The notes beneath the pieces are model-generated. The model saw only the letters and a list, made by a program, of their open reading frames with translations, was not told where the DNA came from and did no database searches. Made by a program: the position numbers and the translations under genes. Below are positions 1 through 64,000 of a stretch of DNA of 64,000 nucleotides, piece by piece. Every line of letters begins with the position of its first letter. Position 1 is the first letter of the stretch. The stretch comes from Tubulanus polymorphus (Eukaryota > Animalia > Nemertea): NCBI RefSeq assembly GCF_964204645.1, contig NC_134028.1:2976001-3040000 (forward strand). The letters are read 5' to 3'.

Positions 1-3000
1 TTTGATCCCTTCGACCTCGGAGATCAGACCACTTCGTTTCACAAGTTGTCATCATCATGTAGATGTATATTGAGTATAATATCGTCTTTTTCTCGATCAA
101 ATTGACTTTAGCGAAGTTGACCGTGAATACGTTTGAAATTCATGCCGTCGGGATTTCCGGATTATCGTGTTTATTACAATTGGTTTGGAAAATATTTATC
201 AAAAATCTAAAGAACTTCAATCATCGAGAAACTCGATTCGTAATAAGTCGCCGCAACTATTGTTTTAGTTAGTCACTGGATCTAGAATCTGATGTTATGA
301 ATTTGGGCGCGTTGTTTTAAGATATAAAGAGGAAATTCCATTTGAATTGTGTCATCCACTGAATACAATGCTAGCGTAAGTATATAAGTGCGTATCATAT
401 TACGTTGACGAGCATTTTCTTCGATTTCCTAAAAGACTTCGATCGAAGGTGAGGAAATTTTGTCGGGAATTCACAGCGAATGATTGATATTTACATAAAA
501 TCAAAGAAAGAATTATGTGGGAGGAGTTTTTCATGACGTTTACATTTCGATTTTAGCTTTCATATCTGCATGTGATCTTTCAGTTTTTGAATGTTATGTT
601 TTTGGCAAACATTACATCAAAAACAACATTGAACTTAACAAGCTTAGCCGATGGGGGAAGTGAAGGGCGGGCGCTTGTTCGGCATGGAAATGTCATTTAT
701 GCATCCATTTCATGTATTAAACTCAAACATATTCGTTTGTTATAATCTAGTATTCAATAAATATAGACATAGCTTTCATAGCGAAAATGATGTTAAAGAT
801 TTCGACTCCACCCTAGAATTTGATTTCTTCATTGGTAACAATGTGACATCATTTATGATGGACATAGCTACTCAGCATATTTACCTATACCTCAGGAAAA
901 TCTAAAAATGCATAGTGAGCAGGAATTTGCAAGTATTAGACGTTTTAAGGAAATGGGTTACTTCAATGTCGGGTGATAGTCCGGACCTTAAGACTCCCGC
1001 TAGACTACAGGACTAGGCTAGGGGCTGATTTATTAGTAACCATATGTTTCTCTTCATGGCTAAATTCACTGTTATGAAATGCAACTTATACATGTAACAG
1101 AATACATTCGGCCTTAATTATATTAATATGTGTAAATACTTGTATGTTTATAATGCCATATAAAGACTACGTGGTTGGTCTCGGTGTATTAGATTAGCTA
1201 AGCTAATCATAGTTCAAATATCATTGGTCTGTATGCAAATGTGAACGCTGCCATTTTCGAGCACCTCAAAGATGGAGGTAAGATTCGTATGAAGGATATG
1301 AGTTACTTTCTGTGAATAACATCTATAAAAGGCTCGTTTTATTAAGATATCTTTAATATTCAGTATAACACGGGTATAAGTTTGCGGCAGCGGCGTTCTA
1401 TTTCTATTTCGATGTATTTTCCCTGAGGATGTTTGTTATGATTGATCTGATTTATAAATAGATTAATCGCAGGTTTTACCATATATTGATGTTGTATATT
1501 GATTATGTATCAAACTCTCGATAGATACGCTTTGATTGTGTTATAGTTTATACATGTTTTACCGTGAGCGCCTCCTTGTTTTAAGTCTTTCTTATTCGTA
1601 TATGTCGGCGAGAATCAGTAGAAAAAGTGGTTCCGGACCCGGTTTCACAAAAAAGGTGGAACTGAATTTTCGCTGTGTGCTGTTGGTTTCTTCATGTTTT
1701 CGATGAGGACGAGAATTAAATCATAACAGTTTTAAGCTTGAATTTACTCCTGAAGATGGCTTAAATGTTTCGTTAGCTTTTTACATGAAGCTTTTGTGCG
1801 ACAAAATTTTTTCAGAGTTTAAACCTTTTCAATTGGAGTTACGCGTAGACGGCTTTTGCCGTCTTTGGCCTGTAAATTTGCACACCACTCTAAGCGATGA
1901 TTGTCTATACGCCGATGGATAAGCAGATAAGCAGTATCGCGGCTTTCGTTTCCTAGAAACTGCCGGAATATTCTGATTGGAAATCAAATCTCGGCAGTAG
2001 AGATCGATGGAGGCTGTGTCGCTCTTTATACGGTGCCTGCTAGATTCTATAAATCAAATTCCTACTCTTTGTGCGTCTGCGTCTTGGGCACTTCAATCCC
2101 GTCGAGTACGAAGCTAAACGAATTTAACGCTGATTGTGATGAAATTTGTCTGAATTTACGCAGAGAATCGTTCGTTCGTATATAGGCCCTACTTAATACG
2201 CCTGGAGGGTTCTGTATTGTCGAGACTGTTGATGTATCAAATAACATTGTTAGTGATCTGCAGTAATCCGAAGTATCTCTGATCCGAGCCCCCGAAGGAA
2301 TTATGAATGCAGAGTTTTAAAGCGATTTTTATGATGACGTCATGTTTTGAATATACTTTGATGTCGTGTATTGAAATGACTTGACCTACATCAATCTTTT
2401 TAAAATCGTTAACCCTTTCCTGCCGAATGCGTCGTTATTCCGGTCGCACTTTCCAGGATCTCTGCGGACAGTAAAGTGCTGCCCCCTAGATACTCACTAC
2501 AATGAATGGTAGTTCATATTTCAGTCGGAAGATTGCAATATCATCGAAGTAAAGAATTTAACAGAGAATAGGGGTCAATAGAAAACACTTTGACCATGGC
2601 CGCAGTGAAGAAAGGCTGAACGAATGCGATATATGGTTTAATGAAGCGCTGAAGATAATAAAACACTAGTTTATCTTGTTATCGATATTCAATTGTCGAT
2701 TATAATTTTTCCCGCCGATGCGCGATACATCGATACTCGTCCACATCGCATCTCGATGTGTGTCGAATAATTTGACGGATGGCTGCTTGTTCGTTCGTGC
2801 ACTTGCTCGAGTTTATTTTCCGCTCTGTAGGGATTTGAAATCCGACGGAAGAAAAGCTGATTCATAAAAGGCCTGGTAGGTCTGATAACACCATCAGTTC
2901 GGTCTCTCTATTGTAATATACAGTCTTTTGTCATGCTAAGCGTCTGCTAAAGCAATTGTCATTAATCATCGGGTCTTCGATCGTTTAAGGGTAGTAAATT

Positions 3001-6000
3001 TTCTTACCATATTACTCATAGATTTGTCAGTTGGTTGTTTGAGTTGATGTAGTCAACTGCTACCCGATATTACACTCATTTTCTGCTCTCGTTTTCGGGA
3101 TTGTTTTGTGACTGTGTAGTCTGTATGATTCAGATAGAACACTCAGTTCGGAGATGACCTCATCTTAGCGAAATAATTAGATTAAACGACGAAAAGATTG
3201 CACTCGTATATGTGTAATTGTGGAAGGCAGAAGCGAGTCCTGCTAGTGTATATGGGAAAAGGTTTCGGGCTGATTCATCGGTAACTAAATGTTTCTCTTC
3301 GAATTAGAATTGACGACAAAAAGACCGGACTGCTGCATGTGCATTCATGGAAATCCAACTAATCTAAGTGTCCTGGTGACTCGGACTTACTCGGTAGAAT
3401 ATTACAAGGATAGATCAGCTACGATTGGATTAGATACAAGAATCGTTTATGAAGTTGATTTTTTCCAAATAAACGGCCTCATCTGCTGGTATCGCTGCGG
3501 AGCTATAGAAACTGAACAATAACACTTGCGTCATGTCGCACTCTTACAAACTGGTTTTATTGATGAGGATCACGAATTGCTACATCATTGAAAAACGTCG
3601 CGCTTAATTCGTTTTGACCCAAATACAAGTGAATATTCACCTGACAAAGCTTTTTGAGAGAACGTTTTTTGGTTCGAAAATTCAAATACAGCCTTTTCAG
3701 TGGATGTCGGGATACATAAGGTAAACTATTCCTGCTTGACGCTTTTCATCGCGTGGTTTCAAATGGAGGGAAATTTAAAGCTGTGTAATGTGAGTTTCAG
3801 TTACGTCTGAGACGTGTGGCGATTTCAGTAGATTTAACGTTCGATCCCAGGCGTGATTGCGATATCGACGTCCAGTTCGATAGCGTCACACGACGTAATC
3901 GACAACGACGAAATACCAATAATCATTAGAATGATTTCGATCATCTAGGTGGCGTCGCTATACGCGGATTATGCGTGAAATTTCTCTGATTAGGCGGGAA
4001 AAAAATATCATATCCGTAAGAGCTGTAGACGTTACAGTGCGGCGACTGAGGAGTGTGTGTCGTCCTCATACGAGTTCAATGCACCCAATCAAGCTGTGTA
4101 CGGAAGATTGATGAATCGAATACATAAACAGTTGATCCGGATTCATGTTCATGTTGAGATAAAGATACTGTTGAAGAAGTAGGAGACGAATGATGATCAT
4201 CGCGCGCGCGCGCTAGTCATACATGAATCACAATTACATGAGCAGTCGTATTAAGACTATTCCGCGGCAGTTGCAGCGATTTATCACCGTTAAACCGACG
4301 ACATTCCGTGCAAATCACGGCGATCGTATGAAAACAGTTGACGATTCAACAACCGCGACCGAGAGACAGAGATAGAGACAATCATCTTCTAATAGAGAAA
4401 CAACCTCCGACAAACGACTATCTTCATTACAGCGAAATTACGGTTAAAGATAATACGCTTTTCGTACTGAAATTCTGAGATACTTCGATCGAAATAACTG
4501 TTAATCAAGTGCGTCTTAAAACGTCATCACGTCCACGTAATGATTTACGGATTATTCTACTCCCCGAGTTAGAACGTCATCGGGACGAGCGTGAAACTCG
4601 TAGGTGGTCTCATCGTTATCTGCTCCGGCAAATTCTTTCATCCGAAACCCCCGTTCAACTCGCGGCAAATTGAAATAGTTATGTCACGATAAATCGTTGT
4701 GTTTGAATGAACGTCGCGAGTACCGTTGAGAGAATTATTGAAGATAAATTGTAAATCTGCTGGGAATTTTTGAGTCTCTGTGTCTGTACGTTGCTAGCGT
4801 GGGCGGCAGCAGGCTGTTTCACTGTTTCGCTGTTTGTTCAAAGGCAACATTTTCAATCAATTATTCTTAATGGTCTCCGCAGTATCTGTTGTCATTGTCG
4901 CTGCACCGGAATTGTGTCAAGGTCGAGGCCACGCGGCTACCTGCGAGATGATGACGACGTGTCGTGGTTATTTTTGTAGACGATCGACCAATCGTACAGC
5001 TGACCCATACGTCTAACTAGCCGATAATATCGCGCCGCAATTAATCGCACGAAATCAAAGCCAAGATTCGTTTTGTCGCGTCGGTTCATTACTGATACAT
5101 TGGAAGACTTTCATCGATAATTCAGCTCGCGAGATATATCAGAGATCTATACCAGTAAGTCGCCGGGTTTCAGACGGATTACACGCGCGCCATCGATGAT
5201 GAAAAATGCCGTTTTCGGCCATATTTTCATGCGGTCGCTTCATGATCGTATCGACATTACCTGAAAACGGTGAACGTTCCTCACGGTGAACGCTCCTCAC
5301 AGGGAACGCTGCTCACGTGTCGATGAGCTCCTCACGTACTGATCAGCGTCGTATTGCAGTTGATTAAAATGGATGATACAAAGCTCTTTAGATAATCAAC
5401 TGAGTAGACGATTCGCTTAAACCGAACACATTTTCGTATAGATATTCGTCGAACGCAAGGTCGAAATGTTTATCAGGCGCCGGGGAAAGTTACCGATGAA
5501 GAAATCTTACGAGTTAAGACTTCATTTTCTTTTTAGTTTGGTTTTCATCGCTGGAAACTATTCAACGATCAGTTGAGTCTAGACTGCCGATAAAAAAAAA
5601 CCCCGGGACTTAAACCGATAAGTTTACTCATAACGGAGTAAATCTGGAATGGTTTGTCGAGGAAATTGAACATTTGCTGCTGCGGGTAATTTAAAGGAAG
5701 CAATAGGAGCTGCTATTGGTGGTGTTACTGCCGAGTTGGTTGTTAGACTCAGCTACTCGGATCAGCAGTACGGCATCGGTTATCCGAATATTCTTCGGGA
5801 TAACGGTTGTTACTTCAGGCGTTCTATATTTGTTAGCGGGATTTTCTATCGAAACCGAATGCGCGTGTCGACGCGTTTTTCGTTACCGGCGTCAAGAACT
5901 TCGGGAAAAGAGCAGTAGGCCAGCGGGTGAACTGTTTTATCTTATTACGTCAGATATATAAAGCGTTTTGATAAGGTTAGATTAGAAAAAAGTTTACCAG

Positions 6001-6368
6001 GAAAAACAGTGGAATGAACGTAGGAAGATATGGGCTTATCGGTTGACATATTCACTATGCGCGACGAGTGTTAATTTCTTATGACGCGAACGAACGAGAC
6101 GCAGATCTCGGTAATTCCATCAAACAGTTATCAAGTAGAGTTTGTTAACGATGTTGAAGAGGCTGAAACGACTTCATTCGTTTCGGTATTAACCTAGATC
6201 ATCGAGAGGAAATTCCGAATTCGCTTCTCGGAAAACATCTTTAGTTTTAAGATTTTGCAGTTATTTATCGCTTGCGCGTAATATTCTCGAGACTGAAGGA
6301 TAAAGCGCGTCCGCATGTACTAATATCGAAAGAGTTATTGATGTGAGAATACCCTGACTATACGCGAC

Positions 6369-6448
6369 ATGGATTTACTGGCGCGTGTAGTCTGCTGTAA
6401 AAAACCTCTCGGACCGTATGCAAATGCTATCGGAATAGAACCTATCGG
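6369..6448 (+). CDS. Candidate alternative first coding exon of RAPGEF2/6 (MDLLARVVCCKKPLGPYANAIGIEPI-G)
   Basis: ATG in gacATGg context, open to a consensus gg|GTAAGT donor in phase 2, which matches the phase-2 acceptor of exon 11746; lies at the end of a CpG-rich stretch (about 3850-6450). Confidence 0.55.
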
Positions 6449-6546
6449 GTAAGTTATTGATGGCGCAATCATAGAACATTTATCGATTATCGCCGGCTAT
6501 TTTCGGTAGAAATCTAGATTACATTGAAAATAGATGATGATATACA

Positions 6547-6573
6547 CAGCAGCAGCAGCAGCAGCAGCAGCAG
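6547..6573. repeat. (CAG)9 microsatellite, intronic
   Basis: Direct inspection. Confidence 0.95.
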
Positions 6574-9500
6574 CGGTAGTGGTAGTAGGTCAAGGAGATG
6601 TCTAGTAATTCTATAGGTTTTTGACTTCAGTTGTGAATTCTCGCAAAAAATAACGCAATTCCAAAGCTTTTTGCCTTAATGTGAATCGATCGATTTGACA
6701 AGTGTGAAGTTTATGAAAAATATATGTATGAATCTGACAGGTGGATTTAATGCTCGTAAATCAGTCGAGGAGCTCGATCTCTGTATTTCTGTTCTAAATT
6801 TACTTCATAATTATACCCTGAACAGTGACGATGGTAATGTGATCTGTACCGGCGCTGCGCCGCTGCCGCCGCCGCCGTCAATGTCTATGGTTTCTCTGGT
6901 ATTCAGTCCGCACACCTGACATTTCCTTCATCCAGACATCAGAGTTTTTACAGGTGTCACTCATTTGGCTATATTTAGTGATTTTCGAGAAAACTAACTT
7001 GAATGTTTATGGACACTTGTAAAATAACACATATGTGCCGCTTAATATTGTCAACAACAAATAATATAATATGAATTATATAATATTATGGATCAGTGAA
7101 GTATTTCGATTTTGAATGTATTGATAATCGAGTTGAAGTGACCAGCAACCGGTCTGGCCCTGATATATTGATGCAAAGTGCACATCCTCTCAGAATAGTT
7201 ATCAAAATTTATTTTAAAAAAAAAACAAAATCAGAAATATAGCTGCAAAGCAGCGATAACGGGTTTTCTGGATGCATGTGATCGAAAGGAAAAATTAATT
7301 ACCGGGTATTTGATGGAAAAAATAAAATGAGATGATTTGGATATTATCGGAGCAATCCTCTGTTTGGTTGAATGGTCTAACCCCAGTATAGTCCCCCGTG
7401 ATTTGGAAATTCTCGGAGCCCTCCTTTATTTACTTACTAAATGACGTCACAAACTGTTATTTCGCCGGTGCTTGTTGTTTAAAAATTCAATTCAATTCTT
7501 TATTTACAGTAACCTAATAAGTAATTTTAAGTTTCAAATAGGATGGAAAGTACATTCAGACAATCTGTTGGTTCAGAGAGACCGTTGTTACAGTATCAAT
7601 TTATACATTTCGTTTCGAAGCTGTCAGTTGCCGAATCTGAATGAAGAATTTTATTCGATGAAATCGGCGGAAAATATATAATAATAATAATCAACAGAAT
7701 TTCAAGAGGGTTTTCGACGAAAGTCAGAAAACCCTAATTAAGATGCCAAAATTTATAGTTATAGTTGTTATTTTGAAACACTAATAGTGATGATGTTCAA
7801 TTCATACTGAACCCCCTAAATAACGCAAGGTATCAATGTTTATAAACATTATTATAACGGTTGGCATAAAAAATGAAGTTATACCATGCTGCGTCAATTT
7901 GTGAAAATGAATGTTAACAAATTGATTATCAAGGTGATTAAGGTAGTCTCAACTAGGACTCTTCATGTGACTGTTTCAATGATGTCGTTGATAGGTTTAC
8001 TGTCATTAATGAATGAATATCCGTGAAGAACGTTCTGATTAGATTTGGTATAAATCGTGATATTTGTGTTGATTCTACTGTGGTGTGTGTCGTCAGGTTT
8101 ATACACGGAGAGAAGATTTATTCAGTTAATGTAAGCAGTGTGAGTGTAGGAACCGTCATTTCCTCGGACGATGGTCACTGCACTAATGCAAAGCTTAGTC
8201 GTAAAGCTGTGAAATTTATTGTACATTTCCAGTGCGGTTGACTTGTATTACTTTCTCGATGAAATGAGCGTCTATTTGGAGAAATCTACTGCGAGCTTCG
8301 AATGTCTACGTCATTACTGCTCGAGTTGCGCATTTGAAAGCAATATTTGTTGGGATCGTGACAAATCTAATCATAACCGTTACAGTGATTGAAGACCATT
8401 TTTATTTCCTGATTTAGAAGAAACGCATCAAAACCTATTTCCATCTTTGTTTTCATTTTTTGTTTATTTTTGGCGTTCGAGGTATATTTATGACTCGTTA
8501 GCCGTGACATGTAATTAATAGAAATGGATATTGAGTCGAGGTGTGGCAGTAATCGCGCTTCCTCCGATTGTCGTTTCTAATTTTGATCGGTGTTGCCTCC
8601 GCAATCCTTGAGAACATCTCTCCCTGTCAACACGATAGACCGAGGCAGGACATTTCTTGAAAAGGTTATTTCTCTTACCAGGTTTTATCTCGGCCCGAAT
8701 TGTTCCAAGTAGTTTTTCATTTCTCCGAATTCATAAAACTCGATAGCGGTAATAATCATTTTTGCCTTATTCCTAAAACTGCTCGTATTTGGTGTATAGA
8801 TTATGAATAAAGTGACCGCTGCAGCCTTATTACTGCATCTACTAAACTCATCTTCACTAAGAACATGCATTATCGCTGGTTGTTCGGCATTGTGGGCGTA
8901 GTATATCTATTCTCCATCACGATATGTAAAGTCTTTGGCGGCGGTCGCTGGTGGCATCGGTATTCTCCGTCATGCTGTCAGTATCAGTGGTTGGATTTTA
9001 GTTTGATTAATCTCATTGTCAGATTGGGTCAGAATTGATGGTAAACCATGAATAATTCATTTTATGTATCGCTGATGGTCCCTACGTGGTATTATACACT
9101 TGGCTTTTACAGCCAAACTTTGCACCGGAGACTTCAATGGCTATTAGTATCATTGAAATGAATGATGTCTGTTTGATTATGATGGATGTTGTTTGTGATA
9201 AGTTTGGTCATTGTTGGAGTACTGAACTGTCTTCCCCGATCTACGAGCATAGCTCTTTCCTCAAGGTTTGATTTTTTCAATTTTAGAGAGTATCTTAATC
9301 TAAGGAATACTAGATCCTCAAATTTCAGTTTCCCCAGCAAATTAAAGTTTGTTATGCCAGTTTGCCTTTGATTTAAGTTCGCAATCAAGAGAAGTATTTA
9401 ATCAATTTCTTCTAACGTGGTGGAATCAAAAATTTCTTTTATTGTCGTCCAGATAGTTTCATTTCAATTTTTGGTTTTCCAACAAAAAAATCTAGTACAC

Positions 9501-11745
9501 TCTGCGGATACCGGGCCTTGCTTCTACTCTCATTGGCTCGGATGCGTTGCATATTTTGTTAAATCATCACAAATACTCGACATGCATGACTATTACCAGT
9601 ATAATCAGTAGTCACTAATTGTGGTGGATTTTTTTGTGTGGTTTTTGTTGTAAGCCACGCCCAACAACAAATGATTATTACCACCACCAGCACGCGCTGC
9701 TGAAAAACATCGCAATTGAATTCGCTTGAAACCTGCGGCGAAATTCACATCTAAATTTAGGCCCATTTATCAAGAAGCCTAATTGATTCACGGAATGGTT
9801 GCTTCGTTTTCCTTATAAAGCTTCTCGCTTGCTTGATCCTTGACTTTGCCTTCGGTCATGTTGTTACTGTACTAGGACACTGATTAATGAAAGCCTATAA
9901 ATAGAAGAATTGATTTGTCACTGGATGGGAGAGAGAGGTCAACTAGTGATTTCTTATTTCCGTACGGAATACCAATTCTTTTTATCGTTAAACTCCTATT
10001 TTTGTAGTGATCGATGCCAACAGTCACACACACTATCTCAAGGAGAATCTGACGATTTCAGTAAATGAGAAAATACATGATTTCAATTATGCTGTATTGA
10101 GTTTTATTTGAAATGCGTGGATATTTTTTTGTAGTCCTTTGACTGATTTATCGCGATAGTCTGTACAGTTTGTGTATGATTTAGTTGTTGTAACTTGATG
10201 AATCTTCATACATTAATTCAGTATTAAATCCATATAAATCATTGCCAGTGTTATTATCAATAACCGGAGTCTAGAGGAATGTTGATTAGATCGCGCTCTC
10301 GTAGTGTGTTTATCCTCAGGGAATACTGATGAACTGACTCTGTATTTGTGCATTGAATATTCAAATGCTTTTACTTGAATTTTCATTCCTCGCCTCATGT
10401 TATTCAGAATGTTCTGAATTAAATTAGTCCGCGTTAAGACCACATTCTGGACCAATTAAGACCGACCGAAAAAGGCCGATCGATGTCTCAGAACACACCA
10501 TTTCTTTTTTGAGTGAATAGAATCTTTGCTTTGATTGTTTGTCGATAAGAGTGTTGGCCTATCTGGACTAGTGATAGCAGCGGATTTAGAAACGTGATTT
10601 GGTCCGCTCTTAATTGGTCCATTCCATGAATGGACCAGTTGTATTTGAGCGATTGTTTGAATGCGGCTTTATTCCGAAGTACTGAAACATTAGACTGTTG
10701 TTAAGGACGACAAAGATCAAGTTTCTTGTATAAATATCAGCCTAGTCGTTGAATACCTTGTTTTCAGGTTTGAAAGAGCATTGCAATAATAATTGTACCT
10801 GGATATCCTTGGGAATTGTCTGAAGTGTCATATAAACTCTGTATGAAATGAAAACCTACAACTGATCTTTTATGAAAATGAAACCATACATTTTACAGTG
10901 ACACAATAAATCCAGGCAGTATGAAAAGTGAGCATTTTTAAGCGAATCAAAAGCTTGTGATGTATATATGTACCGTATATATATATGAAAGAGAGTTTAT
11001 TGAGATATCAAGATCTATGTATGTCCTCAGCATTGCTTGATTATTTTCTGTTACAAAAACATTTAATAAACTTCATTTTGAAATCTCATTTGCATGCTTG
11101 AATTTGCCACGCTTATTTCGACATCTGAAAAAGTCTTGAAACCTTTAAATTCGAGAAATTTCTCAGCCTTTCTGCCTCTCATAACTTGAGACTGTTCTAC
11201 GTTGAGCAGATGAATGTAGATCAAGGTTTATAGCTTCGCCAACTGGATCTCTATCAGTGGGGAACATTACGAGCTGCAGTAGATCATTTTAAGAATGTTT
11301 TACTCATCTCTCACACATCACTTGTGTGTTCACCTGAATAAAGACTCTATGTTGAGTAACCAAAATCCAGTAATCTATGGGAACACTGAGGGATATACTA
11401 GTATAGACGAAATGTACATTTAGGAATGAGGTTTCCATTTTTCAATAGATCTTTATCTTCTCTTTCTAATATCGGAAGCTCAGTGTTTAGCTGACTGCGA
11501 TGACTGCGCAAGTTGACTCAATGTGTTTTAATTATCACCGTTTCGAAATCAAATCATGTGAATTATTGAAAACCGTGTTTAAAATGATGCAACACTTTTA
11601 ATCGAATTTCACTTACGAGAAGAAGCGGTAGTTGCAGTAGTTGTGTTATGGAGATGTACAATTTAATGTTTCATTATGTAAAGGAATTAATACGACTGAC
11701 TGAAAGACTTTGTGAATAATGTTTTCTTTTTTGAATATTTTCTAG

Positions 11746-14700
11746 CTTTGGTAAGCGTACGGCCGGATGTAATCGAAGACAAAATGAGTGTCTTGTGCTG
11801 GAGCCTTCAGACATGGTTGTTGTAAGTACGCTTAAAACCACTCCTCTCACTGTCAGTCGATAATAGAATTTTTAAAATTCAGCTTCAGTTTTATTTTTCG
11901 AATAATAGGCGTACATCCGGTGCAATGACCCATTGACAATTCATCCTCAGGCCTGGAAAAACCAGGAATTAATACTGGTTCAAAATATTGACTTTATCAT
12001 CAGTTTTGATAATATTCGTGTACATTCAGTTCATTTAATGAGGAAGTAAGGGATAGATAATTGCGATTTCACCGAAATCGATCCATTTTAGGGACAATTT
12101 ATTCAACCACGATGACCATATTCGTATCTCATGGATGTTTTGTTCTATACAAAAAAGTAAAACGAGCTGAATTTCAGTGTGTATAAATCGGGCGACGCGG
12201 AAGTTATTTCACAGTTTCTGTTCATCAATAACAGTATCCGTTCATGATTCGTTAGATAGAAGCTGAAGTTCCGATGAAAACGAGTTTTGTTTTTTATTCT
12301 ATTTGAAAGTATCATCGGCGGATATTTTTAGATCGGTTCGTCGAGAATCGTGGATCATAATTGCTAGAACATTTTGACATTTAAGCGCCGTTGACGTCAA
12401 TTCAAACTATTTAAGAATTGGAGATACATATAGATTTTCTTCACTTCGTAATTGAACTACGCATCTTCAATTTTTGCGGAGATTGATACAGTTTGTAATC
12501 AGGCATTATCATGGCTGAGTATCTGCCGTTAGGAGACAGGGTCGCGGCGGCCCTCGGAGATTACAGCAGGGTCGCGGTGGCTCCCGGAGATTACAGTAGG
12601 GTCGCTGTGGCTCCCGGAGATTACAGCAGGGTCGTGGTGGCTCCCGGAGGAGATTACGACTGGGTTGCCACAGCTGCCTGCGAACCGTCCAACAACGATG
12701 AAAAGAGTATCACGTTGTCTCTGTCAATTCCTCGTAATTCTACTGTGTCCATCGAGCTAAAACAGGTATGAAAACCGTCTGATTTTGTCATATCTTCAGT
12801 TGATATCCCTTCAGGAGAGGTTCCTGGTGCAAACCGATATCTCATTTTCAAATGAACTCATAAAGTTGGGTGGAAAGATTCCACCCGAAACGTAAGAAAA
12901 AAGGAATAACAGTTGTCTATATTGATATTGTGGGTTTTCTCTCAAAGGTATGAAAATCTTTTTGAGACGATATCGCGTAATTCTAGAGGACAATAGAAAG
13001 ATAGAAAGTACGATAAAAGATGACTAGGTATTAATGAAATTAATCAGTGAGTTGATCCTATCAATGCAGGTTTTATTTGAGTATGCGTCTGTCCGATGTT
13101 GTTAGTATTCACGCTCGTCCTGTAATTACAGTTCACGTCTTTGGCAGAAATTCAGCGCAATCGCTTGCGGCGTTTTGCCGAGTTGTCTCTGATGTTCATC
13201 GACGACCTCGATTAACCCACCGGTAGTTGATACGTCGTCGTGTCACTCGAGGGGGTCGTATCGCGCCGCAACATCTCTCTAACTCAAACTGTCTCTATCG
13301 ATCTATTTAAAATTTGACAGCTTGGATTTTTTCGGGAGAGATCTTTTTAGGGAACAGATGGTCTTTATCAGTTTTTTCATCAGAGGAATAAGAACAAACT
13401 TAGGGATTCAGTTACACAGTTGTGAGTTAGAGTTAACTCCGAACGCAGGATTCAGTTACACAATTGTGAGTTAGAGTTAACTCTGAACTCAGGATTCAGT
13501 TACACAGTTGTGAGTGAGAGTTAACTCCTGAGTTAATAGAGTCAAATCTTAACTCATTGAGTTAATAGAGTCAAATCTTAACTCATTGAGTTAATAGAGT
13601 CAAATCTTAACTCATTGAGTTAATAGAGTCAAATCTAACTCATTGTGGAATGAGTCCTGGGACGAAGCAAGTCTCTGCGTTTATCAAATTCAGTATGACT
13701 TTCAGAGGTTTTTCTCGGATACGTCTCGTTAATGTTTATTTTTTGAGATAAACCGGTCACCATTCATATTCATGTAGGACGTATTGTGATATGCAGTACG
13801 TATTTTGATAAGCAGTACGGTGAGTTCCTCCGATAAGCAGAACGGTCGGTCTCTTGTCGACGACAGTTTGTCGATATCGATAACGCCGCTCTGTTCGACC
13901 GACCGAGGTGGCTGACACAAATCGTGGCAGATTTCCAATAACTTTGGACACCGTCGTCGTCGTCGGTTTCTTGTATTCTTGCATAGATATTCAGGCACAT
14001 TTTTGTCCTAATGATATTTACTGACCTGGATCCAGTGTGATAGTTGACCTGGATCCAGTGTGATAGTTGACCTGGATCCAGTGCGATAGTTGACCTGGAT
14101 CCAGTGCGATAGTTGACCTGGATCCAGTGCGATAGTTGACCTGGATCCAGTGCGATAGTTGACCTGATGCCGAAACTGTACCGGAGTCAGTTTGATTCAA
14201 ACCTTTTGTTTTATTAGCGGGGATTGTCTATTTGATCGGTAGATTGGATTTGGTATCTCGTATAGACCTACCTCACCTGCCGGGAATGATACAAGGGGTT
14301 TGATTTTTAAATTGGATGTTGAAATACAGATATAGTCTGATGATCAGTTGAATCAGAGTTTTGGTTCATGTAAACAATCTTCCATCCAGCCTGAACTTGC
14401 GAGCCACTGATCAGGGATAAGTTGTTGCTTTCCTATTTCGTCATTTCGTTGTGATAATTGAAATTCACCCCCTATCATGTTTTATCTGTTGTGCCCTCGT
14501 GTCGCTCCCAGTTGGTTCGCTCCGCGTCTCGGTAGCGAGCAGAACGAAACACGGTTTCGCGATTAAATCTATCACGGTTCACTGAACGGATTATACCGTC
14601 ATTAAATAGTTAACACCGAGTCAGACGCCGCCAGGCAGACGTTCTATCACCGTTCGTTCTCACACGAGTTCTTCGTTTTTCAGCGAAGAACTACAACAAT

Positions 14701-17700
14701 TTTTCCCACTTCCAACATTTCATCTGTTGATTTCGGTGTTCAGCGTCTGATAGAATGATGCGACGAGACAATCTGAACACCGCGTTAACTCGAATGTCTT
14801 TGATGATCTTTTAAGTCGCGAAGATGCGTTTGAAATCTTTGTCTCCGATACGCTTACTCTCTTTGACTGGAAAGTCAGGGAAATCCTTTCTTTAGATAAG
14901 TCAGGGAATATTCAGAGAATTTTGCACAAAAATCAGGAACAAGATTGCTAGATCAAGCGTAAAATCAAACGGTTTTCTTCTATATCTTACATATTTGGCA
15001 GCCATCAATGCCTTAGATAATGATTGGATCAATGTACATAAATAGTCAGGGAAAAAGCAGGTTAAATGAAAGTAGCCACTGTTACAAATGTCTTTGATCT
15101 TTTACGTCTAGAAGATGCAAGTGAAATATTGTCATCTCTGATGCACATGTGCGCTGCTGACAACTCTCTGAGATCAGAAGTGAAAAACTTATAGATGACG
15201 TCACATTCACACGATCATCATCATCGTCGTCATCGTCGTCACTACGAGATGATTTTTATCTGTCATAGAGGAAGAAGATGATGATGATGAGGAGGGATTA
15301 TTCCCATCACGTTGTTCAGTTGTGAATGAAGAGCTATTTTTATTCGTTGAACTCATGTATTTCGTGTCTCGTGTTGTTTCGGTATTTTTAGCCGATTTGA
15401 TCAGTGATTGATCGTCTGTGGTCATGACGAACTAGTCGAACACTTTCATCGCACGTTCATGATCTGATGTTTAATCCGTCCATTCAATGAGATGATGTTG
15501 ATAATGTCGACTATTTCACTGAGCTGTGGCCGATAATGACGTCAATTTTGTTTTGCCTACGCACGATCAGTCGTTTTTGATGATGATGATGATGAAATAT
15601 TCCACCCCGGTTCCGGTTTTCAACTAAACAAAGAATTCGTTCATTTGAAAATGTTTTTTGCTGCGCAATTTAATTTTGATGTTGAACGGAAGAAGTTGGA
15701 AAGTTAGAAGGAAACATTACTAAAAGAATGAAGTGCTAGGCGCTAGTTCTATAATTACTACTCATTTTAGAAACTGCTCCATGTAGGATCAATATCACTA
15801 TTGGCCGAGGTTTTCATAAAGATATTTATTCATAAACATATTGTAGTGTACACAGTCATTCAGTAGCTTCTCTCATTACCTAAACCCCTCCCGGTTCATA
15901 ATAGGAAAAAATGAATGATACAGTTTGATTGTGTCTGTGTTTGTGTGACAAACATTGCGAGAGGGTCACTGTGTCAAAGCTTGTCATAGAATTCCATAAG
16001 CAATTAACAGTATACTAATTAGTAATTATGTAATTAAGCTGCTGTGTGTGTATGTATGTAACACACATGTCATAGTTTAATTGGATTATGGTGTTTTTGC
16101 TGTGTTGAAGAAGGAACTGGATACCACAGTTCACAGGAGTAATAGATACTGCTGGTGATGATGATTCCGAGGCCTCCGTGGCTGATCAGACAGGTTTCTA
16201 TCATTCCTAATGACAAGGGTTTTCTGAGTTTATTTTTCCTGCGTTTACCTGACTAATGTTTGTGATTGCTCACATATTCAGACTAGGTTTTGGTTACGTT
16301 TCCGCTGTTACGGTCAATTTCAACGTTACTAAGTCTAGAAGATATACAATATCTGTGTAAGATGAATACGTCAGGGAAATCCTGCAACATTTCAACCAAA
16401 GATGTAAAATTTCTAGAATCAAAGGTTCATATTCATATATTTTACCTATAGAATATATATCGAGCTCAAATGTATAAACCTTTTACTCTTAACATCTTAG
16501 GCTGAATTATTGCGTGATTTCCCTTCATTGTTACTGTATTCATAAATATTTTGATGAATCAGTCGGTGTTCATCGAATTGTGATTTAGAATTTCAATCTG
16601 GCTGTCTTGTATTTCTCGCTGTATTCATTAAGCGTCGTATTACTGATATGAAATTTAGACCGCAACATCCGCAATTTGGTTTGAATAATCTTTCGACGGT
16701 CTGTGGCAGACTGCATCCGCCGCCTAGACGTCTATTCAAAACATGATATTTAAAAACGAAATTAATTAAAGAGAAGTTGTTTTATCCGCTAGACACAATT
16801 TAGATCATCGAGCGGATGGTGTTTTTGTAAATGATTGAAGTCAACGTTTCTTTTTGTTTTTCATCATCTCTTAGATCGACTATCCAGAGGTACATATGAA
16901 ACCGACTCAACACTTGGCAACATGCGCGAATATGGATAACTACGCCAATAATGACAACGTTAGGATGCCTCCTCCGCCGCACAGTAGGGGGCGCCTCTGC
17001 TCTGACCCTTACGCAGATCAGGTATTTATAACAAACGTAGGAAATCATTTATTCAATTTGGTTATGTTCATTTTTGGTGCGTCTACAAACCTGTCAATCA
17101 TACCAGCACGAACTGCCTGGAACGAAACACGGGGTTTGATTTGAGATGGAATGATGTCTATGGTTGTAAGGTTTTTGTATGTTGTTATTTTCAGTTGGAG
17201 TTGCAGGTTCCGCCGAATCGTAACGAGCATTTTTTACACGCCGAACACGTAACTCATAAACGTAACTCACGAGCGAGCGATACGTCCAGCGCGTACTCCG
17301 GTAGCGATATGATGCAATCGTCGATCGACGATCAAGAATTACCGATCGACGTCGATCTAAACACGGCTCTCGTCATCGACTCCGATGATGAAGATGTTTA
17401 CAGTCAAGAGATGAACGAGGTTATTATCATTCTATCGTGATTATCCAAACCCTCTTACAATATTATTCCTGAAGTCTCTTAAGGCACCAAACAGAATATA
17501 GAAAAAAGACATATATACAATTGAAGTATAATAAAACAGGGCGACCACTGACCTGAATATCCTGGAAAACTCGAGAAAAACTCAGGGAATCTGACAAAAT
17601 TTTACAAAAAAAACCTGGAAAAACTCGCAGAATTTGTAAATTGATGGAAAGTGGCCTCCTTTTAAGACAATGTAGAATCGAATCAAATAAGACAGTAACT

Positions 17701-20700
17701 AGATTACAGTGATAATCTATTCAGCGTTTCTGTTATTTTTGAAGATCGTTCGATGAATTTCTCCTGTTTTTATTGTTATTTAGTCTATTCACGTTCGCGA
17801 CACGGTAAGAGAATGTTTGGAGAAAGACCCCGCCGATCGAACTGAAGACGATATCGAAGTTCTTTTAGAGTTCATGCAACATTTTAACGTAAGTAACACA
17901 CGTACTCAACGACCCTATTGAAAGTGAATCGTTAATCTATATCGTATATCACCTATCGTATATCACCTATCGTATCGTACTGTGCCAGTGATCAGTAAGG
18001 ATTCTATCTATATTGAAATATTTTTCAATGAATAGCAAATTAAGGGTCAGCGGCAGATCCAGGGTCCAAATCTGACGACCACTTCACAAAAAAACGAAAA
18101 GGCATGAACTTTTTCTGCCTTTTACGAGAAGGGTATTTAAGAGTATGTTATGTGAGGCACCCTGGTTCACGACGCCCCTGATTGTCGGTCAGTTCAGGAT
18201 CTTGACCGATGACATTTTTCATACATTATCTCGCCATAAGTCGATTAACACGTTTTAAATGTTGTGCAATAGGCTTTTTCCTGTACGAATATGACCCTCG
18301 CGACGAGAAGGGAATTCTGCGCGGTGATGGTTTTTGCCGTTGTTGAGAAAGCAGGAACGATCGTTATGAATGACGGGGAAGAGCTCGACTCCTGGTCGGT
18401 CATTCTAAACGGTCAAGTCGAAGTCATCCGACCGAACGGCACGACGGACATCCTAGAAATGGGGTCAAGGTGTGTATTTGATTTTTTAGCCCATCCTTTT
18501 GTAACTCCATCCACTGCTCTCTTAATGCCAACATTTTTCAGGGAACAAATTTGCTCAATCAATCTCAAATTCAATGATAATTCTTTGTAAAGACTTTTAC
18601 TGTACTTTGGACTAGCAAATTCGCAGTGAAAAATTGTATAAGAAATTTCTGATTTCGTAAATTCATTTTCGTCATGATCAGCTGATATGTGTTTTTATGT
18701 TATAGTTTTGGTATCACTCCGACGATGGAGAAATTATACCATAAAGGTGTGATGATCACCAGAATCGACGATTGCCAGTTCGTCTGCATCGCGCAAGCAG
18801 ATTATTACAGAATTCTCCACCAGGGGGAGGAAAATACCGTCCGACACGAGGAAGAAGGAAAAGTGACTTTCGTCACGGAAAAACGCGTGCTGGATGGTGG
18901 CAATAGAAAAGGTCATATAGTTATACGGGTAAGCGATAAGATCTGGCAATTATCAGCTTACATTGAAAGTAGAAGCTCGTTACTGGGTAACAACCTGTTA
19001 CAGACCTGATACACTTACTTGGAAATCAGGGAAATTTCGAGGAAACTTGTTGAGATTCCTAGATCACGTGTTAAATCAAATAGTTTCCATCTGTTTTACA
19101 TATTATTTGACTGATTGGAATCTCAAGTCAGGGAAAACAACATGCATGTCAGGAAATAGACAAGTCAATTAAGAGCGGCCCTGTATTATTGTAGTTATTT
19201 TACGAGCTCAGCTGTGAAATTATTTGCAGGCAACTCCCGAACGACTTTTATCTCACCTGGTTGAAGAACATTCCCCGGTCGATCCGACGTACGTGGAAGA
19301 TTTTCTACTGACATTCCGAACATTCCTCGATAGTCCAATGGAGGTCGCGAATAAACTACAAATCTGGTTCAACGACCCGAATCTCAGGGATAGAGTGAGT
19401 ATCTGATTTTCATTGAAATCTTGCCCATACACTGAGTGGGGGTAGTCATCCAAAAACTCTTCGGATTTAGTGTACTTGGAAATTTCCCCATAAAAAATTT
19501 TTAAACAAAGTTTTTCGTCAATCTGACCGATGTCATGAAGGACACACTAGAAATGAACTGACTCCAGTCCAATCAGCTCTTTGTGTGTTTATTACAGGTT
19601 ACTAGAGTTGTTTTGTTGTGGGTGAACGAACACTTTAACGATTTCGAATCGAATCCAGAACTCGGAGAATTCCTGGAGAAGTTCGAGCGACTTTTAGAAC
19701 GAGAGGTACGTTATATATACGAACGTCAATAGAACGTGTGAATTTATCCTTTCACAAACATCAGCACAATTTTCAAAGGCATGTAGCTGAAATGTTTCCC
19801 AAACTGTTGTAGTTCGCCCATTCTACACTCACCTGAATAATGGATTCTCCCTTACATAGACTTCACATTCATCAAAGCCTATTTATTATTACGTTTTGTT
19901 GTCAGTTCTTTCACTTTATTACAAATTTTGCGAATGTGCACTATATATTTTACTTCCAAACCCATCATCAGTCCTTGCTGTAATGAAACATTCACCGTTA
20001 TTGTGAAAAAGACTTCGATACCGATGAAGTATTGCTTAGGTATTTGATGTTAAAACCGAGCCTTAATGTTGATTATTTTTTGTATCAGTGGCGAGATGTG
20101 GATCTATGGCATGAACGACAGGTAATTAAAGAGTAAAACATTCATCTATAGCCTGAATTTTGTGTATTGCTTTTGTTTTTTGATTTCTGTTTTTTCGATG
20201 AGAAGGGGTGACTTTTCATTACTAGACAACTGATTTTCTATTTAGTTGGTAGATTTTTCCACTCGTGTGGTTGGTTTTACCATTTTGAGAATACTAGCAG
20301 CAGATCTTTGTCAATCACAGATTAGATAGGATAGATTTCTTCTTTTTACTTCTGATAGTTAATTCTTTATACTAATTGTAATTGTATGTGCAAAATGCCG
20401 AGCCTAATGATGGTGAAATGATCGTATCTGGCTATATGCACTGCATGTTTATTAAAGTGGAAACTTACAAAACCTTTTTAGTAGTTATAGTTTTAGTCAT
20501 CTTGCTAATCATTAAACCATTTCTCAATAAATTGAATTCAGAAACAGTTATTAAACCTCATATAAACATTCCCTTTAGAATTGTCTCAGTTTTAAGGTGC
20601 TACTGATGGAGCATATATTTGCATGGCACCCTGCCCATCCCTTGGAACCATTGCATGTTTCAATTTTACATCTTCCCAAGTATTCATACTGAATTCTGTA

Positions 20701-23700
20701 GTGGTTTCTGGCTATTGTTTATACAAACTGAGCTACCAGCTTTAAAAACAACTATTGCATAGATAGTCTTTTGAGTGCGTGCTATTTTTATTCCGCACAA
20801 ATATATCAGTTTTCAGTTTTTGGTATCGGTTCAAACATTTGAGTGCTCAGCAGGTGTTGGATATATGACTTTCTGTGAAAGTCTTTTTTATGGAAATGAA
20901 TAGATATGTCGTCTACTTGGCTTAATGTTGTATTTTTTTTGCCTGAGGTTGAATGGAATTCCTTTGTTGCAATGTTGTGTGACCATTTAATGAATTTCTA
21001 TTACAGAGTTGTCGGAAGCAGTCCTACGAGGCGTATCGTAAGGTATCTTCACGCTGATATAGGTTGCATGTACTACGCCGCCCTTCGACTCAGCTTGAGT
21101 CTAAGCATTGTTCATTTCAGTGTATTCATTTTCTACGATAATACTATACCCATCAGTTGAAATGATGAAAGACAACAAAAATTTTTTTGAATTCTTTGAA
21201 ATCAACTTGTGGTTGGTCCCATGTGGATGGAATAGTCTTTAATACGTAGACTCTTATATTATCTATGATATCCATCAAAATTTTTCAGAAGTCTCTACGA
21301 TTGCTGGGTATAGTGTTATGATCCAAATATAGGGTGCCATTGGAAGCAAAGCAATGTTTTGATTTCAAATGCAAAATATTCTAGAAGATATTACCGCTTC
21401 CAGTGTTCTCAAACGCGATATGAATATTCGGTACAGTGATAAACTTTTTCATGTAGCAGTTATTCAAGATTTAGTTGTACCTTTATGTCCTTCAGGTAAT
21501 ATTACAAACCATGTAATATTATGCGATGCAATCCATGTAATGCATTATACCGCGTATCAATGGGATTTGATGGGGAAAAATATCTTAGAATCCACTCTAA
21601 TTTTCTATACAAAATATTTGCTATTATGTAAAACTTGAAATATTAGGCGACTAATAATAGTCTTTGCTTCAGATGTCTTAAGAAATCGTTACATCAGATC
21701 AAGAGACAGATTCTCTTCTCTATCTCATCCAAATATTAGCACGTTTCTATTCGCACAGAGATATTAGGGGCTTTCAGTGGATGTGATTAGTTTATATCAG
21801 TGAACGAACACGTGGTAAAATTCACTTCGGTCTCGGGAGCGCACAAATAAGTGTTTGCTTGGAGTCACTGAAAATCAGTATTACCATGGTAACATATTAT
21901 ATATCAAAGTGGGCGGAAGAAAACTTTGAAAAAATGCAGAATAAGAGTTGTAGATATATGCGTGCATGATTTATAAAATGCATTGGATGTTTGCTAGATG
22001 CATGTTGAAACAAATGTCATTTACGTAAAGCCAAAAGATGTATTTCTATGTAAATTTTCATTAGCTTTTCGATGTATTTATTTACAATAGTAAACCATAT
22101 AAGCATATATTTTCATGTATGGTAGACATTTGTTAGTATTTATAGCAAATCTTTATGTGTTGAGTAAAGATTTGACAATTAACACGCATGAATTCTATAT
22201 TTAGTTCATTCTATATTTTCCAATTTTATCTTTATTCAGAAAATGGGCGGACAGATGCGTCTTTTGAGCATTGCCTGTGCGGCTAAAGCTAAACCACGTA
22301 CGGTCACGTTGACGCGAGCAACTCGCGATGAAATTTTACACTTCTCCGTGCTCGGTGGCATTGAACGACATTGCGGCATTTTCATATCTAAAGTGGAGAA
22401 AACTTCGAAGGCTCATGAGGCTGGATTGAAACGCGGCGATCAGGTCAGTGTTAAAGCTTCATAGCCGCATTGAATAAAATCGAACAGTGAAATCTGATAG
22501 AAATATGTCTTCTTTACAGATTATTGAAGTGAATGGTTTCAATTTTGAGAATGTCAGTCACAACAGAGCTTTAGAAATTTTACGCGGCACGACTCACCTT
22601 TCAATAACCGTACGATCAAATTTACTTGGTAAGTTTTCTACTGTGGGTTTTTACTCTAAACTGAGATTAATATCAGGCGTGAAAATTTGATTCTACTATG
22701 AAGTTGATGTGATGTAATAAGAAAACGTTTCATTCAAATTTCAGCATTTAGAGATTCGATTCTCGTATCGGACGGTTCGCCTCCGCAACAGGATGAACCG
22801 CATCAGCGACAACGCCTGTCGACGTCCGATCTCGACGGAATTCCTCCGATCATCGGCGCGAAGGCGATGTCTTCGTCGTTGACGATCGATAAGAAATCGT
22901 CGTGTTCCACGCTGAAAGTCGAGGACAGCAAACGCACGAAGATCAAGAAAATGATGAAGAAGATGAACTTGCTGACGAGGAATGGAGCAAGGTCAGACAA
23001 CCCTTGGATAAGGTCTTTATGAAAAAAGTTTATTACAATTCGTGCACAGCTGGTGGAAGGTGCTTTATCAGATCGGTGACATCTCCTGTCACAGACTGCA
23101 TGTTCTATGCTGAGACGACCTATACAAGAAGATCCTCTTATTTCTTTCTTCTACAAAATAGATACTTCAGGGTCCATTTTCATGAAAAAGTCTTTAATTA
23201 AAAATGATTAAGTTTGAATTGATTGGGTTTAACGTTTTCGTGAAAGTGGACCCTGTTATCCAGTTCCAGTTAGTTTAACTCCGGAACTAGAAACTAGTTC
23301 TTATTCTTTTCAAATTTCAGTAGAGAATTTTGTCACTGGTTCGCGCATTATGAACCATATAATTTTAATATTACTCCCTTTAAACTCATTGCACTTTTCC
23401 ATATTTCTTGCACGTGAATAAACATCTCGTTGCTTTTAAGTCCACTGCTAAGTATTTTTACCTGATAATCTCCGCAGGGTTTGTGATGACATCTGTCTTA
23501 AATTGATTTTCGTCGGAGTCGTTTAGACTTGCTAAAACAACAGTCAATTTTCGATATAACTTGTCTCCAGGCTGTCAGATGACTTGCAAATCATTCGAGC
23601 TTAGAAAACTGTGTTTATCCGAATGATTTCACAAACTTCAACGATTTGTGCTTTGTGTTTTTTTCAGCGATACTTCATCGATATCTAGTGCAGAAGATGG

Positions 23701-26700
23701 TAGCGTGTATTCAGCAGGCAGTCACATCGTACGATCCCGGAATTCATCATTTTCCGGTCCGTCGTCGTCGTCTGGCATGTCGATGCATCTTAGCGCGAGC
23801 AATCCCGATCTATCGTCGGTTGGCTACGGTTTTGACGATTCTCGCAACGATTTCCCGGAACACGTCGTCAAAGTCTACCGAGCCGACCAAACTTGTAAAT
23901 ACTTTCTTGTACACAAAGTAAGTTGACATGCTTATTGAGGAAATGAAAATGATATCTCTCATAATCAATGATGACGTGTAATAAATCACAATTTCAACCG
24001 ATCATTGATATTTCAGGAGACAACTGCTAGAGAAGTTGTTATGTTAGCATTAAAAGAATTTGGGATTTCTGACCCGAGTTGGTACGTAAATGCATTCAGC
24101 TTTATCTTATATACTGCATAGTTACTGATGTTTCATTGAATATACGTTTGATTTCTTACAGTAATTATTCACTATGTGAAGTGACGGCAGAATCCGAGAA
24201 TTTTATAAAACAAAAGCGATTACCAGATCAGTTAGCTAATCTACCTGAACGTATTAGTCTCAATGGCAGGTGTGTATGAAAACTGCAGGACATGTGTCTT
24301 CAAGGTGGCGCCACTTACCTGGAAATCAGGATATGGGGTATTTTCTAAAACAGCTAAAAATCAGAGAAAAGTCGGGGAAATTTGTTTAGATTGCTAGATC
24401 ACACGTAAAATCAAATAGTTTCCATCTATGTCTTACGTATTTCACTGTGTTAATTAATTGAATTGTTAATAAATCCAGTCAGGGAAAACAAGTTGCATGT
24501 CAGGGAATAGTCAGGGAAAAGCAAGTCAAATAAAGAATGGCCACCCTGGTCTTGCAGATGTGAAATAATATTAATTTATTTATTTCATCATTGTAGATAC
24601 TATTTGAAAAACAACATGTTAACGGAAACGTTCGTATCAGATGATAAGATATCGGAACTGCTCGATGATGGACGTTTGTCGTTGTTACAGTTACGAGAGG
24701 GTGAAATCGCTACACAACTGACCCTCGATGATTTCAAAGTCTTCCGCAGCATCGAACAAACTGAATATATCGATGATCTGTTCAAATTGAAGTCAGGGAC
24801 GTCGCATTTGAAAAAGTTTGAAGAAGTAAGTTCTTCGAACGGTCGCCATGTCGCTAAATCATATACACGATGCAAATGGTCTTCTTTTTCGAAATACAAT
24901 TTTCTCTATCATCTGGTCTACTACACCTCCCACGATTTGAGTTTCTATGTTTTAAGATATTCTGCTATATTTCAGCTGGCCGATCGTGAGATGTTTTGGG
25001 TCGTAACAGAAATCGCCAGTGAAAGTAACATACAAACACGAATGAGAATCGTGAAACATTTCATCAAAATTGCGAGTAAGTTACCGATATTTTCATCGCC
25101 GATTCAAAGATGATGCTTCAGATATCCCAGTTTACACGTCGTGAATCCTTTAATTTCAGAATTATGCAAGGAATGTAAAAATTTCAACTCGATGTTTGCA
25201 ATATTAAGTGGCTTGGATCATTCGCAGATTGCTAGATTGCGCAATACTTGGGATAAGTTACCGAGCAAATACATGAAAATGTTTCAGGACCTCAAAGGTC
25301 TGATGGATCCTTCTAGAAATATGTCGAAGTATCGAAACCTGTTGAACAGTGATCACGTACAACCTCCCATGGTACGTAGCACCTCAATACACGATCACCC
25401 CTTCTATAGATGATATTCAAGTATTTCGCAATTCTCTCAATTTTCCATTCCAGATTCCCTTTTTCCCGATCGTCAAGAAAGACATGACATTCATAAACTT
25501 AGGCAATGATTCGATAGTTGATAATCTAGTCAATATGGAAAAACTACGAATGCTTGCCAAGGAAATTCGTCATGTGCATAATATGTGTACGACAGCTTAT
25601 GTAAGTTTACAGGTGCTTGGGTTGTATGTAGTTGAGACTATTTCCAGTCTTGATGAATATCATGAAGAGAAACCCGCAATATCAATTTAAAACAACCGTT
25701 ATTGTTGAAATTGAAATTGCCAGTTTCTCTCAATGTGCTTGGGTTCCTTAGCGAATTCCTGTATCTGTTTCTGTCAAGTTTCTCATTGCTATAGTATATT
25801 ATTTTAGAATCCAGATACGATGTTTTCGAAGTTAACTCTAACGAACACGACGTTCGCGATGTTCGCTAATAGCTCGAATCTATCGGGTAACGCTACAATG
25901 AGACGTAAATCACGCCGAGCCTCGACGATACCCAACCCGAAAAAGATGTATGAAGAGGTATTTATCATTTAACCATACCGCTTATATAAAAAACCTGATG
26001 ATGAGTCGAAATGTTGTGTCTTTTGATTTTGATTTTTGATGTATAAATTTTGTTTTCGATCTTTTCATTTTGTATACAGCGTGGGATTTAATCTTATGAT
26101 CTATTCTCTATCTGTCTGAGTGTACGGGGGCCAATTCACTTACTGTATTCTATTTCGTTTTTCGACGAGTGTTAATAATGATGATTTGTTAATTGTGAAA
26201 TCAGGCACAAATGGTTCGCCGGGTGAGGTCATATATACAAAACGTCCACATAATATTCGAGGAAGACAAACTGAAGGAACTGTCGCACAAGTGGGAGCCA
26301 CCTGCTGGTTCGTTACGTAAACGAGATAACTCACCCACTATGAGCAATACTAGTGTCGATCGTCCTTTATATCAGGGACCTAAATTTGGTAAGTTTTAGA
26401 AAGTACACCGCACTGGTTTTCGCAGTACTGGAAAATTGCGAAAAATTTGGGAATTCCTAAAATGAAAAAAGATGATCGAATTCATTTCTGTTTGGGAAAA
26501 TAGAAAAGTCATCCACAAAAACTTGAGTATCTTGAATTCATGTAACTTTGGGAAATTTAAACACTTGTCAATTGCAGGTGCTGAATCTCCTGATGCCGTT
26601 CGTAAACTAATGTCATTGTCCGAGAAAGTGAAACCTCTTAATCCTAAACACGGCTACACGTCGAATACACCTCCGAGAACGCCACCTCGTGGTCAGTTAC

Positions 26701-29700
26701 AGGGTCGTCAGCCACTGGCGGGGCATCACAGCAGCATGATGCACTTATCACCGGAGAGTTCTTCAGTGTTCAGTTTAAACAGTATCGCCGCGTCATCTCG
26801 CAAGTCGAAACACACAGGTACAACATACACGAAGGGAAATCAATCTCACTGGTATATACTGTCGATCTCGCATCCACATCTCAACGAATCTCTACCGTGT
26901 CAGATCAATTCACAGATGTACTACTCCGGGTCGTATTCGGAATAGTTCCCGAGTTATTCAACTTTCTATGCGGTCGATAGTTTTTCGCATTGTATATAAT
27001 TGAAATATTTCTAAAATCGTGTGTAAAATACTGAAATACAATATTTGACTGAACTCAATATCTGACTCGCGATCTTGTTTTTATACAGTATTCGATTTTA
27101 TTAACATAGATATTTATATTTAAACAAAGATATTGAATTACAAAGATATTGAATTTGGGTAAGTGTGGATCGCTTTTTGCATGTTGCTTAATTTCTGCTT
27201 TCAGGTGCAACGGTATCCGCTGAGTCGGGCAGTCCGACGAGTTTACAGCCACTGCTGGACAACGATTCCGGTCACAATAGCGTAACATCTTCGAATTACG
27301 ACACTCACAGTATAAACAGCGCTAGTTCTGCAGGTTCGGGCAGTTCGCCGACTATGACTCGTCGAGCACACCCTCCGATGACCGGTACGTATATCGGCTG
27401 CTACGATTCTATCTCTAATCTATTCCGATCACAGTTGAATCTGTAGCCATTTAATCGCTTAAAAAAGTTGTCGATGCATCCTCGAGATTGATCCAAATTC
27501 GTGCTTCACCCTGAGAAATTCCCGCCGTACTACTGACTTCCGAGAATGCCTTGGATTCATATTGACAACTGGTTACTCACCGCGTTCTTAGTGCACACAC
27601 GATATATTCTTGTTAATGATCTCTATATTGTGATACATCTAAATCACACCTGTATTTTAGTATAATCGGTGAACTATTATTATTGTCTATTATCTGTATG
27701 TAAGTGTGGTGAAGGTAGCCTTATTGTTGAGAACATTACACGAGCTTATTGTTTTTATAATGTGGCGGGATAGATATAGATATCGCGATAGCTTGTTTTA
27801 GGTACTTAGTCAGAAACCTCGGTCAGTCAAAGGGAAATCTGTTTGATACTTACATTCGGCTGCCATCACTGAAACTGCTAAACTCGAGTCCTAACCATAT
27901 AATCTACCCTCGTAAGAATTTGCCTTCAAGTAAACAAAATATATTACTCTCCATCCATACTTCATCTGAAAATATGACTATATTTTGGTTTTTAGTTTAT
28001 TGAAATTGCCATAGAATTACTTAGCATCGATCATGTTTCTTACTTTTGTATGGGAAAACAATATTTCATCAAACATATTAAACATATTTATTTAGAATGA
28101 ATGGAATATCGGGTATCTTCAGAATTATCATTACGATTTAGAAATGACTAGTTATCATATATGTGTACTGTGTTCTGTAGAACGCCAACGTAAGGTTTCC
28201 ACAGTGAAACCACCTCCGTTCAGCGTGTCCGTTCTGGCTGACTTTGGAAGCCTCGCGTCCTCGTTTTGGTGAGTCGTTCGTATGCAGAATAGTGACAGCA
28301 TCCACCAGTTCAGTCCGCGGCTGTTTACTGATCCATGCCTACCGTACTGTTCTATTCTCTTCAATATGCAACTGTTTCCCTCCTTTCTGAAAAAAATCTG
28401 TTTGCCTAGTACTACAATTTTAGCCCACATTTTGACTTGAGAGAAAATCTTAATTTGATTTCTAACTGCCTATGAATATCAGATTCAACTGACTCCTCAA
28501 TCATTAGTTTATCATAGTTTAAGACTCAATGGTCCTGGGTTCATTAGAATTAGATAAATCTGTTGGGATGTTTGAGTGATGAACTGTTTAGGTACCACCG
28601 GTAATGGATCAGCTCTGTGGCTCTCAGGCTCATGCTGTTTATTTGTGTATTACTAATATAATACAATTTTATGGGCACGTTTTTTGCACGATTGGCATTT
28701 TTTGAATGAAAACGCATGTAACGATTCATTCATTTCCCTCAATCAAATCTATATTTACAACAAAAAAACATCATCATGAAACAGTTTTGCATCATATACA
28801 AATTGTTTAAATGGTTATCAATAATTACGGTGTTGCTTTACACAAGCCCTCCATTTCGTTATTTGACAAACTAACCCTGTTTGTTTTGTATCTATTTTTT
28901 TTAGATTTTATATATTTCGCTCACTGGAAATGTGTTATGAACTGTATTTAACTTTTTTTGAAACTCAAATGTGGGATATCTATTCAAAGTAGACGCAGTG
29001 AATTATTATTCAAATTTGTTACTGACTGAGCATTTAGTTTAAAAAAATATGCGTTTATACGTTTACTGGCTTTAACTTCTGCTTACAAGTAGTATGGATG
29101 TTGGCTCGGATAAATCATATCTTACATCGAGCTAACATCGATGCTCTATGATTTATTAAGAAAGGTATTAAGACAAGGTTATGAAAAAAAATGATACTGA
29201 AAGAGGATGTTTTACGTAATAAGAACATTGTGGATAATATTCCTCAGTGGAAAATGTTTGCCCTTGTATTTATTAGTACCAGTTTATTGTCGCCAGTAGT
29301 GGAATGTCGCTTGATATAGTTTTTGTAGACTGCTTTAGAGTAGAAATTTATTTCATTTAATGAGAAAAAGATATATTTTGATTTGACCACCTCTAATCTG
29401 CTTTATACAATCTATATTTGCCATGATCTATCTACTTGATTTTCAGATTTCGTCAACGAAATCAGAATCAGTTTAAAACTTCATCACTGCTACACTATAC
29501 ACATAACCACCAACTATTGATGAATAACGAATAGTAATTCAATCTGTTGATATTCCCGAAATTCAACCAGCTTATCATAATTTTGATTCTTACTCGCAAC
29601 TCATTGAGATGTTACCCCCTTCTATATAAATTATAGTGTCCTTTAAGTGAAAATTCCTGAAAATTGAAAAAAAAAGTGAAAATTCCTGAGAATTGAAAAA

Positions 29701-32278
29701 AAGTGAAAATTCCTGAAAATTGAAAAAAAAGTGAAAATAAGAATGGTACTCCGTACAACATTGCTGAATTAAGATGATTTTTTGGCCTCCAATATTTCAA
29801 AGAAGGCATCTTTGGATTATGAAGCAGAATAGTAGGCTCTCCATCACACTCCGCTTGTCTGTACATTCTAGGTTTTTCTTTATTGTGTATATATTATATA
29901 TAGCTTGGCTGTTTATGTTTCCAGCAGCAACTCTTCCTCCCACCGCCGTACCTCATCCAATCAGTAGGCCGGCATTACCTCCTTACTCAATCGCTGTACA
30001 AAATAAGAAACAAGGTGAGATTAAAAAATAATCAGCGTACGCTCCATTCGCAGTGGTACACATAGTAGAGACTCACTTTATACCACTGTGAAAGGAGCGT
30101 ATAGCACACCATTATTATCATTATACGCCAAAATCGAAATAATCCAAATCCATCTTTATCATCATCTTCATTTTTACTTCTTCATCAACATCATCGTAGC
30201 ATGGTGTAAGCGCATACAATTATCATCACATTATTAACATGTATTAACACTATAAACAACTGAATTGAATAATAATCTTTAATTTTCTACCTAGACTTGA
30301 AAAATGTTTCTCAAAACTCTTTATTCTATATTCACTCAATAACGATGATGATGAAGACTATCGAAATCAGTTTCACAAATACAATTCACGTCTGCGAGAC
30401 TAAGAATATCTGAACAACTAAACACCTGAAGCAATGAATGATCGAATCATTTTGCATAAATTAATCATTTAATAAGTAAAATTTCACCTCTACAAGATTC
30501 CTGTCCATATTTAAAAAAAATATCTCTCAAAATCTAAACGCCCTGTATGGTATGTGTGATAGAATGATTGATTCCAACGTGTACGTATCAGCTGCATGTC
30601 TTAAAAATAACTAATAGAATATCTCAGCTTCCTCAACTGCCTGCCCCGAATGGTTACACTGACCAAGAGATTTTCCCGCCAACAACAAATAATAGATTGA
30701 AGCTTGTAGTAGTTTTTGGTGATTTATTTTTCAATTGTATTCTTAATGTTTGATTGTTCACTCAGTGCAGCACATTTATTTTTTATCACTCTGATTTATG
30801 ACCGTTTTATCTCTATAAACTTGCGATTATGATTTTTGTTTAGAATGATTGTCGGGTTCACTTTCTGTTCGTAGATTCTACTTGTTGCTGGGTCAAGATT
30901 TCTCATGGTCACGCCCTAGATTTCTAGTTTTGATAGAATTGAATAAAATTTTGAGTTATAAGGTCAATTATTTTAAAACTTAGTAAAGCATTATTTTCGG
31001 TTTATGTGTTGGGTGTATTCAATATACATTGGGTCATGACCTGAAACCATTATTTACTGCAGCCCTTATATATGCATGAAAATTCTTTGAAATCTACTTA
31101 ACAATGTTCATATAACACAACTTCATTAATTCAATAACCCTCGAGACACGAGTCAATCTATAACAATCATTTCATTAATCCTATAATGTGAATGTCAGCA
31201 TGAAAGAGATTACAAACTCACATCTCATTTAACACTACATTTCACTGCATATACCGTAGTCAAATCTGTTCATTGTTCCTATCAATTCGCTTATTAATAT
31301 TTTTGAGTTAATGCATGGTTTTTTACTGCAATATCACATGATTGCTGTTAAATACAGTTACAAAGATATTTTTCAAACTTTCTGCTGATGTAAGATGGGA
31401 TCAATGCGCCATGGTTGGCATACCTCAAATTCGATTTTTCCGGGATCATCGTATGATTTGAAATAAATCCAATCGAGTATTCAGCATTAGGACTGTTTCT
31501 ATGCTAGCTCGGAACTGGCAGTATGCCAACTCAGTACATTGATCTGATTTTTCACCAGTCAGAAAGAAACTTTTTTTTCGGGATAAGAACATTTTCACTG
31601 AAAGAGAATTAGTGTAGTCGGACATTGAAAAATGTATTACTAAGTTTTGTTTTGTTCTTTTGTTGACAGCGTACAGCAACTACATCCACCAACAGTACAC
31701 ACAACAGACCAAACCTCCAATAGCACGACGACCACCCGTACCTCCAGATTACTACGCAGCAACACAGATGGCTCAGCTCGTCGCAAGAAGGAAACAACTT
31801 CAGGATCGAGGACGATCTCATTCTCATGAGGGCGTCGTCGGCCGATTGAAAGATCATCATTTTCAGACGGAGGATGACACGGTCACTGTCACCGGTACGT
31901 GAATTCTCAAAAAGAAATATTCATAGTTTGAAAACTGCAATAGATATAGCAGCACATTTTAACTTGTCAGTGCATTTACTCCACAGTGCTGTGTATGAAT
32001 CAATGAGGGACATTGCTAATACACTGCATCATGGTGTATCCATGTAGTTAATTATGCTCTGCCGTGAAGATACACTTAAGCACTCAAGCATGGGTCAGGA
32101 TTTTCTAAAACTTTTAAAATTATCTCCAGCACTTTAGGGCAGGAATTGGTCAGCAATGAAAGGGTTAACTAGGATGAAATGAAATGAAAAAGGCGCAATA
32201 CGAATTCATATTCATTTGTTTGAAAAAGCTGATTTAAAATTTTTTCTAGATGCTCATGGTCAAATATCTGCTGTGTGA
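11746..32278 (+). CDS. RAPGEF2: Rap guanine nucleotide exchange factor 2/6 (PDZ-GEF), multi-exon, 5'-partial. Exons: 11746-11821, 16875-17021, 17195-17419, 17784-17888, 18273-18469, 18706-18928, 19230-19394, 19598-19705, 22240-22443, 22520-22628, 22745-22991, 23668-23917, 24017-24081, 24162-24269, 24597-24825, 24976-25075, 25160-25371, 25454-25600, 25808-25957, 26205-26388, 26578-26817, 27205-27384, 29925-30014, 31670-31894, 32250-32278
   Basis: GT-AG exons with compatible phases give the PDZ-GEF domain order: N-terminal [11 protein letters not shown], cNMP-like domain ([41 protein letters not shown]), REM ([27 protein letters not shown]), PDZ ([23 protein letters not shown]), RA ([16 protein letters not shown]), CDC25 ([14 protein letters not shown]...[12 protein letters not shown]), LPPY/PPDY motifs and C-terminal QISAV* PDZ ligand. 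Probably a single invertebrate co-orthologue of RAPGEF2 and RAPGEF6. Confidence 0.95.
12511..12765 (+). CDS. Candidate alternative first coding exon of RAPGEF2/6 with 10-aa repeats ([10 protein letters not shown])
   Basis: atcATGg start, 85 codons, cag|GTATGA donor in phase 0 matching exon 16875; 30-nt tandem repeat at about 12538-12660. Confidence 0.5.
13402..13659. mobile_element. MITE-like element with internal tandem arrays
   Basis: Three copies of GGATTCAGTTACACAGTTGTGAGTTAGAGTTAACTC then four of GAGTTAATAGAGTCAAATCTTAACTCATT; ends CAGGATTCAGTTACACA / TGTGGAATGAGTCCTG are imperfect inverted repeats. Confidence 0.6.
14023..14166. repeat. Minisatellite, 23-bp unit GACCTGGATCCAGTGYGATAGTT, about 6 copies
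   Basis: Head-to-tail copies with no spacers; each holds the palindrome CTGGATCCAG. Confidence 0.95.
20089..20121 (+). CDS. Candidate 33-nt in-frame cassette exon ([11 protein letters not shown]) of RAPGEF2/6
   Basis: ttttttgtatcAG acceptor, cag|GTAATT donor, phase 0-0, no stop, inside the phase-0 intron 19706-22239. Confidence 0.55.
21007..21042 (+). CDS. Candidate 36-nt in-frame cassette exon ([12 protein letters not shown]) of RAPGEF2/6
   Basis: tttctattacAG acceptor, aag|GTATCT donor, phase 0-0, no stop. Confidence 0.5.
23168..23255. mobile_element. Short MITE, family shared with 63135-63246
   Basis: Terminal inverted repeats CAGGGTCCATTTTCATGAAAA / TTTTCGTGAAAGTGGACCCTG. Confidence 0.7.
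24301..24548. mobile_element. Dispersed non-autonomous DNA element (GTCAGGGAA-rich); related copies at about 14864-15081, 17537-17660 and 19012-19183
   Basis: Shared blocks such as CACTTACCTGGAAATCAGG, AGATTGCTAGATCA..AAATCAAATAGTTTCCATCT and repeated GTCAGGGAAA; ends CAAGGTGGC / GCCACCCTG are inverted. Confidence 0.7.
29645..29738. repeat. Tandem repeat, about 28-bp unit AAGTGAAAATTCCTGAAAATTGAAAAAA, about 3 copies
   Basis: Direct inspection. Confidence 0.9.
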
Positions 32279-33297
32279 AGATGAAATCCGACGTAGAAGA
32301 GGAATAAATATTGTCTCTGAGCTATAGTGGTTCCATCCACTCAAGAGAGAGTGAGAGAGAGAGGTCAGCTTCAGGTGTTGCATTGCTGTGTGCTGTCGAT
32401 CTAAACACCCGTCCATCTTGTACACATGAACATTAACAAACGTCGTGGTTTGAATTTGTGCAAGTGAGATTAAAGTGCAGGAAGTGAGACAGAGAGAAAG
32501 ATCTACGATTTGGCAAACAGTTGACAGAGGTTCTTTGTGGTCTTAAAGCAATTCTCACGTTAGAAATTCTACGAACACTTCTTAAATCGGGATTTGTTTT
32601 TTTTTTCTGTTTCTTGAAGAACACGTCATGTATAAAACTATACAAACATTCTGAACTGTCCACAAACAATTGTTTGATTTATTTCAGATAATGTAAATTA
32701 ACATTTTATAAATTTTTACTCTTATGAATCAGTCCGTGAAGAACATTGTAATTATTGTTTTCTTTTTTGGATGGAATTCGAGATTTAGAATGTTTTTTTC
32801 CCCTAATCTTTTGTTTCAAAGCGTTAATCTTCTTTTGAGTTGTTAAAGCTATTTCAACTTTACATTAGTCTGTGTTAATTAGTAAAATTAATTTCCATAT
32901 GTGCACTGACAATGTCTTGTCATATGTATTGTGAAGCCATGAAGCTTTATGTGGTTTACAGCTTAAAGTTATAAGGCGACATTCCACGTGTGTCATTTAG
33001 TTTTAGCTTGTGTAGCTATACCTAAAGTAAACTAATTGTAAATCGTCACCGATTTCGAACTAGATACTGTAGAATTTGACCACCCTGCACAGCAAGAAAT
33101 GATCAAGTTACTGATGAAGTTGCACATACATTATGTGGCTCGCATAACGTGCTTATTGTATTATTTTCCTATGTAATTTATTTAATATCTGTAAACTGGT
33201 TTTTACTGTAAATGTGTAGATATGTGTTGTATTATAAATGAATATAAGTGCGCAATTTGTATATAGAAATTAAACTTGTAAAGTAATCTGTGGATAA

Positions 33298-33303
33298 AAT
33301 AAA
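33298..33303 (+). terminator. Likely polyadenylation signal of RAPGEF2/6
   Basis: AATAAA about 1 kb after the stop codon, followed by GT/T-rich sequence. Confidence 0.55.
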
Positions 33304-35517
33304 CTGCAGTTTTATATGAACAAATATTTGACTTGCTGTTGTTGAATGATTCTTATGGTTTGAAGTTTTCTTAACTGATGAAATTGGCGAAACCCTGCAA
33401 AGGACCTATGGAACAAAAGCACAAAGAGCTATTAGTTAAAGGCTATGATTAGTTTCCTCAACCCCTACCCCAACGATCCAGGATATGGCGAAGAAAATCT
33501 CAAGGACAAAAACTATTTGGATGCTGGATTGACAATGATATAACTCCTGATCATCAACTCTGTGATTATATACTCCCGTCTACACCAGCGGGTAGTCTAC
33601 GGTTTATCACAATATTGATTCTTATTTTTTAATGGTCAAATGTCGATTGTATAAATACTATAAATCTGTACTAATCAGAAGGTAGGAATCGTCGTAGATA
33701 AAACTTTCGAGGTAGAGCGATAGAACTTCTTGTGAGATTATCACTCGAAACACATGTTCAAAGTTCACCCCAGTTGAGACAGATCTTGTACCGGTACTGC
33801 AGTTACATGTATTGTGTCTCATTGTTTTGTAACATTGGAAATTGATCTTTGACTTCGTGGTAATAAATCATTTGTAGTACTCGTCATCAATGTGTTAATT
33901 GTCATTGGGGAGATATCGCATCTCTTCGTAGATACATTGATGAAAAAAGCTATTTCACCAGTCCCTTAGTCAGGAATTTCCAAACTAATTCCAAACGGCA
34001 ACTTTTCCATGCAAAAGGCATTCACAAGACAAAACTAGTTGATACAAAGATTCATTATACATATATAAGATTTTCGAGATCAGAAAAAAAAAATCTACCG
34101 TACGTATTTTTGTTCGTATTTTACAAAAGAACAAACTCCTACAGTATCGAACCAGAGACCTCCAACGTATCAAAAAAAGAGTTTGAGACAAAAGACACAC
34201 TGAAATCATTTTTCAATAATTAGAAGTTCAGGGATAAATAAACCTCTTGTGGATATTGAAAAAATAGATGGTTACGGCTTGAAAATGATGAATTGTTTTT
34301 TTATTGAATCACATGTTATATCGCTGTTTAAGTTGAGTTTTTAATTCAAACTGATATGAACTTGAAACTTGTCGATAACTTTATCTGTACTGAGGTCATC
34401 GATTGCATTGTTTTGCATTGTGGACACAATTTACTTTGAGGCCTCCTGATAAGACAACCATATTTGGGCTTTCCCATATTTGGTAGAAGGATTCCCCATA
34501 TTTGGTAGTACCTAACCTTTATCAAATGGGACATAATGCCGGTAATGAAATAATGCCGCTGATCAAAGTCTCGCGGTGTCGGATGATTATGAAATTTATT
34601 TACAAACAAGAACTGCTTTTTCCGCCTCATCGAAGTTACCAATTAAATTTGCATATCTTTTGCCGTCAGTCGACAAGTTACTTCTAATACGAGGACTGTG
34701 CCGTGTGCCTCCTTACATCACCCAAATGTCGAAATGTTAGTCAATTTAGAATTGCGGGATTAGGCCCCTATAACGTTTTCTTTCTCTGTAGCCTAGATAT
34801 GAGACATTGATTTCATACATTTGTCGTTTAAGTTTTGGGCCCAGCCTAATTCATTTAAAACGACCCATTTACTAATACTACTAGAGTAGCGAATATTTAA
34901 AATTAGGGATTCGAACCCACCTTTCTAGGCTCAACGCTTATCAAAATATTACTACGCGAAAAAGAACATTCTCAAACATTATTGAAAAAAACCGGATTAT
35001 CATCGCATTATTAACGAAGACATTTGCTGAATATATTTAGATAGCATTTTATTTTGAATTTGTAACTAAAATTCCTACCAGTGTGCGAACTATGTTGTTC
35101 GCGCATAGATACCAAGGTTAAATCAAGGTGTTCTTAGGTCATTATTAATCGGATCGTGTTTCGCAGTTTTGACCATTTGTTTCTTCATGTTCTGGCTGAA
35201 TTTGTCGTTGTTTCGGAGATTTTAGACACTAATAAAGACTGTGAAGATGAGTATGCTGTGTCGAGTGAATGATATATACTATAGCGACTATTCTGATACA
35301 ACTGTCAGTTGAATATTTAGCGATATTTATTCTCTCTTCGGACTTCGTTGTGTGTGTGTGGGACCGGGACACCACTGCTGATATACCGGTTGGTGCCTAG
35401 CTAGTGCTGTGTGCCACAAACTTGTAACCTAGGCAGCTCGATCGCGTAAAAGCATCCAGTCTTATGTTAGTTAAAGCAGAACATAAAACAATACAACCAT
35501 TACATAATAAATCTACC

Positions 35518-38263
35518 ATGGAAGGTCTACTCAGTGTAAGTAAAAGTAGAGATCAATCACTGTTTCTGATTGGACTTTTGTTGACATCCTCGTTTAAGAA
35601 ATTGAGCATTTGATTTATAAAATGCTTTTCTTTGAATTACAGTCGCCCCTTGTGAAGTCATTTTTAGCCGGTTCGTTCAGTGGTACATGTTCCACTGTTA
35701 TATTTCAACCATTCGATCTTGTCAAAACGCGTCTTCAGTCACCAGTCGCTATTGGGTCAGTGTTCTATGATTCTCGATGACAAGATAAAATCCCACTATT
35801 TACAGATTAAAAGAATTTAAAAACAAGAATTTATTTATTAAATCTAAAATATTTAAAAGACACGACGTTTCGATCTCGCCCTAGAGATCATCGTCAGGTG
35901 TGTTTCTATTCTCGATGACGTTTGCGTTATAAACCTACAGTATTTTAATCTCACATATTTTCTATTGTAGTTCTGCACCAAACAGTATGATAGCGACGAT
36001 ATCTTGTGTCATTCGTAATGAAAGAATTGTCGGTCTTTGGAAAGGAATGTCACCAGTAAGTACGACTGAAAGGGGGATTTAGATCAAGTCGATTAAGCTG
36101 CTTTTAAAGTGAAGCTTATATTTCTTTATTCATTTCAGTCGATTTCAAGGACTATTCCAGGTGTTGGAATGTATTTTTCATCTCTTCACTGGCTCAAATC
36201 AACATTTGGGTAGGTTTCTTGTAATCGTAGGATTTTTCTGTCCGTAAATTTCGCTCGATTTTTCGTTTCCACTTCATTGAATTTCTTCTGTTCTTCTTGT
36301 ATAAATAGGAGTTCAGAGCCGGGTCCTATGGAGTCAGTTGTCCTCGGCGCCCTAGCGCGATCATTGTCTGGAGTCCTCTTACTACCAATAACAGTGATTA
36401 AAACACGATTTGAAGTACGATTATTGACTCTATCAGATAAAAATAATGTTTACTGACTATTTTCAGAACTTGAAGTTGATGTTGTTATGATTTCAGAGTG
36501 GTCAGTATCAGTATAAGAACATAGTTCACGCCTTGGTTATGATTCATCGCACAGAAGGAGCTAAAGGTAAAATCAGTGGATATTCTGATGTCCCTTCAAA
36601 ATCTGATACAACAAAAATTCAAATTTCCATACAGCGTTGATATGTTTGTTATAGGTTTATATAGTGGACTGGGAGCGACGTTGATGAGAGATGCTCCTTT
36701 CTCCGGTCTCTACCTCATGTTTTATACACAACTGAAGAAATCTGCATTTCAACGTAAGTAATTTCACACTCATTGCCCTCGTGCCCTCTGTGTGGTGGTG
36801 CTTGCTTTTCATAGAATAGCGATTACTTTGTGAGAGTCTAATTTTTTTTAACAAGACTCACAAACCACAAAGTATTGGCTGTTATGTGTATTAACACACT
36901 GCTAGCTGTGTTGTATACCAAGCTTCTCTAACAGAAGAGTTTTCTTTATTTTTCTAGACACTTCTCCCAGCTACCAAGTTAAATCTGATATCATACTAAG
37001 GGTGAGGTGTATACGGTAATTTTATTATTAAAGTATTTTTATTTCTATGTCAGGATGAGTTAGTGTTGCTGATGTGAGGAACGGTATTGCTGATGCCTTG
37101 TAATACTCTTGACTCTTTCATTTTTGGTTCTCGTATTTCCTGTTTTTAGACTAATTCAAACGCACTAAACGATGTGCGTAGTTCTTTCCTGAGGCATATC
37201 ATCTGCTTGAGTAGTAGTTCCGTCTTGAGATGATAAAATGTGTGTAACATTCTTTTGACACATAAAAAAAATATATACCTCCAGTTTTAAGAATATAATG
37301 AGTAAACACTTAGATTTTACATTGTAAAAATGAGTCAAATATGTCGAGCAGAATTGTAAATGGTGATAGCTGACATATTTGTGGTCAAGACAAAAGATCT
37401 GATAGTGAAAAATTATCTTCATATTTCAAGTGCCTTAATATAGCAGTTTGTAACTTATGACATTTTGATTAAGGTTGATTATGTACCGGTTACGTCAAAT
37501 CCCTATCGTGTTTATTAAGCTTTGAGTACAGTAAAACAGTGCAATTAATATTTTCTAGAAGGTCTGCATCATGGCATTTCCCTGTCCACTGTTTAAAATC
37601 AGGTTTAAGGCTTATATCTAATGTCTGTTTGCAATTTCATATTTTTGCAGGTGATTTGAAAGAACACCATAAACCTCTGGTGTATTTCATGTGCGGTGTA
37701 ATGGCGGGATCGTTGGCTTCTGTTGTTACACAACCCGCTGATGTTATTAAAACACACATGCAACTCTACCCGGATAGATTCAGTTCAGTTTCCAGTGCCA
37801 TCATGCATATTTACAAGGTTTGTCTGGTTTTTAAGAACCAGAAGCTAGACACATTGTTCATTAGTGCATACGTGTACATCTGTCAAAGTCTCTTCTATTC
37901 AATTACTTATCTTGCCTATTATCTGACCCTGTAGACATCTTGACCGATTTATCTATTTATTTAAACATTTTGACCTCGTTTTGTGTGTGCAAAGAGTAAT
38001 CTAGGGATGTAACATTGAAATGATCAAGACCGATAGGAAAATAATCAGATTGTTGTCAATTTCAGACTGATGGTGTTGTTGGTTTTATGAGAGGCATTAT
38101 TCCGCGCTGTTTGAGACGGACATTAATGGCTGCTATGGCGTGGACAGTATATGAACAGGTAATTAAGTAACAGTACAATTTACAAATTGATTCTCATCTG
38201 ATGAAATTGCTCAAATGATGTTTGTTTCTTCAGATAATGAAAGGAGTTGGAATGAAGGCTTAG
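35518..38263 (+). CDS. SLC25A38: Mitochondrial glycine carrier SLC25A38-like, 283 aa. Exons: 35518-35535, 35643-35755, 35971-36055, 36139-36209, 36309-36414, 36497-36566, 36655-36753, 37651-37817, 38066-38158, 38234-38263
   Basis: Spliced ORF of 852 nt; carrier repeats [33 protein letters not shown]; family-specific [13 protein letters not shown] and [14 protein letters not shown]. Confidence 0.93.
35860..35901 (-). ncRNA. Type I hammerhead ribozyme motif (Penelope/retrozyme-like), antisense in SLC25A38 intron 2
   Basis: Minus strand reads ACAC-CTGACGA-T-GATCTC-tagggc-GAGATC-GAAA-CG-TC-GTGT: intact CUGANGA and GAAA cores, 6-bp stem II, 4-bp stem I, GUC cleavage triplet, palindromic minimal stem III (ACGU). 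Confidence 0.75.
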
Positions 38264-39664
38264 CGTTGTATGCATGCATGCATTTCGTTTCCATCCATCA
38301 TAGTAGTAATGGACAATTGAACATGCATTTATCATATCAGTCACAAGTGAGAAATTAGAGCAATAACTTTCACAACTGAGATTTTCAATTGTCTGTGAAC
38401 TGTGAAGTTTGTGGGAGCTGCATTGATGATGGATTTATGAAATATTGATCCATGACAAACTTCCTTCCATATCTCAAAATAAACAGCTAATTATAAGTAA
38501 TTATACGAATGAAAAATGACGATTCACAAAATTGAGTAGACCTTACATGAGGAAGTGGTAATTGTTACGGGGTTGATTTTGTTACAATTATTGCTTGAAA
38601 TTGTTAATGAATTTAAATGGGTTATGTAATCAGTTATATATATATTTCGCTTTTTTCAAGAATTCTGTCTTAATGAGTTATACCTACCTGTCACTAATCG
38701 GCATCTGGCAGTTATAGTGGTTTCATTGTTTTGATATGAAAATGTAACTTGACTTGTTGCATATGATAATGAAAGTACATAGGTACTTAGTTTGTTTTCA
38801 CTTCTTGAACTATATCTTTGTTAATGAGTTATTTGATGCCGAACCAGTTTTGTTTCTGTGGGGTTACATTAGTTGTGGATTTCTGGTTCTGGATAACTGG
38901 AACAAATGATTTTAATACTTGCATACATTACAAAGATGTAGCGCTTTTTGTTAACTATGATTAGCTAAGCGTACTGGTAGATGTAAATATTTTATGAGAG
39001 AACATGCCCTGGTATTTATTTTGATAATAAAAAAGAGTATTCAATCATTTAATACGTAGTCTTTGTAAGTTTCACGATTTTATATCCCTTCATGCTGGGT
39101 TTGAAGCAATTTCATGACTTGCAGTTACAATATCTCATGCAGACTCAATTCTATGAAAATGCGCTTTCCTAAGCCTTACTATACTACGATGTCCATGTAG
39201 TAGTGTCCAACTTAGTACATCAAACAGGAATTGACATTGACCAATCTAGCGTCCTATTATTTATAGGGCTAGTTGAAGATACCTTGCAGTATTAGGCATA
39301 AGACCATAATTTGGCCAGTAGGCGTCTCCAGGTGATATATACAAATATACAGGTACCGGTAAGCCGCAGTAAAAATAAGAGGATTTCCTAGAACTTGAGC
39401 TGTACCTAACATGCTTTCCTGCAATTCTTGGCAGATTATGTGGGGCAAAACCACTTTAACATGTAGCGAGGATCCCTTGGAAAACATGCCTAAATATAAA
39501 CGCGAACTCGACTATTTTCTAACAAAATCAACAATTTATTGTCACACATTCTAATAATTCCTTGCGTTGCTAGCTTCAAATACATTCATTGAAGATGCAG
39601 CTTAAGGCTCTATGTATCTTTGTACAATGGTCATTAAAACTCTACAAAAATTCTAGCATTATCT

Positions 39665-41054
39665 TTATTGAAATTCGTAATCGTGTTTGGCAGACCAATC
39701 TATCGGTGGTTCTGGCTGATCTTTAGCATTTCGTCCCATACCGACTCTACCGTGTCTTCTTTCCCAGACTAATCGATGTTTCTCTTTCATATATGACTGA
39801 GTAACAGACGCGTTGGCACCCATATCTCCATCTACAAAAAATATCACATTTGCAGGATGAAAAGTACTTATCTCTCGAAACTGGTACAATACCCGGTAAA
39901 TAAAACTTGTGTAAGTCAGAAAAGTTTACACTGGCAAAATATGTCCGACTTTTAAGACGGATTGAGCGGGACATTTACTGAAAAAGATTCAAGTTGAAAT
40001 TGAACATGCACCTCATGACAGTGAAGAGAGAAGTCATCTTCGTTGATCTCATTCACTAAAGGTAAATCAGTTAAGGTAATCAAACTTTTCCTCACGGGTC
40101 CAAGTTATTTTTCGCTTCAAATGCAGCCAACTAAGGGAATATTATTTCTTTTATTCTCAATTCTGGGGGATAAAATATTTGTCCGCTTTAGGCCTTACTT
40201 TGTATGCGGTTTGGATAAGATCGATAGAAAAATGAAACTTCTGCACCCAAAAATTCTTTCAAATAACGCGATCTGATTTACGCAAGTTTTACTGTAGCTT
40301 GCTAAGCTTACGAGCGAATACTTACATTTGATGAAATAATTCGTGGCAGCTTGTTCGTAATCTTCAATGATTTTCTTGCATCTGTTTTTTCGATCTATAT
40401 CGCCTTCCCAGGTATAGCATTCGACCTTTCTTTGTCTGAGGATATCAACTATCTTCATATCAACCAACCTGCAAATGTAGAAACCATTTCCGTATTCGTT
40501 GGAAAAATATGAACGATAAGAACATGAAATTTATTGAAAATCCACTTTCAACTTACTTATCTCTCTTGTATTGTAAGTTAGCCTCAGTGAAACAGACTAT
40601 ATCTCCAACCTCACATTCATCTATATCCTTCACTCTCGGGAACTTTTCATGGTAATACGGATATGGATTCTTGCTTTGCATGGGAACAACAATTTTTTCT
40701 GAAAGTGACAGTGAGGAATGAAACATTAAGACCCTAACTATCCATTTTTTGGGTTGGTGACGGTGTTTTCTTTGCTGCTTATATTACACAGTGCAGTTGT
40801 AATGCTCAGTTGGAAGATTGGTTTGGAAACAATTGCATATAATCATCTGTATTTCGATTAATTGAATTGTATTGACGACCCTGGCTTCAGTTCAGCAAGG
40901 AAAATGACCTCTTCTTCCTCGACTGACTCTCAAACAACAGATTCATTCACGATTACAAACCTCGCACGAAGGTAACTGGGGCATCAATTACACCCCAAAC
41001 GACATCAAAAAACTTCTCTAAAGTTCGCTTCTGTTCTGGTCCATCAGCCCCCAT
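39665..41054 (-). CDS. NDUFB10: NADH dehydrogenase 1 beta subcomplex subunit 10 (PDSW), 181 aa. Exons: 41054-40961, 40698-40557, 40468-40326, 39831-39665
   Basis: Spliced minus-strand ORF of 546 nt: MGADGPEQ...IDAPVTFVRE...YYHEKFPRVKDIDECEVGDIVCFTEANLQYKRDKLVDMKIVDILRQRKVEC...NYFIKYGDMGANASVTQSYMKEKHRLVWERRHG, matching the invertebrate NDUFB10 signature with four conserved cysteines. Confidence 0.92.
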
Positions 41055-41735
41055 AATTTCCGATATTCTTTATAATTTTTACAGGAAAAAAGATTTTTTC
41101 AGCCAACACGGAAGTGACCCGAAATCCAGAGTGGGGAATGTTGAACGCACAAATCCGTAGTGAGTTCGAATCCCATCCACGAGTTGATTTCTTTTTCAGA
41201 AAATTAACAAACTTTAGCGATGGGGTTAGTTGCAAAATATGCAATTGATGTGATATTAAAATAATTCTTTTGTAGTATCAATCAATAATCCCGTACCCTG
41301 TGAAATCAGCCCTGCACCTTCGCTTGCCAGGAGCCCGTTATCGCTCCCTAGCGTAGTGGGTTCGAATCCTGCTTGACGGGTGAAGATGTAATCAGTCATG
41401 CATGGCGGATTGGCGACCACTGGTGGATTTGATAGAAGTAACTGACAATATGATTTTTCCAACGTTGCAGGGAGTAATATTTGAATTTTGAAAATATAAT
41501 ATTTCTCTCGCCTTCTTTCCTTGCCTGTTCTGTTAAGGCTCAATAAAGTCATTTGAATTTGAATTTGACCTGACGAATACTTCCGGGTTTTAGAAAAGGG
41601 CACCCAAAAATTTCGATATTTCTACGTCAACGACTTGAAAACAACCGGCATATCTATTACTTATTACTAATCACCTTTGATACTAATCATCGAAGTGGAG
41701 TGGCTGTGAAGACGACGGAATTAAAAGAATTTGAA
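41055..41735. promoter_or_regulatory. Bidirectional promoter shared by NDUFB10 and YKT6, including a probable non-coding YKT6 exon 1
   Basis: Head-to-head genes with ATGs about 850 nt apart; ETS-type CGGAAGT at 41109 and ACTTCCG at 41579; B-box motifs at 41162 and 41358; GTAAGT donor at 41736. Confidence 0.65.
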
Positions 41736-41901
41736 GTAAGTTTGAATCCGAATCATCATCATATGGCACGAAAAATGGAATTGGAAGAAATGAATAAATT
41801 GCACTACACACTCACCTTAGCTAATATTTGACTCTGCCAGATGGATGCCAACCAAATAAAACGTAATTACTCTCCTTTTTTTCCATAGGAAGATCCGCAG
41901 T

Positions 41902-43849
41902 ATGAAGCTATTTGCGTTAACAATAGTTCATAAATCAACTAGCAAAGCTAAACTATTGAAAGCTAGTAATGATTTGTCTTCATTCGGGTATTTTCAAAGA
42001 TCGAGGTAAGTATTTGCACGCTGCTGCTGGCAACAATCGATGTAGATCTAAATATTTTGCTGAGGATACTTAGGCGATCCACGTTTGATTTCATTTCAGC
42101 GTGAAAGAATTCATGGACTTCACTTGTAAGATTGTTGTTGAACGAACTGCTTCGTGTTCACGATCTTCAGTTAAAGAACAGGAATATATGTTTCATGTTT
42201 TTGTCCGAGCGGACGGATTATCCGGCGTTCTTATCAGCGACAGCGAATATCCACCGAGAGTCAGTTTTACTCTTCTGAGTAAGGTAAGAAGACTGTTTCA
42301 AATATATGGCAGATATTCCTTAGAATTTATTTAGATAGTGAAAATAATATGAAGTGGACATTTTGATGGACCCATCCAGATACTAGTCTGAGCCATTCTG
42401 ATTTAGATATTTCAGCTGCTTTTTCGACCGCAAAATTAGGATTTAGGTGGTTTTTACCAGTCTAAGACCATCTCAATATAGCCAATTTAACAACTTTCAG
42501 TCTTAAGTTCAGTCTTAAGTTTTTGAAAATACTATAAATAAAAATATGAAAATACTATAATATATATAGGACTTAAGTCTAAACTATGGAACTGGCCCTA
42601 GAGGGTTAAGATAAGGGTAGGATAAGGGTACGGTTGGCGTCTGGCCCGGTTTGCTCTAATGGTCAGAGCGCTGTGCTAGCACTGCAGTGCTTGCTGGTTG
42701 GAACCCTAATTTTCGTGCTTATTTCTTCAAATTATTACAATATATGCGCATTAGAGATGTCTATCAGAATAAGATCCGACTGCTATCCAGATAGGCGTCA
42801 GATAGGTGTGTCTCTAGAATAGCCACACTGAAATATTGATTCGTATCTAGAGATAGATCTATCAAAATTGATGTATGAAATGATGTATTTAGTCTCCTGT
42901 AATCAAGATTGTATTGAATTAAATGTTTATCGTCAAACAGAGGAAAATTAATATCTTTGTATCGTTCAGGTTCTGGATGAATTCACCGCCAAGTATCCAG
43001 CTTCTACATGGAATAGTTTAGTTGAAAAGTAAGTTGTTGTCTTTGCTTTATTTAGGCTACTAGAAAATCATGCACTGCAAGTCAACTGAAATTATTAGTT
43101 TCTCATAGTAGACTCATTTTAAATAGAGTCCTTTCAAGGCTGAATTATCATCTAACACAATTGCAAATCTTAGAAGGTGAAAATGTGAATTAAATTCCAT
43201 TATCTAATTCAAATCTTATTGGCTTACTCAATTACTAAAAATCACTGGTCCAAAATGATTCAAGTCAGATTATACTTTCATTTACATGTAGGCCTATGTG
43301 TGAGAAAGTAGGATGTGACCTGAACTCTTTCTGTTAAAATTTGTAGACCAAAGTCAGGCTGATTAAATAGTAGACATATTTCTAGGTTTTGATATTCATG
43401 CGTTATTTAATTTGTTTTCAGTCAAGTAGAATTTAAACCATGTGATGAATACTTGGCGCGCTACCAGAATCCAAAAGAAGCTGATGCTATGATGAAGTTG
43501 CAGACTGACTTAGACGAAACTAAAATCATTCTCGTGAGTAATTCTTAAGAGAAAAATAAAACTGTGCACATAGTTGAATTAGAAAATGTTTAATGGAAAT
43601 ATTGTTTGTTTTTCAGCACGACTGTCTTGAAGGTGTTCTACAACGCGGTGAAAACTTAGATAATTTAATCGAAAAGTCGGAAGGTTTGAGTATGCAGTCG
43701 AAGACATTCTATAAAACGGTCAGTAATATCAATTTTCTTCATAAAACAATAAGAATAGTTAAGGCAAAATGAGTAAGATTCATAATCTGTACGATTTCAC
43801 AATTTTTCCGCAGGCCAAGAAGACAAACCAGTGCTGTGTCATATTGTGA
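41902..43849 (+). CDS. YKT6: Synaptobrevin homolog YKT6, 198 aa. Exons: 41902-42005, 42100-42283, 42970-43028, 43422-43533, 43617-43718, 43814-43849
   Basis: Spliced ORF of 597 nt; longin domain (DLSSFGYFQRSSVKEFMDFT...EYPPRVSFTLL), SNARE core (QNPKEADAMMKLQTDLDETKIILH...[34 protein letters not shown]) and CCVIL prenylation tail. Confidence 0.96.
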
Positions 43850-45539
43850 TGGAGCTATCTATCAATTCGTTGTGATTATGAACTGTGTGAATCTGTACAA
43901 GGACGCTTCGATAAAAAACAATAAGATGGTAGTTGTAACTGTTGAAGTCAGTGACGGATTAACGTGCGGTCTATCGTAACTGTAAAAATGTAATATCGTG
44001 TGAACCTCATAATGTAGACCATTGTATACGTTTAGTTTCAAATAGATTCATACTAGGAACGCCTGCCTTCACAGTGACACAAACCCAGAGTATAAATGCT
44101 CATGTATTGTCTTAGTGTATCTTATACGTTGCTGCACGTATTGTTGTAAATTTGTATTCATTCTGATTCTGTAAGATTTGAATCAAGGCTAAGAAAGAAT
44201 ATGTTTTTATTAGATTACGGTGCGATGATCTGGTAGTCGAATGAAACAGCTGCCGCGGTTGTTTGTATTCAATACATGTTGTACATGTAATAATCAATAC
44301 TGTGCTTGTTGGGCATTTATTGAAACGGATCCGTTAAGCTGCTGTAAATTGACATTATCTCATCGGTATTAAGGATTAACTTGTTGCGAATTGTTTAAAT
44401 GTGTACGAAGTTTCTCCATGAGTTATGTAATATTTCTTGTAGTCAGTCAATCATAAATACCTCTCATCTTCCTTTTATTTCACAAATTCCTTGGAAATAT
44501 TTTCATAGAATTTTCTTAATACACATGTACAGGGGTAAATTGTCTTCTAAAAAAAGACTATTATTGGTGGAAGTTGTTAAATCCAGAAACCTCATTTCTA
44601 AAGTTAGACTACTCGTAGAAGTGTAGTTTTTAGAACCAAGGTTTGAGCTGCTTTTTGTTGTACCTTGAAATATCTGAGTGAGACTCACGAAAGTGGCTAG
44701 GAAGACCAGCGAGCATAATTATGATTACAGTAGATGCTATGTAAATGGAATTGTTAAATTTATGTAATTGACTTAATTGTGGAAGTGGGACACTGTCTTC
44801 ATAGCTGTATTGTTGATTCTTGCCTGTTATACATTTTTCATGACTCCTTTTCTAGAGTATGGTTTGTGAATGGCATCAACTGATGTTGATGTAATAGTTT
44901 ATTTTTAGGCACTCTTTTATGAACTATGACTGGTGAATTAGTCGTCTCTACAAGTCATGCGAGAAATTTAATACACATACATCATCATTATAAATAGCTT
45001 TGCGTTCATTTTGTAATATAAATACGTTATTGATTGGGATATTCTAACCAATCCATTAAATTACAGTATCAGTTTTATTTGGCCAGACCGAGACATAGTT
45101 GATATAATTGTGATCACATACCCTTGAGAAGTACGTACAGGTATATGTATATTATGTACAATGTATGATGCTTATTGCATGTGTTAGGGCTTTTGGTTGA
45201 TTTTCAATACTTTTAAAAAGTGATATAAGATCATAATATATTTTATGTAAATGCCATGTATAGAGTATATATTATAATACAATGTATGTATGAATGAATG
45301 TATGTATAATAAAACCGTCGCGAAAATATTTTGTGTTTGTTCACTTGAATCAATGATTGTATTTACATGGATTGAGGAAATTCTTCATATTGTATGTACT
45401 TCCAAAAATGGCATAAATAGCTGACCAATTTAAAGCGATAAGCCGTTGGCGTCATAAAAATGTGCATGTGTGGGATTCGAACCCTCAACGTATATCTCTG
45501 CGCATGCTCCGGTAGCTGACGTTGAACCTCATCTGTGTC

Positions 45540-45553
45540 GCTCTCTTTTTCAG
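45540..45553 (+). promoter_or_regulatory. TCT core promoter / 5' terminal oligopyrimidine tract of RPL3
   Basis: gCTCTCTTTTTCag about 20 nt before the RPL3 ATG, typical of metazoan ribosomal protein genes; NRF1-like TGCGCATGC at 45499. Confidence 0.8.
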
Positions 45554-45563
45554 ATCAGCCATC

Positions 45564-48500
45564 ATGGTGAGTTGACGTGTGAAAATTCTCTTGCTTACTT
45601 GATAAAATCTGTCGCCATCCGTGGCTTAATAGATAAATTTGATACAAAAACGTTATTGAACACCATAAGTTGAGATAATGAATTGTTAATTGATATTTTT
45701 GAATTGAAATATCGGCTATATGGGAAGGTAAATGTTTGAAGCGCCGGCTGATTCCATTGCAAAGGTGGCTCGCCCTTTCCTTATGTTAAACCACCTATAT
45801 TGCAGTGCTAAACTGATGCAATGAGAGCTGCATTACATAGCATTATTTAAAAGATTTTCCATTTATTTTAACCTTTTCAGTCGCACAGAAAATTTTCTGC
45901 TCCGAGGCATGGCTCTTTGGCCTTCCTCCCGAAGAAACGTAGTAGACGTCACCGCGGTAAATGCAAGTCTTTCCCGAAGGACAACAAAACCCAACCATGC
46001 CACTTGACAGCGTTCCTCGGCTACAAGGCCGGTATGACTCATGTCGTACGTGAAGCCGACCGACCGGGTTCCAAGTTGAACAAGAAGGAAATCGTTGAAG
46101 CTGTCACGATCGTCGAGACTCCACCGATGATCGCTGTCGGTGTTGTAGGTTACATCGAAACACCGAAAGGCCTCCGTACGTTCAAGACCGTGTTCGCTGA
46201 GCATTTGAGCGAAGAATGTCGAAGAAGATTCTACAAGAACTGGTGAGAATTAATATAATCAGCTTTTTAACTTCACTTTCAGGGATGTATCAATAAAAAA
46301 GTCCAGTAGTGGGGTTTATGGGATGATCAACTGTGGAACCACAGGATAATTTATTTTTAAATCCAGGATATAATAGGCCCCTTACATTAGATCGATACCC
46401 TGAAAAGATGACCGACTTGGTTTAGAAATTTGATGATCTCTGACCTTTCGGTGCCGATGGATGAATTTGCAATGTGATGAAAACGCATTTTGTTGCTAAA
46501 TGCGCTGGCAACCTGAACAACACTGTTGATATCACATGCTGCCTTCCTTCTGAAGCAATTCTCCAACTGTTAATGAATCTTATAAATCTATGTTTTCACC
46601 TGGTTTTTATCTCGTATACGAATATAATAACACATTACTCACGTGTAGGCCCCGCTCTGAGTTGATCTCTGAAGGGCTTTGCATACTGCCCCTCTGGTGC
46701 CTCCGTTGCATTATCGGGCATGTGTTACTATGGCTGCAGTTCTCCGCTCGTGTCTCGTACGCGATGAGGGCTCTAGCTTTTACTCTCCTCGTCATTTGTA
46801 AAGGTACCGATGCAAGAAGAAGGCTTTCACCAACTACGCCAAGAAATGGCAGGACAAGGTCGGCAAGAAAGACATCGCTCGTGACTTCGCCAAGATGAAG
46901 AAATACTGCAAGGTTATTCGAGTTATTGCCCACAGTCAGGTAAGAGACATTGTAATGAACGCAGGTTCAATTGGTGTCTGCCAATTCTGAAATTCACTTT
47001 TCCTAACACATTCGATGGAAACCCGTCCGATAGCAGGGAAGACATTTGGAATAACGAATGTATTCTGATATTCTTACAGATGAAGTTGCTGAAGAAACGT
47101 CAGAAGAAAGCTCACATCATGGAGATCCAAGTAAACGGCGGAACCATACCGAAGAAAGTTGACTTCGCTCGTCGTTTGATGGAGAAGAGTATCCCGGTTA
47201 ACCAGGTATTCAGCCCTGATGAGATGATCGATGTTATCGGTGTAACCAAGGGTAAAGGTTACAAGGGTAAGTGTGATCTTCGCTGCGTTAGAAATTCTCT
47301 TCATAACGTAATTATTAAATGATGAAAACGCATTCGTTGCCAAATGCGCAGGCAACCAGACATCAGTATGATGATACTACATGCTGCCTTCCTTCTGATG
47401 ACAATTTTTGTAAAACTGTAGTCTTGCTTAGTAAACTGTTCAAGTAGCTGAATTTTCCACAATTCCTTGTCTTTTTATTTGGTCAAGTCAAGTGTTTACT
47501 GCACTCGACTTCAGAATCAATTTGGTTGGAAGAAGTTTTTGATGCTGAGTATTTCTTTTTATTTCTTTAGGTGTTACATCCAGGTGGCACACCAAGAAAC
47601 TTCCGCGTAAGACGCATAAGGGTTTGAGAAAGGTCGCGTGTATCGGTGCTTGGCATCCGAGTCGAGTGCAGTTCTCTGTCGCTCGCGCCGGTCAGAAAGG
47701 TTATCATCACCGTACCGAAATCAACAAGAAGATCTACCGCATCGGCGCCGGAATTCACACTAAGGGCGGCAAAGTCATTAAGAATAACGCGTCGACTGAG
47801 TACGATATTACTGAGAAGACGATCACGCCCCTCGGTGGTTTCCCTCACTACGGTGAAGTCAACAATGATTATTTAATGATCCGAGGTGCTCTCGTCGGAC
47901 CCAAGAAGAGAGTGTTGACTCTTCGAAAGGTGAGTCTTGGACACCGTCTTGACAATAATACAGAAAATCCCTCCTAAAAATTGAATAGATTATTGACGTG
48001 CAAATGATGAACAAAAATAATAAGCATAGTTCAGCTGAAATTCTATGTTGATGCTAAAAGCTATCTGAGCACTCAATTTATCTGTGATGATGTCTTTATT
48101 TCGATGGTTGATGATTTTAACTGATGAATTGGTATTGTTATTATTTGCAGTCTCTGTTGGTGCACACCAAGCGTGTTGCGTTGGAGAAGATCAAGTTAAA
48201 GTTCATCGATACCTCTTCCAAGTTCGGTCACGGACGTTTCCAGACCAGAGAAGAGAAGATCGCCTTCATGGTAATTATTATTTCTTAATGATTGCGTCAG
48301 TAAACCGAGGAGAATCTATCGAGAAATTTAATGATGTGCATACATGATGATTGATTAGTCTTGCAGAATTTAAATAATCGTGTTGACGGATATCGCCCCT
48401 ATCTGATATGTACTTCATTGTTCTATATTTTATATCGATATTAATCTTAACCTTCTCGAAATATCAGCACATATGGCTTTTTAAATGTCTTCAATTTGAG

Positions 48501-48887
48501 TTAATCATATTTTAAGAATAGCTTTCAGTAATTTCTGAAAATGTCATTCTTAGTACAGGACAAATATAGTAGAAACTGCTTCATTTGGACCTTTGATATT
48601 AGGTTTATGAGATATTTGTAATGTAAAACTTTCAACAATAATGACATTAATATTAATGAAGCAATTTAAAATATTCAAAGTGTGCTATATGATGATTGAT
48701 TAGTCTTTCTGAAATATTTTCATGTAGAGACATATCGCCCCTATCTGATGCACCTATTTATTACTCAACTACATGTAGTCATTCTACTGCTCACTGCTAT
48801 TTGATCTGTTAAATTAATTTCGTGTTTTTTTTTGTGTGTTTTTAGGGACCGATGAAGAAAGATGTCCTGAAGGAAGAAGCTGCATAG
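45564..48887 (+). CDS. RPL3: 60S ribosomal protein L3 (uL3), 402 aa. Exons: 45564-45566, 45881-46242, 46804-46939, 47080-47266, 47571-47929, 48151-48270, 48846-48887
   Basis: Spliced ORF of 1209 nt: [22 protein letters not shown]...[14 protein letters not shown]...[14 protein letters not shown]...[14 protein letters not shown]; AATAAA at 48928 and 48945. Confidence 0.99.
46467..46558 (+). ncRNA. Box C/D snoRNA, SNORD83-like (18S Am468 human / Am420 yeast guide), copy A, RPL3 intron 2
   Basis: C box GTGATGA 46474-46480, D box CTGA 46550-46553, terminal stem ttgc/gcaa; guide TGCTGCCTTCCTT complementary to conserved 18S AAGGAAGGCAGCA, D+5 rule gives CCAAGG[A]AGG. Vertebrate SNORD83A/B are also in RPL3 introns. 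Confidence 0.9.
47315..47402 (+). ncRNA. Box C/D snoRNA, SNORD83-like, copy B, RPL3 intron 4
   Basis: C box ATGATGA 47319-47325, D' CAGA, C' ATGATGA, D box CTGA 47395-47398; same TGCTGCCTTCCTT guide and same CGCATT/AATGCG internal hairpin as copy A. Confidence 0.9.
47998..48072 (+). ncRNA. Box C/D snoRNA, SNORD77/snR60-like (28S Am1534 human / Am817 yeast guide), RPL3 intron 5
   Basis: Terminal stem gtgc/gcac, C box ATGATGA 48004-48010, D box CTGA 48065-48068; D' guide GCATAGTTCA-g-CTGA complementary to 28S UGAACUAUGC. Confidence 0.85.
48336..48413 (+). ncRNA. Box C/D snoRNA, SNORD80/snR60-like (28S Gm1625 human / Gm908 yeast guide), copy 1, RPL3 intron 6
   Basis: Stem gtgcata/tatgtac, C box ATGATGA 48344-48350, D box 48403-48406; guide TCGCCCCTAT complementary to 28S AUAGGGGCGA; second guide GATTAGTCTT before D' CAGA. 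Confidence 0.88.
48682..48753 (+). ncRNA. Box C/D snoRNA, SNORD80/snR60-like, copy 2, RPL3 intron 6
   Basis: Stem gtgc/gcac, C box ATGATGA 48689-48695, D' guide GATTAGTCTTT-CTGA, D guide TCGCCCCTAT-CTGA (48745-48748); paralog of 48336-48413 with boxes and guides conserved and the spacer diverged. Confidence 0.88.
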
Positions 48888-51882
48888 AGTTACTGTTTAT
48901 TTCAGTCGTGTATTCTGGACTAGGATGAATAAAAAAAAACATGAAATAAATATATTGTATTCAGCTTTGTTTTATCTCTGGTTTTTGACCTCTTGCTGCC
49001 ATCTATCGATTATTGAATTAACCAATTTCGGATTATTAACTGCTCCCGGAACAACGCCAGATCGCAATTATACTTGTTTGCTTATCATATTTTGGGTACT
49101 TTAGTGAAGTAATCTAGATCTCGCTTATCGATTCTGCATTTGAACAAACTAAAGGTCAATAAGAGGACACGGAAGTGGCGCGCTGTTAAAGATAGTGCTG
49201 CGTGGGATTCGAACCTATTACTGGACGAAGTGGGGCGTTGATATACGTAGATAAGAGGAAATCGCGTGCGCGCTTATAGCGTTGAGCAGTTAAGGCGTAA
49301 GAAGAGCAATTTTGCATATCATCATAATGAGAAAGCGCAGTGTCCATCGCAAACGCATCATTATCGGGTTTATAATTATTTTTCCTCTAACAAAAGGTTT
49401 TCCCATTCAAATCCGTCCATCATTCTGTCTCATCGGACTAGCACGTGAGCACAACAGATACTAGACTCGGGGTACTTGAGATTGGCGGCTTTGAGATCCC
49501 CAGCTCATTCACGAATTAGACGATTCAATCCGAAGTTGGAATACCGTTGCGGGTGTTCTAGGCGGTGTTATCTCCGTTTTAGCGCCGCGAACAAATATTC
49601 TCGAAAGCATGAAATAAGATACCTCTTAAATGATTACAACTTTTCGGTTTTCGAAAATTTTGCGTTTAAACAAACATCAAAACAATTAGATACAACTTGT
49701 AACCTGGAACCTCTCTCCCCTGCAGAACATTTACCCTGAATTTTCCCATCGTATATCATATTTAGTTATCACGCGGGTATCTGAAAACCGTTTGATCGCT
49801 TTGGGGCTTGGATTGTGGCCAATAGGCATGGTTGTTTTGTACGACACATGCCCCCGATTTTGCGATAGACATGTATTCAGACGGCAGTCTGCTGCGTAGT
49901 GCTTTTGGAATATATGCGAAATGATCGTCTCTCAACTACATACGAAATTCACTCCGTGTTGGATTAATACACGCGAACATGCTTTGTTTAAAATGGATTA
50001 ACACGCGCTACATACACATAATTAACCACGCTGAATAATAAATCGGATATATACGATTTTAAGTAAGTAAAGCATAAGCGCGTTTACCATTAATCATATT
50101 TAAATCAACAAAATAACGCATTTTTTACAACAATAAAATAACGCGCATGCAAAGTATAGCAAAATTGTGAAGTGTTTTGGGTGTGCGCCGTTTTGATTTC
50201 GGCAGCGGGGATAAGTATATATACATATGAAATTTATAACGCGCGTAGAATTCTGTAATTTCGTGTTATTTTGGGGTTTCATTATGAGTGGATCCGATGT
50301 GATGACCCGACTTCTCGCTGTCTCCGAAATATTATTGATGTTGCAATGCAAATACACAAATACATATTTCTTTACACAAAATATTGGCTTGTTTCGGTCT
50401 TAAAATATCCGTAGGTTGCCTTACACTGCGATCTCTCTTTTCGATCTAATTGTCCGTCACATAATATATGTTCGAAAATATGGTGCAATGAATTTTTTTG
50501 AATTATTTTCAATGGTCTATGGTCCAATTTACATCCGCCAAAAACATATGATATATATAGTACTCTGAAAATGAATATCATCAAATCATCATGAATTCTC
50601 GAAATGAAGAAGATTCCAGAATTAACTCGTAGACATTTTAGCTCATATTGAGACTTTCGGTGAGCGCGCAAATGCGAATTAAAAATTGCGAAATCGGAAA
50701 GTTGAATTTGTCCTCTGGAAATTATTGTTTCGAATGAGACTGCATTGTATGGTATTTCGTACATAACCCCGGCGTATATGATTACATACACGGGGAACAT
50801 TCTATTTGCAAATAGCCTAAATGTATGTACGTAGACTAATTACAAAGCTCGTTCCTTCACAGTTTGGAGAGAGATTATATGGAAATGAAAATCATTTTAG
50901 CGCTCTTGGTAACCTAGTTGTTGATATAGATGCCGGATGCTGAGAGATATGGAAATTGGGACAGCGCTATTCTTCGAGAATATGCTATGCACATTGCAAT
51001 AATAAACACAAACCACATTTTATTGGTCAACTCTTCGTAAACATACACGCCGAGTTCAATAACAGAAACGTTTTATGGCAGCGCTCGAGGCTCGACTCAG
51101 CCGTGGGAAATAAACAGTTATTAAAACCCCCTGAAATATTGCGTGATCAAACTCCCCTTCCCGTGACCATTGCCTGATCCAAGTATCACGAAGGAATCCA
51201 TTTCCATTTGGTTCAAATTCAATTTACATTTTGAAATGCCGGTTACGAAACATGCGTATCCTTTAGGTGTATGGAAGGAAATCAAGGAACTTCACATTAT
51301 TTGAATGTCGGAAAAATGAGTTTAGGAATTTTATCATAAAGAACATAATCATGCGGGTGGTTGATGCGTTGGAATGAGAAATTATAACTGACAGAATTCA
51401 GATTGAATCGAAAACTTGAATTTATTTGCGTCATTGGAGAAGAAGATGGCTCTTTAAAAAATAGGCCACACCTTGAGAGCAGATTATCCACGTACCCGGA
51501 GCCGTGCTTGAGAGAGAGATGCCTTCCGTCATATCCCTGTTGATTGCAATGTCATCACCGCGCATTTTACTGGCCCTTCACTTACCCCAATGCTACGATA
51601 CACAAGCATCCACACTCATAATCAATTTCATAACCGACATCTAAATCTCTTAGAAATGTATGCGATGAATTTTTGAAACCATTTTGCGAATCCATTTCGC
51701 ACACATTTTTATGAGTGAAATTGATTATGATAATCTGCCTTAGGGACAAGAGAACATTACAAACAGCGGTAACTTTAGAATTCTCGGCACGACTAACAAC
51801 AATCATCCCGACCACCTCTAGCGAAACTCTACTTTTTCATTATCAAAATTATTTATTTCTCCCGGCGTGTACACATAATATA

Positions 51883-52231
51883 CAGAGGCGGCGGATCTAG
51901 GGTCTGATTTAGGGAGGGGCGAAACCCTAATATAGGCCATATATATTATATAATTTAAAAGGCACCCTGAAAAAAGCTCGTCGCAACTCATTTCTTGGTA
52001 ATACAGTCAAACCCGCTTAATCTAGATTTTGATCTAATCCGGACAATATTTGCAGTCCATTTGTTCATTGATATACAAGAAAATTACCTTTAATCCGGAT
52101 TTCCAGTAAACGGGATGGATTTTGTTGGTCCCAAATGATCCGAATTAAGTGAATTCTGTTGCACATTTTCCCGTAAAATTTCAGGGCAACTTGACATGTT
52201 TAGGAGGTGCGCACCCTTGGTTTCACCCCTG
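51883..52231. mobile_element. Degenerate MITE with a probable nested Tc1/mariner-type MITE (52004-52161)
   Basis: Outer ends CAGAGGCGGCGGATCTAGGG / CCTTGGTTTCACCCCTG; inner ta-CAGTCAAACCCGCTTAATC ... GAATTAAGTGAATTCTGTTG. A similar outer element lies near 18043-18180. Confidence 0.5.
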
Positions 52232-54145
52232 ATATATGTCATAAGATACATTTCAACTGTGAATTTCGCCATTACTTTTATCTACCGAATGCGCTAGATC
52301 TATTTTTTCCAATGTTTTGCTCAATATTCGAAGTAATAAAACTGTCGCAGTTCTGTAATATATACATGTTTCAAAACTGCAAATAAAGTTCTGAATGAAA
52401 GTTTCTTATTTTGTTATCCGTGATGAGGGCTCTCTGCCGATCAGCAGATTTGGACGTTATCAGCCCAAGTAATATTATCGAGAACGTGAAAAGTACATGA
52501 ACTTTCTTTGTCTTGTCAGAGTAGCTTGAGTAGCATGCATAGTCTTGTAATACCAAGGTTTTTTGATACCAAATCATTTAAGATTGTCGCTGAAAGCTAT
52601 TTGATAGTGATGCTACGGGCGAACCCATTACTATTCTGGATATTTCATTTGTCCGTTTTAATTACCCCTGTTTAAATAGGCTTGAATGGGCTTGATTGCG
52701 AGTTACAATCTGTTTCCGATTTCGAGATAAAATGTGTCTACCCCATCGCGAGTTGTAATATGAAATTCACGACGTGCAGATCTACGGATCGTGTCTTGTG
52801 GCATTCATTATGCGTATAGTAACTCGGCCAATTTTTCATAAGAAAATACGCGAATTTGAGAAATAAATATTCGAGATTTTTACTTGTTGGTCGTTTTTAA
52901 ATCAGAAATAAAATAAAACATCAGAAAGAAACGTCAATCTCGCTGGTTTTTACTAATTAATTGGCTTTATGATTATCTAAAAATCACCTAAATTATCTAC
53001 TAAGGCAACAATGCCGCAAAGTTGCCAATTTATCTTAAGAACATTGCCACTAAAGCGCATAAACGTTTGTTATCTGAATGGCCCGATGTTTCGACCGGGC
53101 GGGTACACCTCAGAAGCTTCGACGCGTTCGGCAGGAAAATGGAAATATATTTCATTACGACACGTAGTGTATTATAATGTAAATTGAATGGTACACTTGA
53201 ATTCCTTTTTCAGATAAAACACAATACGATAATTTTTCTTTTGTCCGGTTTGACAGTTCATTTCGATGCATCGAGCTTGCGCCGTACACGGAACTGGTTT
53301 CTGCACGGAGGCGTGGCTTAGCGTTTTTCGCTTTACTGAGTCACGCCGTTTGCTAATATTATGCCGACTAGTGTAAAAGCAATACAACATATATGCGATA
53401 AACAACGAAATAATCGATTTGGTTCGTAGAAAAAACATCCTACATCGAATTTGTAACCATCGACCGATTATCAATCGGAATTTACAAACGACGTTCCCGT
53501 ATTTAATCAGTTGGTTATTTTCATTGCATCCAATCTAATGGTTATTCGAAGAACGGTAATTTTGCCAAGTCAAGTTTTGATTATCTTTCTTAGATTGAAC
53601 ATTTCTGCAATTACCAACACCCTGTCCGCATCCGCAAAATCCGGTACCTGGCACGCGAGTGCCTATTGTTTCAAGGTTATGTGGTTATCACATTTTGACC
53701 TACTTATTTAGATGAAATCGCCGTTTTTTCGCAGTTGAAGTGTTATCAGGTAATGCCGTTGCGATTAACCAGGATTTTGTTAATCTGGAAGAAATCCCAC
53801 AATTAAAGAAACGAAAATGAAACTCGATTACTTGGTTTTCTTACTAAGAAGACAAACTGCGCTGCGGTCTACGTCTATATGGCCTTTTTTGGCCCATCCC
53901 CATCGCATTCGCATGCAATTGCAATATGTTAGTTCAATCACGCACACATTTTGCGAATAGGGTTTTTGTATGTATAATCCATATATTTGAATATTTCATA
54001 ATTGCGTATACTTTTAGATTGCCAGAATTCGTAGATATGGATGCAGTGGTAGAGACAATCCGCTGATTAAAATGGGCAATCTCGACTGCTGTAGGGAATT
54101 ACTACTATTATATTTTCATAATTTGCGTAATGAAATATCCTGACG

Positions 54146-57100
54146 ATGGCTGGCAGACAGGATCTACACGCTTTGGATCGGATACATATCGATGCTACCA
54201 ATTTTGCTCAAGCGCAAAGTAACGTTTTAACCGGATATGATCCGACATCCACCCTTTTGGGGGTTGGCGCGATTCCCGGAACTACCGTTTTGGGGACATC
54301 GTTCGGTTATCAAGACAGAATTCTTTCCACGCCGATAAACCTTTCCCAAACAGGTAGGTCTGAAACCTAGTTTTAAATCATTGATTTATCTTTTATTTTT
54401 TATATCGAATATCATCAGTATCGTGCATTTAGAAATTCATTTATAAAACAAGAAAATATGCCTACACAAGGATTTCTCATAATTGTTTTTGATGAAATAT
54501 GATAGATATTCATCACTGTATATGCTTCTGAAAAATATGTTTTATGATAGATATTTTTTGATCGGGCTTATTTTTTAATATACATCTAGTCTATTGCGAC
54601 AAAGAAAACTGGTTAAATAGCCAAGGCCCTTAGGTCTATATTTCAAACCTAGAAACATGCACAATATCAGCCTGGAGGAAACTTCTAGATTGGTATTGAA
54701 TAAATATATGCGAAGTTATCCACTTTCTTAATTTCATGCTATGCATAGTACAATTATGTGATAATTGAATACCTATTATTCTTGATTCCGCAAGTCATTC
54801 AATATTATTATGAAGCCAAACTATTATTCTCTAGACATGGTCTTCTGACAAAGGCTTTTGTTAGAAAGAGTAAGTGCTTTTAATTTGAATTAAAGCTGAC
54901 ACAATCATGTTCAATTAAGATTTAATGCACTCAGTTCAAAGCAAACAGTCACTGCATTCTCTGAGAATTGAAGTATTTTTGAAACGGATCATGCCCATAG
55001 GATTCTTTGATGTTCGCCTGATAGCCTCCATAAAACAGAAATTATGTATTCCAATAACTTGCATAATATACACATTTCTCGGAACTCCAGGAATTATGGT
55101 ATTTGAAAAAAGAATATCCTTGGTCTTTTATATAGTCTACATAAATATTTGAAATAGCCCAAGTCATATTCATATTCTCTAGGTTTTATAAAAGAATATA
55201 TGCAACTGTAACCCTCACTTTCCTTAGTCATTATGTTTTGTGTCTTAGTCATTTTATGTTATATTATTTAGGAATGCTGTATTATGCATGGTTAATTGTG
55301 TATTTTCTTTTTAAATCTTGGCGTGTGTTTTTCATTCGATGTATTAATTTCTTTCTTGATATTATTCTTTTTCTTTTTTTTGGTTTTGAATCTATTTCAC
55401 AAACTTGAATTTCTAGCTGGGAATGCCTCATCCTCTTGGTGTAACCCTTATTATCCGCATGGTCTGGACTTTTACAAAGCTTCTCACTCCATACCTCCTC
55501 ACTATTGGCCTTCATCTTCGCATTCTGAAGGTAAGAGCCATTTCTTCATTTAAACTGCTTTGAAAACTGCGCACGAATAAAATGAAGCTGTTAAAAATTG
55601 ATGCAATGAGATAGGCTTTAAAGGTCTTAAATGATTTTACCAGACATATTTTTGGATTGATTTTTAAATCGTCAAATATCCATTTTTGGGGGATTAATCG
55701 TCTTCAGAACATTACGAATTATTTATCAATTTCGCTTCGGCAAAAAATAATGCGAGCAACTCTATTCTAATCAAACCGAGCTGTAAGATGATTGAATTAA
55801 TTGCGTCCTCGTGTTATGATGAAGTCAGGAAGTTAGTTATAATTTCTAGACGAGGAATCGCTCTATATGAGCTCAAATTATGAACACTCTCTGCACGCAT
55901 GTAAAAAGGTTCTTCAAAACCTAATTGCAATTACGTAGAACGCTAGAACTGATGTAAATATGAGAAACGATATCACCTGTAAAACGTATACAAATGTTTC
56001 GATCACAAGTGGCAAATTACCTGGATCCGGTTGGATCTGTGTTCAAAATTTGAAATATTACCCGATAACTGTTAGTTTCAAATGTGTTTAAAAAATATAT
56101 TAAGTCGTCTCGTTAATGGACATCGTGTAAATGCACTTCTATTTGTCAATATGGCTAATGATATGTAGCTACTGTCAACTGTATGGTACCTAATGGCTCT
56201 CCAGGCAGATAGTTGATTGAAATATTATCAGCAACAAAAAACTGATTGATGTAGCAATCATTTGAGTATTTTGAAGTTCTCCGTTGCTTTAGAATTTCTA
56301 TAATAAACAGATCGAATCGCTTTCTAATCTAGAGGGCTTTATTTATCAAACGAGAAAAATGTCTGTGAAGTGATTTCTTTTATCAATTTTTGAATAAAAT
56401 ATTCTTATCAGCTTTCACTGATAATATGGAGGTGATCACGTATTCTAAAAGTGCCGAGTACTCATAAATTATTTCAGCAGAAATAGATTTAATCCGATCA
56501 CGAATCACACGACTATAAGGTGATTAAGATCAGTACATAGGAGGGTGTCTGAAAATTATTAATCAATGTCTATCCTTGAAATTAAAACGAGAAGTTATGT
56601 ACAAATCAACTATGCATGGTATTTAATTTTTATGCCATAAAAACTGTTACAATAATGTTTATACACTTTGATAACTAGTATGCGTTATATAGGGGTTCAG
56701 TGTGAGTGATGTACAAAAGTCTTCGATGTTGAAAAATAACAACAACAATTGTGAATTTTCATCATCAATTTTCAACTGCCGTATTTCATCAATATATTGG
56801 GTCCGGTTGCCGGTCAAATCAATTATCGATATATTCTTATTCAAAATTACTTTATCGTTCCTTAATATTATATAATTATGTTCCATTATTTATTGTTGAT
56901 AATGCCTTATTTTCAAGCATTCAAGTTATTTTTCTCGTAGAGAAATGTATGCATGTATATGATGTTCTTTTGACTATAATACTAAAATATGTTTATTTTT
57001 CATTTCGAGAAAATATCTTATTTTGTAGAAAGATAAGCTAAATCAAAAAATGATTTGATTTCCAAGAAGCTGAATTTTGAATTTTAAGAAATATTAATTC

Positions 57101-57649
57101 AGTACTCTTAGAGAGGCACATGTTTATTTCTTATGATAAACACTAGGTTCTATTTGCGTTTCCCGCGACTGTCTGATATTTCAATTGAAGTAAAAAATGC
57201 AATATTGAGTTGAAATGTCACTATTCTCTTTTATCTTCCTCTCTCTTCAATATTGTAGGTTTTCTCTTCGATTTAATCTCACAGACAGACGGCCTCTCCT
57301 TCTGCGTTTATTCCTCAACTAGATGCTATATTTAGTGAATGAGCATGAATTAAGTCGTTGAGAGTTATTTATGAAACGGAAGTTATCGAAGATAATGAAA
57401 TTCCGTCGATCGATAAAGTAATCAATTTATCGTTTGTTGTTTCAGGATTTGGTTCGTTTGGATTAAGTAATAATGCGACGGCTATATCGTATATGCCGTA
57501 TTTGCCGATATTGTCAGCTGGCGCGACTGCTGCCACCGCCGCTGATATGTCTTCTTTATTTCCGCCCACCATCACTCCCCACATGCCACAAACGCCGACA
57601 GCCAATGTTCAACCGATCTACCATCGAATTTATGACTTGGGTCAAAAAG
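54146..57649 (+). CDS. 5' coding exons of an unidentified gene (Ser/Pro/Ala-rich N-terminus), 3'-partial. Exons: 54146-54353, 55417-55530, 57446-57649
   Basis: acgATGg start, three GC-richer open segments with good acceptors/donors (GTAGGT, GTAAGA, GTAAGG) all joined in phase 1; no further exon or stop recognised in the window. Confidence 0.7.
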
Positions 57650-57731
57650 GTAAGGGGCGAAAAAGCGTTACATTTTACACTTCCGACGTTGAGACAATGA
57701 TCGTTCTATACAGCATTTGATCGATCAATAG

Positions 57732-57810
57732 CCCAGAGATGATTTGGCGCGGGTCAAACTGGCCTGGATTAGACCCGAATAAAATTTGGCCCGTGCCTAA
57801 TTAGAGAACG
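57732..57810. repeat. Dispersed repeat fragment, inverted homolog of about 63473-63550
   Basis: Reverse complement CTCTAATTAGGCACGGGCCAAATTT...AATCATCTC aligns to CTCTAATTAGGCACGTGCCAAATTT...AATCATCTC. Confidence 0.7.
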
Positions 57811-58555
57811 CGTTCACACGTAAACCACTCACTCTCCTTTGTCAGTATCTCGCGTCAACGTTTGGTATCCCACCACTTGCCTTTGTTTTAGTTTTCCAAT
57901 AAAAAAACGGGATAGAAATAGTTGAAGCATCTTCTAATGGTGAAATCTGAAATTTATTTGTATCGCATTTGGATAGTATTAAAAAAAAAAATCTAGTACC
58001 CTCCGGGTATATAGGGATACTCTGGTTATTCAACTCTTGAGGACAGGTTATTTAGAACTGTAACCACGTTCTATTCTAGTGAGAATAACAGCAATTTCAG
58101 TCGCTCTATTGGAAACAATGACGTCAAAGTTGGTTTTTTTCCTAAACGTTCATCGAGAAAAATCCTACAGCTGCAAGAGTGCATAAATATGAATTGATTA
58201 TTCGAATTGATCCGAGTTATAAGAATCGTACAGCTTACATATTCAAATAATGAGATATGATAAATTAATTCTGAAAAAAAAAACTCGAAGTAAGAAATTA
58301 GATTCGAAAAAAATGTAATCGTTTATATATATATGACCAAGAATCTGGTGTCCCCAGCTATTCTATTACTTCCACTTTTACTTTTAACAAGATATAAAGA
58401 TATTTCCATGAATTTATTTGTTAATGTCGTGACGTTATCGTCACTGCGACACTACGGATCAGTTTTGAGGTTGTTTTTCTGGACGACGACGGAATCGCGT
58501 GGCCTTGATACTCGTCAAGGTAACAACACGAGTTACTGAGCTATGTGTACTCTCT

Positions 58556-58558
<3 letters not shown>

Positions 58559-58610
<52 letters not shown>

Positions 58611-58652
58611 TGGTCGTCGTGGTGTAGTGTGCGCATACACACACACACACAC
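58559..58652. repeat. (CT)n microsatellite (58559-58606) and nearby (CA)n tract
   Basis: Direct inspection. Confidence 0.95.
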
Positions 58653-59887
58653 ATACTGAAACATTGCAGTTACAGAGCGCCCGATGATTGATTTTGTGAC
58701 GGAGTATAATGCTCTGTGTGAGAGCATTGCTGTGGTGTATTTCGCAGTGCGCAGCAGAACGCACGCACCGTTTTTACAATGGATATCATCGTTTTCACGT
58801 TTCGTAGAGGATTAGTTAACATCGTCAAAACGTAAGTGGACGCGTTTTCATCGTCGTTGTTTTCGTGAAAGATTTCAGATTCGGGACGATCGTCGCATTC
58901 CCTCGTTGATCGGGAGATGACATTCGTTTAGTTATGGTGAAAATTTACATTACAACGCAGTTTGTGTGTGTACCTGTTATACATGTGCTTCCATTTCATT
59001 ATCATTACTGAATTTGGAATAAACGATATCTCATTTCGATCGTTGAAATTATGCAAATATTCAATAATATGGGGATAATGTAATATGGTATCAATTACTG
59101 GGTGGTAAATTTTGAAACGACGACGAGATCATAATTTCTTTCTTTATCGCTACGATCCTGCTTCATATCGTTAACGGAGGTTTTTTCCAAAGGTTGGATA
59201 CAATTTCATCCGTGCGTGGATGATATCGGAAGAGAAATCAATTTCACTTTGTAAATTGGATTAGAAGCATCTTGTTTGCTTCTACGTATTACCAGGGATG
59301 AGTGAGAAACCGCCCTCGTATTACGTGAACTACTCCTGAAATATTTCGTCATACGTTCATCTAATTTATCTCTAAATTAACGCATCATGAACCTGCCCGC
59401 ATAGAAATTTCAGGAGCACATATATCTAAGTGTAAAATCTTTTGAAGTAATTATGAATAATATGCTTCTAGCCTCGAGGGTTTTTGAAGTATTCATTTTC
59501 ACTCAATGAATTGATCAATGGATAAACTTCAAACCCGTGCAATTGTTGAAGATTGTCATCAAAACATATATCTACATCTTCTAAGCGAGCAACTCTGTTA
59601 GTAAGCAAGTAAGCGCTATGGGCAAACCTCACATAATTACATGAACTGTTCGCTAAACACTTTCAATTTTGTAAATATTTTGCATTTATTTTATACAATA
59701 CCTGATTCGATAATAGATAGGATTTATTTCCAGTCTCAATCATTACACGCACACGTTTTAGTCGTATTCTGTTTATTGGACACTGTTGAATTATTCATCA
59801 TTATGCGCGATGAATCTTTCGATTAAACGCTCCTCACTCGCGCGGTGCTGATAAAACACACGTTGTTTAGACCATTGGACCGGATCA

Positions 59888-59971
59888 CTAGCTCTCTTCG
59901 CTAGCTTTCTTCGCTAGCTCTCTCCGCTAGCTCTCTCCGCTAGCTCTCTTCGCTAGCTCTCTTCGCTAGCT
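59888..59971. repeat. Tandem repeat, 13-bp unit CTAGCTCTCTTCG, about 6.5 copies
   Basis: Direct inspection. Confidence 0.9.
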
Positions 59972-62900
59972 TCATCGCATTTATGAAGAAAAAAAATTGT
60001 AGATATGTATGTGGTGATTAGGTTGATAATATGCGCGAATAGATGAATGTCAAACAGCCACTCCCTTTACTGCTGCTTGAGATCCCTGACCCTAAGTTTA
60101 GACTCACTTGCATGTTTTTCTAAACGTTATAAGTTTTTGGCCGCTAGCATTCCATTAACTGTTTAAATAGAAAAGAACCTTCGAATAAATACTTGTAAAG
60201 AAGGGTATCACATTTTTAGATTAGGTTTAGCTTTTATTGTGCATAATTTAGAAATGTTCATATTATCTGCACTGGCAAAAGCATCCGATATAAAACGTTG
60301 TCTAGATTTCACAAGTATGGATAGGATATATCACCGGTAGCTTCAGGTGTTTGGAAGGTTTCATTGTTTATTCAAGAAAAGGTTGCCAACCAGGAAGTTT
60401 TTTTACCTAGAAATTCCATGTACGATCATATGATTCGTTCAGCCAGTTTTCTATACATACGCGATTGAGAATCCGTTCTCATCGGCCGCATTACTGAAAC
60501 CAAGCCGGAGGATTGCTAATGCTGTATGTGACATGGGAGTTGAAATGCTGGCAAATTGCCGGCTATTGAGTAAAATGCTGATGAGAAATAACACTATCTA
60601 TCCCTTCAATGTTGATGGGCCGATACAGTTTATCTCTTTATAGAATTCTTTCTGTTAATATTCTGGTATATTGTATGTGAAACATGCGGAATTAGGGGAT
60701 TATTGGTTCCTGAAGTTTTGATAAAACGGTCGGTTAAAACATTGTGAAAAGCCTATAGAATGTAGGCCTATATTCATTAGTTTTACTTTACTCAACGATG
60801 ATAGTTTTTTTTACTGTTATGAAGACATTTCATCTCATTCAGTTTATTAGTTCAGGTATCCGAAACTGATATTTCAACGTTTTAATGACTATCCCTTAAT
60901 TTCAACTTTTTCAAATACTCATTATCTGAATGGTAAATCCGCGGCGTTAATTGTTTTGCTAATTAATTGATGAAGAAATTTCAGCTGGGCTTGTAAATGT
61001 CAGTACAGTTATAATGTATATTGATCACTTAGCAGCACTAGATTGAGAGATATAGCGAGATACATAGTTATATTGACAATTGTTTTGACTACGAGCCAAA
61101 CCTGAATAACCAAACTGTAATAGTACATAATGTATTTGTGCGGTGGTTTTCAAACATTTGACAAAGTATCGATGATTCTTTAGTTATTTGATCACCATTG
61201 AACTGATGGATAATGCGGATACCATGCATAGTTTCAATGTTTATTCGATCATGAAGATTCGTTCTAAATCACAATACAGGTAACATAATTGAGCTGATTG
61301 ATCTAATAAACTCATTACTGATGTGTTAAATGTTCATTTGAACGCGTCCTTTTCCATGAAACTCGGGGTACAATAAATAGATATCTACCGGGCTTGTCAA
61401 TGAAAATACACAAATAAAAAATGGGAAAAAATCACTTAAAACACTCGGTCTGATGACATGATTGAATTTAAAGAGTATTCAGAGCTAGATGTGATATTCA
61501 GGTATCAGGTAATTAGTTATGTCTGACCAGGGTCTGACTGTCACTGGTTTTGGCCTTTTTGAACGATGAAGCGCCGCTGAAGCGCCGATGAAGCGCCGCA
61601 CATCTCTGCAGTCCTCCGTGTGTCTTCCTCATGCGGGGTAAATCGACAGTAATATCAATATTATCGGAACAAGAAGTTGAAGAACAATCAGGTCTATCAT
61701 AAACCTAGGATTTTCTGTCAATAATCCTCGAGTATAGTCGAGATACTGCGATGATTTTATTGGATTTTGTTAATTTTGATACCAACGATTTGAGAATATC
61801 AATGATATTCACGATCAGAAAGTAATTCATTTTACCTATGATATGTTCTTGAACCTGATATCGGTCGTGGTGATCGCGATGAAGGACATGTCTTCACAAT
61901 GCCAAAACGCTTTACTTTCTTGATTATACTCAGTTACTATTTCAACCCAACCACTCCCGCATCGTATAATATAACTATGTCTTCAAATTCACTCACTGCG
62001 AGTGTCTTTAGTTCTATGAAATCCTTATTTGCATCAACTGAATAATAGATAGTATATAAAGTGAATATCATAAAACCATAGGAATTCAGATAACAATTGA
62101 CGAAACGTTCTGAGTCTGTGTCGGTAACGATAATATAGAAAAGTCCCGCAATAAGAAAAAAATGAGTCCAAGGGAATGATTCAATTTTGACATTTTTGAC
62201 TATGTTCAAATATTCATCTTCAGGAATACTGATTGATTCAAAAATCAATCATCAACAAAAGGAAAAACCACTTCAGACTCGTTTCTCTTTCTGTGCGATT
62301 TTTCTTCATAAACCGTTTAGATGTTTTATCACCGTTCATCGCAGTTGTTTTTATGCGTGTAGTTCATTTGTTTCTATGAAAATCACATGAAACCGTCAGT
62401 GATCGATCGACGAACTCTGTTCCGACGAGATTTTACCTAGTTATTATCGATGATTTTTCTTCTATCGATTCGGTTCGTCGACGGTTCTGTATTTCATCGA
62501 TCGTATTTTGTTTTCCGTCGTCGTTCTGTCGCCGCGATGTAAAATATATCTGCGTAAATCATCGTCGGTCTCTACTAGTTTTATGAAATCACCTATGAAT
62601 TTCATCATGCGTTTGTATCGTGCCTTCAGAGCTATTACTATTGAAGGCGCTCTTCGGAGACAAGTGATGACTTGAACGAACATTTCTTGAACTATCCTTT
62701 GAATTCGGAGAGAGTTGCTATCACGCAGGGGTTGGGGGTAAGGAATACCGCGTTGGTGTTTGTCTCAAATGCACATTCACCAAATGACATGAGGTGATCT
62801 GATATTAACTGAAGGTTCTCTCTTGGAGCAAGGGTTTCGACTCACCTGTAAAGGTTGAAGAGGTGAGAGGGAGCCAGGAGCATGGAGCATTTGAACATAG

Positions 62901-63134
62901 ACGACTGTAAAACAAGATTGAACAAGATATCAGTAAATAAATCATATGAATTTTCTTAGGAATTCAGTTATGAAGATAGACCAATGCTTGAATATATGAG
63001 TGACTTCTTAGGTAACATACTTGAAGTGAATTGTACATATTTTACTATTTTGCATTCCACTGAAAATCTATTGGTTTTGTTTATCAAAGTATTTAGATGA
63101 AATCATCTTACATCATAAAATCCTGAGTACCATA

Positions 63135-63246
63135 CAGGGCCCAGTTTCACAAAAAGGATTAAAGCCTAAATTGATTTAAGATAAACTGAATTAATGAAAA
63201 ATTAAATCGATTTAAGAGTTAAACCTTTTTGTGAAACTGGGCCCTG
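63135..63246. mobile_element. Short MITE with perfect 23-bp terminal inverted repeats
   Basis: CAGGGCCCAGTTTCACAAAAAGG ... CCTTTTTGTGAAACTGGGCCCTG around an AT-rich core; a lone related end at about 1633-1656. Confidence 0.8.
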
Positions 63247-64000
63247 GCATGTACATGTTTTTACTGTGTGATCACACAAGCGTTTTTGGCTTGTGCCAAA
63301 TAAGGCCCTGCGCAACAACTGTTCACAGAGGTACCAAATGAACCTGCGCGTCGGACTAAGCCTGAACCAAATTTCAGCACGTTCAAATTATTCCGTGTAA
63401 ATTGCAACTGCTTCTGGAAATGACTCGCTCGGCTTTATTTGAGCATCGTTTAGTATCGACTGAGTGGTTCATGTGCTCTAATTAGGCACGTGCCAAATTT
63501 AGCACGAGCCCGATCTGGGCCAATTTGGTGTGGAACGAATCATCTCCGTGCGATCGCGGCTAATCCATCTCGCGTGTAGCTTATACAACTATTTTTTTTA
63601 CTCTTTATCACGCAGCCTCATTCAGTATATGAGGAATTCCAATATTTGATCGGAATTCACGCGGCTGCTAGGATGGATAGAACGCTCTCTCCGTATCGGA
63701 TAATTTCTATCCTGCCGGCTGCATTTCCTTCTACAGTTCATTAAACATAATTACACGCCACGTACGTTTTAGTATTACTGATATTACGCCATATAGTGAA
63801 AGTGTTGCAGATATTACCGCATACACTGAACATTAGAAAAAAAAGAATATTATTTGTAAGCCGAAGAGCGTATTCTAATATGGATTTGGAAATAAATTAT
63901 TATTTATTATATTATTTAACGTGTTGCAGATATTTGTTGATGGGAATAATTATAATCGAAAATTGATAGTATATTCATTGGCGATGTTGATAAATTTAAT

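Follow-up and report, generated by a model that had tools for sequence, protein, structure and literature searches.

Tandem hairpins sharing a C-loop-like internal loop at the 3′ end of the RPL3 intron associated with unproductive splicing, a candidate feedback sensor

Unproductive splicing of RPL3 that leads to NMD is described at an orthologous intron in human (intron 3), C. elegans (rpl-3 intron 1) and Drosophila (RpL3) (PMC4937301, PMC2689934, PMC12811116), and the orthology of the intron position is drawn from the first of these. In human, a cryptic 3′ splice site is used that extends the next exon (PMC12811116, PMC3177206), and the NMD isoform goes from 1.4% to 42% when NMD is lost (PMC12811116). 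The unproductive splicing responds to the level of uL3 or uL3L: worm rpl-3 splicing changes when rpl-3 itself is knocked down (PMC4937301), and RPL3L represses RPL3 via intron 3, to which it can be cross-linked by UV, with disease variants that either retain or lose repression (PMC12811116). The fly gene also has an NMD isoform (PMC2689934). Earlier work on human intron 3 names hnRNP H1, G runs, NPM and KHSRP as its controls (PMC3177206). PMC4937301 reports that no stretch conserved across worm, human and fly was found for the RPL3 intron, and in the portions available of PMC3177206, PMC12811116, PMC4937301 and PMC2689934 no structured cis-element is described for any of these events.

Two other described systems serve for comparison. 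L10ARE of RPL10A/rpl-1 is an intronic element of a ribosomal-protein gene, conserved animal-wide, that acts in splicing-NMD feedback; it is a linear element of 39 nt that lies between two 5′ splice sites and is a direct binding target of L10a (PMC4937301). The C-loop (Motif Atlas IL_73276.5) is known from 16S h15, a T-box, a viroid loop and bacterial 23S rRNA at 2680-84/2725-27 (PMC4551918, PMC2952876, PMC8983868). By definition a C-loop has a five-base long strand and two core short-strand bases; the pairs C2/A6 and C4/G7 cross each other, and between positions 6 and 7 zero to two bases bulge out (PMC4551918, PMC8983868). C-loops have been described as protein-binding motifs (PMC2952876), and the proteins they bind are unrelated to one another, Virp1 being an example (PMC8983868).

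We analyzed a window of 64,000 nt from Tubulanus polymorphus (Nemertea; GCF_964204645.1, NC_134028.1, 2,976,001-3,040,000, forward strand), and all coordinates below are positions within this window, position 1 being its first letter. The host gene is RPL3, identified by a PF00297 match to its translation, with seven coding exons (45564-48887) that give an unbroken reading. The intron of interest is the second after the ATG in this gene and the third in a vertebrate locus (L049), at the same codon in both, and positionally it corresponds to human RPL3 intron 3. Its productive joint was present in contigs of three of the four sequencing runs compared, from two studies, and three further RPL3 joints were present in contigs of one of them, X2; runs X3 and X4 were without splice joints and DNA-like. 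The original prediction had placed an unproductive splicing event, known from mammals, at this c.365 intron. The placement agrees with the literature, in which the event is known in worm and fly as well. The features of the locus are collected in Table 1.

Table 1. Features of the c.365 intron of T. polymorphus RPL3 and its flanks (window coordinates).
Feature	Position	Strand	Remarks
RPL3 coding exon	45881..46242	+	ends FYKN-W(TG/G), c.365; donor of the joint seen in runs X2, X5, X6
Regulated RPL3 intron	46243..46803	+	at c.365 after FYKNW; joint 46242>46804
C/D-box snoRNA-like element (U83/snR52-like)	46465..46559	+	Rfam E 0.026-0.06, below gathering score
TAATAAC, candidate branch point A46630	46625..46631	+	predicted paired with 46720-46727; P(unpaired) 0.04
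TACTCAC, branch-point-like	46636..46642	+	7 nt from upstream AG; first base differs in X1
Candidate unproductive acceptor AG	46647..46648	+	base of hairpin 1, predicted paired in both folds; P(unpaired) 0.05/0.02
Hairpin 1	46647..46679	+	loop CCGCU (46652-56) opposite AAG (46672-74); held-out model 17.8 bits, E 0.043
Hairpin 2	46687..46720	+	loop CCUCU (46691-95) opposite AUCG (46713-16), two bulged bases
Hairpin 3	46732..46778	+	consensus loop CCGCU (46744-48) opposite AUG (46764-66); closing pairs 0.95-0.96
TTTAC, candidate branch point A46782	46779..46783	+	abuts hairpin 3 base; yUnAy; putative use
Productive acceptor AG	46802..46803	+	joint in contigs of X2, X5, X6
Next RPL3 exon	46804..46939	+	translation; contig alignment
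Premature TGA after use of AG 46647-48	46896..46898	+	41 nt before next junction; three more downstream

The 3′ end of the intron is richer in GC (0.52-0.56 in 46650-46799) than its upstream part (0.32-0.44), and the three consecutive hairpins that had been folded there by eye all form in the predicted ensemble (fold of 46600-46803), with closing pairs at 0.91-0.99. The composition and hairpins of the original prediction were thus borne out, as were its positions for TACTCAC, the upstream AG, the added 155 nt, the frameshift and the TGA. Its remark that the intervening AGs lie in stems carries less: five AGs do lie there, and composition alone expects 4.97. Folding energy by itself is weak evidence for structure. 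The fold of 46636-46810 has z = -1.0, with 31 of 200 shuffles equally stable, and single hairpins and the whole element range from -1.3 to -2.3. In addition, the 5′ half of the array has two near-equal folds (ensemble -59.0 vs -56.9 kcal/mol, or -59.2 vs -58.3 kcal/mol with the letters of run X1). In one, hairpins 1 and 2 are enclosed by a predicted 8-bp helix (46628-46635/46720-46727) that also conceals A46630 and rivals the GCATA/TGTGT stem within 1-2 kcal/mol; in the second predicted fold hairpin 2 widens to 46681-46725. Pairing at 46720 is retained in both with the X1 letter. AG 46647-48 is also paired in both, so that the pair of folds alone makes no on/off switch for this AG.

The above-chance feature is the loop repeated across the hairpins. 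All three share the internal loop CCKCU/AHG, a C-loop signature, which the original prediction overlooked although it is the key feature of the array. A strict loop scan of the window found three copies, all in the array, and none elsewhere on either strand of the 64 kb. Among 1000 dinucleotide shuffles of 46636-46803, loop copies never exceeded one and 999 shuffles had none. Within each hairpin, three bases stand opposite one or two bulged ones between Watson-Crick pairs 1-7 and 5-6, with C2 opposite A6 and position 4 able, judging from sequence, to contact G7. In sequence, CCKCU/AHG fits the C-loop description base for base: cytosines at positions 2 and 4, and a short strand A-(one or two bulged)-G within a hairpin stem. 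The RPL3 loops differ from the listed rRNA C-loops, most of which have A at position 3, in having U or G there, and from known C-loops generally in standing as tandem copies in a pre-mRNA intron.

The array shares gene and intron position with the known RPL3 events, and it sits at the intron's 3′ end, the side on which the human isoform lengthens the following exon; any upstream AG or retention would lead to a premature stop. The known isoforms were observed, whereas that of T. polymorphus is predicted from the genome sequence. The difference from L10ARE lies in form, since here an eight-base loop is repeated in unrelated stems near a 3′ splice site and would be bound by uL3. A literature search, in which most subscription journals lay outside the range, found no paper on a structured element or a C-loop in an RPL3 intron. 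The regulatory event is already known; the cis-element appears to be undescribed so far.

We collected homologous introns with a degenerate pattern for the exon end and donor, which returned 55 metagenome loci. Thirteen were dropped, 12 without an acceptor on the contig and one (L047) that is not RPL3; the 42 with a whole intron, together with the window, gave 36 non-redundant introns after seven near-duplicates were merged. The survey comprises these 36, with mammal, nematode and fly introns outside it, and 62 other introns of the same RPL3 genes formed the control set. Scans of viral sequence gave a single locus, not RPL3, and no rRNA loci. The peptides of the downstream exon are diverse (median identity 67%). 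A tree on 100 residues was poorly resolved, with vertebrates as its only named anchors; from the pattern and this tree we infer that the non-vertebrate loci are animals.

The 36 introns do not align, and what they have in common is short hairpins with one internal loop. The motif has a 5′ strand YYC-CKC-YS and a 3′ strand SR-H-GRR, most often CUCCUCUC or CUCCGCUC with GAUGAG. Because the motif was first spotted by eye in the same intron set later used for counting, the controls matter. A strict pairing scan found it in 28 of 36 orthologous introns and in none of the 62 others; a relaxed scan found 53 units, one to three each, in 29 of 36 introns vs 2 of 62 controls. Two counts that do not depend on the model agree: the word CTCCTCT occurs in 21/36 target introns vs 0/62 controls, and a sequence-blind tally of predicted 3x1 loops gave C-x-C in 47 of 60 loops from targets vs 1 of 23 from controls, 41 of the 60 being CCUCU or CCGCU with A-H-G. 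Position 3 is U or G in 51 of the 53 units, and in five of them C5-G6 takes the place of U5-A6. The number and order of units and their apical loops vary freely among introns. In 12 of 29 introns, 17-47 nt separate the end of the last unit from the productive AG; in others the distance reaches 188 nt. Seven of the 36 introns have no unit (L013, L020, L023, L031, L036, L041 and L048); L013 is an RPL3L paralogue, and the other six are unexplained.

The stems around the loop vary in sequence and keep their pairing. For 50 units defined by sequence alone, the five flanking positions pair in register in 201 of 250 cells, vs 34-38% when slid, with all four pair types present. An alignment of 36 units, the shorter ones of the 53 and chosen as paired, has double-sided changes at 11 of 12 pairs and a score of 0.64 vs 0.12-0.17 when slid, a control that ignores relatedness. 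A model from this alignment made 42 matches in 157 kb (47 loci), of which 41 lie in the regulated intron on the sense strand and about ten are units outside the training set. A held-out model built without the window ranked hairpin 3 first (27.6 bits, E 1.3e-4) and hairpin 1 second in the 64 kb; hairpin 2, with its two bulged bases, was missed at E <= 5. The homologue comparisons and the held-out model uphold the expectation that the intron ends in an RNA structure that is conserved and covaries. We conclude that the array is almost certainly a real element conserved far beyond a single genome.

In all the DNA examined the motif is restricted to one intron of RPL3, which would fit a gene-specific ligand. 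The vertebrate locus L049, which matches solved uL3 at 55 of 56 residues, carries two units. The protein encoded by L013 shares 96-98% identity with bird uL3-like proteins (RPL3L), and L013 has the same intron with no units, a natural control with n = 1. Hairpins of another kind lie close to the end of the bird RPL3L intron (L013:2297-3163), which contains neither a loop unit nor an Rfam snoRNA. Both a loop unit and an Rfam snoRNA are present at L049, unlike at L013; the snoRNAs hosted at L049 are U83B and U82P.

Several introns of the T. polymorphus gene contain snoRNA-like sequences. The C/D-box-like element at 46465-46559 lies upstream of the hairpin array and is separate from it. A second U83/snR52-like copy at 47312-47406, in another intron, shares 71 of 85 aligned bases with it, and further C/D-like elements in the last two introns (47994-48076, 48079-48134, 48335-48414 and 48679-48756) are snR60/Z15-like, SNORD53-like and two ceN111/Z15-like copies (53/69 identical). 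An X2 contig of 609 bases (48149-48754) extends out of the sixth exon across most of the last intron; its end coincides with a break in the X1 contig and may be an assembly break. No Rfam family reached its gathering score in the window. The 33 weak matches in 45400-49000 do not include the array, and no match to an array-type element came from 20 homologous loci, which answers the concern that the structure might be a known independent ncRNA. Among snoRNA identities, H/ACA was rejected because neither an ANANNA hinge nor an ACA box stands beside the hairpins and Rfam has no match; a C/D snoRNA or kink-turn was rejected because the GAUGAG strand pairs with CUC/UC through covarying Watson-Crick pairs. 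We found no sequence look-alike of the element.

The original prediction had suggested that the hairpins may mimic the rRNA site of uL3. The bacterial 23S C-loop is in what we take to be helix 96 (H96). In the human ribosome H96 adjoins uL3 (10.64898/2026.10.06.757013). For these two reasons mimicry was tested on eukaryotic LSU fragments, 47 loci of which 39 cover H96. In 38 of the 39, the H96 loop is three-against-two and lacks both cytosines (C2, C4), with the consensus Y-AAU/AUU-U opposite A-CC/UC-R. The two loops are alike in having three bases opposite one or two, U-A closing apically and often C-G basally; they differ in the cytosines, both of which the RPL3 loop has. The loop model made no match in 19 rRNA fragments (about 15 kb, 3′ part of the LSU only; best E 1.4). 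A sequence mimic of eukaryotic H96 was rejected on these grounds, and at the sequence level the rRNA-mimic idea fails for this helix. One fragment of the 39, L075, has a C-loop sequence at H96 (CCAAU/ACG). About 250 stretches of prokaryote assemblies (L057-L103) contained the eukaryotic LSU rRNA motif, many of them identical, and are apparently contamination.

We then considered how the splice signals lie relative to the array. Use of AG 46647-48 adds 155 nt and shifts the frame, but the premature stop is of little weight because nearly any upstream AG yields one. This AG has an acceptor score of 1.1 vs 3.2 for the productive AG and is outscored by the AGs at 46281, 46365 and 46554; no other AG falls within the 70 nt preceding hairpin 1. 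Across 29 introns and 466 control windows, the best AG in the 70 nt upstream of the arrays had a median score of -0.4 vs -0.2 (p = 0.79), with a crude matrix on which true acceptors score only 3.0. No joint to 46649 occurs in the contigs of four runs, from which rare forms are dropped, and X2 is without cover of 46572-46802; their absence therefore weighs neither for nor against this acceptor. We rate the use of AG 46647-48 as an unproductive acceptor at slightly less than even odds. TAATAAC has one mismatch to the consensus, and such words occur about once per kb in the window. A46630 within it is at normal spacing for AG 46647-48 and better spaced than TACTCAC. On the productive side, the base of hairpin 3 is followed after 4 nt by A46782, within TTTAC, beside which P(unpaired) is about 0.8. 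Because this normally spaced yUnAy follows hairpin 3 and suits the productive AG, the looped-out distant branch point proposed originally is unneeded.

Taken together, we consider it probable that the array acts in RPL3 unproductive splicing, and on balance we favor the reading that it is a feedback sensor for RPL3, in which surplus uL3 binds the loops directly and shifts splicing to the NMD form. The loops would adopt C-loop geometry, with surplus uL3 as their ligand. Binding would stabilize hairpin 3, at the productive branch point A46782, and hinder U2 loading. The spliceosome would then take an upstream AG, of which 46647-48 is the nearest before the array, or leave the intron in, and the stop-containing form would go to NMD. 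The number of copies, one to three, would set sensitivity.

A related model keeps the loop geometry, the ligand and the hairpin 3 steps and differs in splicing outcome. The array would put a brake on the productive acceptor, either in response to uL3 or through its structure, leading to intron retention (with nuclear detention or NMD) or to a different upstream AG, and 46647-48 would be incidental. Acceptors upstream of the arrays are not enriched, and the three higher-scoring AGs of the window point the same way. In four contigs (L038, L050, L052 and L053) the ATG runs straight into codon 2, at a place where 26 of the 30 loci that reach the start have an intron, and the regulated intron is the sole one present; they resemble cDNA and may be cDNAs retaining this intron, or intron-poor genes that kept it. 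X2, which also holds spliced joints, has a contig that runs from the exon into the intron as far as 46571; this end adjoins a letter difference in X1 at 46572 and is more likely a break in the assembly than a splice site. Against the brake, the human intron uses a cryptic 3′ splice site (PMC12811116, PMC3177206), AG 46647-48 has the well-spaced TAATAAC and stands without a rival AG in the 70 nt that precede hairpin 1, and the homologue pattern required GT after the exon, so that alternative-acceptor molecules were invisible to the search. We regard this model as rather unlikely.

The hairpins could also control unproductive splicing through another RNA-binding protein, with uL3 acting indirectly; such a ligand might recognize C-loops or CU-rich words, or be a complex of the hnRNP H1/NPM/KHSRP type. 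The long strand is CU-rich, eukaryotic H96 is unlike the loop, C-loops bind proteins as unrelated as Virp1 (PMC8983868), and hnRNP H1, NPM and KHSRP are reported on intron 3 with rpL3 acting through them (PMC3177206). Yet a gene-specific ligand would suit a motif confined to one RPL3 intron in all the DNA examined, direct cross-linking of RPL3L to intron 3 is reported (PMC12811116), and the invariant loop geometry favors recognition of shape over a linear word; we hold a different ligand to be unlikely, slightly more so than the brake. Constitutive architecture or an independent intronic RNA without a feedback role, whether as the source of a snoRNA-like RNA or as a spacer that brings branch point and AG closer together, is improbable. 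RPL3 introns do host several snoRNAs, many units contain the C-box-like UGAUGA, and some introns have a branch-like word upstream of the array. But Rfam matches the element neither in the window nor in 20 loci, no H or ACA box stands beside the hairpins, and the strand opposite does not read CUGA. Moreover, the units differ freely in number, order and apical loop, a spacer has no need of an invariant loop, and RPL3L retains the intron without the loop. Finally, chance hairpins in a GC-richer patch would agree with the fold z of only -1.0 and with a motif spotted by eye in the introns in which it was then counted. The intron counts, register test, covariation, shuffles and held-out model are all contrary to this, as are the 41 of 42 model matches in the regulated intron on the sense strand, some ten of them to untrained units. 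Chance has a negligible claim and is already refuted by the controls.

Splicing-NMD feedback of RPL3 has been known for two decades, and the RNA element through which the protein is sensed has so far been undefined. The cross-species comparison of PMC4937301 would have missed the element because only eight loop bases are kept, within covarying stems. This eight-base loop gives exact bases to mutate, probe and cross-link. As RPL3L represses RPL3 via intron 3 (PMC12811116), the array is a candidate site for this cross-regulation if mammals carry it. We tentatively extend the feedback-sensor reading, at less than even confidence, to a proposal that tandem C-loop hairpins are an animal-wide direct switch for uL3 and uL3L, including human RPL3L acting on RPL3, with the C-loop ancestral and lost from eukaryotic H96. 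If this animal-wide reading is true, it would cover the RPL3L-to-RPL3 repression implicated in neonatal dilated cardiomyopathy.
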